The notes under the pieces are model-generated. The model was not told the DNA's origin, ran no database searches, and saw nothing but the letters and a program-made list of their open reading frames with translations. The position numbers and the translations under genes are program-made. A DNA stretch of 64,000 nt from Felis catus (lineage: Eukaryota), in the NCBI RefSeq assembly GCF_018350175.1, contig NC_058369.1:10850001-10914000 (forward strand). The letters are read 5' to 3'. Below, one piece after another: positions 1 to 64,000 of the stretch (its first letter is position 1; the number at the start of each line of letters is the position of its first letter).

Positions 1-793
1 CCCTCTCTGAGACCTCCTTGAATGGCCTTTGGGAATCCCATGTGCCCTCAACGTTTGTGAGCAATGAACCTTGTGTTTTTAGAGTCCTCCGGGGGGTGTT
101 GCTGAGGTGTGTCTTGTGACCAAAATAAGAACCCAAAGGCCAGGGCAGTCACAGCATAGGCTCTGGTCAGGGAAACACTTGGGGGAATGTCCACAAGCAC
201 AAGGCCATGTGCAAATGCCTGGGGTATCCTACCTAAGCATTGGTGTCAATAGCCTGAGGCTTAAATGGACCCCTGCTAGAGTCCACATCGTCAAAGAGTT
301 CTTAAGGAAGGGACTTAAAAGGGATTGACAGACTCCAGGTGAAAGCAGAGGTTTTGTATTTCCATCTACAATAAAATTGTGTCGAGGGCCTAGGGGCCAA
401 GTGCAGTGTTTTTCCACATGAAGAACCCACCTTGGGATTATTCTTTGGGGGAAATTGGGGAAAATTTATGTGGCATGGTAGAAATCATGGTATAAATTCA
501 TTTCAGTTTGAAATGGAATTATTTTTAAGGAGACCAACTTGCCCATTGTAAGGTAATTTCCTGGCATTTGTGATCCAACAATTGGGAAAACACTGGGAAC
601 GTATGAAAGTGAACAAGGGTGAAATGGTATATCAGACAGAGTGGAAACTTGATAAAGTGAGTTACCTCAATGTATAGGAAAGTTGAATTCAAACAAACGG
701 AAATGCCAGGAAATAAACAGAAGGAGCAGATTCTACTTCCCCAGACTGATCAAAGATTAGAAGTTCCCGGCTCTGAGGCTCTGAGCCCTGCAA

Positions 794-1762
794 TCATGGG
801 CACGTCTTTGGCCTCAGGACGATTGTCCCATGCATTGCTGGAATGCCAACAATTCTTTTCAGAGCCCTCTTTATGTCTCTGTTCCTCAGGCTGTAGATGA
901 AGGGGTTCAGCATGGGCGTGACCACCGTGTACATCACCGAGGCTGTGGCACTCGAGTGGGAGCTCTGGGTAGCAGCAGAGCTGAGGTACACTCCTAGGCT
1001 TGTGCAATAAAATAAGGAGACAACCGAGAGGTGAGATGCACAGGTGGAAAATGCCTTATACTTGCCCAGAGCTGATGAGATCCTACGTATGGAGGAAACT
1101 ATCTTAGAATAAGAGTAAAGGACCCCAGCCAGGGGAACACCACCCAACAGCACAGCTGCAAGATATATCACCGTGTCATTAAGAAAGGTGTCAGAGCAGG
1201 CAAGTTAGATCATCTGATTGAGCTCACAGAAAAAGTGGGGGATTTCTACCTCTGTACAGAAGGACAGGTGCAACACCATTGAACTTTGTAACAAGGAATG
1301 CAGGACACTCGTGATCCAGGACACCAGGACCAGCAGCCCACAGAGCCGGGGGTTCATGATGACCATATAGTTCAGGGGGTAACAGATGGCCACAAACCGG
1401 TCATAAGCCATCACAGACAGTAGAAAGTTGTCCAATCCAGCAAAGACAAGGAAAAAGTACATCTGAGTGATGCAGCCTTCATAGGTTATGACTTTGGTCT
1501 GGGTCTGGATGTTCCAGAGCATCTTCGGGACGGTGGTGGAGGTGAAGCAGATGTCTACAAAGGACAGGTTGGCCAGGAAGAAGTACATGGGGGTGTGGAG
1601 GCGGGAGTCAGAGCTGACGGCCAGGAGGATGAGCAGGTTGCCAAACACAGTGATCAGGTACATGGAGAGGAAAAGCCCAAATATGAGGGGCTGCAGCTCT
1701 GGTCCCTTTGAAAATCCCAGAAGGTTAAACTCTGAAATTTGTGTATCATTTCCTGTTTCCAT
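794..1762 (-). pseudogene. OR7A-subfamily olfactory receptor pseudogene (OR1), single in-frame nonsense codon
   Basis: ORFs 1205..1789 and 794..1171 are in the same frame. Motifs [33 protein letters not shown] and [12 protein letters not shown] are present. TAA at 1205-1207 replaces the CAA (Gln) of paralogs in [15 protein letters not shown] of METGNDTQ is at 1762. Confidence 0.93.
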
Positions 1763-2970
1763 ATGCTGGAGATGACTACCGGGGAACAAAGAAATAACAT
1801 GACTAATTTTCTCAAAATGAACATTGCAAATATCGTTGAAATTCTACAATTCTTATTTTGCATTCAAAAGATCAATTTCTATAGTTTTTTACAGAAATTT
1901 CCCCTCTCAGGGAAAAATCTCAGGGGAAAAATCCCCTCCCCAAGCCAGCTCTAACTAGGGCTTCACATCCCCCAGTTAGCTTTTTCCCCAACTACTCATC
2001 TATTGTATATTTTTAATGAGGAATTCTGAAAGCTGTCATGCGTTTGAGGAATAACTTTGAACACTCACTAACCTCCAGGTAAAGAGTATAAGTGCCTAGA
2101 AACAAAAGCCTGGAGGGTTCAGTGATGGAGAAAGGGGATAAGCAAATAAAGATCAGATAAAATATCAGGAGGTGACAGGTGCCATGAAGAAAAACAAAGC
2201 CTGTGTAAAGGGAAGCGTGGATGGAGGGATGGCTCTTCCTGGTTGTTCGGGCACACTGGCACACATGTAAACAGAGCCCTCGAGGAGACAGGAGACACAA
2301 GGTCCTCTGGGGAAGAGCATGACCATCGGAGGGAACTATGAGTGCGACGGCTCTGAGGAAAGATGCGGGTTTTTCTAAATTAAGTTTTTAAAGCCTGAGG
2401 GTGGTCGACACACCAGGTCACGTTAGTTTGGGGGGCGCCACACAGTGATTCAACAAGTGTCAACATCACGCCCTGCTCACCAGGCATGGAGCTGCCATCT
2501 GTCACCACACAGCCTGTGACAGCATCACTGACAGTATTCCCTCCGCTGGGCCTTTACCTCCTCTGAGTCTCCCCTTCCTGAACATGGAAGGAATTCCTCA
2601 ACCGGAAGCCAGTGTCTCCCACTCCCCTTCACCATCCTGCCTTTTGTTGTTTGCATATTGTGTTAAAGACCCAGGCTCAAAAGAAAGCCAGTGTGTCCAG
2701 GGGAAGGAGTGAGAGGAAGACTGATGAGAGGTGGTGGCAGGGAATGTGGAGGAATGAGGTGGCCTCCCTGACACTGATGAAACTTCCCGGCACAAGGAAC
2801 CCCTCCTTCACATGGTGTTCCTGCACTTTATTAATTTCGTTTCCAAGGAATCTTTGAATAGAAACAGACATCCTTCTTATATTCATTGTCGGTACTAACC
2901 TGGCACCTGTATTTTAAGGGTCGAGTACTGGAAGTATGGGTTCCAGGACCTCTGTCTTGAGAACTGCTCA

Positions 2971-2971
<1 letters not shown>

Positions 2972-3009
<38 letters not shown>
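2972..3009. repeat. (CA)n microsatellite
   Basis: Directly visible. Confidence 0.95.
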
Positions 3010-3011
<2 letters not shown>

Positions 3012-3654
3012 CTCTATAGCCTCCTTGGACCATGTCACAACCAGACTATTCTCACCTCCAGTCGCAATAATTAGGCAAACAATGATACAAGGCAAGCTGT
3101 GCAATATCAGATTGTCTTTCCTATAAATTGCAAAAACATCCAAATTCTAGTAGATAAGTCTCCAGTGAGCATGTAGATATGGGTCTCGATTTTAAGGTGA
3201 TCATTTTGTGTCCAGTATTTACAGAAACAAAAATCAAATTCAAAAACTGAGAGCAAGAAAAGTGGGGAGAAATATCTAATGAGCTCAGATGGCCCCTGGT
3301 GGTGATGATGAGAAAGTGTCCCTGGTTCTGGCGACACCCCAACCCCAGGTACATCTCCTTGATGCCCAGAATAATAAAGCGGCAAAAAGCAATTTATCTA
3401 AAAGGAAAAGTTAAGATGTCTAAGTTATCAAGACATCCCGCTAAATAACAAGCAAGGCAAAACCCCCACAATTCTCTAAGGGTAATATACAGAGTACAAC
3501 AAAAGTGGTGGATTTTAAAAGATTATTTGCTATCAAAACCCAACTCTTATAAATGATATAAAATGCAACACCTTCATCATCAGAAACTCGTGTTTTGAAT
3601 TCTGGATCTACATATGTTTGCTTTTTGAACTTGGAGAACCAACCAAACTACTCT

Positions 3655-3900
3655 TTTTTTCATTTAAATTCTACTCAGGTAACATACAGTGCAACATATT
3701 GTTTTCAGGAGTAGAATTCAGTGATTCATCACTTACCACACCCAGTGCTCATCACAGCAATTACCCTCCTTAATCCCCATGACCCATCTAGCCCATCCCT
3801 CACCTACCTGCCTCCAACAACCCTCAATTTGTTCTCTATCTTTATGAGTCTCTTCTGGTTTGTTTCCCTCTCTTCTCTTCCCCCACCTTCCCAACCAAAC
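3655..3900 (-). mobile_element. L1 3' UTR fragment
   Basis: cagtgattcatcacttac...acccagtgctcatc matches the other L1 3' ends in the window. Confidence 0.75.
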
Positions 3901-6544
3901 TATTGTAAATGCTAATATCCTTCCCAAACAGTAGGGCTAGAGGTATCTATCTTGCTCAGGTGGTTGGCAGATTTAGTGAATACGCCATAAAGAACTTAGC
4001 ATAGTTCCCTCAATGGATAATGAGTGCTTCTTACTGGTGAGGAGATTTGACCAACTTTTTCTTCTCTCAAAGTCCCCATCACTCCCCACTTCTGGGGCCC
4101 CAATTCCACAGCCTTATTTCAGTTTTCTTCCTCTCTCCACCCATCACAGGCTAGCACCCCTCTAGCCAATATTCACATTTACCCCCCAGAGAGATCTCTC
4201 TATATTACAATTACGTTACTGTCCACCTTCCTGATTTAATGCTTTCATCTGACTCCCCCCTGGAGAATGAACCCCAAATCCATATTTCCAACACTTGGCT
4301 TGCCTCCCCTGACTGACCCAACAGCTTTGTACTCATGCTGCCTCACCCACATCAACTCTACCAACACTGAACTTGAGTTGTAGCTTCATCTCAAGCCCCA
4401 GTCTCAAGACTCCGAGCCCCTACACACCTGCTTCCCCTCTGGTTGGAATCATCCACTGGTCTACTTGGAAGTTCTCACCTCTTCTGTCTTGAAACTCCCA
4501 TCTCCTCTCTCAGACAGCAAGGAGTCGTCTCCTTCATGAATGTGTGTGAGTGTGTGTGTGACTGTGTGTGTGTGTTTTGACATTCCCACAAGAAAAAAAT
4601 GACTTTCTTTTGTGATAATTTAGATGTGGTGTTATCACTGTAATTTTTATTTAATTCCATATATGTTTCCCTGCTAGACTGTGGGTGCCCTGGGCATGTT
4701 ATACTTACTCCCACCCCTTACCCCCAGACATAGTTTGGTTGGGGACAGTAGTAATAAATACATATTGCATGAACGAATGAGAGATTGTGCTCACAGGAGT
4801 TGTCAATGAAAGGAGAGAGAACACAAACAGGGAGCTGTTAGCACAGGAACAGAGAACCAGGGAGAGGAGTGTTTTCCATATTCTGAGACTGGGACCATTT
4901 GTGGGGTCAGGGTGTGGTTTGCAAGAATAAACTAGAATAGAAAAACTAAGGCACAATAGAAAATATCAGAGCACGTCGTACGTGGTCAGGGTGCAGACCA
5001 ATCACTCGTGGTTCTCCTTGTTGAGTTATATGTGTGTGCGTGTGAGTGTGCAAAAACGTGTTTCCTTTCTTCATATGTCTATCCCTGAGAACATTGTGTC
5101 AGATACACTTTGCTTTCTTCATTGAATGTAAGATCCAAACGAGCAGGACCTCACTTCTTTCATTCATTTTTTTTGCTGTTTCATAAAGGTGTGCATTTAT
5201 ATAGTAACACATTTTTAGAAAATGGAATTTATAAAATACAAGGAACAGCAGAGAGAAGAAAACTGGGATAAATAGTGAATTCAAAATAAACTTATTAATT
5301 AAAATTGAGTTAAAAAGACTCTTCTGTAGGAAAAGATATAAAATAACAATTTCATCACATTAACACCCGTCTCAAACTCAAAATGGAATAGGCAAAAACC
5401 TCAAAGAAGAATAGGAAAACAAGGATTATGATTATAACTGACTTTAAAAATAATGCAGGGAGCAGACTATAAAATTGTAATTTCATCCTTTACAAACATA
5501 AGTGGGGTCACACACACTTGTGAAAAAGATATAAGTTGAATGCAAGAGAAATTCACGTTTCCACAGGACGGCAGAAGGATGATTGCTAGTTTAGAAAATA
5601 GATCCAATCACAAAACAAAAGGTAGCAGCGAGGAAGCACAGATGAGAGGTAGGTGGCAATACATACAAAAGGCAGTTTATTACTACAAGGCACACAGAAA
5701 GCAATGGGTGGGGAGAAAGTATGGCCGACTGGTAGATTTGACCACTCAAAGTTTATAAACTCTCACACGACCCAGAAAATATATCTGTACATACATACAA
5801 GAATCAAACAGCAAATAGTAAACTTGGCTTAAAATTTGCAAATTTTTTTTTTCTTTTTACAGTTTTTATTTAAATTCTGGTTGGTTAAAATATAGTGTAA
5901 TATTGGTTTCAGGAGTAGAATTATTTGTGTGAAAAAAATGCAATCAAGAGGAAGGAAGAAAATGATTCAGCAGGAGCATCAAACAAAGAAAAGAATAAGA
6001 ACACTCAGACTCAATGTAAAAGGCAAAGAAATTACACTGATAATTTACGACAGGCAAAGTAAATGGCCAATAAACCCCAACATAAATTCGTCCTCCAGGT
6101 AATAAGTGCAAAATAAAACCCTCTAGCATATGCCTGTTCGAGTTTTAAATAAACTTTTTAACTGACCTAATGCAGAGACGATTCTAGAAATGTATGTCTC
6201 CAGAACTGCAGTTGCCAGGTCGTGGCTCCCTCCATTGGTCTGGACCTTTCTAAAAGATACAGAATATGCTCCAAAATACCCCATCTTAAAAATATTGTTT
6301 ACATTCCCTCACTGCACCTCCTTCCATACCTAATAGTCTATTTTCATATTTCCTTTAACTGAAAACTCTTTGGAAATGTTCAGATTATCCTGTAAGACAG
6401 TACCCGGCGCTCCCTCGTTAGTCGCATCCAACTGATCTTTTATTCCCACCACTTAATTGTCAACAATAATCCTTATATTGCTAATTTCAACACACACTTC
6501 CTTTTTTTCACATCTTAAATAAATTGATTATAAATGAGTGGGTT

Positions 6545-6978
6545 GGGCACCTGGGTGGCTCAGTCGGTGAAGCGTCCGACTTCAGCTCAGGTCATGATCT
6601 CACAGTTGGTTAGTTCCAACCCCACATAAGGCTCTGTGCTGATGGCTCGAAGCCTGGAACCTGCCTCAGATCTATGTCTCCCTCTCTCTCTGGTCCTCCC
6701 TCACTCACACTCTGCCTCTCTCTCTCTTTCTCTCAAAAGTAAATAAACATAAAAAAAATAAATGGGGGAGACTGGGTGGCTCAGTAAGTTAAGCGTCTGA
6801 CTTTGGCTCAGGTCATGATCTCGCAGTTCGTGAATTCGAGCCCCGCGTCAGGCTCTGTGCTGACAGCTCAGAGCCTGGAGTCTGCTTCAGATTCTGTGTC
6901 CCCCTCTCTCTGTGCCCCTCACACTCTTACTCTGTCTCCATCTCTCTCGCTCAAATATAAGTAAACATTAAAAAAATG
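6545..6978 (+). mobile_element. Two tandem tRNA-derived carnivore SINEs
   Basis: Each has a CTGGGTGGCTCAGT head, (CT)n tract and A-rich tail. Confidence 0.9.
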
Positions 6979-7118
6979 AAAGAGTTCACCGTGCCATCAA
7001 ACACAATGGGTCTTTTGGCTCCCAGACCAGGATGGTTAGGCTGTCAGGTGACCTCAGAGGAATGCTTTCAGATTCCATTCTCTGGGAACCTTCCCTGGAA
7101 TACCTGCTGAGTGCTGAG

Positions 7119-7490
7119 ACTCACCTAGATGGGGTCTCTGAGAGGAAGGTCTCCAGGTGGAAGTCAGAATTCCTCCTTGTTTGTTGATGATGGAAAGCAA
7201 GCTCTATTCCCAGAACAGGAAGGAGTGAAGCATTGGTCCCCAAACCAGACTTAAGAATCCAAATGCAAAGACCATGTCTCCTCTGGCTTGGATTAAACAT
7301 GTCTGGATCTGCAGCAGAGGAGGTATTTACAGCTCCTTATGTTTGCTGCATCTGACACAGCAAAATGTGTCTGCAACGTTAGACACATTTCCCATTGTTA
7401 CTCCAACCCCTGAGCCCATCTCCCCATGGGAACTTATCTGGACAGAATGGAATTTTTTCCTGTAGATTCCCTGTTCCCAAGAGATCAGAT
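7119..7490 (-). promoter_or_regulatory. Putative OR promoter + non-coding exon 1 cassette P1 (serving OR1)
   Basis: On the minus strand: O/E-like TCTCTTGGGAA (~7474-7484) and TTCCCATGGGGA (7421-7432), TGTAAATA (7324-7331), donor TAG|GTGAGT (exon end 7125). Homologous to P2-P5. Confidence 0.6.
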
Positions 7491-7829
7491 TAGATTTCAG
7501 GCATATCCAATTTTTATTACTCCTCCTCAAACTTCCCTGGCTTGTCTAACATTGAAACTTTTCACAGACCTGAGTGAAAGTTTCTTTTTCCAAATCTAGG
7601 ACTCAGGAACCTGTCTTGACTATGCCTCTTGGCTCTCTGAAACATTGAGTTGTGGTGGGAACACAACTCCTGATAGTCTAGAAAATACCTATTCTTTCTT
7701 CAACAAGAAAAAGTGTGTTCCTTTGCTATACAACCATGGGTTTAATAATCCTTGGATTTGATATTCTTTTGACAAATCATCTGGGAGTTTCGTATGTTTA
7801 AGACAGGTTAAAAGTTGACGTTTATAAAA

Positions 7830-8339
7830 CATTTGGTAATTCTACGTGTATTACAAAGCTGTAGTCATCAAGACAGTATGGTACTGACACAAAAACGGAC
7901 CCATAGAACAATGGAATAGAACAGAAAACCCAGAAATGGACCCAAAACAATATGGTCAATCTTCGACAAAGAAGGAAGAAGTGTCCAATGGAAAAAAGGC
8001 AGCTTCTTAAGCAATGGTATCGGCAAAATGGAGAGCAACATGCCAGTGAAACTGGACCACTCTCTTACACCATACACCATTCACAGAAATGAATTCAAAA
8101 TGGATGAAAGGCCTAAATGTGAGATAGGAAACCACCCAAATCCTAGAGGAGAACACAGGCAGCTATCTCTTTGACCTCAAATACGGCAACTTCTTGTTAC
8201 CCATGTTGCCGTAGGCAAGAGAAACAAAAGCGAACATGAACTATTGGGACCTCACCAATGTAAAAAGCTTCTGCACAGTGAAGAAAACAAAAGAATTAAA
8301 AGGCTTCCTACAGAATGGGAGAAGATGTTTGTAAATGAC
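7830..8339 (+). mobile_element. LINE-1 ORF2 fragment
   Basis: tacaaagctgtagtcatcaagacagtatggtac...cagaatgggagaagat matches the L1 at 55580-56080. Ends at an N gap. Confidence 0.88.
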
Positions 8340-8468
8340 NNNNNNNNNNNNNNNNNNNNNNNNNNNNNNNNNNNNNNNNNNNNNNNNNNNNNNNNNNNNN
8401 NNNNNNNNNNNNNNNNNNNNNNNNNNNNNNNNNNNNNNNNNNNNNNNNNNNNNNNNNNNNNNNNNNNN

Positions 8469-11062
8469 AATAAACATAGGGATGCATATATGTTTTCAAA
8501 TTGGCGTTTTTCTTTTCTTTGGAAACAGTAATGGACTTATTGGATCATGTTGTCATTCTATTTCCAAGTTTTGAGGGCCCTCCGTACTGTTTTCCACAGT
8601 GGCTGCATTCCCACCAGCAGTGTGTGAGGTGCCTTTTCCCCCACTTCATCACCAGCACTTGTTTGTTGTGTTTCTGATTTTAGCCCTTCTGACCTGTGTG
8701 AGGTGGTATCTCATTGTGGTTTTGATTTACATTTCCCTGATGATGAGTGATGATGAACATCTTTGCATTTGTCTGTTGGCCATCTGGATGTCTTCTTTAG
8801 AGACATGTCAATTCATAACCTCTGCCCAATTTTTAAGTGGATGGTTTGGGTTTTTTTGTTGTTGTATAGTTGTNNNNNNNNNNNNNNNNNNNNNNNNNNN
8901 NNNNNNNNNNNNNNNNNNNNNNNNNNNNNNNNNNNNNNNNNNNNNNNNNNNNNNNNNNNNNNNNNNNNNNNNNNNNNNNNNNNNNNNNNNNNNNNNNNNN
9001 NNAAAAGCTTTTAATTTTGATGGAATCCCAATAGTTTATTATCATTTTTGTTTCCCTAGCCTTAGGAGACTTGTCTAGAAAAATGTTGCTATAGCTGATG
9101 TCAGAGAAATTACTGCCTGTGTTCTTTTCGGGCAGTTTCATGTCTCACATTTAGGTTTTTCATCCATTTTTGTTTTTATGTATGGTGTAAGAAAGTTGTC
9201 CTGTTTCATTGTTTTACATGTATCTTCCCAGTTTTCCCAGCACCATTTATTGAAAAGACTGTCTTTTCCCTATAGTCTCACCTTTTTAAATTTTATTTTA
9301 ATTTACATCCAAGTAATAGATTAAACCCATTTAGTCATGTTTTATTTCTGGGGTCTTTATTCTGTCCCACTGACCTATGTGTCTATTTATGTGTCTAAAG
9401 CATACTATCTTGATTACTACAGCTTTGGAGTATATCTTGAAACCTGGTTGGTCTGTTCTTTTTTCTCAGGATTGCTTTGGCTATGCAGGATCCGGTAGTT
9501 CCATACAAATGTTAGTATTATTTGTTCTAGTTTTGTGANNNNNNNNNNNNNNNNNNNNNNNNNNNNNNNNNNNNNNNNNNNNNNNNNNNNNNNNNNNNNN
9601 NNNNNNNNNNNNNNNNNNNNNNNNNNNNNNNNNNNNNNNNNNNNNNNNNNNNNNNNNNNNNNNNNNNNNNNNNNNNNNNNNNNNNCACTAGTGTATTATA
9701 GTTTTTGGAACATAGGTCTTTCACTTTTTGGCTAAGTTGATTCCTAAATATTTTATCCTTTTTGGTGCAATTGTAAATGGTGTTTTTAAATGTTTTCCTT
9801 TCAGCTGCTTCGTTGTTAAGGTACAGAAACGTTGCTGATAACTGGGTATTTATTTTGTATTTTGTACTTTACTGAATTAATGTAGTACACCTAGTAATTT
9901 TATATGTATGTATGTATGTAAAATCAAGTTAGTTAACATGCACTGTAGTATTGGTTTCATGAGTAGAACCCAGTGATTCATCACTTCTATAGAACACTCA
10001 GTGCTCATTCCAATAAGTGCCCTCCTTAAATAAATGCCCATCACCCATTTAGATAACCCCCAATCCACCTCCCCTCCAGGAACCCCCAGCCTATTCTCTG
10101 CATTCAAGAGTCTCTTATGGTTTTACTCCCTCTGTTATTAACTTATTTTCCCTCACTTCCCCAATGCTCGTCTGTTTTGTTTCTTAAAATTCCACATATG
10201 AGTGAAATGATATATTTGTCTTTTTCTGACTGACTTATTTCACTTAGCATAATACACTGTAGTTCCATCCACATTCTTTCAAATGGCAAGATTTCATTCT
10301 TTTTGATCACTGAATATTATTCCATTGTATGTATATATACCACATCTTCCTTATCCATACTTCTAGGAAGGTTTTGGTAGATTCTTTTGGATTTACCATG
10401 TATAGTATCATGTCATCTGCAAATAGTAGCAGTTTAACTTCTTTACCAATATGGATACCTCTTATTTCTTTTTCTTGTCTGATTGCTGTGGCTAGGACCT
10501 CCAGTACTATGTTGAATAAGTGTGAGTGGACATATTTTCTTCTTCTTGACATTGGGGGTAAAGCTCTCCACATTTCACCATTGAGTATGATGCTACCTAT
10601 GGGATTTTCATAGGTGGCCTTTATTATGTGGAGGTATGTTGCCTTTAACCCCACTTTATTGAATTTTTATCATGAATGAATGTTGAATTTTGTCAAATGA
10701 TTTTTCTTCATCTATTGAGATGATCATATGATTTTTATCCTTCATTTTGTTGATGTGTATAACATTGATTTTCAAAATATTGAAACACCCTTGTATCCCT
10801 GAAATAAATCCTACCTGATCATGGTGAATGATCTTTTTAGTATACTGTCATGTGTGGTTTGCTAGGATTTTCCTGAGGATTTTTGCATCTATCTTCATCA
10901 AGGATACTGGTCTATAGTTTTCTTTTTGGGGGGTGTCATTGTCTGGTTCCAGCATCAGGGTAATGTTGGCCTGATTGATGTATTTGGAAGCTTTCCCTCC
11001 TGTTCAATACTTTGGAGTAGGTTGAAGAGAACAGATACTAACTCTTTGTTAAATGCCTTGTA
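8469..11062 (-). mobile_element. Older LINE-1 (ORF2) with a nested L1 3' end at ~9905-10358
   Basis: ORF 10307..10654 ([11 protein letters not shown]) and 8833..9141 are L1 ORF2; an L1 3' UTR interrupts it. Confidence 0.88.
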
Positions 11063-11084
11063 GATGGGGCATTTGGGTGGCTCT

Positions 11085-11435
11085 GATGGTTGGGTGTCCA
11101 ACTTCAGCTCAGGTCGTAATCTCATGGTTCATGAGTTTAAGCCCCACACTGGGATCTGTGCATTGGGCTCTGTGTTGACATCTTGGAGCCTGGAGCCTGC
11201 TTCAGATTCTGTGTCTCTATCTCCAAAGGCAAGGGGATTAAAAGCAAAAATTAACTATCGGGAGCTCATGAAGATAAAAAGCTTCTGCGCTGCAAAGGGA
11301 ACAATCAACAAAACTAAAAGGCAACTGAGAGAATGTGAAAAGATACTTGCAAATGACATATGGACAAAGGGCTAGTATCCAAAATCTATAAAGACTCTCC
11401 AAATTCCACACCCGAAAGACAAATAAGCCAGTGAG
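11085..11435 (+). mobile_element. SINE 5' part fused to a short L1 ORF2 fragment
   Basis: SINE sequence to ~11220 (gattctgtgtctct) switches directly into L1 (tctccaaaggcaaggg...aaaactaaaaggcaac). Confidence 0.75.
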
Positions 11436-11932
11436 GCCAGATCAGTGACCTTTTACCTGCAAAGTATAGAAATGGTTCCCAGAAATGCCAGTTCTTAAGC
11501 CTCCCATGGACAAATGAATTTGAGGCTCCATATTGGAATGGTAAGTTTCTGCTGTGATTTACACAAACTTAAAAATGTCTGTTCAACACACAGCGAGGCA
11601 GAGAGTGGGGGTGGTGGTGAATAAAACGGATGAGGCAGAGCAATTATCTAATAAACGTGCGTGGTTCCTGAGACACTGGGAGGTAAAATAAACTGCCATT
11701 GCCTTAATAGTAAGTTAAAGGAATAGAATATGGAATATCAACGAAAGTGTGAGCATCCACGCTGTGAAACTGACACAGCCACTGAATAAATACATCACTT
11801 AATCAAACAAACAAATGAACACAGTGATCACCAGCCCTGCACTAGGTTGAATTGGCTCTCAGGTGATGACAGGTTAATGAAATTGGCTTCCATTCTTCTG
11901 ACCCTGTCATCCACGGCGCATCGGGCCGTTGG

Positions 11933-12280
11933 GCTCACCTGGCGGGGGTGTGTGACAAGATCTCCTTGTGACAAGTCTGAATGCCTCTCTGGACTGCAGA
12001 TGGTAGGGACTAAAGCCCTGTTCTTAGCTGAGACAGCAGGAAGGAGTAAAGCATGGGCCCCAGCCGTAATTAGGGTCTGGAAGAACAGAGGGAGACCTTG
12101 TCCCTTCCCATCCAAGGTCACACAGGCTGACAGGCGACCAGAGAGTATTTACAGCTCCCCGTATCCGCTCATTAGGCTCATTTCTCTCTTGGTACCCCAG
12201 CCTCTGATCTCATATTCCCAAGTGGGAAACTGCTCTGGACACAAGTATTTTTTCCTAATGACTCTCGGTTCCCAAAAGAC
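11933..12280 (-). promoter_or_regulatory. Putative OR promoter + exon 1 cassette P2 (orphan)
   Basis: On the minus strand: TCTTTTGGGAA, TTCCCACTTGGGAA, homeodomain TAATGA (12169-12174), TGTAAATA, donor CAG|GTGAGC (exon end 11939). Inverted paralog of P4. Confidence 0.6.
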
Positions 12281-12494
12281 TAGGTCAGAGACCAAGTGAA
12301 TGCAGTTCTTTTTTTCCTCCCCTTTTCCCTGAACTTGTCCCCTTCCTGATGTGTAAATCGTCTGGCACCTGATCTCGGCCGAGACACACTTTTCTCCAAG
12401 TCTAAGACCAAGGAACCCTCCGGGATTAGTCCTCTTTGTCTTCCAAGCATTGCCTGTCCTAGGGACCCAGCTGTAGCATTTCTAGTGCTGTCTG

Positions 12495-12765
12495 TCTGTC
12501 TCTTTGTTTGTTTTTGAGAGAGAGGGAGAGAGAGAGCATGAGTGGGGGAGAGGAAGGGAGGGAGAGAGGGACAGAGAGAAGCTTTAATGTTTATTTATTT
12601 ATTTTAAGAGAGAGAGTCAGAGAAAGAGGGAGAGAGAGAATCCCAAGCAGTCTACATGCTCAGTGCAGAAGCAATCTGGGGGCTCAATTCCATGGCCATG
12701 CGGTCATGTCCTAAGCCGCAATCAAGACACGGAAGATGAACCCACTGAGCCAATGAGGTGACCCA
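12495..12765 (-). mobile_element. Carnivore SINE(s), degraded
   Basis: (GA)n tracts and reverse-complement SINE body. Confidence 0.75.
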
Positions 12766-12794
12766 GTGTCTACTGTTCTTATCAACAGCACCGC

Positions 12795-13327
12795 TAGGAA
12801 TCTACCTAAGGACACAGGAGTGCTGATGCACAGGGCACGTGCACCCCAATGTTTAGAGCAGCGCTTTCAGCAACAGCCAAATTATGTAAAGAGCCCAAAT
12901 GTCCATCATCTGACGAAAGGATCAAGAAGTTGTGGTTTATATACACAACGCAATCCTACTTGGCAATGAGGAAGAATGAAATCCTGCCATTTGCAGCAAC
13001 GTGATGGAACTAGAGAGTGTAATGCTAAGTGAAAGAAGTGAGGCAGAGAAAGACAGATACCGTATGTTTTCACTCATAGTTGGATCTTGAGAAACTTAAG
13101 AGAAGAGCATGTGGAGGGGAAGGGGAAAAGAGAGTTAGAGGGAGGGAGGCAAACCATAAGAGACTCTTGAGGCCTGAGAACAAACCGAGGGTAGGTGGGG
13201 GGTGGGGGGATTTGGGAAAGTGGGTGATGGGCAGGGAGGAGGGCACTTGTTGGGATGAGCACTGGGTGTTGCATGGAAACCATTTTGACAATAAATTTCA
13301 TATATTAAAAAAAAGAAAAAAATAATA
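12795..13327 (+). mobile_element. LINE-1 3' end with poly-A
   Basis: ORF2 C-terminal and felid 3' UTR sequence ending aataaatttcatatattaaaaaaaag. Confidence 0.88.
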
Positions 13328-13689
13328 AAGCAGAGAAATGACTTCTGGTATTAAACCTTGGGAGCCACAGAGATTGGCTTCAAGACACTTTTTCTGTCAC
13401 TTGTTTTATAAGACGTTAAAAGCTGTCATTTGGTCCCTTGTTATAAAATGGTCCTTAAATATAACAGATGTATTGAGATCTAGTTATGTACTACAATGTG
13501 AGCTTACCATCTCACAGGGAGTTTGGGTTTAATCTTTATAAAATCTTATCCCTGAGATTATGAACTACATCTTATGGTGTATAAATGCTGCTTGGTTGTG
13601 TCTTGTCATCTGTCCAAATTTAATATCTGAGTATGTGGTGTCCCTTGAGTTTGATTCTGTCAGGATGCTTCTGGTTCTCAACCTTGGGG

Positions 13690-13980
13690 TTGTGGTTCTC
13701 AGCCAGAAATGAATTTTCCCCTGGGACGTCTGTCAAAGTCTGAAGGGGTGCTGCCCAGCACCTACAGTCTCCAGGAAAGCACCCCCAAAATACTGTTATC
13801 CTGCCACCAATGTCCACCATAAACGGTGAGAACCCAGCTGGACCATCATTTTTCCAACTTCACTGTGCCCGTGAATCCACACGGATCCCAGTACAAATGC
13901 AAATCTTAGAGATTCTGCATTTCTGCAAGCTCCTGGGTGAGGCTGAACTGCAGGTCTGAGTCTGCGAACCACTGTTTGAT
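13690..13980 (+). mobile_element. MER20 plus adjacent MER5A-like DNA transposon relics; paralogs at ~23860-24180, ~41940-42260, ~45435-45745
   Basis: gtggttctca...ttttcccctgggac...aatgtc pattern of MER20; attctgcatttct..aagctcctgggtga pattern of MER5A. Confidence 0.6.
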
Positions 13981-14889
13981 TAGCAAGAAATGATCCTGTG
14001 TTAGAGATAAGTGTAGGTAGCGTGAAGCCTTCTGCACCAAATCCTGTCCTTGCGTGCCTGTAATTGTGAATGGATCGTGTATTCGATCATTCCTCAGGCT
14101 GTGAGAAATCTGTGTTTATTGCTTTTATAAGTGAACAAAATAATACCCTGATGAAAAACCCTTTAGAGTAAGAATAAGGCACTATCAGGTATGCCCACAT
14201 CCTAATCTCCAGTCCCTTTCACATGTTACTTTTTTTTAGAGCAAAGAAGGATTTATGCAGCAGATTGAACAGACTGCTCGTCAGCTTGGGCGACTCTGAA
14301 GGACATGCCCATTTTTGCAGAAGAACTGGGGACCCTGATCCACATGATTGGCAGGACATCCAGATCTTGGGTGAAGCGTCCTCTGGTCAAGCAGGTGGAA
14401 GAGATTTCAGAGTAGAAAGGACGTGTTATATAGATGGTGCTGATACTGTGCATTCCCCATCGCGTGGGATTTGTGACATATATCAGGAAAAGGAAGCTAT
14501 TTCGTGTAACAACAGAAAAATCATATGAGCGGATCGCATTAGAAGTTTTCAAGCAGAAACAGGAAGATAATTCAGGGATAAAACGTAGAAGACACTAAGC
14601 AATCCTGCGCCTCGATGAACAAACTCCCTCTCAGTGGTGACCACCATCTTCCATGCGTTAATAAATAGGTGCATAGCACGAACTGTGATGTTTTTAAAAA
14701 ATGAGAGAAATATTTTGTGTGTCACAACATGAGTGTTTCGAATGTTTGCCTCCTCATATTTATGGTCAGGCCGATACGAAGAACATATCAGGTTGAACTG
14801 TTTATTCAAATTTGCCTTTCTAAGTACACTCCACTGGGAGATCTAGATTAGTTAATCAGGTTTTCCCAGTGACTATGGTAGAATTTCTG

Positions 14890-15430
14890 GACCCTGAGGT
14901 GAATAACAGAATAAAACCAAGAGACCGCTGACAAAGCATAAGGGCATGTTTAGTGCAAGGGACTGAAATGACGTATTTTCCCCGGGTCCGTTTCGAACAC
15001 AACCACGTTGAATAAACATATCGTCAGATGTGTTCCACAGTCACCAGATAAGCCCTCGACTATGACCAGTCACAAAGTACCTCTTCAGAAAGCCCTTTAT
15101 AAACTAGAGACTGACACATGAGTGAATCAGGTTTTCCCCTTCAGCCCACACATTCTACTCAATACAATTCTCCAAGAACGTGTGAGCCCAACACCAGCTA
15201 CCCACCCTGGCCGTGGTCCTTGAGAAAGCCTGATCCCTCAGCGGCTCTCTCTCTCTCTCTGTCTTCCTCTTGACCCTCTCTCCCCTTCTGAGACCTCCCA
15301 GAATGGCTTTTGTGCATCCCGTGTGCCCTCCAGCATACATGAGTAATAAACCTGGGTTATTAGAGTTCTCTGATAGATGTTGCTGACGTGTGTTCTGCAA
15401 TCACCATAAGAACCCAAGGACTGGTGCAGC
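14890..15430 (+). mobile_element. Probable ancient LTR in the OR 3' flank; paralogous copies at ~49745-50320 and 1-155
   Basis: LTR-like composition with AATAAA (~15345). The three copies align by eye. Family and boundaries uncertain. Confidence 0.45.
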
Positions 15431-16095
15431 CAAGGCATAGGCTGTGGTCAGGGAAAGGTCTGTGGGAGTGTGGACAAGCACATGGGAGCGGGTGAGTGCT
15501 TGGGCTTTCCTAGCCTAACGGGGTGTCAATAGCCTGAACTTAAATGGAACAATGTTAGAGTCCACATCATCAGGTGGAGTCCTAAAGGAAGTGAAGGAAA
15601 GACTGAGACTCAGGTGGAAACTGTGCTTTTGTATTCTCCTTGACAGTAAAATGATGGAAATGGCGCACTGGTCAAGTGTAGCTTTATTCCGTACGAAGCG
15701 TATAATTCATGATATCGATCTCAGGAAATCTAGGGGAAATTTACCCTGGATGGTATAAGTCATTTGAGGTGAAATTAATTTTAAGAAATCCAACTAGTCC
15801 CATGTGAGATACAGAAATTTCAGGCATTTGTGACCCAAGGTTGGGGTAAACTTTGGGGACACCTGAAAATAGACAAAGGAGAAACTGTCTGTATTTCAGT
15901 CACAGCAGAAGCTTAATGAAGTGAGTCCTTAAATGTAGAGAGAAGTTGATCAAACAAATGGAAATGCCAAGAAAGAAATGGAAGGAGTAGATTCTACTTC
16001 CACAGTCTGATCAAAGATTGGCAGTTCCTGGCTCTGAGGATTTGAGTCCTTCAATCATGGGCATGTCTTCAGCCTTTGGATGATTGGTTCTTATA

Positions 16096-17023
16096 TCACT
16101 GGATCCCAACGATTCTTTTCAGAGCCCTCTTTATGTCTCTGTTCCTCAGGCTGTAGATGAAGGGGTTCAGCATGGGCGTGACCACCGTGTACATCACCGA
16201 GGCTGTGGCACTTGACCGTGAGCTCTGGGTAGCAGCAGAGCTAAGGTACACACCTAGGCTTGCACAATAAAATAAGGAGACAACCGAGAGGTGAGATGCA
16301 CAGGTAGAAAATGCTTTATACTTGCCTTGAGCTGATGAGATCCCACGTATGGAGGAAACTATCTTGGAGTAAGAGTAAAGGATCCCAACGAGGGGACCTC
16401 CAGCCAGCAGCATAGCTGCAAAATACATCACCAAGTTATCAAGAAAGGTGTCAGAACAGGCAAGTTGGATCATCTGATTGAGTTCACAGAAAAAGTGGGG
16501 GATCTCTACCTCTGTACAGAAGGACAGGTGCCAACACCATTGAAGTTTGTAACAAGGAATGCAGGACACTCGTGATCCAGGACACCAGAACCAGCAGCCC
16601 ACAGAGCCAGGGGCTCATGATGACCATGTAGTGCAGAGGGTGACAGATGGCCACAAACCTGTCATAGGCCATCACAGCCAGGAGAAAGTCGTCCATCCCT
16701 GCAAAGGTTACGAAAAAGTTCATTTGTGTGATACAGTCCTCATAGGTTATGACTTTGGTCTGGGTCTGGATGTTCCAGAGCATCTTCGGGACGGTGGTGG
16801 AGGTGAAGCAGATGTCTACAAAGGACAGGTTGGCCAGGAAGAAGTACATGGGGGTGTGGAGGTGGGAGTCAGAGCTGACGGCCAGGAGGATGAGCAGGTT
16901 CCCAAACACAGTGATCAGGTACATGGAGAGGAAAAGCCCAAATATGAGGGGCTGCAGTTCTGGTCTCTCTGAAAATCCCAGGAGAAGAAATTTCGATATC
17001 CGTGTAATATTTCCTGGTTCCAT
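16096..17023 (-). pseudogene. OR7A-subfamily olfactory receptor pseudogene (OR2), 1-bp insertion frameshift
   Basis: ORFs 16484..17053 and 16096..16602 are the two halves of one OR. An extra C at 16531/16532 (aggtgccaacacc vs aggtgcaacacc in OR1) shifts the frame after TM4. ATG of MEPGNITR is at 17023. Confidence 0.92.
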
Positions 17024-18182
17024 GAGGTTGCACTGACACCCAGAAAGAGGCAAAGGACATCATTAATTTTCATATGAACAGTTTACCCACATAGATGAAG
17101 TGCTACCAGTTATATTGTGCAGTCAAGAAGTTCATATCAGTACCTTATCCTTTTTTGTCCCCAAAGGATTGTCCTTTTGAAGAGATTCCCTCCTGTTTCA
17201 TATCAGATTAGGTGTTTTGGTCTCATTCTCCACACTCCTGAGCAGAGGTCATGCATTTTACTGTTTTACTAAGAATATCTTTCCTGCATTGGAGGAATAG
17301 GTACTGATTGTCAAACATGTCCCAGGCATTGTCTAGGCCATGAGCATGGGATACTGAAAACCAAAAGCCACTATAATCTAGTGATGGAGAATGAATAGAA
17401 TCAAATACAAATATTAATAAGACATCACAGGGTGTCAAGTGCTATGAAGAGACAGAAGCAGATATAAAGGAGAGCGTGGATATGAGTGCTATTTTGCAAT
17501 CAGTGTTTGGTCAAGACCAGTAAACAAGGTGACATTTGATCAGAGACCTGCAGGGAAGGAAGGCAGGAGCCCAGAGCCTGTGTGGGGAAGTGTGTGATGG
17601 TAGAGGGAATGGCCTCAGCTAAGGCCCTGAGGATGATACTACTTTGAGCCTTTTGAGTCCAAAACAGGAAGCATGTATGGGAAGGGGAATGAGCAGGAAA
17701 ATGATCAGAGATCGTGTCAGGCAATTTCAAAGAAATAGGTGGCCTCGTTGCTGGTTCCCCTTCAAGAGAAAGGAGTCACTCACCCACACTATGTACTGCT
17801 TGTATCTTAGAATCCACTTGCAAAGTCTGCTGTAAATTGACATAGAGCCCTCTAGAATACAGTGTGTTGATTGAGTGCTGGCTCCTGTATTATAAGAATC
17901 ACCTTGGAATATATTGGACCATGTCCCCTGCTCTGATGACAGATGTCATTTCACAAGGCACACATACACACACACACACACCCCAAATGAGTGCTCCCTG
18001 GGCTGTGTTTTTACCATGACTTCTCACTCCAACCCCAACAATTAAGTTCGGAGTGGGTATAACTCAAGATGCGCAGATCCATTATCATTCCTGCAAATGA
18101 CGTAAGTTTTCCATGAACAAATAAAATTGACAAGTCAGACTGGCATGCGCATTTTCTTTCCTGTATTTAAAGAAACACAAAC

Positions 18183-18400
18183 GGGGGCGCCTGGGTGGCG
18201 CAGTCGGTTAAGCGTCCAACTTCAGCCAGGTCACGATCTCACGGTCGGTGAGTTCGAGCCCCGCGTCGGGCTCTGGGCTGATGGCTCAGAGCCTGGAGCC
18301 TGTTTCCGATTCTGTGTCTCCCTCTCTCTCTGCCCCTCCCCCGTTCATGCTCTGTCTCTCTCTGTCCCCAAAATAAATAAACGTTGAAAAAAACTTTTTT
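18183..18400 (+). mobile_element. Young felid-type SINE (SINEC_Fc-like)
   Basis: GGGGCGCCTGGGTGGCGCAGTCGGTTAAGCG head; TSD AAAGAAACACAAAC. Confidence 0.95.
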
Positions 18401-19319
18401 AAAGAAACACAAACAATCTGCTCAAAATCAGAGACAGAGAGAGAGAAATAAGAAAGTGCAATAAAATAGAAGTGGCAGAAAAGATCTAATGGCTCAGGTG
18501 GTCGCTGACATCTGAGGGGCCATGAAGAAGAAAGAGCATCTCTGGTTCTGACAACATTCCAACCCTTGTTACCTCCCTGATGCCCAGCAAAAATAATAAG
18601 GAGAAAAATTAAATTCAGTCAGAAGACGACATTAGTGGGAACTTCAGGGTGTGGATCGCCTTACAGAGTGAATGCTCCAAGAGAAAAGTGTGCTAAGGGA
18701 ATAAATCAACCCTTCGGCACAGGAAATATGCAAAGCACAGCAAAAGTTGGGCAGGTTATGATGGAAGGTAAGAGACTCGCTTTTTCTTTGAAAAAGCACC
18801 TTGAGACTGCTATTTCTTTGACCAATTGGATGTCCTGTGATCTTAGAGAAGGTGGGACAAGTCCCTTTCACTCTTTAGATGTGGCATCTTTTCTCTCTTT
18901 TTCCTGGGCTTTGTGTTGTGATCTTTTGGCCGAGTGTGGGGCACACTCTGGTCCTGTTTCTGGTTTGCACAACATGCAAAGTTCTGCTCAGACCTTGTGC
19001 TACAAAATTCTGCACATACCATGACAACCATTCTGGCTCTAAGTCACCATCTCCGTAAGATTTCTGCCTGAGGCTCTTACACCACACAAACTTTTTTCAT
19101 AGTCCTGTGACTCCACCATTATAAGGCAAGTACCAAAGGAACGGGGCCCTCTCTGACCTTGTTCACTGTAGTTTTTCAGAAGGGCATGATCAGACAAGTA
19201 CATGGCCATAGAGATCTCCACGTTCTGGGCTAGGCTGGTGGCTGCCAGGTGACCTCAGGTAGATGCGCCTGGCTTTGATTCTCTCTGACCCTTTCCTCCG
19301 GGTCTTGCCAAGCTCTCAG

Positions 19320-19670
19320 ACTCACCTGGCTGGGAGCTCTGAGGGAGAGGTGTCCATGTGGCCGTCTGGATTCCTCCTGGATGGTTATTGGTGGTGACTA
19401 AACTCTGTCCCCACACAAGACGGCAGAACGGAGGCTAGCATGAGTCTCCCAGTCAAGCTTTCGACTCCACAGCAACAACCTGGTCCCGTCAGCCCACGGT
19501 GGCACAGGCAGTGGGTGTGCACAGGAGGGATTTATAGTTTCCTCTGTCTGTTCATGAGGCACGTTCCCCTCCTCCTCCTCTTTGGAGCAGCACATGATTT
19601 CCCTGGGGGACACTGGTCTGTCTGGACACAAAGGAAATTGTTCTGGAGGTTCTGTGTTCCCAATAGACCA
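19320..19670 (-). promoter_or_regulatory. Putative OR promoter + exon 1 cassette P3 (serving OR2)
   Basis: On the minus strand: TCTATTGGGAA, TCCCCCAGGGAA (~19599-19611), CTATAAAT (~19530-19537), donor CAG|GTGAGT (exon end 19326). Inverted paralog of P5. Confidence 0.62.
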
Positions 19671-20108
19671 GGTTATAACTGCGTGACCCCAGTGTTGAGT
19701 ATTCCTTCCTCATGAACTCCGCTGCTCTCAGAGTTCAGACCTCCCAGCAGCGACTCCCAACGCTTATGTCAATGTTTCGCCCAAGTCTAGGACTGAGCGA
19801 TCTGTGTGGATTAGTTCCCTTGGATCTCCAAGCTGGTGGCTTGTGTTGGAGATGCAGTCCTGCCGTCTACACGACATTCCGGTTTTCCTTTTCAACAAGG
19901 AGGAGAAAACAGCCCCTTGATACAAACCCTGAGCACTATGTACCGCAGCTTCATGACACATTTGCACACTTTTAGGACTTTCATTCCACATCACAATTAA
20001 GAGCTGCTGTTCAGCCCTCTTTGTAAAGAATTTTTTAATTATATGAAATATGGTGAGATTTTTTTTCTTGCAGTATAATATGAGCTTGGAATAGAAAAGT
20101 AAACAGGT

Positions 20109-20315
20109 GGGGCGCCTGCCTGGGTGGCGCAGTCGGTTAAGCATCCGACTTCAGCTAGGTCACGATCTCGCGGTCCGTGAGTTCGAGCCCCGCGTCAGGC
20201 TCTGGGCTGATGGCTCAGGGCCTGGAGCCTGTTTCCGATTCTGTGTCTCCCTTTCTCTCTGCCCCTCCCCCGTTCATGCTCTGTCTCTCTCTGTCCCCAA
20301 AAAAATAAATGAAAT

Positions 20316-20342
<27 letters not shown>
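20109..20342 (+). mobile_element. Young felid-type SINE
   Basis: Canonical body; TSD AGAAAAGTAAACAGGT. Confidence 0.95.
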
Positions 20343-20348
<6 letters not shown>

Positions 20349-20979
20349 GTAAACAGGTTCTTCCCGGTAGCTTTGAGAAGAAATCAGGCCTTGCAATCAT
20401 TTTCATTTTAGACCAAGGTGAACCACTTCTGGGTTCTGATCCATCGAATGTAAGAACATAAATGCGTTTTAAAACACCAATGTAGTTATTTTACATCAGC
20501 GTTAGGACTTAACGACAAATGTTGTTCCAATGAAATTTTGTTAAGAATCTGAGATTAGGGTTCTCCCTTCATTCACGGAGTTTCCCCTGGGTAAAGGCAT
20601 TTTGCATCGTAATCTCATCTCTAAGTAGAAAAGGAGATTTAAAACCAATTTACAGATATTCATCCTCTTTAGCTGGTAGAGAATTTCTCAGTACGTACCT
20701 GCAAGCATGCTTCAGATTTTGACGTCTTGGAGGCATTATGACAGCAAAAGTAATTCATCCTTTAAATGTGTGTCTATCATTTATGTCTGTCTCGAAACCT
20801 TTGTGTCTATCATTTATGTCTACCTTGAAATCTTTGTGTCTACACATCTTCATTCTTTAAATGCATATTAATTCAAACATTTACTCTTTTAATACCTACA
20901 CCTTCAACTTTCTCTTAAGTTTCCTTTCAACATAAAATAAGAGATTATGTATGAGTTTGCATTTAAAATGAATAAAGAT

Positions 20980-21180
20980 GGGGCTCTTGGATGGCTCAGT
21001 TGGTTAAGCACCTGCCTCTTGATTTTGGCTCGGGTCACAATCTCACATTTTGTGAGTTCAACCCCCATGTCAGGGTCTGTGTTGACATGAGGCTGCTTGG
21101 TATTCTCTGTCTTTCCCTCTCTCAGCCTCTCCGCACACCTCTCTCTCAAAATTAAATGCATAAACATTAAAAAAATTTTA
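20980..21180 (+). mobile_element. Older carnivore SINE
   Basis: ggggctcttggatggctcagttggttaagc head, CT tract, A tail. Confidence 0.8.
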
Positions 21181-21204
21181 AGTGAATAAACAAACACACA
21201 AAAA

Positions 21205-21505
21205 AACAGAATGAGACCTACAAATACAGAGAAAAAAACCTCATGGTTTGCCTGAGGGGACGTGGGGGGATGGGCAGAATGGGTGAAGGATAGTGGGAGA
21301 TACAGGCTTCCAGTTATGGAATTAATGAGTCTTGGGGTAAAAAAGGCACGGGGTATGGAATACAGTCAATGATACTGGATGGGTTTGTATGATAACAGAC
21401 AGCAGCTACCTCTGTGGCGAGCACCGCGTAATGGACAGAGAAGTTGAATCACTACGTTGTGCACCTGAAACTAATGCAACATTCTTGCCAACTGTACTCA
21501 GATAA
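21205..21505 (+). mobile_element. Older carnivore L1 3' UTR fragment
   Basis: gatacaggcttccagttatggaattaatgagtc...gttgtgcacctgaaactaatgcaac is a typical carnivore L1 3' end. Confidence 0.7.
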
Positions 21506-21974
21506 GATTTCTTTTAAGTGAGTTTGTGTTTATGTACATATGCGTATATGTATTTATTTGAAAAAACACATGTAATATATACGTACAACTTTGCCTCTGA
21601 ACATTTTCTTTGGACTCAACAAAGCTAACTATAATTTAAATTAAGAAAATAATAAAATAAAATACAATTTTGCTTCATCATATTAAAGGGCATCTGGAGT
21701 CTAAGATCATATTCTAAAGTCAATCTACTTATTAAAATTTGTTGTTCCATGAAAACTTTCCTTGGAGATGCATATTTGGTGAACACTTGAGTAAGGAAGT
21801 GACTGTTGTACACATTGTGGACAACAAGGTACTAAGAGACCAGGATCCTAATGAGGAGAATAAAACCCATCTATACGACACATTAATATATTAAGTGTCC
21901 ACTATTAAGAAGAGCAGTGAAGATACTGATATACAAAGGAACTTGGACATATAAGTGAAAAAAACATAATCTCA

Positions 21975-22330
21975 CAGAGCCTGATGCGGTGCTTGAAATT
22001 GTCAACCACAAGATCATGACCTGAGCCAAAGTTGGACCCTCAACCCACTGAGCCACCCAGGCATGCCAAAAATAGAGTTCTTTTAGAAGCACATAATAAA
22101 ATATTACAGATAAGAAACCAAATAATTTGTATTTTTAAATATTTTTATTTATTTTTAAGAGAGGGAGAGAGAGAGAGAGAGATGACCTGAGCTGGGGAGG
22201 GGCAGAGAGGGGCAGAGACATAGAATTTAAGCTGTCAGCACAGAGCCCGACATGGGGCTTGAACTCAAGAGCTGTGAGATCATGACCTGAGCCGAAGTTG
22301 GATGCTTAACTGACTGAGCCACCCAAGCAC
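21975..22330 (-). mobile_element. SINE fragment (21975-22065) and SINE (22135-22330)
   Basis: Reverse-complement SINE heads (ctgagccaccca) and (GA)n tract. Confidence 0.8.
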
Positions 22331-22334
22331 ACCT

Positions 22335-22753
22335 TACATTTATTTATTTCAATTCAAGTTAGTTACCATACAGTGGAGTGTTGGTTTCACGAGTAGAACC
22401 CAGTGATACATCACTCACATATAACTCCCAATGCTTGTCTTAACAAGTGCCCTCCTTAATGCCCATCACCCATTTAGCCCCTCCCCCCACCCACTTCCTC
22501 TCCAGCAACCCTGAATTTCTTCTCCGTATTTTTGAGTCTTTTATAAATTGCCTCCCTCTCTTTTTTCATCTTAGTTTTCCTTCCCTTCCCCTATGTTCAT
22601 CGGTTTTGTCTCTTAAGTTTCCCATATGAGTGAAATCATATTATATTGATCTTTCTCTGATGGACATATTTTGCTTAGCATAATACACTCTAGTTCCAAC
22701 CACGTTGTTGCAAATGGAAGATTTCATTCGTTTTGATCACTGAGTAATATTCG

Positions 22754-22815
<62 letters not shown>

Positions 22816-22936
22816 ACATTCTCTTGATCCCTTAAAGGGGCATATGTACCCCAATGTTTATAGCAGCGTTATTAACAATAGCCAGTTATGCAAAGAGCCC
22901 AAATGTCCATGGATTGATGAAAGGATAAAGAAGATA
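22335..22936 (-). mobile_element. LINE-1 3' end with 5' inversion; contains (TA)n at 22756-22812
   Basis: Minus-strand 3' UTR to ~22830, then plus-strand ORF2 end. Inverted paralog of 46771-47330. Confidence 0.8.
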
Positions 22937-23179
22937 CGAGTGACCTAAATTTTGATCATGAGTTGATTGCCTATCTCGCTACCTCAAAAGCATCATAGAC
23001 CACACTCACATTTATGCTCCAGGAATTCACTCTACCAGGTGCTAGGCAGAATATCTCCAAATTGATTTAATTTCTTCTCCATAATGTGGGTTCTTTAAAT
23101 GTCAATTGACCTTAACCAAGGGAAGCTGATGAATGGAGGAGCTTAAACTCGGTTCCCTCAAATAATTTTATTGACTGTG

Positions 23180-23677
23180 TCCCTGTGAGATTCCTACTGC
23201 TGTTATAAAACATTCCCACACTAGCTGCTGAAGACAAACACATACAGGTTCTTACAGTTCTGGAGTCAGAAGCTTCGAAGGAGTCTCGTCGGGCTAATAG
23301 CAAGGTGTCTGCATGGTTGTGGTCCTTCTGGAGGCTCAGGGGAGAATGTGTTTCCTTTCCAATTACAGTCTCTGTTGCTGGCGACCTGCATTTCTTGGCT
23401 CATGGCTCTTCTGCCACCTTCATAGCCAGCAGGAGAGCATTCTCAAAATCTCTGACATCAACTCTTTTGTCTCCATCCTCAACATTTGGAGGACCATCCT
23501 GACTACCCTAGTCCCACCTAGAGAATCCCAGCTGATCCTTTTGTCTCCATGGCAGCTAACTTACAGCCCTGTTTAGTCTGCTACCTTAATCCTGCGTTGC
23601 TATCAAAAATAACATGTGAAAGGTCCTGGGAATTAGGATGTGGACATATTTGGAAGGGCCTTATTCTGCCCACTACA
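23180..23677. mobile_element. MLT1-type (ERVL-MaLR) LTR relic; inverted paralog at ~45930-46400
   Basis: cttacagttctggagtcagaag...ccttctggaggctcaggggagaat...attctgcccactaca is characteristic of MLT1. Confidence 0.7.
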
Positions 23678-24564
23678 AAGTCTTTTTCATAAATGTATTA
23701 TTTTTGTCACTTAGAAAAGCAATAAACACAGAATTGACACAGACTGAAGAAAGAGTGAATACATTATTCCTTCAAAATTACATGCATGCAAGGACACCAT
23801 TTGGTGCAGAAGACTTAAAAATACCTACACCTGTCTTTAACACAAGATCCCAGCCTTGCTAATCAAAGAGTGGCCCACAGACCCAGACCCACAGTTTAGC
23901 ATCACCCAGGAGCTGGTAGAAATGCAGAATCTCTGGGCCACCCAGGATGGGAGATCAGATTCTGCGTTTGCAGTGGGATCTGTGTGAATGCACACGTGCA
24001 TTGAAGTTGGAGAACTGCTGGTGTAGCTGGGTTTCTCACCTTTTATGATCGACATTTGTGGCAGGATAATATTTTAGGGGGTGCTTCCCTTTGAATTGTA
24101 GGTGTTTGGCAGCTTCCCTTCAGACTTTGACAGACATCCTCAGGGGAAAATTCATTTCTGGCTGCAAACCACTGCCCAGAGTTTGAGAACTGGAAGCATC
24201 CTGACAGAATCAAACTCAAGGGTCACCACATACTCAGGTATTAAATTTAGACGACTAGACATGACCAAGCACCATTTCTACAATGTAGAATGGAGCTCAT
24301 AAATGTACTTCCTCAGGGATAAGATGTTTATAAACATTGAATCCAACTATCCCTATGAGATGTCAAGCTCACATTGTAGTACGTAAAATATTTAAATACA
24401 TCTGTTATAATTAAACATTTAGTAACAAAGGACCAACTGACAGCTTTTATCTTGTGATAATGTAAGAAATTCCTAATTGTGATGGCAAAAGTGTCTTGAA
24501 GCCAGTGTGTAGAACCCAAGGTTTATTATCAGAAGAAGCCAGTTCTCTGTGCTTCTCTGTGCTC

Positions 24565-24870
24565 ATAGCTCAGAGCCCGGAGCCTGCTTCAGATTCTGTG
24601 TCTCCCTCTCTCTCTGCCCCTCCCTTGATCATGCTCTGTCTCTCTGTCTCTCCAAAATAAATTAACATTGAAAAATATTTTTTTAAAAATAGACACTAGG
24701 GTTGTTGGGTGACTCAGTTGGCTGAGCATCTGGCTCTTGCTTTTGGCTCAGGTCCCAATCTCAGGAACCTGGAGATTGAGCCCCCATCAGGTTCTGCATT
24801 GAGAGTGAGGAGTCTCCTTATGATTATCTCTCTCCCTGTCTCTCTCTGCCTCTCCTTGGTACTTTTTCTC
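24565..24870 (+). mobile_element. SINE 3' half followed by an older SINE
   Basis: agctcagagcccggagcctgcttcagattctgtgtctccc, then gggtgactcagttggctgagcatc. Confidence 0.8.
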
Positions 24871-24874
24871 CTAT

Positions 24875-24980
24875 AGAAGAAGACAAGAAGAAGAAGAAGA
24901 AGAAGAAGAAGAAGAAGAAGAAGGAGAAGGAGGAGGAGAAGAAGGAAGAGGAAGACGAAGAGGGGGAGGGGAAGGAGAAG
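24875..24980. repeat. (GAA)n/(GGA)n purine microsatellite
   Basis: Directly visible; forms the tail of the upstream SINE. Confidence 0.92.
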
Positions 24981-25194
24981 AGGAGACACTGGAGATGGCG
25001 GGGCTGGGTCCCCGAGACCAGTCAAGGTTTTGAAGTTAGAGAGACCTAATCCCGGTGTGTCCTTCCGTCTTAGAGCTGGAGAAAAGTGTAACTGTGAGCT
25101 GAGATAACGTGCTAGGAGATTTACATAACAGGAAGAGGGCAAGTTCAGGGAAAAGGAGAAAGAAGAAAAGAACTGGATTCCCTTGATCTCTAAC

Positions 25195-25545
25195 CGAGTC
25201 TTTTGGGAACTGAGATTCATCAGGAAGAAATCCTTTATGTCCAGAGCAGCTTTCCATTGGGAATCATACGCTTAGAGGTTGGAGTAACAAGAGGGAAATG
25301 CGCCTAATGAGCAGATACAGGGAGGTGTAAATACCTCTGGTCTCCTGTCAGCCTGTGCGACCTTGGGCAGGAAGGCGAGTGGTTTTGGTCTGTTTGTTCT
25401 GAGTCCTAATTCTGGCTGGGAATGATGCTTCACTCCCCCCTGCTGTCTCCGCTGAGGACAGAGCCTTAGTCCCTGTTACCTGCTGTCCTGGGAGGAATTC
25501 AGTTTCACACGGAGACTTTCCTGTCAGACACCCAGCCAGGTGAGT
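25195..25545 (+). promoter_or_regulatory. Putative OR promoter + exon 1 cassette P4 (serving OR3)
   Basis: TCTTTTGGGAA, TTCCATTGGGAA, TAATGA at 25305-25310, TGTAAATA at 25326-25333, donor CAG|GTGAGT with GT at 25540-25541. Confidence 0.65.
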
Positions 25546-25969
25546 CCAACAGCCCCGGGCACCGTGGATGACAGGGTTGTCCGAGAACATTAATCCATCA
25601 TCACCCGGGGGCCAATTCAACTTAGTCCATAGCAAGTGATCACTGTGTTTATTTGCTTGCGTAAGTAATGAATGTATTTATTCAGTGACTGTGCCAGTTT
25701 CGCAGAATGGCTGCTACGAACACTTTTGAGAGTCCTTCATATTCTTTACCATGAAAGGGATGCTCTAAACATCCTAAGATACACAGACCTCAGCACTGGG
25801 CAGGCTCTGGTCAGGATGTCCATAGGCAGAGACGTAGAAACCCTGCATTAAAAATATGAATATTTGTAATATAGCTGCTTTCAGGTCCTGCCTTCAACCT
25901 GTAACACCCACCTTTCCACCAGCAAATTCAGTGTAACCCCAAGACTACCTGCTTAAGAGTCCAACCACA

Positions 25970-26178
25970 GGGGCGCCTGGGAGGCTCAGTCGGTTAAGCG
26001 TCCGACTTTGGCTCAGGTCATGATTTCACAGTCCATGAGTTCGAGCCCCGCACCAGGCTCTATGCTGACAGCTCAGAGCCTGGAACCTGCTTCGGATTCT
26101 GTCTCCCTCTCTCTCTGCCCCTCCCCAATTGCACTCTGTCTCTCTCTCTCTCTCAAAAATAAATAAACATTAAAAAAA
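25970..26178 (+). mobile_element. Carnivore SINE
   Basis: Canonical body; approximate TSD tccaaccaca. Confidence 0.92.
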
Positions 26179-27366
26179 GTTCCAACCACACACAATGTAA
26201 CACTGCGCTAAGTTTTTTCCCCAGGTTCCTGGGTGAAGAAGACATTTCCTGTTGTTTCTTAATCTATCCTTCAGTTTCAGCAAATATGTGATGGCCTTTC
26301 TGATTATTATATGGCCATATGCTATTCCCCCTCCCCTGCTTTTTTTTAGCATTTCAAAAGATTTCCTCAGATCATTGCTTCTCCGTCGACTTTGGAAACA
26401 TTCTTTGACCATAAAAATGTTTAACTTGATTTAAATATTCCTATCTTCTTATTGCTAAGTTTCTTGCTTTATTTTAGTGGTTTTTCCCACCTGTAAACGT
26501 TATATGCAGTTTTCTTGATGTTCCATATATTGTATGGTTACATTTACACTGAAGTCATTATCCCTCTGGTGTCGATAATGTGTCTGAGGGAGGGGACCAG
26601 TTTAATGTTTTTCCAGATAGATATCCATTTATTCTAGCTGTTACTTAGCAATTCACCTTTTTCCAACGAAACTGAAATACGACCTTGTCATATAGGAAAT
26701 GTCCTTATACACTGAGACCTAATTCCTGATTCACTCAACAAATAATAACTGAGCATCTGCCATGGGCCAGAACATTCTAGGGACACTATATGTCATATTC
26801 TTTCATGGTCTTTCACAATTTAGTTATTAATCCGTGTCGGTATTACTAATGACTGCTATTTTTACCTGTTCCAGTTTGCTTTTATTTTTCATACAACTTT
26901 GCTTATGACAGGTGTTTCCAAGGTACTATTTTAACCTGGTTGCCAGAACCTTTCATTCTTTCCATTCTATAACTTCTCATAGTCTTATATCTTGTTAGAG
27001 AAAACATATATTCAACTAAGTTGGTGAAAAACAGAAATGAACAGAGAGGATAAAGTCCCTGCTCTTCTGGATGTTACAGTGGAGCATTGAGACTGTCATG
27101 ATGTGGGCAGGATTTACAGAGCATGGTCTGGGGAGTCCTTTGCATGTTGGATGAGATCCAGAATGAGGACTAGAGGGTGTCCATTGGGTTTGAGAAAGAC
27201 AGATCTTTACTCAAAGCCCAGGAATATCAATGAAAAGGTGCCACATAAGAAGAGGGAGAAAGGAGCTAACCCCATCCCCATCAATCACGTAGAAATAAAT
27301 CAGTCATATAATGATGCAGGAGGTACAGGAAAATGTCTTCTAAGCTTGATATAAAAATGCCCGACT

Positions 27367-27585
27367 GGGGCGCCTGGGTGGCGCAGTCAGTTAAGCATCC
27401 GACTTCAGCCAGGTCACGATCTCGCGGTCCGTGAGTTCGAGCCCCGCGTCGGGCTCTGGGCTGATGGCTCAGAGCCTGGAGCCTGTCTCTGATTCTGTGT
27501 CTCCCTCTCTCTCTGCCCCTCCCCCGTTCATGCTCTGTCTCTCTCTGTCCCAAAAATAAATAAATGTTGAAAAAAAATTAAAAAA
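27367..27585 (+). mobile_element. Young felid-type SINE
   Basis: Canonical body; TSD AAAAAT(G/T)CCCGACT. Confidence 0.95.
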
Positions 27586-28022
27586 AAAATTCCCGACTTT
27601 GATTGTATTGGTTTATCCCTTTGCTCTTTTTTCTTGATGTATAATATAAATGGATATGTTAATATTTATATCTATTTATATTTTTATCTATATAGTTTTG
27701 TACAAGCACACCATGAATATATAACTATCTGTCTTTTAAACAAGTTGTTTCATTCTCTTATTATTTTTGCTGGGCATCAGGGGATGTAACCAGGGGAGAA
27801 GCAAGGGAGATATTTCTTCCTCACAGTCTCTCAGGGACCACCCCAGCTTATGAGATCATTGCTCTCCCTCATCGATTTCATTCCCTCTGTATCTCACCCT
27901 CTGTCTCTTTCATCTATTGAGCAGACTTTGTTACACTGGTGTAAATCACAGAGGAAAATTAACATTCCAGCATGGAGCTCCATGGTGATTGGTCCATGGG
28001 AGGGTTAAGAATTAGCATTTCT

Positions 28023-28242
28023 GGGGGCGCCTGGGTGGCGCAGTCGGTTAAGTGTCCGACTTCAGCCAGGTCACTATCTCGTGGCCCGTGAGTTCGAGCC
28101 CTGTGTCGGGCTCTGGGCTGATGGCTCAGAGCCTGGAGCCTGTCTCCGATTCTGTGTCTCCCTCTCTCTCTGCCCCTCCCCCGTTCATGCTCTGTCTCTC
28201 TCTGTCCCAAAAATAAATAAACGTTGAAAAAAAATTTTTAAA
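28023..28242 (+). mobile_element. Young felid-type SINE
   Basis: Canonical body; TSD AAGAATTAGCATTTCT. Confidence 0.95.
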
Positions 28243-29345
28243 AAGAATTAGCATTTCTGGGAACCATTTCTACACTCTGCAGGGGAAAGATGGCTGATCG
28301 GGTCTCCTTGGGTTGTATCCATTCCCAGCATAACCAAGAATGTGGGGGCTGTGAGGACAGGGAAATTCACCGCCCAGAAGACCACGCTGTCTTGTGTGTG
28401 TGTGACTTGTGGAGGATGAGCAGTCCTCACAACAGGGGCCAGGACGCCTCAATCCCAAGGTAACACCATACATGGGCCAGAGCTCAGTCAAGAGCAGGCA
28501 CCAAGACGGGGATCTGTGTCAATTCATGGGATGGCTTTGCAGCACGATGAATACCAAGGGAGAGGCAGTGTGGACAAGGACGGCCCTGTGCCTGGAGGTC
28601 ACAGTTGTCGCAGAGGGGCCACATCCCTCCTCACATGTGTGACAGAGTCTGTCATCTGTGTCCCTCAAGATCATTCCCCTTGCAGCGCTGGCTTTGCTTT
28701 TTCGCTTGAACATTTGAAACAAGTATCTTCCTCAGGGCCTTTGCACTGGCCATTCCCTCTGCCAGGCACACACTTCCCCCATATCCTGTGTCTATGTCTC
28801 TGTCTTACATGACGTCTGTGCTCCAATGCCACCTGTGTACAGAATTTGCCTAAATGCCATTAAAATAGAATGCCCTATTTGCTCTCTGCTTTATCCCTGT
28901 TTCCCATTTCTTCACAGCACACCTCACCATCAAAAAGGTGAGAGAATCAAAAGATAATTGTATCAAAAAGATAATTGTATAATTGTCTTCTTTGCTTACG
29001 TATTTTTTCTCCATTGCTGTAGGGATTTTTGTTCTTCAGCACTCTATACTCATTGCCTAGGTAGTGCCTGAAACCTGGTCAGCACTCAATTTTATTCCTG
29101 AATACTTGAAGCATTTCTCAGGAAAAGTATAAAATACATGATTTCTTAGGAAAGAAGCTGATTGACAATAAAAATATATCAGATGTGGCAGCGATGATTC
29201 CCTAAAGGGGACCATATCCATGCACAACATATTAAAAGGAATTTCTGGACTGCAAAATAAAAAAAAACAGTCACATTTCAATTTTGTGAGTTATACAAAT
29301 TTGTGTTTTTTTATTTCCCTCTTTCTCTGAGGTCACCTCCACCAG

Positions 29346-30314
29346 ATGGAACCAAGCAATGAAACAAAATTTTCAAAGTTTCTTCTTCTGGGATTTTCAG
29401 AGGAACCAGAACTGCAGCCCCTCATATTTGGGCTTTTCCTCTCCATGTACCTGATCACTGTGTTTGGGAACCTGCTCATCATCTTGGCCATCAGCACAGA
29501 CCCCAACCTCCACACGCCCATGTACTTCTTCCTGGCCAACCTGTCCTTTGTAGACATCTGCTTCACCTCCACCACCGTCCCGAAGATGCTGGTGAACATC
29601 CAGACTCAGAGCAAAGTCATAACCTATGCAGGCTGTATCACACAGATTTATTTTCTCATACTCTTTGCTGTGATGGACGTCTTCCTCCTGAGTGTGATGG
29701 CCTATGACCGGTTTGTGGCCATCTGTCACCCCCTGCACTACACGATCATCGTGAACCCCCGGCTCTGTGGGCTGCTGGTTCTTGTGTCCTGGATCATGTG
29801 TGTCCTGCATTCCCTGTTACAAAGTTTAATGATGTTGCGGCTGTCCTTCTGTACACACTTGCATATCCCCCACTTTTTTTGTGAACTTAATCAGATGCTC
29901 CAACTGGCCTGTTCTGATACCTTTCTTAATAACGTGGTGATGTATCTTGCAGCTGTCTTGTTGGCTGGTGGTCCCTTCATTGGGATCCTTTACTCTTACT
30001 CTAAGATAGTTTCCTCCATATGTCGGATCTCATCAGCTCAGGGAAAGTGTAAAGCATTTTCTACCTGTGCATCTCATCTATCGGTTGTCTCCTTATTTTA
30101 TTGTACGATGCTCGGCGTGTACCTGAGCTCTGCTGCTACCCACAGCTCACGGTCAAGTGCCACAGCCTCGGTGATGTACACGGTGGTCACGCCCATGCTG
30201 AACCCCTTCATCTACAGCTTGAGGAACAAAGACATGAAAAGGGCTCTGAAAGCATTCTTTGGGAAGGAGACCCTTACATGGCCAATCGTCATGAGATTGA
30301 AGAAGTGCCTATGA
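29346..30314 (+). CDS. Olfactory receptor, OR7A subfamily (OR3), intact, 322 aa
   Basis: Full ORF with N-terminal NET sequon, GN in TM1, [48 protein letters not shown]. Closely resembles human OR7A5/7A10/7A17-type proteins; exact orthology cannot be assigned by eye. Confidence 0.96.
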
Positions 30315-31869
30315 TTGCAGGGGTCAAAGCCTCTGTGTCAGAGACTGTGGTCTTTATTCAGACTGTAGATGTAGTATTCCTCTTTCCGTTTATTTCCTTG
30401 TCCTCAACTTCCATATGCCATGTATGTAACTCACTCTATGAAGCTCTGCTCTCTCTGATATCCTACAGATTTTTCCCTTGTATTTCCCACTTTCTGAATT
30501 TTATTTCCAACCACGGATCTGAAATATTTGGAAATGTTCATTTACCTTGAGGCAACATAGACATTTTTAAAAATAATCTTTCTCAAACAATTGTGTCACA
30601 CCAAATAATTTTTCTTCCATACGTGTTTTTTTAATGCCACGTTTACCACTGGTTAGCTCTCTGTATGTCTTAGGATTGGTGGGCAGAATTGGGTGGGTGA
30701 TGGGTGGGCTAAATGGGCAATGGGCATTAGGGAGGGCACTTGTTGGGGTGAGCACTGGGGGTTGTATGTAAGTGATGAATCACTAAATTCTACTCCTGAC
30801 ACCAACACTACACTACATGTTCACTAACTAGAATTTAAATAAAAACTTGAAACAAACAAACAAAAAGAACTGTCATGATTGATACGCCACCTATGGAAAC
30901 AACCACACTTTATGACAAATATATATGATTTTAAAGGAGAACAATATCTGAGACTATGTTTTTTCACTTATATGTCTGAAGGTCCTTTGTATATCAGTAT
31001 CTTAACTGCTCTTCTTAATAGTGGACACTTAATATATTAATGTGTCTTCTAGATCGGTTTTATTCTCCTCATTAGGATCCTGGTCTCTTAGTACCTTGTT
31101 GTCCACAATGTGTATGATAGTCACTACCTTACTCAAGCATTCACCAAATACGCGTCTCCAAAAGAAGTCTTCATGGAACAACAAACTTAGATAGATTGAC
31201 TTTAGAATATGATCTTAGACTCTAGATGCCCTTTAATATGATGAAGCAAAGTTTTATTTTATTTTTTTTTTCAATTTAAATTTTAGTTAGTTAATATACC
31301 ATGCAATATTGGTTTCAGGAGTGAATTCTGTGATTCATCACTTACGTACAACATCTAGCGCCCATCTCAACGAAGCAAAGTTTTAAATCGCACATTGTGC
31401 TCTTTAAAATATTTATTCTTCATGCTGTACGGCTATTCATTGGAGTATGGAGGATTGGTGGCCATGTGTAAGGCGGCTTATCCAAATGGGGGAAGGACTG
31501 ATTGACATTTTTCTACTTTTATTGAATTATCTCCTTGTTTCTTCCTGAAATCTTTACGCTGCCTTTGGTATGACTCCTTTCATTGTTGTAAAAGAAATAT
31601 ATCCCCCTTCCTTCTAAATTTTGTCATAACCATGAAAGGGGTGTCAAATGGTCATTACCCTCCATTATACATGTTTCTCAGGCTCAGGATTCTATTCACC
31701 TTCTATGCTCAAGGGATGACATAAGAGGGAGCTTGCATTCCTGTCTGGTCATGTGAATCAGGGACACCAGTTTTCCAACACAATAATGCATACATTTTCA
31801 ATCTTTCCTGGCTATGGGGAAAAGAACCTCAATGAGAGGTAGTTGTTTTGTTGTTTTTGTTGTTATTGT

Positions 31870-31890
31870 TTGTTTGTTTGTCTGTTTTTT

Positions 31891-31922
<32 letters not shown>

Positions 31923-32156
31923 GGGGAGTGAGCAGGAGAGAGGGGAAGAGGCAGAGAGGGAGACAGAGATAGAATCTTAAGCAGGCTCCAAGTTGAACGG
32001 GGCTTGATCTCATGACTGTGAGATCACAACCTTAGCCAAAATCAAGAGTTGGAGACTCAACCGACTGAGCCACTCATGACTGTGAGATCACCTTAGCCAA
32101 AATCAAGAGTTGGAGACCCAACCGACTCAACCGACTGACTCAACCGACTGAGCCAC
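31870..32156 (-). mobile_element. Carnivore SINE with internal tandem duplication
   Basis: ctcatgactgtgagatcac...ccttagccaaaatcaagagttggagac occurs twice. Confidence 0.8.
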
Positions 32157-32464
32157 TGCTTCTCAGTGAGAGGTTTTATATGCAGTTGTCTGAACTAAAC
32201 TGAAATAGCAGAGGTACCATGAATGCAGGCTTCAAATACAAGAATAAATACCAAGAACAGTCAGCAGCAGATAATAATTGTCCTTACTTCTGTTCACCGT
32301 GATCATTGAATCAGTTAGCCATTGCTGCATAACAAGCCATTTAAAAGAAAATGATTTAATGTAATGCTTTTATTACCAAATGATATTGTATGTTGGGGAT
32401 TGTTCTGAGCTCTGCCTGTCTCCTCGTGAGTCTATAGTGAGCTGTGAGACTCTACACAGTTTCT

Positions 32465-32687
32465 TTTTTTATAATTTTTTCTTAAAGTTTATTTGTTTTG
32501 AGAGAGGCAGAGACAGGATGCGAGTGGGTTAGGGGCAGAAAGAGAGAGGGAGACACAGATTCCGAAGCAGGCTCCAGGCTCCGAGCTGGCAGCACCGAGC
32601 CTGACGCAGGGCTTGAACCCACAAGCTGTGAGATCATGACCTGAGCCGAAGTTGGACACTCAATCGACTGAGCCACTCAGGCACCCC
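32465..32687 (-). mobile_element. Carnivore SINE
   Basis: Reverse-complement canonical body; approximate TSD gactctaca. Confidence 0.9.
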
Positions 32688-33137
32688 GACTCTACATTGT
32701 TCCTAAGGCTCATCCATGATGTCATGTGTGACCATGGGGCACTTCTCTTCTGAACAAGTATATGATCAGTTAACTCGATTTCCGAGTGCATTTTTATCCT
32801 CTGTTTTACAGGGGAAAAAAGAATATCAAAAGTGAATGATTTTAATTTACATCTACTGTTCCTGTATTCATACATCACTCTTTGCTTTCTTCCTACTGAG
32901 AAGAAAAAGCTCCTGTCACGACTCAGTATGAATCAGCTACCTCTGCTCTGTATTTCACACTGATCCGTACGCTGCTAGATTTTTTTCCCTTCTAACTAAT
33001 TTAGTGGGGGTATAATCATGTGCTATAAACTGCATCTATTCGGAATGTATGATTTGATGAATTAAGGGAGCCATACAAAAACTAAAGTACCTACTGCACA
33101 TTCCTATTTGATGTTCTTTAAGAAAATGCACAACCTT

Positions 33138-33360
33138 GGGGCGCCTGGGTGGCGCAGTCGGTTAAGCGTCTGACTTCAGCCAGGTCGCGATCTCGCGGTC
33201 TGTGAGTTCGAGTCCCGCGTCGGGCTCTGGGCTGATGGCTCAGAGCCTGGAGCCTGTTTCCGATTCTGTGCCTCCCTCTCTCTCTGCTCCTCCCCCGTTC
33301 ATGCTCTGTCTCTCTCTGTCCCAAAAATAAATAAACATTGAAAAAAAAATTAAAAAAAAA
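33138..33360 (+). mobile_element. Young felid-type SINE
   Basis: Canonical body; 18-bp TSD AAGAAAATGCACAACCTT. Confidence 0.95.
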
Positions 33361-33977
33361 AAGAAAATGCACAACCTTGATGACTTCTTAATCCAATTGT
33401 TAAAATGTAATCTCCCTTGGCCTCAGCTTCTTTATTTCCAAAAGTAACTTGGGACCGTAAAGGTAACTTCAAATGTATATTGCAAGAAATAAATGATGTG
33501 TGCGGACATATTTCGTTGAGTCTGAAGAAAATGCTCACCTGTAAAGTTGTATTTATGCATATATGTGTCTTTCTCTGTATACATTTTTATTTCAAATAAA
33601 CACACCTACACATGGGTACCCCAGCACAGAATCATTTTTAAAAATATTATTATCTGAGTGCACTTGGCACACAATGTGACACGAGTTTCATGTGTACGAC
33701 GTAGAGATTCAACTTCTCCGTACATTATGTGGTGCCCAGCACAAAGGCACTGCTGGCTGTCAGCCTACCAGGCCATTGCAATATCATTGACTATATTCTG
33801 TCCGCTGTGCCTTTGACTTCCATGACTCATTTATTCCACAACTGGAAGCCTGTACCTCCCACTGCCCTTCACCCATCCCCCCCACCCCCCTCTGACAACC
33901 ACGAGTTTATTCTCTATATTTATGGATCGGATTCTGCTGTTTTGTGTGCTTGCTTATTCATTTTAAGCAGACTCAAT

Positions 33978-34160
33978 GGGGCACCCGAGTGGCTCAGTTG
34001 GCTGAATGTCTGACTCTTGATTTCCCCTGGGGTCGTGGAATTGGGTTCCCCGCCACACTGAGCATGGAACTTGCTTAGGATTCTCTCTCTCTGAATCTCT
34101 CCCTCTGCCCCTCCTCCACTCACACATGCTCCTACTCTCAAACAAAAATTTAAAAATGAA
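33978..34160 (+). mobile_element. Older carnivore SINE
   Basis: ggggcacccgagtggctcagttgg head, CT tract, A tail. Confidence 0.8.
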
Positions 34161-35134
34161 CACAGACTCATTTATGACCTCTTATTTTATGTTGAAAGGA
34201 AATGAGTGAAATTTGAAGAGTGTTGACATAAAAAGAATAAATGTTTGAGTTAATATGCAATTGATAGAATGTAGACATGTAGACACAACAATTTAGTATA
34301 AACAATAGACATACATTCAAATGATGAATTACTTTTCTTCTGCTAATGCGTCAAAGACAATAAAATCTGGAGCACGTTTGTATTTATGCCCTGAGAAATT
34401 CTCTACCAGCTAAAGAGGACGAATATCTCCAAACTGATTTTAAAATTCTTCTACTTAAAGATGGGATTACAACACAAAATGCCTTTACCCAGGGGGAGCT
34501 ATAGTGAATGAACGGAGAAGCTTAGTCTCAGGTTCTTAGCAAAATTTTATTGGACAAATGTTTGTGTCCAAGTCCTAATGCTAACGTACAATGACTACAT
34601 TAGTGTTTTAACACACATGTATGCTCTTACAGTTCTGGGGCTCAAAAGCCTGAAGTCGTTCTCATGGGTCTGAAACGAAGATGTTTGCAAGGCTTGGTTC
34701 CTTCTGGAAGCTACAGGGAAGAATCTGTTTACTTTTCTGTCCCAAGCTCATATCATAGTGCAAAATATGATCTGAATATATTTTATATAACTGACAAATG
34801 CTTCACACAGAGGGGCTACATGGCAGCTGTTACCTTGTGACATATTATGGAATGCCTAAATGTTTGGAAAATGTGTCATGAAGCTGAGGTACGTAGTGCT
34901 TGGGGTTCATATCAAAGGAACTCGTTGAAAAGGAAATAGGAATGTTCCATAGATAGCGGAGCTGTGTCTCCACCACAAGCCAAGTGTTTGGACATCCAAG
35001 GCATCTAATCCACAAAGATTGTGCAGTTCTAGACTTGGGGGAAAAGCTGAAATCAGGGTTGGGATGAGATGCGGGATGTCTGCCCTCTGGGAGGAGCAGA
35101 GTTCAAGAGCAAGGAGTGATTAACACTGGGGTCA

Positions 35135-35484
35135 CAGTCTATTGGGAATATGGAATCTCCAAAAAACTTTCCTTTGTCTCCAGACCAGTGTCCTCCAGGG
35201 AAATCATGTGCTGTAGGTTGGAGAGGCAGGAGGGGAACGTGCCTCATGAACAGACAGAGGAAACTATAAATATCTCCTGTGTGCCGTCCCTCTGCCTGTG
35301 CCACCTTGGGCTGATGGGACCTGGTTGTTGCTTCTGGAGTCTGAAGCTTGGCTGGGAGACTCATGCTAGCCTCCTTCCTGTCGTCTTGTGTGGGGACAGA
35401 GTTTAGTCACCACCAATAACCATCTGGAGGGAATTCAGACAGCCACAAGGAGACCTCTCCCTCAGAGCTCCCATCCAGGTGAGT
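35135..35484 (+). promoter_or_regulatory. Putative OR promoter + exon 1 cassette P5 (serving OR4)
   Basis: TCTATTGGGAA, TCCTCCAGGGAA, TATAAATA at 35265-35272, donor CAG|GTGAGT with GT at 35479-35480. Confidence 0.65.
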
Positions 35485-35842
35485 CTGAGACCCAGCAGGA
35501 TCTTCAGGAAAAAATTAAGAAGAATCAAAGCCAGGTGCATTTACCTAAGGTCACCACACAGCCACCAGCCTAGCCCAGAACCTGGAGATCTCTATGGTCA
35601 TTTGCTTGCCTGATTACTTAATGACCTCGTGGATGATGTTACAGAAAGGATTGCACATTGAACTCAGCCACACATGGGTGATTGTTGCCAGTGAAGTGAT
35701 GGGAGGGGAGGCAGGAAATACTTCCAGTAAAAGTAGAACATGTCCAATGAGTTTTGCAGTTGAAGGGAGTAGGTAAATTAGGGATGGAGGGATGCGCAGT
35801 GAAGTCAGGACATTTCTTTTTTGTCTTTAAATGAGGCATCCT

Positions 35843-36055
35843 GGGGGGTGCCTGGGTGGCTCAGTGGGTTAAGCTGCAAACTCTTGATTTCGGGTCAGGT
35901 CATGATCTTATGGTTTGTGAGGTCAAGCCCTGCATCGGGCTCTGGCTGACAGCTCAGAGACTGGAACCTGCTTTGGATTCTGTGTCTCTCTCCCTCTCTG
36001 CCTCTCCCCCGTTCACACACCCTGTCTCAAAATAAATAAAAAAACATTAAACAAA
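35843..36055 (+). mobile_element. Carnivore SINE
   Basis: Canonical head, body and tail. Confidence 0.88.
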
Positions 36056-36556
36056 TGGGGCATACTGGGCTACGTTTCCATATTGATGAGAAATATCTAG
36101 ACCAATTTACTGCTTGCATATACGACCTTGCAACATTAATTCATGAGACATATATTTTCACAACGTGCTCTTACTCTGGATATTCGTATGACTGCCATGA
36201 TGTAATAAATGAAAACTATGGTTACCTAGCTTTGCTTTGCAGTGATTTCATTATCTACGAAGTTGACTATATTTGTGGTTAGTTATTCCTTGGTTGCCTC
36301 ATTTATGCATTGCCTCTAATGGGTCTTTGCATTTGTACAGTGGAGTCGAGGAGGTGCTACTGCCATCTCTGATTGCATTCTTTCTAAAAAGGAAGTGGAT
36401 GGGGTGTTTGGTGTTATTTTCCCCACTTTGCTGTTTACCATTGAGTTCTATTGTGTACATGAAGACATAAACACACTGTGACATAGACATATAGGACTGT
36501 GTTCATTAGTAATATGGGGTCAAATCTGTCACTCGGTTATACTGTGTTCTCTCTTG

Positions 36557-36610
36557 TTATTTATTTATTTATTTACTTATGTATTTATTTATTTATTTAT
36601 TTATTTATTT
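36557..36610. repeat. (TTTA)n microsatellite
   Basis: Directly visible. Confidence 0.9.
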
Positions 36611-37467
36611 CCTTACTTCATTATCCTATACTGAGCTGTCACTAATACTCTTCACTTGCAAATTCTTGCTATAAACAAAAAGGAGCATACGTGGTATTTT
36701 GTACATTGCTCACAAATCACTGTCTATACACATTTCCACGTGCCTTCCCATCTCTGTTATTCCCTACAGTTCCTATTGGCCCATTGTGAAAAGATGTATT
36801 TCCAGAAGTTGCATTATCTCTGACTACCACGGCTTCTTTACATTTGACTGAAGATCACCTTACTCTCCATAAGCATATTTGAATCCATGTATCGTTATAA
36901 GAAAATATTTATCATTTAGATACGGCTCCTTCCCCAGTGATAAAGGTGATTCTATCGCATACTTTTCTTTCCACGTGTTTGGAAGTGTGATCTGAAATCA
37001 ATGGCCCACCTCAATACCACTAAATCATTTTATGCCTTTTGTAAGTCGCTTTTAGAGTCTCACATAATTTTGTTTCCCACAGTTGTTTTGAAACTTGCCC
37101 TAATTTCACTCCTCCTGGAAGTCTTTATTCTTTCAGTTCTCATAAAGCTTCTCTTCCTATCTTAGGCGCACATACACATTCATAACCAGACGGATGAATG
37201 AATAGCGGGCTGTGGACAACATAAACGCTCTTTAGGTTTTAGGGTAGTCTTTTCTTCTACGTGCGTCCACTCTTCCTTCTTCCTCAAAACTACCTCATGG
37301 ACTTGTCTCCAACCGACTAGGGAAATGCTGATTCTTTATTTCGATGTCTGCATAATATTTCATGATACGGCTGTGCTACTCACACTTCGAAAGCTTTTCC
37401 TAGCTTTTCTCGATGCATTGCTATTATAACAATTCTGCAAAAATATTTTGAGATTGTTATGTGAAAA

Positions 37468-37660
37468 ATCTGGTTCTCCACTGGAGGAAACACTGTCCCT
37501 CAGGGGGACACGACTTATTTGGGTGTCACATGGTGGGGGGGGGGCGGCTCAGGAAGGGCCAGGGATGCTCTAAACACGTTCAAAGCCCAGGACACACACA
37601 CACACCACAGAGGCCAGTCTGGATCAGAACGTCAAGGGTGCCGAGACTGAGAATCTCTGA
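37468..37660 (+). mobile_element. MER20 relic
   Basis: tggttctccact...ccctcagggggacac...ggccagggatgctctaaaca...gtgccgagactgagaa. Confidence 0.65.
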
Positions 37661-38249
37661 GTTAAAGCATATCTGTGTTTTCACATTTGTAGCTGTCTTC
37701 AGTTGTTTTCTCAACATCGCAGTGGTTCACACTCCTTCCAGAAAAATTAGAGAATCTCTTTTTTCTACCTGTTTAAAAATTTCAACCCAGTCAGCTCGAG
37801 AGATCTTGTGTTCTTCAACCGTTACTGAATTTGAGCCAATATGTACATATTTGATCACCAGGTTCATTGTTGCATCTCTATTGTTATTATGTGTCCATAA
37901 AGTCTATGCCTATTCCGCAGCTAGCAGCATTTCACATGAAGTTCACAGATTACCGTTTATTGCCTTGGGTTGGATATCATGTCCACAAAATGATTTAAAT
38001 TTTATATAGCTAAATATATCTATCTTACTTCTAATTTTCCTGCCTTAATTACGATTTTGCTCACCTGTGGCTTGTATCTGCGTTTTTATGCACGTTCACT
38101 GAAAATGTACTGTTTCCATTTACTTCAAGATCTCTAATCCCTCTGGATTGTTTAAATGTGCGTCTAGGGAAACTTTCTTTTCTTTCAGATGGATAGCCAC
38201 CTGTGCCAGCCTTTAGGAAACAACCTTCACCAACTAAATTGGAATACAG

Positions 38250-38531
38250 TGGTGCCTGGGGGCTCAGTCCGTTGAGCATCTGACTCTTGCTTTCGACTCA
38301 GGTCATGATCTCATGGTTCGTGAGATCCAACCATGCATCAGTCTCCATGCCGAGCGTGGAGCCTGCGTGGGATTTTCTGTATTATAAAAGGCTGATGGGT
38401 GTGCGTCTGACTTCGGCTCAGGTCATGACCTCGCGGTGTGTGAGTTCGAGCCCCGCGTCGGGCTCTGTGCTGACATCTCGGAGCCTGGAGCCTGCTGCGG
38501 ATTCTGTGTCTCCCTCTCTCTCCTCCCCTCC

Positions 38532-38569
<38 letters not shown>

Positions 38570-38588
38570 AATAAATAAACGTTAAAAG
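38250..38588 (+). mobile_element. Composite of two partial SINEs
   Basis: Two copies of the ctcaggtcatga body; the second ends in (CT)n and aataaataaacgtt. Confidence 0.82.
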
Positions 38589-38806
38589 CTTCAAATACAG
38601 GAAAGAAAATGAACATGCCAGTCTGACTTGTCAATGTTATTTCTTCACGGGAAGCTTGTTCATTGGAATTCAGGTAACATTTTACATTGTTTAGGAGAAT
38701 GATTATGGATCTGGCCAGCTTGAGTTATACTCCCTCCAAACTTAATCATGGGGGCTGGGGGTGAGAAGTCATGGTAAGAACACAACCAGAGAAACAATCA
38801 TTTGTG

Positions 38807-38854
38807 GTGTGTGTGTGTGTGTGTGTGTGTGCGTGTGCGCGCGCGCGCGCGCAC
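38807..38854. repeat. (GT)n(GC)n alternating purine-pyrimidine tract
   Basis: Directly visible. Confidence 0.92.
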
Positions 38855-39604
38855 TTTTTGGAGTGGGATTCATCCTCAGAACAGGAGTACACGGTCTAAT
38901 ATGTACTAAGGTGAATACAGAAGCCAGAACTCAGTCAACACACAGTACTCAGGAGGGATCGATGTCAATTTACAGGAGACTTTGCAAGTAGAGTCTAAAA
39001 TACAAGCAGTACATAGTGTGGGTGAGTGACTCTGTTTTCTTGCGGGTTAACCAGCAGCACCCATTTCCTTGAAATTGCCTCACACCGTCTCTGATTTCCC
39101 TCCTGTTCACTCCCCTTCCTACACGTGCTTCCTGTTTGGGACCCACATACCTCAAAGTAGGATCATCCTCAGGGCCTTAGCAGAGGCCATTCCCTCAGCC
39201 AGCACACACTTCCCCAGAGATGCTCGTGGCTCCTGCCTTCCTTTCCCTGAGGTCTCCGTTCAGATGTCGCCTTGTTCACTGTTCTTGACTGAACACCAAT
39301 TACAAAATAACACTTGTATCCACACTCTGCTTACACCTACTCTTGTTCCCTTCACAGCACTTGACACCCTCTGATGTCCTATTGATATTTTGATTTCCTT
39401 CTGTTCATTCTCCATCACTGGATTATACTGGCTTTTGATTTTCCCAGACTCATTGCCTCGACAATGCCTGGAATATGTTTGACGCTCACTACAACTTCTT
39501 GACAGCAAAATACAAATCATACCATTGCAACAATGTGAGTGACACTGTTCAGGTGAAAATTAATGATGTCTCCCATCGTCTTTCCTCGTGGTCAGTGCAA
39601 CCTC

Positions 39605-40594
39605 ATGGAACCAGGAAATGATACACGGACATCAGAATTTCTGCTTCTGGGATTTTCAGAGGGTCCAGAACAGCAACCCCTCGTATTTGGGCTTTTCCTC
39701 TCCATGTACCTGATCACTGTGTTTGGGAACCTGCTCATCCTCCTGGCCGTCAGCTCTGACTCCCGCCTCCACACCCCCATGTACTTCTTCCTGGCCAACC
39801 TGTCCTTTGTAGACATCTGCATCACTTCCACCACCGTCCCGAAGATGCTCTGGAACATCCAGACCCAGAGCAAAGTCATAACCTATGAGGACTGCATCAC
39901 ACAGGTGAACTTTTTCATAATCTTTTCAGGATTGGACATCTGCCTCCTGGCCATTATGGTCTATGACAGGTTTGTGGCCATCTGTCACCCCCTGCAATAC
40001 ACGGTCATCATGAGCCCCCGGCTCTGTGCACTGCTGGTCCTGGTGTCCTGGATCACGAGTGTCCTGCATTCCTTGTTGCAAACTTCAATGGTGTTGCGGC
40101 TGTCCTTCTGTACAGTCTTGGAAATCCCCCATTTTTCCTGTGAACTCAATCAGATGATCCAACTTGCCTGTTCTGACACCTTTCTTAATAACTTGGTGAT
40201 GTATTTTGCAGCTATCCTAGTGGGTGGTGGTCCTTTCGTTGGGATCCTTTACTCTTACTCTAAGATAGTTTCCTCCATACGTGGGATCTCATCAGCTCAG
40301 GGCAAGTATAAGGCATTTTCCACCTGTGCATCTCACCTCTCGGTTGTCTCCTTATTTTATTGTACGGGCCTCGGAGTGTACCTGAGCTCTGCTGCTACCC
40401 AGAGCTCCCACTCAAGTGCCACAGCCTCGGTGATGTACACGGTGGTCACGCCCATGCTGAACCCCTTCATCTACAGCCTGAGGAACAAAGACATAAAGAA
40501 GGCTCTGAGGAGATTCTCTGCGATGGCAGTTAGAAAAGGTCCAATTGTCCTGTGGTTGAAGAATTTACCAGGATTGCAAGCCTCAAAGTCTTAG
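39605..40594 (+). CDS. Olfactory receptor, OR7A subfamily (OR4), open ORF of 329 aa
   Basis: Start placed at MEPGNDTR (ATG 39605) by comparison with paralogs; the upstream in-frame ATGs probably lie in the intron. All OR motifs are present, with variants [10 protein letters not shown] and PHFSCE. Confidence 0.93.
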
Positions 40595-40863
40595 CGTCAG
40601 AAATTGCGTTTTGTTTTTTTAAGCAGATTGTAGACATAGAGTTTGTGTCTCTCATTTATTTCCCAGAATTTTTATTTTTTCAACCACTCAGTACAATTTA
40701 GTTCCTCATTTTATTAAGTTTTTCCCTCTCTGTGTTCCAACCTTTTTCCCTTCATCTTTTTCTTTTATTTCTAAATTGATTCGCAAGCTGTGATATGAGA
40801 AAATTAGGAGTTCTCATTTGTCTCATGGAACTGCCTGGATTTCTTAAGAATAATTTCTTCACA

Positions 40864-41095
40864 GGGGCACCTGGGTGGCTCAGTTGGTTAAGCATCTGAC
40901 TTCGGCTCAGGTTCCCGGTTCCCGAGTTTGAGCCCCACATTGGGCTGTGTGCTGATAGCTCAGAGCCTGGAGCCTGTTTCAGATTTGTGTCTCTCCCTCT
41001 GTCTCTGCCCCCCCCCCCCCCGCACTCATGTTTTGTCTCTGTCTCTCTCCCTCAAAAAATAAAAAAAAAAAACATTAAAAAATTTTTAAAGAAAA
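40864..41095 (+). mobile_element. Carnivore SINE
   Basis: TSD AAGAATAATTTCTTCAC. Confidence 0.93.
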
Positions 41096-41214
41096 AAGAA
41101 TAATTTCTTCACCAGTGACAAAATCACTCCACATAATAATGTTTTTAGTTTTACTAAAAGAATAGTGATTTGTTACCTCTCTGTTGGAATAAATTCAATT
41201 TGGCAAATAGGCCA

Positions 41215-41252
41215 TTTCTATTCTATTCTATTCTATTCTATTCTATTCTATT
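41215..41252. repeat. (ATTCT)n microsatellite
   Basis: Directly visible. Confidence 0.9.
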
Positions 41253-42624
41253 AACTCTGGCACCACAGGTTTTCATTTTGAGTCTGTCATTCCTTTATCA
41301 CTGCCTTAGCTGTTTTTCCTGATGAACCTACCAGTGTGTTTTATAATGGGCCATTAGCTTTTTTGTCCGAATTAGGATCCCATTCTCTTCTCAGGCTCTA
41401 TGTCCCCAGTGCTTACATTAGTCACTGGCAAAACCGATTATCAAAAACTTGTCTACCAGTGGAGTCTACACGGAAACAGAAATTCAAAAAAGTAGAATAA
41501 CTTAATACGGCCTTGGAGTCAAAGATGACCTTGACTATGATAAAGCAAATTTTAAATTCTCCTTTGTATTACTATGCTCTACATTTTTTCTCAAGCTGTA
41601 CATCTCTCAATCAAGTATGGAATAGCAGTGGCTGTGTTTAAGGGGATTTATTCGCTGGGGTGAATGATTGGTTACTTATTGCCGTCAAAAGACTTATAAA
41701 TAAAAACAATCAAATGGTCCTGAAAGAAATTAAAGAATACATAAATAAATGGGATGACCTCCTGTGCTCATGCTTGGAAGATTTTTTATTTAATTTTAGG
41801 ATGGTTTTAAAAATGTTTTCCAAGGATACCCCATTTTTGTTATTTTCAAATTATCATTGAATCTGTAGATCTTCGGGTAGTATTGCCTTCCATCTTAACA
41901 ACTTTAATTCTAACTTAAATTTCTCCTAAGGAAGGACCACAGCTTTGCTCTCAGTCTGGGCTCCACATCCAGGACCCGCAGCATCAAACCCACCAGGGAA
42001 CTTGTTAGAGAAGCAGGGTCCTCGGGGTCCCTGGAGACCTGAGGAATCAGAATTTGCATTTCAACTACAGTCCCTGGTGAATTGTGTGCACAGTGAAGTG
42101 GAGAAACCTTAGTGTGGAACAGGTTTCCTTACCTTCTCGCCATTGACCCTTGGAGCTAGATAACTATTTTTGTCGGGTGCTGTCCTGCGGCTGATGGTAT
42201 TCAGAAGCACCTCTTCAGACATGGACAAAAATCCCAAGAGCCACTCTGGTGGGAACCACTTCCCAGAGTTTCAGAACCGGAAATATCCCGACATCATTCC
42301 AATTAAGACTACATGCTAATTGGTTTGTGCCTTTGAGCAGAACATTGAATTCCTCTGAGCCCATTTCTACAATAGCAAATACAGCTCATGAAAGTACTAC
42401 ATCATAGATTGTACTTTTGTCAAAATTAAACCATAGAATCCCTTTAGTGTGCTAAGCTAGTCTATGCTGCAGAAAATCTAAATGTACCTTTTATAGTTAA
42501 TAAAAACTTCATCATGAGGGAGTAAATGATGACTCTTAATTTGTGATCTAACTATGAAATTCCTAATGGTTTTGGCGAAACTATCACGAAGCCAAAGAAT
42601 GTAGTACCCAAGGTTTTTGTTACA

Positions 42625-45280
42625 CCTTTAAATTTTTTTATTTATGTAAATTCAGTTAGTTAACATACAGTGTAGTATTGGTTTCAACAGTAGAACCCAG
42701 TGATTCATCATTTGCCTTGAACACCCAGTGCTCATGCCAACAGGTACCCTCCTTATTGCCCATCACCCATTTAGCCCATTCCTCTGCCCTCCTCTGCAGC
42801 AACCTTGTTTGTTCACTTTAAGACTCTCTTACGGTTTGCCTCCCTCTCTATTTTATTCTTTTTTTTCTCCCCTCTTTATATTCATCTGTTTTGTTTTTTA
42901 ACTTTACATATGAGTGAAATGATATATTATCCTTCTCTGACTAATTTCGCATTGCGTAATACATTCTAGTTATATCCACATTGTTGCAAATGGTAAGATT
43001 TCATTTTTTTTATTGTTGAGCAATATTACATTATATATAATATAATATAATATAATATAATATAATATAATATAAATACCACATCTTCTTTATCCATTCA
43101 TGAGTTGATTGATATTTGGGCTCTTTCCATAATTTGGCTGCTGTTGATAGTGCTGCTATAAACATTGGGATGCATGTGTCCCTTGGAATCAACATTTTTG
43201 TATCCTTTGGATAAATACCTAGTAGTGCAATTGCTGAGTTGTAGGGTAACTCCATTTTTTATTTTTGAGGAACCCGCATACTCTTCTCCAGAGTGCTTGC
43301 ATCAGTTTGCATTCCCACCAGCCGTGAAAAAGAGTTCCTCTTTCTCTGCATCCTAGCCAACATCTGTTGTTGTTTGAGTTGTTCATTTTACCCATTCTGA
43401 CAGGTGTGAGGTGGTGTCTCATTGTGGTTTTCATTTGTATATCCCTGATGAGTGATGAGAATCTTTTCATGTGTCTGTTAGCCGTTGGGATGTCTTCTTA
43501 GGAAAAGTGTCTGTTCATGTCTTTTGCCCATTTCTTCACTGGATTGTTTTTTGTGTGTTGAGGTTGAGAATTTCTTCATAGATTTTGGATGCTAACCCTT
43601 TATCCAATATGTCATTTGCAAATATCTTCTCCCATTCCATCAGTTGACTTTTAGTTTTGTTGATTGTTTCCTTTGCTGTGCAGAAGATTTTTATCTTGAT
43701 AAAGTCCCAATAGTTAATTTTTGCCCTTCTATCCCTTGCATTTGGAAACGGGTCTAGTAAGAAGTTGCTGCAGCCAAGGTAGAAGAGGTTGCTGCCTGTT
43801 TGGTCCTGTAGGATTTTAATAGTTTCCTATCTCACATTTAGGTCTTTCATCCATTTTGAGTTTATTTCTGTGTATGGTGTAAGAAAGTGGTCCAGGTTCA
43901 TTCTTCTTCACGTTGTTGTCCAGTTTTCCCAGCACCATTTGCTGAAGAGACTGTCTTCATTCCATTGGATATTGTTTCCTGCTTTGTCAAAAATTAGTTG
44001 GCCATGCATTTGTGGGTCCATTTCTGGGTTCTCTATTCTGTTCCATTGATCTATGTGTCTGTGTTCGTGCCAGTACCATACTGTCTTGATGATTTCAGCT
44101 TTGTTATACAGCTTGAAGTCCGAAATTGTGAAGTCTCCAGCTCTGATTTTCTTTTGCACAATTGCTTTGGCTATTTGTGGTCGTTTCTGGTTGCGTGCAA
44201 ATTTTAGAATTGTTTGTTCTAGCTCCATGAAGAATGCTGGTGTTATTTTGATAGCACTTGCATTGAATGTATACATTGTTTTCGGTACTATCAACATTTT
44301 AACAATATTTGTTTTCCAATCCATGAACATGGAATGTTTTATACTTTTGTGTCTTCTTCAATTTCTTTCATAAGCTTACTATAGTTTTCAGTGTACAGTT
44401 TTTTTTTACCTCTTTATTAAGTTTATTCCTAGGTGTTTTATGGGTTTTGGTGCAATTGTAAATGGGATTCATTTCTTAATTTCTTTTTCTGTTGCTTCAT
44501 TATTGGTGCATAGAATTGCAACCGATTTCTATATGTTAATTTTTATATCCTACATCTTTGCTGACTTCATGCATCTGTTCTAGCAATTTTTGGTGGAACC
44601 TTTCAGGTTTTCCACATAGAGTATCATGCCATCAACGAAGAGTGAAAGTTTGACTTCTTCCTTGCCAATCCGGATGCCTCTTATTTATTTTTGTTGTCTG
44701 ATTGCCGAGGCTAAGACTTCCAACACTATGTTGAACAAACGTGATGAGAGTAGACATCCCTGTCGTGTTCCTGACCTTAGGTAGAGAACTCTATTTCCCC
44801 ATTGAGGGTGATATTAGTTCTGGGTCTTTTGTATATGGCCTTTATGATCTTGAAGTGTGTTCCTTCTATCCTTACTTTCTTGAGGGTTTTTATCAGCATC
44901 TATTGAGAGGATCATGTGGCTCTTATCCTTTTATTAATGTGGTGTATCGCATTGATTGATTTGAGGATACTGAACCACCCAAAGAGCCCAGGAATATCCC
45001 ACTTGATTGTGGTGAATAATTCTTTTAACGTATTGTTGGATTTGGTTTGCTACTATCTTGTTGATAATTTTGTACCCATGTTCATCAGAAAGATTAGCCT
45101 GTAATTCTCCATTTTAGTGGAGTCTTTCTCTAGTTTTAGAATCAAAGTAATGCTGACTTCAGAGAATGAAGTTGGAAGTCTTCCTTCCATTTCTATTTTT
45201 TTTGACACAGCTTCAAAAGAATGAGTATTACCTCTTCTTTAAATGTTGGTAGAATTCTCCTGGGAAGCCATCTGGTCCTG
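42625..45280 (-). mobile_element. 5'-truncated LINE-1 (ORF2 3' half + 3' UTR), degraded
   Basis: Minus-strand ORF fragments 43908..44330, 43219..43470 and 43031..43255 are L1 ORF2; carnivore L1 3' UTR at 42630-43030. Confidence 0.93.
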
Positions 45281-46770
45281 GAAATGTCTTTTTCACCAGA
45301 AGCCTAAAAGTCCACTTTGTATTGTAGAAATGGTGCTTGGTGGTATCTAGTCATCTGTCCAAATTTAATATCTGAGCATGAGGTGTCCCTTAAGTTTGAT
45401 TCTGTCAGGATGCTTCTAGTTCTCAAACACTGGGGCAGTGGTTCTCAGACAGAAATGCATTTTCCCCTGAGGATACCTGTCAAAGTCTGAAGGGAAGCTG
45501 CCAAACACCTACAAGGAAAAGGGAAGCACCCCAAAATATTATTATCCTGCCACAAATGTCAACCACAAAAGGTAGAAACCCAAATAGACCAGCATTTCTC
45601 CAACTTCAATGTGCCTGTGAATCCACACAGATCCCACTACAAATGCAGAATCTGATAACACATCCTGAGTGGCCCAGAGCTTCTGCATTTCTACAAGTTC
45701 CTAGGTGATATAGGTGGGACACTATTGTATGTGGAACACTCTGATTAGCAAGGAGGCGGTCCTGTGTTAGAGATAGGTGTAGGTAATTTTAAGTCTTCTG
45801 CACTGAATATCGTCATTGCATGATGTGATTTTGAAGGAATACAGTATTTGCTCATTCATTCAGCTGCATAAATTCTGTGTTTATTGCTTTTGCAAGTGAT
45901 CAAAATAATATACTTAGAGAAAATACTTTGTAGTGGGCAGAATACAACACTCCAAATATGCCCACCTCCAAATCCCCAGTACCTTTACAATATTTTTTAT
46001 AGCAAAGAAGGATTTAGGTGGCAAATTGAACAGGACTGCTAGTCAGCTGCCATGGAGATAAAAATATTAGTTGTGATTATCCACATGAGCCTAAGGTAAT
46101 CATGACAGTCCTCCAGTTGTTAAGGAAGGAGACAAAAGAGTTGATGTCAGAAAGACTTTGAAAATGCTACCCTGCTGGCCCTGAAGGTGGAGGAGGAGGT
46201 GGCCAGCCACAGAGACTGCAATAGATTCTCCCCTGAGCCTCCAGAAGGAACTCAACCCTGCAGACTTCTTGCTATTAGCCCTGAGACTCCTTCCAAGTCT
46301 CTGACTCCAGAAGTGTAAGAGCCTGTATGAGCCTGTAAGAGCCTTGTTTGTTTCAAGCAGCTGGTGTGGGGATATTTTACAGCAGCAGTAGGAATCTCAT
46401 ATGAACATAATCAATAAAATTATTTGAGACAACCAACTTTAAGCCTCTCAATTCACTCATTAGCTTCCCTTGGTTAAGGGCAATTTACAGTTTAACAACC
46501 CACAATAATACGAGGTAAGCGATGAACCATGGGAATCTACCCCCAAAACCAAGAGCACACTTTACACACTGTATGAGAGCCAATTTGACAATAAATTATA
46601 TTTTAAAAACCCCACAATATGTAGAAAAAAATTAAAACAATTTGGAGATATTCTGCCCAGCAGGTGGTGGAGTGAATTCCTGTGGGTATAAATGTGAGTG
46701 TGGTCTGACTATAATGTCTTTGAGGCAACAAGATAGGAAAGGAACTCATGATCAAAGTTAGGGTCACCGA

Positions 46771-47330
46771 CATCTTTTCTATCCATTCATCAGCCAGTGG
46801 ACATTTGGGTTCCTTCCATAGTTTGGCTATTGTTGATAGTGCTACTATGAACATTGGGGTTCAGGTGCCCTTTAACGGATAAAGAAGATGTGATATATCC
46901 CTACAATGGAATATTAGTCAGCCATCAAAAAGAATGAGATCTTTTTGCAACGACGTGGATGGAACTCAATGGTAGTATACTCAGTGAAATAAGTCAGTCG
47001 GAGAAAGACAAATACCATGGTTTTGCTCATATGTGGAATTTAAGAAACAAAACAGATGAACACAGGGGAATGGAAGGAAAAATAAAATAAAAACAGAGAG
47101 AGGCAAACCTTAAGAGACTCTTAAATAAAGAGAACAAATTCAGGGATGCTGGAGAGGAGGTGTGTGTGGGGGGGATGGGCTAAATGGGTGAAGGGCATTA
47201 AGGAGGGCACTTGGGAAGAACACTGGGTGTCAAGGCAAGCGATGAATCACTTGGTTCTACGCCTAAAACCCATAGTAAACTGTATGTGAACTAACTTTCA
47301 TTTAAATACATAAATTTAAAAACAAAAATT
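46771..47330 (+). mobile_element. LINE-1 3' end with 5' inversion
   Basis: 46771-46872 is minus-strand ORF2 end; 46873 onward is plus-strand ORF2 end and 3' UTR. Confidence 0.8.
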
Positions 47331-48194
47331 AAGTTCACCCATTGTAATTTAAAGTTTTGTGTCTTTATCTCTGCTTCTTTTTATTTTAGGCTGATTCAAC
47401 CATTCGTTCTTTTCAGTACTATCATCTCCAACTTTCTCTCAAGTCTTTCAACATAAAGATGAAATCATAAATCATCTGTGTGTGTACACATTATAAGAAA
47501 GAAAAATGTGTGCACACACACATACACACACATAAGACACAACCACTACACTTGAATGGTTTCCTTGGAGTAAAAAATGTATATCCATGCATTTCATTCT
47601 TTCCTTACATTTCACTGGAAGTTATGTTGAGCATCCACTCTGCCTTCAGAAATAAGGAAAGAGAGGCTTAGGGAGTTTAAAATTTTAAGAACACCTCACA
47701 AAGCAGTTAAAACTTAAATTATACACAAATGGAAACTTGCACTATGTGCTATGAATTTTCGTGTAGCTCGTTTAATTCATCAGACTGTACCCTTTAAATA
47801 TGTGGTGTATTGTGTGTAATTATACTCTGGTAATTTAATTAAATGGGCACATATCTATGGTACAGGCTGAGGGTTGGATAGAGAGCACAGATAGATGACT
47901 CTCCTTACAGGTTTGGGAGATAGCCCTTCCACCAGGGAAGGAAAACCAATGTTACATACGGGTGTAGGAACACTGGGATTCAATGCAAAGAATTCACATG
48001 ATAATTCATCTTATTTAGAAATAGAAGAATACTCTGCACATAGAAATGTAGTAATAAGACCACAAATTGGCTGAGACAGTAGAACACTACAACCACATAC
48101 AGCATCAGGGATGAGCCCTAGAAACACAACAGAGAGATTCGCACAAGACCACAGATGCATGAGGAGCCCAGCAGAGATGAGAAATGCTTTCCAG

Positions 48195-48398
48195 AGCTCC
48201 TGGGTGGCTCAGTCCCTTAAACGTCTGACTTTGGCTCAGGTCATCATCTCACGGCTTGAGGTTCAAGCCCTGCATCGGGCTCTGTGCTGACAGCTCAGAG
48301 CCTGGAGCCTGCTTCAGATTCTGTGTCTCTGCCCCTCCCCCACTTGCGCTCTGTCTCTCTGTCTCTCAAAAATAAATAAATGTTAAAAAGAAAAAGAA
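48195..48398 (+). mobile_element. Carnivore SINE
   Basis: Canonical body; approximate TSD agaaatg(c)tttcc. Confidence 0.88.
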
Positions 48399-48443
48399 AG
48401 AAATGTTTCCCGATATGATGCCATTTGATGCTAAAGCTACCAT

Positions 48444-48839
48444 CGATGAGGAGAACAAAAGCAAGAGAAATGTAGCTAAACATCAGTGTCCTTACAACTT
48501 GCAGCCCACTGACAAATCCCTGAGTCACCTCCAGGAACTTGAGGCTGCGTTAATGTTGATGTTTTACTAGACAAGAAAAACAACCTTATCTTGACAAGAA
48601 CCAAACCTCCATGGCCCCGTAAACCTCACTTTCAGCATAAAGGAATTCCTTAGAAACATGCTATCTCTACTCCCCTCCTCCATAAACTTAAAAGTATATG
48701 ATCAGTCATTCTTTACAATCCTAGTGTAGCTCTTTCTGCCCATGAGTCCTATCTCCAAGCTCTAATAAACGCACCTTTTTGCATCATAAAAAGTCTCAAG
48801 AATTCTTTCTTCACCATTGTGCTCCGCATCCCCACATCA
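48444..48839 (+). mobile_element. Solo LTR related to the 60346-60948 LTR
   Basis: Shares tgcagcccactgacaaat, gctctt(t/c)ctgccca, AATAAA and agaattc(t/c)ttctt blocks, and ends in CATCA. 5' boundary approximate. Confidence 0.7.
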
Positions 48840-50542
48840 TTATGATATCCCGTTTGATAAGAACAGCCTGTTTGTTATACAGCAACAACTGGCTGACACA
48901 ATCACCCCAGCAAACAGACTTGAGGTGATCAGACATGTGCTGCTTTTTATTTGTGGCATATGGTCCGATAATTGAGAGTGGTTGTCATCCTTCTGTGGTT
49001 CAAGTCTATTTCCCGTGACTTGATGAACAAGTGACTATATGTAGGCTCCCCTCAAGGTAATGGGGAGAGTTTGTAGGACATGCACGTTTGTGCAGAAGAC
49101 CTGGGGACCCTGAACCACATGTCAGCAGGACATCCAGCTCTTGTGTGACGCATCCTCTGGTCATGCAGGTGGGAGAGATTTCAGAGCAGGATGGAGGCAC
49201 GAAATGGATGGGGCTGATACTGTTCCTTTGCCAACCTTTAGCATTTGTGACAAAAATTAAGAAAAGTGAGTTATTTTATGTATAATATCAGGAAGTGTCA
49301 TATTAGCAGGTAGCACTGGAAAGTTCTCAAGTAGAAACAGGAAGAAAATTCCGTGATAAAGCATAGAGGACACTGAGCAAACCTTCACCTCAAAAACTAA
49401 GTCCCTTCAGCTGTGGACACAAATGTCTTATGCTTCAATAAATAGNNNNNNNNNNNNNNNNNNNNNNNNNNNNNNNNNNNNNNNNNNNNNNNNNNNNNNN
49501 NNNNNNNNNNNNNNNNNNNNNNNNNNNNNNNNNNNNNNNNNNNNNNNNNNNNNNNNNNNNNNNNNNNNNNNNNNNNNNNNNNNNAGAGTGTTTTGAAATT
49601 TTGCCTCCTCATTATCTATGGTCGTCCTGACACTAAGAATATATTCGGTTGATCTACTTATTTAAGTTTGTCTTTCCATATAGACTCCACTGGGAGATAT
49701 ATTATGCTGAACAAGTTTTATCAGGGGCTATGGTAGGCTTCCTGGACGCCACGCTGAATAACAGAGAAAAAACAGGAGACCGATTAGGAAATACAGTAGC
49801 ATGTTTTTTAGAGTAAGTGCCTGACATTAAGCTTTTGATTATAATGTAAATGCCTGAAATTAAGCTTTGGATTTCTGGGACATCCATTTGAAAACAGCCA
49901 TGTTGAACAAACATATTGTCAGGTGTATGACACAATTACCAAATTAGCACTCGGACCGCCCCAGCCAGGAAGTTCCTGTTGACAAAGCCCTGGGTAACTA
50001 ATATAACTGCCCTTGAGTGACCTTGCTTTTCCCCTTCAGCTGCTGAAATCTACTCCTATAAAACTGTCCAATAAGGTGTGAACCCGCAACCCCCTAGCCA
50101 CTCTGGCCAAGGTCCTCAATAAAGCCAGATCCCTCAGCGGTGCTCCCAGTGTCTGTCAATCTCTGTCTCCCTTTCTCAGACCTCTCCAAATGGCCTTTGG
50201 TCATCCCATGTGCCCTCCGGGATCTGTGAGTTAACAGGCATTGCTTTTTTAGAGTTCTCTGATGGTGGTGCTGAGGTGTGTCTTCTGATCACAATAAGAA
50301 CCCGAGGGCCAGTGAGTCACAGCATAAGCTCTGGGAATGTCCACAAGCACATGGGCACGGGTGAGTGCCGGGGCTTTCCTAGCCAGAGCATTGTGGTGTC
50401 AATAGCCAGAGGCTTAAAGGGAACACTGTTAGAGTCCACATCATCAGTAGGAATGCTTAGGTTGTGATGTAAAAAGACTGACAGACACAAGGTGAAAACT
50501 TTGGTTTGTATGTTCATCTACAATAAAATTATGGAGAGGGCT

Positions 50543-51015
50543 TGTAAGGGTTAAATTGTAGTGTGGGGCTAAGGCTTAGCTTGAAAAATAACAGCTTTGT
50601 TCTGACATTGAAGGTCAAAAGATAACAGCCTTGCTTTTACTCTTGTAAATTAGGCTTTACCAATGAAGGAAACAAAAGTTCAAAGAAAAGAGCATCAAAG
50701 GCAAGGTCAAGGAGATCCACTGGTTGCAACTTCGAGGCAGAAAGTCTAAAATAAACACCTCATTAGGCAACTGTTTCTAACTCATCTGGCAACTGTTTCT
50801 AACTCATCTGGGAACTGTTTTTCTGTTCTGTTCCCAAGTAATGATAAAACGATGTGATCGGCTTTAAAAACTCTGTACCCAGGCTGTTCGAGGTCGCACT
50901 CTTATCAAGATTGTTGGTCCCGATCGGTCGGCCTTGCCTCTCATTGTAATAAACTTTGTTGTGACTGTCACTGGTGCCCGTAGCATTCTGTTTCAGGAGT
51001 CGTGTGGATGCAACA
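50543..51015 (+). mobile_element. Young solo LTR (ERV1/gamma-like, 4-bp TSD)
   Basis: TGTAAGGG...GATGCAACA, TSD GGCT at 50539-50542 and 51016-51019, internal direct repeats, AATAAA near 50948, retained CpGs. The paralogous position near 385-400 is empty. Confidence 0.88.
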
Positions 51016-51446
51016 GGCTTAGGGGCCAAGTGTAGCTTTTTTCCATATGAAGACTATAACTCATGATTACGTTCTTGGAAAATCTAGGGGAGATTTACTT
51101 CTCGTGGGATAAGTCATTTGAAAAAAAATTTATTTTTAAGATATCCAACTTTTCCCATTAGATACAGAAATTTCCAGGCATTTGTGTTCTAAGGCTGGGG
51201 AAAACACTGGGGACGTATGAAAATGGACAAAGGGGAAACTGTATGTCAGACAGAGAAGAAGCTTGATAAAGTGAGTTCCTTAAATGTATAGAGAAGTTGA
51301 AAGCAAACAAGTGGAAATTCCAGGAGAAAAACAGAAGGAGCAGATTCTCCTGCCAAAGTCTATTCAAGGAAGAGCAGTTCTTGGTTCTGAGGCTCTGCCC
51401 TGCAGTCATGGACACGTCTCCAACCCCAAGACAGTTCAGTTGGCCA

Positions 51447-52379
51447 TTACATCACTTGAACGCAAAAAATTCTTTTCAGAGCACTCTTTATGTCTTTGTT
51501 CCTCAGGCTGTAGATGAAGGGGTTCAGCATGGGCGTGACCACCGTGTACATCACTGAGGCTGTGGCACTTGACTGTGAGCTCTGGGTAGCAGCAGAGCTC
51601 AGGTACACGCCGAGCATCGTACAGTAAAATAAACACACGACCGACAGGTGAGACGCACAGGTGGAAAACGTTTTATACTTGCCCTTAGCTGATGCAATCC
51701 CACGTATAGAGGACACTATCTTGGAATAAGAGTAAAGGATCCCGGCAAAAGGACCACCACCCAGCAGGACAGCTGCAAGATACATCACCACGTTATTAAG
51801 AAAGGTGTCAGAACAGGCAAGCTGGAGCATCTCATTGAGTTCACAAAAAAAGTGGGGGATGTGCAAGTGTGTACAGAAGGACAGCCGCAACATCATTAAA
51901 CTTTGTAACAGGNNNNNNNNNNNNNNNNNNNNNNNNNNNNNNNNNNNNNNNNNNNNNNNNNNNNNNNNNNNNNNNNNNNNNNNNNNNNNNNNNNNNNNNN
52001 NNNNNNNNNNNNNNNNNNNNNNNNNNNNNNNNNNNNNNNNNNNNNNNNNNNNNNCAGCAAAGAGAATGAGAAAATAAATCTGTGTGATGCAGTCCTCATA
52101 AGTTATGACTTTGCTCTGAGTCTGGATGTTCACCAGCATCTTTGGAATCGTGGTGGAGGTGAAGCAAATATCTACGAAGGACAGGTTGGCGAGGAAGAAG
52201 TACATGGGAGTGTGGAGGTTGGGGTCTGTGCTGATGGCCAAAATTATGAGCAGGTTGCCAAACACAGTGATCAGGTACATGGAGAGGAAAAGCCCAAATA
52301 TGAGGGGCTGCAGTTCTGGTCTCTCTGAAAATCCCAGAAGAAGAAATTCTGAAATTCGTGTTTTGTTGCTCAGTTCCAT
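51447..52379 (-). CDS. Olfactory receptor, OR7A subfamily (OR5, OR3-like), probably intact; TM3-TM4 hidden by N gap 51913-52054
   Basis: Visible sequence is open and shares diagnostic residues with OR3 ([25 protein letters not shown]). The 142-N gap equals the length of the matching OR3 segment (29671-29812). Confidence 0.85.
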
Positions 52380-52428
52380 GTGGTGGAGGTGGCTTCTTGG
52401 AAAGAAGGGAATAATGTGAGTACATTTC

Positions 52429-52646
52429 TTTTTTTTTTTTTTTCAACGTTTATTTATTTTTTGGGACAGAGAGAGACAAAGCATGAGCGGGGGAGGGGCA
52501 GAGAGAGAGGGAGACACAGAATCGGAAACAGGCCCCAGGCTCTGAGCCATCAGCCCAGAGCCTGACGCGGGCTCGAACTCGCGGACCGCGAGATTGTGAC
52601 CTGGCTGAAGTCGGACGCTTAACCGACTGCGCCACCCAGGCGCCCC
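52429..52646 (-). mobile_element. Young felid-type SINE just upstream of the OR5 coding exon
   Basis: 17-bp TSD TAATGTGAGTACATTTC at 52412-52428 and 52647-52663. Confidence 0.95.
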
Positions 52647-53799
52647 TAATGTGAGTACATTTCACACAAACTTTCATTACTCACAGAATTGAAATACTAC
52701 TTTTATAGTTTGGAGTGCAGAAATTCATTTTAATATGTTGTATGTGGATATGGTCCCCTTCAGGAATGCACTCGGACATATCTGATAGGTTCTGTGTGGT
52801 TTTTTTTCAATCAGCTTCTTTCCTAAGGAATCATATATTTTACAGTTTTACTAAGAAGTTCTTCAAGAATTTCAGGAATATACATCGAGTGCTGACCATG
52901 TGTCAGGCATTATCTGAGGAATGAGCATAACGTGTTAAAGAAAAAAAGTCCTACAATGATAGAGAAAAAATATAAGCATATAAAAGAATTGTATAATTTT
53001 TTAGATGGTGACAGGTGCATGTGTGCATAGCACATGAAGAAAAGAAAAACAGGCATAAAACAGAGCAAATAGGGCACTCTATTTGTGTGGGTATTTGGCC
53101 ATATTCTGCAACAAGGTGATATCGGAACACAAACCCTGATAGAAAAGAGAGGTAGATGTGGGATTATGGAGGAAATGCGTGCCCAGCAGACAGAATGCAG
53201 GTCGGTGCAGAGGCCCTGAGGAAGGTACTTGTTTCAGATGTTCAAGTCAAAAAGCAAAGCCAGTGCTGCAAGGGGAATGAGCCTGGGGGACACTGAGGAC
53301 AGATGCTGTCACACATGTGATGATGGAAGTAGTCTCTCTGCTACAACTGTGACCTCAGGACACAGGGCCGTTCTTGTCCACACTACCTCTCCCTCTGTAT
53401 TCATCATGCTGCAAAGACATCCCATGAACTGACACAGATCTCCATCTTGGTGCCTGCTCTTGACTGAGTTCTGGCCCCTGTATTGTGTCACCTTGAGATT
53501 AGGAGTCCTGGCCCCTGTTGTGAGGACTGCTCACCCTCTACAAGTCACACAAACACACAGGACACCGTGGTCTTCTGGGTTGTGTAATCCCCATCTTTAC
53601 CGCCCATGCCATCCAGGTTATGCTGGGAATGGATACAACCCAAATAGACCAGATCAGCGAAATTTCCCCTGAAAAATGTAGAAATGGCTCCTGGAAATGT
53701 TAATTCCTAAGCCTCCCATAAACAAATGAAGTTGAAGCTCCATGCTGGGATGGCCATCTCCTGTTGTGTATTTCACAAACTTAAATATATACATATGCT

Positions 53800-56700
53800 A
53801 TGTCTGGGATGCAGCAAAGGCCGTCATAAGAGGAAAATATATAGCAATCCAGGCCTTCCTAAAGAAGGAAGAAAGATCTCAGATACACAACCTATCCTTA
53901 TGCTTTAAGGAGCTGGAAAAAGAACAGCAAATAAAACTCAAAACCAGCAGAAGACAGGAAATGATAAAGATTAGAGCAGAAATTAATGCTATCGAAACCA
54001 AAAAAAAAAAAAAAAAACAGTAGAACAGATCAATGAAATCAGAAGCTGGTTCTGTGAAATAATTAATAAAACTGATAAACTTCTAACCAGTTTGATCAAG
54101 AAGAAAAAGGAAAGGACCCAAATAAATAAAATCAAGAATGAAAGAGGAGACATCACAACCAACNNNNNNNNNNNNNNNNNNNNNNNNNNNNNNNNNNNNN
54201 NNNNNNNNNNNNNNNNNNNNNNNNNNNNNNNNNNNNNNNNNNNNNNNNNNNNNNNNNNNNNNNNNNNNNNNNNNNNNNNNNNNNNNNNNNNNNNNNNNNN
54301 NNNNNNNNNNNNNNNNNNNNNAAATCGAATTAGTAATAAAAAATCTGCCAAAAAACAAGAGTCCAGGGTCAGATGCAAATTCTATCAAATATTTAAGGAA
54401 GAGTTAACACCTATTCTCTTGAAACTGTTCCAAAAAAAAAAAAAAATAGAAATGGAAGGAAAACTTCCAAACTCTTTCTATGAAGCCAACATTACCTTGA
54501 TTCCAAAACCTGACAGAGACCCCACTGAAAAGGAGAACTAGAGACCAATTTTCCTGATGAACATGGATGCAAAAATCCTCAACAAGATATTAGCCAACCA
54601 GATCCAACAATACATTAAAAAAAGTATTCACCACGACCAAGCAGGATTTATACCTGGGGTGCAGGGCTGGTTCAGTATCTACAAAACAATTAACGTGATT
54701 CATCACATCAAAAAAGAAAGGACAAGAACCATATGATTCTCTCAATAGATGCAGAGAAAGCATTTGACAAAATACAGCATCCTTTCTTGATAAAAACCCT
54801 CAAGAAAGTAGGGATAGAAGGAGCATACCTCAAGATCATAAAAGCCATATATGAACCACCCAACGCTAATGTCATCCTCAATGGGGAAAAACTGAGAGCT
54901 TTCCCCCTAAGGTCAGGAACAACACAGGGATGTCCACTCTCGCCACTGTTATTCAACTTAGTATTGGAAGCCTTAGCCTCTGCGACCAGACAACACAAAG
55001 AAATAAAAGGCATCCATCCAAATCGGCCAGGAGGAGATCAAACTTTCACTCTTCGCAGATGACATGATACTCTATATGGAAAACCCGAAAGATTCCACCA
55101 AAAACTGCTAGAACTGATTCATGAATTTGGCAAAGCTGCAGGATATAAAATCAATGCGCAGAAATCGATTGTATTCCTATACACCAACAATGAAGCAACA
55201 GAAAGAGAAATCAAGGAATTGATCCCATTTACAGTTGCACAAAAAACCATAAACTACCNNNNNNNNNNNNNNNNNNNNNNNNNNNNNNNNNNNNNNNNNN
55301 NNNNNNNNNNNNNNNNNNNNNNNNNNNNNNNNNNNNNNNNNNNNNNNNNNNNNNNNNNNNNNNNNNNNNNNNNNNNNNNNNNNNNNNNNNNNNNNNNNNN
55401 NNNNNNNNNNNNNNNNNNNNNNNNNNNNNNNNNNNNNNNNNNNNNNNNNNNNNNNNNNNNNNNNNCAGAGCTAGGACAAATAATCCTAAAATTTATATGG
55501 AACCGGAAAAGACCCTGAATTACCAAGGCTATCTTGAAAAAGAAAACCAAAGCAGGAGGCATCACAATCCCAGACTTCAAGCTATACTACAAAGCTGTAA
55601 TCATCAAGACAGTATGGTACTGGCACAAGAACAGACACTCAGATCAATGGAACAGAATAAAGAACCCAGAAATGGACCCACAAACCTATGGCCAACTAAT
55701 CTTTGACAAAGCAGGAAAGAATATCCAATGGAATAAAGACAGTGTCTTCAGCAAGTGGTGCTGGGAAAACTGGACAGCAACTTGCAGAAGAATGAACCTG
55801 GACCACTTTCTTACACCAGACACAAAAATAAACTTAACATGGATGAAAGACCTAAATAGAAGGCGGGAAGCCTTCAAAATCCTTGAGGAGAAAGCAGGCA
55901 AAAACCTCTTTGATCTTGGCCACAGCAACTTCTTACTGAACACGACTCTGGGGGCAAGGGAAACAAAAGCAAAAATGAACTGGGACCTCATCAAAACAAA
56001 AAGCTTCTGCACAGTGAAGGAAACGATCAGCAAAACTAAAAGGCAACCGACAGAATGGGAGAAGATATTTGCAAATGACATATCAGAGAAAGGGTTAGTA
56101 TCCAAATTCTATAAAAAACTTATCAAACTCAACACCCAAGAAACAAATAATCCATTGAAGAAATGGGCAAAAGACACGAATAGACACTTCTCCAAGGAAG
56201 ACATCCAGATGGCCAACCGACACATGAAAAAATGCTCCACATCACTCATCATCAGGGAAATACAAATCAAAGCCACAATGAGATACCACCTTACACCTGT
56301 CAGAATGGCTAACATTAACAACTCAGGCAACAACAGATGTTGGCGAGGATGCAGAGAGAGAGGATCTCTTTTGCTTTGTTGGTGGCAACGCAAGCTGGTG
56401 CAGCCACTCTGGAAAACAGTATGGAGGTTACTCAAAAAACTAAAATTAGAACTACCCTACGACCCAGCAATTGTACTACTAGGCATTTATCTACTAGGGA
56501 TACAGGTGTGCTGTTTCGAAGGGACACATGCACCCCCATGTTTATGGCAGCACTATCAACAATAGCCAAAGTATGGAAAGAGCCCAAATGGCCATCGATG
56601 GATGAATGGATAAAGAATATGCGGTATGTAGATATACAATGGAGTATTACTCGGCAATCAAAAAGAATGAAATCTTGCCATTTGCAACTACATGGATGGA

Positions 56701-57035
56701 ACTGGAGAGTATTATGTTAAATGAAATTAGTCAGTCAGACAAAGACAAAAATCATATGACTTCACTCATATGAGGACTTTAAGAGACAAAACAGATGAAT
56801 ATAGGGAATAGAAACAAAAATAATATAAAAACAGGGAGGGGGCAAAACAGAAGGGACTCATAAATATGGAGAACAAACTGAGGGTTATTGCAGGGGTTGT
56901 GGGAGGGGGGATGGGCTAAATGGGTAAGAGGCACTAAGGAATCTACTCCTGAAATCATTGTTGCACTATATGCTAACTAATTTGGATGTAAATTTAAAAA
57001 AATAAAAAGTTAAATTGAAAAAAATTTAAAAAATA
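53800..57035 (+). mobile_element. 5'-truncated LINE-1 (ORF2 with RT and C-terminal domains, 3' UTR, poly-A), disrupted
   Basis: [59 protein letters not shown]; felid-type 3' UTR; stops, frameshifts and two N gaps. Confidence 0.95.
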
Positions 57036-57199
57036 AACTAGATTGAAGATATATATATATATTAAACATATGTATTAAACATATTAAACAAATGTATGTA
57101 TGTATATATACACATATATATATACACACATATATGCATACATACATTTGTTTAATAAGTGGAAAGACAGGGATGGTGAATGAAATGGATGAGGCAGAG

Positions 57200-57858
57200 T
57201 GTGCAGAATAAGCTTAGGAGTTCCCTGAGCTTGCACCGATGAGTTAACAAGGCATAAAGAAAGAGAAGCCACAGGATGAAGGCATCCAACATTAGGCAAA
57301 CAGGGCAAAGGTCCCCAGTTTAGGACAAAAGTATAGGAATAGGAAATCTCAGCATGGAAGCATCCAAAATGAGGTAAAAAGATTAGATATTCAGGGCGGT
57401 AATGCCACCCCCATTTAGTACCCAGGAAGGAAGGACCCAAATAGGTCAACAGGTAAACAGGGCTATGGACCTCAGCAAGGGGAAGTTGCCCCAAGGGAAG
57501 CTAATTAGCAAAAGAAAGGTGCCTTATTGACCCCAAGGTAGCATGCTCTGTCTTCTGCCCTAGGCAAGTTTAGGTAAACAGAGGTGGTGCCTCATGTCTG
57601 CTGTAAACAACCACTTGCCCAGTGCCGGGATGTCTTCAAAGCCCCCTTTCCCTCACACACCTGAGTTAATGTTCATGGTTTATTGTCTCTTTGTGCACAT
57701 CCGTCATGCTTGTAAACCTTCTGATCCTAATAAAAATGGAGCAAGGACCTTTACTCGGGGCTCTTGTCTCCTCCCAGACATTAGCCTCTCTTGCATTTTA
57801 ACCCTGCATCCACTCTCTTGCTGGACAAGAGAGAACTCCAGACCCAGAGTCTCTGACA
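57200..57858 (+). repeat. 5' LTR of the provirus
   Basis: Starts TGTGCAGAATAAGCTTAGG, ends CTCTGACA, followed by GA and the PBS. Colinear with 63283-63969. Confidence 0.93.
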
Positions 57859-57860
57859 GA

Positions 57861-57878
57861 TGGTGACCCCGACATGAT
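57861..57878 (+). promoter_or_regulatory. Primer binding site complementary to tRNA-Trp
   Basis: TGGTGACCCCGACATGAT matches 17/18 of TGGTGACCCCGACGTGAT, the complement of the vertebrate tRNA-Trp 3' end and the ASLV PBS. The mismatch is a CpG-type decay. Confidence 0.88.
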
Positions 57879-58079
57879 CAGAGTCAAGAGGACTATAGGC
57901 TGATGTGGGCAGAACCCGGGGTGGCCAGGAGGCGGTGCAACTCAAAGACTGCAGGACCCACGGAAAGACTAAAGAGCTCCAAGAAAAATGCACGGGGTTA
58001 CAGTCTCTTCCTGACAAGGTAAGAGATAAAGTGAAAGTATATTACGATTTGCTGCTGCTGAACTTTTGAGAGATTTATT

Positions 58080-59110
58080 ATAGGAAACTCCCTCTCCCCA
58101 AAACAGGAACAATACATTCGTATTTTATAATCATTGGGAAAGGTGGCCGACACTATCCTCAGTCAGAAGGCACTCCTTAAATAACTAATGATTACCCAGC
58201 AACACTGCCCTTGGTTCCCAAAACAAGGTATTTGTGGACTTGATATTTGGGAACAAGTAGGGAAAACATTTAAAGCTGGGTATTCTGAGGAGGTTAGTGT
58301 CCCCCAAAGATAATCCTCGCTTAGCCCATTGACCATACTGCCCTTGAGTTCAGAGGATGTAGATAAAGATGTAAACTTACCCAGGGGCTCCTGGGTGGCT
58401 CAGTCAGTGAAGGGTCTGACTTCAGTTCAGTTCATGATCTCACGGCTCATGAGTTCAAGCCCCATGTCAGACTCTGTGCTGACAGCTCAGACCCTGGGGC
58501 CTGCTTCGGATTCTGTGTCTCCCTCTCTCTCTGTCCCTCCCCTGCTCATGCTCTGTCTCTCTCTCTCTCCTTCAAAACAAATAAACATTAAAAAAAATAA
58601 TTTAAAAGAAAGATTAAAGATGTAAAATTACCCCAAATAGAGGAAAACCCTGAACTTTTCATAGTCAACCTGTGCCTTCGGTGCCTTTGCAGCCAAAAGA
58701 TACTCCTCCTCTCCCAAAAGCGTGGGAAGATACGGAGCCTCTAAAAACCTCACCGACCGTTTCCGATAAAGTCCTCACCCCAATGCGAAAGTACTTTAAG
58801 GAAGCCCGTAAGGCCGGTAAGTTCCAGCGGTTTCCCGCTGTCAGGCAAAGTGGGCAATAGGTCCATGGAGGCCTGCTCTTTCCAGTAGCAAAAGAATTGC
58901 AAAAATCAGTTCAGCTGTATGTCCATCACAGCCCTATTACAATCGACATTTTGGAAAATACTTGGGGTACTTATTCCATGGGTGCCTGGGACTGGGGCTG
59001 TCTTATGAGCATCATTTTGACCCCAGCCCAGTATGCTGTCGGTGCCCAAGAGCTTCATGCTGCTTGCGTGGCTCCCGCTATGCAGAACTTTGACACTGCT
59101 ATTCCGGTGT
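58080..59110 (+). pseudogene. gag: Degraded betaretrovirus-like gag (MA and N-terminal CA), interrupted by a SINE
   Basis: HCPWFPKQG...LDIWEQVGKTFK (~58200-58275) resembles the beta MA motif CPWFPEQGTLDLKDWKRIG. KELQKSVQLYVHHSP and WDWGCLMSIILTPAQY (58890-59035) resemble beta CA NTD. Frameshifted; start approximate. Confidence 0.8.
58383..58612 (+). mobile_element. Carnivore SINE nested in proviral gag
   Basis: Canonical body; TSD TAAAGATGTAAA(C/A)TTACCC. Confidence 0.92.
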
Positions 59111-59899
59111 CCTGGGGGGGGGGGGGACTGGGGGGACACACAGATAAAATGTAATTAAGATAGACATGTCTTTTAAATTATTAAAATTAAATATTAAAAC
59201 TTTATTCTACTGAGGCTTACTGAAGGCCAAATAAGCTCCTGTGATCTCTGTTCCAATTTGTTAGCAAAAGGATGACTTACAGTAATAGTTAACTTTGTCT
59301 CACAGTTTTCATGGGTAATTGTTAAAATAGCTTTCAGGGTCTTTGGCAACCTAAAACTTTAGCGTTTTGCTCAAAGGATAAATTGAATTAAGTTCACCGG
59401 ACATTTAGGCCTCTTCCACATCAAACAGAACGCTGAAACATTGCTTACTAAACACGGTTTATGCTTCCGACTTCTTATGGCAAAGAAAAAAAAAAAACGA
59501 AGAACAGGTAAATCCATAAAAAACATGCATTATGCTTAATGGATTCATAAGTCGGCCACCTAAAAACTTTCTGATGTAACAGACAATTCACAGTTGGTTA
59601 CTATTTAATTTTCAATGGAGACGAAAGGTTTCTAAGAGTTAAAATTCTGCTAAATGTTATTAAGGCTGATGGAAATAAGTAACTTCGTATATAAAAAAGT
59701 AAGAGATATGTAAGAAAGATTAAAAAATGAAAATACGTGTTTCTTAAAGGTAATAAACAAATACATAAACATGTTTATTTATAAATAAATATATCTTTAT
59801 ATTTTATAAATAAATAAATAATTTTTATTAAATATAACTTATTGTCTTATAAATTAAAGAAATAATTTGCATATTTATTGACGATTAAATAAACAAATT

Positions 59900-60128
59900 T
59901 ATTTTATTATGATTATAATTGGTTTCCATACAACACCCAGTGCTCATCCCAAAAGGTACCCTCCTCAATGCCCGTCACCCACTTTCCCCTCTCCCGCACC
60001 CCCCATCAACCCTCAGTTTGTTCTCAGTATTTAAGAGTCTCTTATGGTTTGCCTCCCTCCCTCTCTGTAAGTTTTTTTCCCCCCTTCCCCTCCCCCATGG
60101 TCTTCTGTGAAGTTTCTCAGGATCCAAA

Positions 60129-60163
<35 letters not shown>

Positions 60164-60167
60164 AATT
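59900..60167 (-). mobile_element. L1 3' UTR fragment nested in the provirus
   Basis: ttggtttccatacaacacccagtgctcatccc...gaagtttctcaggatcca resembles the reverse complement of 13080-13300; flanked by A/T-rich tracts. Confidence 0.8.
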
Positions 60168-60194
60168 TTAACTAAAAGGGGGGAAAAAAGGACA

Positions 60195-61313
60195 ACGTGC
60201 CCTTTTAAGTTGTTTTACTGAAGCCTTGGTTGGAATTAGCCATTCCTCATGCTCCACAAGGCCAAGCAATTGTAAAATGGGCACATCATACACCCGAAAA
60301 GCATGTTGCACAAACCAAAAAAGGGGGGGAGGCCCTGGCTGTCTGTGATGAGGGAGCCTAAGGCAAGGTGACCGGCCGCAAACATCCCCTCCCAACCAGG
60401 TGGGATGTGTGTGATATTCCTTGGGCACTCCCGCTGCCCAAGAACAAAGGAAAGGGGCAAACAGAGGGTTAACTGATGGAGATCACAGTCCAGCAGGACC
60501 TGAGTCTCCATCACCTCTCCACAGTGATGGGGGAAACAGAGGCAGAAGGAAATGGCTAACAGAACTCCATTTCCTTACACCCTGCAGCCCACTGACAAAT
60601 ACGTGAGGCTGGCAGAGTAAAACGTTTCTCCAGGAACTCCTTGCTGTCTTACTGCTTTGCTAGAGGGAGGAACTATCTTCACTTGACACTAGCTAGGCCT
60701 CCAGTAACCTGGGAGCTGTCTTTAGCATATGAAAATCTCACTGGAAACTTCCCCTGGACCTTACCTCCCCCAGCTCCGTAGTGCAAAACCAGTCTCTCCT
60801 CAGGGTCCCTGGGCAGCTCTTCCTGCCCACGGGTGTCCCCATGCCTCAATAAATCACCTCTTGGCACAAAAGACATCTTCGAGAATTCCTTCTTGGTCAT
60901 CGGCTCCAGACCCCACGAACCCCACTAGCACCCCAAAAAACCTCATCAGTCTGCATGACAACCTCAGCTCCTTCTTGATCATGCTATGATTACTCTTCAC
61001 TTTTTAAGTCTTAATCCTGGAGGATCTTCACTTTTTAAATCCTAATCCTCAAGGACCAACTACAGCTGAGTGACATTCTTCAAAACCAGATCAACCCTAT
61101 CACCCTATGGCGCTACGCAAACCCCCAGAACGGGGGCCCACACGGACTGTCCCCCTTCGACTTCTCACCTGCGGTCGAGGATATGCTTGCGTACTTTCAG
61201 ATTCTGGACTTCTGTGGATTCCCTCTCGGTTGGTGAAGGCTTACCGTGGCATGATGGAGACACCCGGGATATCTTCCCATGAGCCAGGGCATCCGGAGAA
61301 TGATTCTGAATGA
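60195..61313 (+). pseudogene. pol: Integrase C-terminal remnant of pol, split by a nested solo LTR
   Basis: IPHAPQGQAIV..AHHT (60240-60295), PQLLLDHAMITLHFL (~60963-61007) and CGRGYACV...LWIPSRLVK (ORF 61107..61313) match betaretroviral IN motifs (IPYNPQGQAIVERA, LALYTLNFL, WGRGYACV..WIP). Confidence 0.85.
60346..60948 (+). mobile_element. Solo LTR of an unrelated family nested in the proviral integrase
   Basis: Termini TGATGAGG...CCTCATCA (8-bp inverted repeat), TSD GTCTG at 60341-60345 and 60949-60953, AATAAA near 60848. IN similarity resumes after it. Confidence 0.88.
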
Positions 61314-63311
61314 GCAGCCCCTGCCCCCCTTCTTCAAGATGGAAGAAGCTTCTTGGTGGACTCCCCATCCTGAAGCCACTCCACAAACACAAATCCCTGC
61401 CCCTGATAGAACATGGGGAAGCCTTAAACGTCTGTCTACCGGCATCCTCTTACAAGAAAATTACATTGCATATACCCTGATTCACATCTGATGGCCATGA
61501 TTTCCATCACTAACAGGAATTTGATATGTGTAACACTGATTCCCCTCCTTGCTCTCATTTGTCGAAGCCAACCTCAGTATTCATATTGGGCTCATCTCCT
61601 TAACCCACCTATATTTGACAGCCTAACACTTCTGGACTGGGATATTCCTATTGGCCATTATGACACTGAGTTCCTGGGAGGAGCCAATCTTAACCCGCCC
61701 TTCCAAACGGGACAAGACCACTGGCTTTCTATGCCAAGACCTCAATGGTGGCTTCCTCCAGCACCTCCTGTGTGTGTTACTAAACTTAGCAACTTATCTG
61801 CTTGTCTCCAACTAAAAATCAGCTGGCTTTTATATGTACAACCCAAAACCTCTACAAGGCCAGACAATTTTACCTCCTTCTCAGCCACAGGCTTCATATA
61901 CCTCAAAAAAACAAACAAACAAACAAACATATCTCACACTCCTAATGTTCTAGCTTGCTCTACTCTCAAATATTCAGACCATCCCTGGAACATTCTCCCT
62001 GGACAACCTGTTATGGAGAAACAGCATAATCTTTGCTGGGGCAATTGAACTATTATTGACAGGGGTCCTAGAGGACATCGTGAAACAAAATACTGTAATA
62101 AGACCGTACGTTTTGGCCAGCCTAGTAGGGAGAATATTGTTTTGAAAGACAGAGGCTTGTCTGGCCCTATAATTTCTGCACATAAGAGGAGGTTAAAAGG
62201 ACCTGGGCTTGTTAATCTTTGGAAGCTAGGCCTTCCCTTCTTCATTCATACTGTTAGCCAAGGTGAAATTTATGTAAATTGACATATTAACATAACTTGG
62301 GCCTCCCCGCACAACCATCAATTTGCAGGGACCACTATTTGTATCCCTTCTTCCTACCTTCTCTTTGCTACCTCCACTTTACAGATCAAACAACTAGAAA
62401 ATAATTATAATATCTCTACCTCCCAGGGCTGGCTTGTGTCCTGCGTAAATAATGATAATATCACCCAATTAAACATCTCCTCTTTATTAGCACTTAAGCG
62501 CATCTCGGCCTGGCTTCCTGTTAATAGCTCTGAGCCCTATACGCATCCATCGGGACTAGGAGCTCTTTCCAAACTTGTTCAACACTGGCACTCAGCTGCA
62601 AGGCAGAAAGGATGTGTTGGCCTGTTAATCACGGGCATCCTAGCAGCAGCAGGCATTATCGCTTCTGCCACTGTAGCTGGACTCAGCCTGCATCATACTA
62701 TCCAGACAGCCCGTGTCCTTAATAAATTTATGGTCAACACTACGAAGGAATTTATAAGCCAGACTTCCATTGATAAACAAGTTCTGGCCCGCCTCGAAGC
62801 TCTTCAGGCGTCAGTGGAATTTATTGGAAAAAGACAGGAGGCCTTGTCCCTCCGCTCTAAACTGTCCTGCCACCCTAACTACCAGCATATTTGCATGGCT
62901 GGCCTTCCTTATAATCACTCCCAAGCTTGGGATGCTGTCCAGACACACTTTTGCAGTGTCTTCTCTCCCTACAACTCTAACAATATAGAAAATCTAGATG
63001 TGACATTGTGCCGACAGCTACAATATGCAGAAGATCCGCTTAAAAATGAACGGGCTGATTCCTGGGCAATGTGGCGCGACCTAAATCCTTTCTCACTTAC
63101 AGCCAACACTCATCTCAAATTCTGGATAACTCTGGGAAGCGGAATGCTTCCACTGTGTCTCTTTTTGTGTCTTTGCGGAATCACCCTCCAAGCCTTCCGA
63201 CACCAAACGAAGGACCAGGAGCTCATCGTGACGGTCCTGGAACACGAAACTCGAAGAACCAAGAAAAACAAAAGGGGGGAACTGTGGGGAATAAGCTTAG
63301 GAATTCCCTGA
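61279..63311 (+). pseudogene. env: Beta-type env, disrupted in leader/SU; 3' SU + TM open from 62283 to 63311
   Basis: TWGSLKRL leader motif, YSYWAHLLNPP, TIIDRGPRG, WLPVN, fusion peptide after RQKG, heptad, CX7C loop CHPNYQHIC (MMTV CHANYDFIC-like) and a TM anchor. Frameshift near 61490; in-frame TGA at 62046 and 62280. Confidence 0.9.
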
Positions 63312-63969
63312 GCTTGCACAGATGCCTTAACAAGGCATAAAGAGACACAGGATGAAGGCATCCAAGATTAGGTAAAGAGGGCAAAGGCCCCCACCATAGG
63401 ACAAAAGTATAGGAATGGGAAATCTCTGCACAGAAGCATCCAAAATGAGGGGAAAAGATTAGGCATTCAGGACTGAAATGCCCCCCAACTGAATACAATA
63501 GCAGAAAGCTATTTTCCAGGAAGGAAGGACTAAAATTAGGTAAATGGGTAAACAGGGCTGTAGACCTCAGCAAGGGGAAGTTGCCCCAAGGGGAGCTAAT
63601 TAGCAAAAGAAAGGTGCCTTGATGACCCCTAGGTAGCCTGCTTTGTCTGGCTTGCCCCTAGGCCAGTTTAGGTAAACAGAGGTGGCCCCTCAAGTCTGCT
63701 TTAAACAACCTTCTGCCTGGCCCCAGGATTTGTTTTGCATTGACCCAAACCCCTAACACCACACGTCATCAAAGCCCCGCTTCCCCCACGCCCATGAGTT
63801 AATATGGACGGTTCCATTGTCCCTGTGCACACCCATCAAGCCTGTAAGCCTCCAGATCCTAATGAAAGCAGAACAAGGACCCTTACTTGGGGCTCTGGTC
63901 TCCTCCCTGACATTAGCCTCACTCGCATTATAATCTTCCCTTGCTAGACAAGACCCAGAGTCTAGGACA
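63283..63969 (+). repeat. 3' LTR of the provirus
   Basis: Preceded by PPT AAAACAAAAGGGGGGAAC, starts TGTGGGGAATAAGCTTAGG, ends CTAGGACA, followed by TSD GCAGAG. Confidence 0.93.
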
Positions 63970-64000
63970 GCAGAGCAAGGATCCAGTAAGCTCAGGGGGT

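Follow-up and report, generated by a model that had tools for sequence, protein, structure and literature searches.

Avian alpharetroviruses belong to class II, and ASLV primes with tRNA-Trp. Bird class II primers also include Phe, a review describes the betaretroviruses as all Lys-primed, and PBS use in ERV families has been described as unstable. The combination of a class II genome with a Trp primer is uncommon, but it is precedented in primates and is not new. ERV-Hako is a Trp-primed primate class II family (Frith 2025, PMC11905727), and the human class II chains 5465 and 5466 carry an 18-mer identical to the avian PBS (Vargiu 2016, PMC4724089, Table S1). These chains, which presumably are ERV-Hako, are beta-like (supergroup HML, "HML8?") and share the exact avian 18-mer with sister copies of the element described here, but have an LTR of about 416 nt, the tag "R" and a PBS score of 0 in Table S1. 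The unusualness of the combination was therefore overstated in the preliminary description of this locus.

In felids, class II ERVs have been reported as FcERV beta1–beta4, as RV-domestic cat/RV-cougar and as "alphabeta" (Mata 2015), with few interiors, as in the present family. The felid clades (Song 2013, Gifford 2005, Mata 2015) are defined on pro-pol, which is absent from the copy studied here. No PBS report was found in the felid class II ERV texts examined, and no published report of a carnivore Trp-primed class II ERV was found in the literature searched; the term "poorly described", applied to the lineage at first, fits this literature.

The 64-kb window (the whole stretch of Felis catus DNA that was analysed, 64,000 nucleotides) contains a defective provirus with beta-type MA, IN and env remnants and a Trp-type PBS common to other copies. 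It was probably left in the feliform germ line about 30–40 million years ago by a tRNA-Trp-primed class II retrovirus. In such a virus, tRNA-Trp would prime the minus strand, and SU and TM would be held together non-covalently, as in MMTV, JSRV and HML. LTR–LTR recombination would then have reduced most copies to solo LTRs, followed by neutral decay with SINE, L1 and LTR insertions. Carnivores would be a second mammalian order with a class II ERV carrying a Trp primer site, "Lys primer" would be weakened as a marker of beta-like ERVs, and the combination offers a testable handle on the relationship between alpha- and betaretroviruses.

Provirus structure and coding remnants

The element occupies 57,194–63,975 in the order LTR-PBS-gag-IN-env-PPT-LTR on the forward strand. 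The 5′ LTR (57,200–57,858, 659 nt, AATAAA at 57,729) and the 3′ LTR (63,283–63,969, 687 nt), both TG...CA, were defined by their alignment and, for the 5′ LTR, by raw-read depth as well. They are flanked by identical 6-bp TSDs, GCAGAG, at 57,194–57,199 and 63,970–63,975. Two bases separate the 5′ LTR end from the PBS (57,861–57,878) and, symmetrically, two bases separate the polypurine tract (63,261–63,280) from the 3′ LTR. Within the leader, 58,015–58,024 is a putative major splice donor, predicted solely by consensus.

Four of the 12 scanned pieces matched Pfam domains (Gag_p10, Gag_p24 N-terminal, IN_DBD_C and GP41). The gag matrix remnant of betaretrovirus type (58,185–58,290; Gag_p10, E 2e-7) scored 65–87 against six beta Gags and 23–31 against alpha and lentiviral Gags (alpha 28–31). 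Homology to gag ends with the remnant of the capsid N-terminal domain (58,861–59,106; Gag_p24, E 9e-10), for which an EAV-HP-type Gag ranked third among the 12 Gags scored. The C-terminal remnant of the integrase core (60,236–60,340) scored 57–69 against betas and 34 against ALV, and is followed by the broken post-core helix and C-terminal domain (60,959–61,250; IN_DBD_C, E 9e-7), with a 31-nt tandem duplication at 60,994–61,055. The two LTRs with a perfect TSD and the beta-type MA/CA/IN motifs of the preliminary description were thus confirmed. When integrase was used as a query for a sister Pol, one of 15 candidates was retrieved, an MMTV-like IN 62% identical to MMTV, which was not taken as a sister.

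Neither Pfam nor protein comparison gave a matching piece within the provirus for NC, dUTPase, protease, RT or RNase H; a weak RT-like match (E 0.007) lay off-frame within env and was taken as chance. Where the end of gag, all of pro and the bulk of pol would be expected, there is a foreign AT-rich segment (about 59,130/59,140–60,225; GC 0.31–0.35) in which no retroviral protein match was found. This segment contains an L1 3′ end fragment on the reverse strand (59,916–60,130, with a degraded tail at ~59,760–59,915), which is similar to further L1 copies of the window, among them the flanking L1 at its 3′ end. Besides this L1 piece, two more younger elements are nested in the provirus, both on the forward strand. 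One is a SINE within gag (58,383–58,615, with an 18-bp TSD at 58,365–58,382/58,616–58,633), which we take to be of the feliform CanSINE type. The other is a solo LTR of a different family inside integrase (60,346–60,948, 603 nt, with a 5-bp TSD at 60,341–60,345/60,949–60,953). Judged by its sequence, the window copy is defective and incapable of replicating by itself. That the copy is dead, with enzymes absent, a foreign segment and three nested younger elements, had been missed initially.

The absent enzymes and the foreign segment held in the copy are also compatible with a Trp PBS gained by recombination, whereby a beta-like gag/env genome took the LTR-PBS-leader of another retrovirus and spread as a mosaic with a helper. 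Mosaics are common, and the leader length behind the PBS varies in other copies (joints from 57,869–57,878 to 57,968–58,038, among the best matches listed). However, LTR, PBS, leader and MA are contiguous in diverged sister contigs (e.g., X1 record 2 and X2 records 11 and 13), and the family TM fragments P0001 and P0004 run into the same LTR start as the window env, indicating that the LTR is linked to this env across the family. This origin is considered improbable.

Primer binding site and its recurrence in other copies

Of the 18 PBS positions, 17 agree with the PBS of L059, a record of avian leukosis type; a 17/18 match to tRNA-Trp had been proposed at the outset. The avian alpharetrovirus-type records matched at this level (n = 9) all have one identical 18-mer, whereas the Lys PBSs of Lys-primed betaretrovirus records (four of four tested) match at just 7–8/18. 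No other site in the window reaches 14/18 to the Trp-type PBS. The predicted assignment to tRNA-Trp is based on this avian match together with the known primer use of ASLV. ARAGORN detected no tRNA genes in the six loci scanned, and the Rfam scan gave no matches. Three of the 12 matches from the PBS/tRNA record search were non-retroviral and were attributed to chance, as were eight matches in metagenomes to an LTR-end pattern ignoring the PBS, none of which was homologous outside the pattern.

The single PBS mismatch lies within a CpG. At this site, the avian letter was found in four of eight raw reads, among the differences listed (best 40 of 439), and in at least five, eight and six contigs in three runs (also among the best 40 of 439 letter differences). 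Since each of the four avian-letter reads has at least nine further differences from the window copy, they come from other loci. About half of the read depth at this variable site is without the avian letter, and depth over the PBS is no lower than over the leader 3′ of it. Because the mismatch is in a CpG and other copies have the avian letter, Trp priming is likely a trait of the whole ERV family, and the lone mismatch would reflect CpG decay. No Lys-primed close relative was seen among the sister copies within the best 40 of 439 differences, a listing outside which 697 loose-end rows lie and a comparison that favours copies resembling that of the window, so that a minority of copies may be Lys-primed. 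The provirus lies in an olfactory-receptor cluster, where some of the "sister" interiors may stem from old segmental duplication.

Envelope and phylogenetic placement

The env remnant (61,491–63,311) is of beta type (Pfam GP41, E 7e-22). Its TM has a C-X7-C loop at 62,868–62,894, as in MMTV- and JSRV-type records, and no immunosuppressive motif, which agrees with the initial reading of env; ALV- and MPMV-type records have a CX6CC loop and the immunosuppressive motif. Among solved structures, the nearest relative is the HERV-K TM (E 2e-13), while ALV env gave no match. An alpharetrovirus identity, tried on the MA scores against alpha Gags and on this TM comparison, was rejected. The element resembles avian alpharetroviruses (ALV/RSV, EAV-HP type) in its PBS and class II membership, but differs in the lack of a matrix match, the weak IN core match and their gamma-type env (CX6CC). 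With MMTV, JSRV/ENTV and HERV-K (HML) it shares the Gag_p10 matrix, the IN motifs, the GP41 CX7C TM without immunosuppressive motif and the 6-bp TSD, but these have a Lys PBS and TMs only 26–29% identical. None of 60 candidates was confirmed in the TM search of viral contigs, and no longer env relatives were present among 8000 candidates.

SU is interrupted by stops and a microsatellite, and the furin motif is degenerate. In addition, a stop-free stretch of 342 codons (62,283–63,308) spans the last part of SU and the whole TM before reading into the 3′ LTR. Lying beside broken gag and IN, with a chance of arising of 0.003–0.21 depending on the assumed disruption rate, it could suggest that host selection kept the TM half open as a co-opted env fragment. 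However, the TM branch of the window copy (0.16–0.17) is no shorter than those of P0001–P0003 (0.01–0.20), its identity to family fragments (70–88%) is no higher than that among the fragments (71–97%), P0001 is likewise open over 206 residues, and SU is broken. Co-option is thus regarded as highly unlikely; the provirus is dead, nothing points to a function in the host, and its value is for paleovirology and annotation.

In the TM tree, the window copy forms a clade with the family fragments, P0009 and P0079 (support 99/97). This clade is a separate lineage outside the MMTV/JSRV group (95/90; AU test p 0.03, weak since the group was chosen after the tree was inspected) and is not grouped with HML-like loops. 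With an env that branches outside the MMTV/JSRV group, the element is described as working like a betaretrovirus, and not as a betaretrovirus. The CA+IN tree (180 columns) places the window copy with alpha- and betaretroviruses against lentiviruses (100/99), and by this placement the element is a class II ERV. The best position is with the betas, weakly (76/97), and an alpha grouping is not rejected (p-AU 0.24). The beta-like class II type holds for the MA, IN and env remnants alike.

This CA+IN position and the preference of the MA and IN pieces for betas over ALV, together with the Lys priming of betaretroviruses and the unstable PBS use mentioned above, would fit an ordinary Lys-primed betaretrovirus lineage that changed independently to tRNA-Trp in carnivores. 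Against this stand the TM, nested neither in the MMTV/JSRV group nor among HML-like loops, and the sister copies listed, among which a Lys-primed close relative did not appear. Since RT is absent and the trees give no clear root, the polarity of a primer change is not readable, and the earlier expression "switched primer" is not sustained. Such a change is possible, though short of probable.

A further reading, which we find rather doubtful, unites the family with ERV-Hako, and possibly with horse U1, which has a Trp PBS, in one deep Trp-primed class II clade in which Trp was inherited. ERV-Hako is similar in its TSD of 5–6 bp, mostly solo LTRs, foreign sequence in some copies and age of tens of millions of years, comparable to the estimate here. 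The identical 18-mer of the two human chains, a felid class II clade reported as "intermediate between alpha- and betaretroviruses" and the deep TM branch point the same way. ERV-Hako differs in its simian host, its 401-nt LTR and its ~47 LTR and 16 interior copies, compared with hundreds of LTRs of 660–690 nt here. Moreover, the human Trp chains are nearest HML6 in Pol, whereas the window TM is not with HML-like loops, and PBS identity is forced by the tRNA and so shows no kinship. More speculative, and unlikely in our judgement, is that the family and ERV-Hako are the carnivore and primate arms of an unrecognised deep clade of mammalian class II retroviruses, in which Trp priming of alpharetrovirus type was combined with a matrix and an envelope of beta type, and which passed from one order of mammals to another some 30–45 million years ago. 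If true, Trp priming would be an old class II state and not an avian speciality.

Age and family size

For the preferred reading, a feliform germ-line relic of a tRNA-Trp-primed class II retrovirus, the LTR pair suggests an age that is likely tens of millions of years. The alignment of both LTRs (630 columns) has 104 substitutions (16.5%; 56 transitions and 48 transversions) and eight indels, with a K2P distance of 0.19. Substitution rates for dating were assumed, 1.2e-9 giving 78 My, and the low transition ratio and large indels mean that gene conversion may have inflated the age. Interior distances of 15–20% to all nine diverged contig pieces worked out agree with the K2P value. Raw-read depth reached about 600 over the LTR compared with 4–14 over the interior, corresponding to LTRs in the hundreds and about ten interiors. 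Feliform genomes would thus harbour an LTR family of several hundred copies, with a possibly unclassified interior.

Ends and age of the provirus

The provirus (57194-63975) is bounded by a 5' LTR of 659 nt (57200-57858) and a 3' LTR of 687 nt (63283-63969), both with TG...CA ends, and identical GCAGAG TSDs flank the pair on both sides. The position, the two LTRs and the TSD given in the preliminary description were thus borne out, and the anatomy of the provirus is real. Spacings of 2 bases set the 5' LTR apart from its primer binding site (PBS) and the PPT apart from the 3' LTR, as integrase processing would leave.

Substitutions separate the two LTRs at 104 of 630 aligned positions (K2P 0.19), and their alignment contains 8 indels that range from 1 to 35 nt. 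If 3.0-2.3e-9 changes per site per year are assumed, this divergence corresponds to 31-41 My, and at 1.2e-9 to 78 My, but it could include gene conversion, given the low transition:transversion ratio (56:48) and the large indels; conversion of one LTR is possible. Diverged interior contigs are 15-20% distant from the window copy, which fits a single old burst of the family. The indels include ones of 35, 18, 12 and 9 nt, of which at least one (35 nt) is also variable among other copies, and several LTR subfamilies are visible in reads at 57612-57800.

Primer binding site in the provirus and its sister copies

The PBS is an 18-mer at 57861-57878. Searching viral contigs with one position degenerate gave 12 matches, three of them chance hits in non-retroviral contigs. 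Nine were avian alpharetrovirus-type records (virus names being our reading of lengths and protein starts), all with one common 18-mer that adjoins U5 and is followed downstream by a gag or oncogene fusion of avian type. The provirus PBS agrees with this 18-mer at 17/18 positions, versus 7-8/18 for four Lys-primed betaretrovirus records, confirming the match claimed earlier. The Trp-type designation rests on this avian match and on the priming of ASLV by tRNA-Trp. The single mismatch is within a CpG and was likely caused by decay, given the CpG depletion of the two LTRs and the interior (o/e 0.14 in the 5' LTR, about 0.4 in the interior).

To survey the family, raw reads of one run and contigs of three runs were aligned at 80% likeness, a procedure that favours similar copies; most of 57560-58360 is contained in 20 public runs from 13 studies. 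The provirus locus itself was found in 3/3 contig runs with 0-1 differences. Raw-read depth peaked at about 600 over the LTR and was 4-14 over leader and gag. For 1938 Mb of reads and a genome size assumed to be about 2.4 Gb, these depths translate into an estimated 600-750 LTR copies and some ten interiors, part of which may stem from old segmental duplication.

At the variable PBS site, the avian letter occurred in 4 of 8 raw reads and in 5, 8 and 6 contigs of the three runs. Reads carrying it represent other loci, because they differ at at least 9 other places. Read depth across the PBS was not lower than across the leader, and no change towards a Lys PBS appeared among the best 40 of 439 letter differences; at least 697 loose-end rows lay beyond the rows listed. 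The Trp-type site thus recurs in sister copies, and priming by tRNA-Trp is a likely trait of the family. The primer may have been switched within this lineage, as first suggested, or may descend from a deeper clade primed by Trp. PBS-to-gag leaders (57869-58038) in other copies differ by 98-159 nt in length.

Coding remnants, placement and precedents

Pfam domains were detected in 4 of 12 scanned pieces: Gag_p10 (beta matrix), the N-terminal domain of capsid, the C-terminal domain of integrase, and GP41. When the pieces were compared with 49 fetched loci, those of matrix, integrase and env had their best matches in JSRV/ENTV-, MMTV- and MPMV-type genomes. The matrix piece scored 65-87 with six betas and 23-31 with alphas and lentiviruses; scores for the integrase core were 57-69 with betas and 34 with ALV. 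Both agree with the beta-type matrix and integrase described before. Of 12 Gags scored with the capsid piece, SRV/MPMV came first and one of EAV-HP type third; for the integrase C-terminal piece, ALV and JSRV scored equally. The env has the expected C-X7-C TM loop, as in MMTV and JSRV, and not the gamma-type loop found in ALV and MPMV. The closest solved structure to the TM is HERV-K TM, and the Atlas clusters returned for it were GP41.

The 342-residue env stretch had 264 matches in a full scan. Among the 150 matches listed, family fragments showed 59-88% identity, the related TM/env proteins P0009 and P0079 44-49%, and nearly all the rest 23-43%. In TM trees of 140 columns (a quick tree of 152 rows and a careful one of 46 rows picked by hand from these), window, family, P0009 and P0079 formed one clade (support 98 and 99/97, respectively). 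This clade falls outside the group containing MMTV and JSRV (95/90); deep forks are unsettled and the outgroup unstable. Joining the clade to that group gave p-AU 0.03, weak as the group was defined after the tree. In the CA+IN tree (14 rows, 180 columns), a long branch leads to the element, which grouped with betas (76/97), and an alpha grouping was not rejected (p-AU 0.24). The element is thus betaretrovirus-like in matrix and envelope but lacks the Lys primer site, and it cannot be assigned to the betaretrovirus genus. A beta-like viral record of 7.5 kb (L021, 1-7470), with an env of beta type and a Lys3 PBS, falls with the HML-like TM loops.

The env retains 342 stop-free codons at 62283-63308, spanning the SU end and TM and extending into the 3' LTR. 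The chance of this is 0.003-0.21 under the assumed disruption rates, the stretch being longer than expected at the higher ones. The stretch shows no sign of selection. There is no case for env co-option by the host, because the TM branch of the window copy is no shorter than those of its sisters and the SU is disrupted.

The combination of class II and a Trp PBS is rare but already published in primates. ERV-Hako is described as a Trp-primed group II element with a TSD of 5-6, often with host sequence, and the sole human ERV with a Trp primer (Frith 2025, PMC11905727); two human class II chains carry the identical 18-mer PBS, and PBS use is termed unstable (Vargiu 2016, PMC4724089). Both cases share class II and a Trp-type PBS with the provirus. 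A Lys primer is stated for all betaretroviruses (Hayward 2013, PMC3621094), Lys3 for EqERV-beta1 (PMC3185775), and Phe primers for avibeta2, together with a beta-to-alpha continuum (Bolisetty 2012, PMC3482500). For felids, three class II clades, one 'alphabeta', are described in text that, where searched, nowhere mentions the PBS (Mata 2015, PMC4373062), and FcERV beta1-4 are listed in a review (PMC4133949); the passages searched in PMC7599994 held nothing relevant. The literature searched yielded no class II ERV of a carnivore that has a Trp PBS; such a family may already be covered by Song 2013, Zhu 2018, Dfam or Repbase.

Losses, insertions and surroundings

In comparison with the 49 fetched loci, late capsid, NC, dUTPase, protease, RT and RNase H had no match in the provirus. 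Pro-pol is replaced at about 59140-60225 by foreign, AT-rich DNA that contains a 3' piece of an L1 in antisense, a segment we liken to the non-coding interiors of class I ERVs. Gag contains a SINE with an 18-bp TSD, presumably of feliform type by its look, and integrase a solo LTR of 603 nt that belongs to an unrelated family (60346-60948; 8-bp terminal inverted repeat, 5-bp TSD). Because of the unmatched enzymes, their replacement and these insertions, the copy is non-autonomous.

An olfactory-receptor cluster, which we take to be OR7-like, surrounds the provirus (7tm_4 in 3/3 ORFs tested). Its genes and pseudogenes lie at 1208-52442 (e.g., 29331-30311 and 39557-40591 on the plus strand, 51450-52442 on the minus), with the provirus at the cluster edge. 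Immediately upstream of the provirus, 53987-57030 holds the 3' part of an L1 with N-run assembly gaps.
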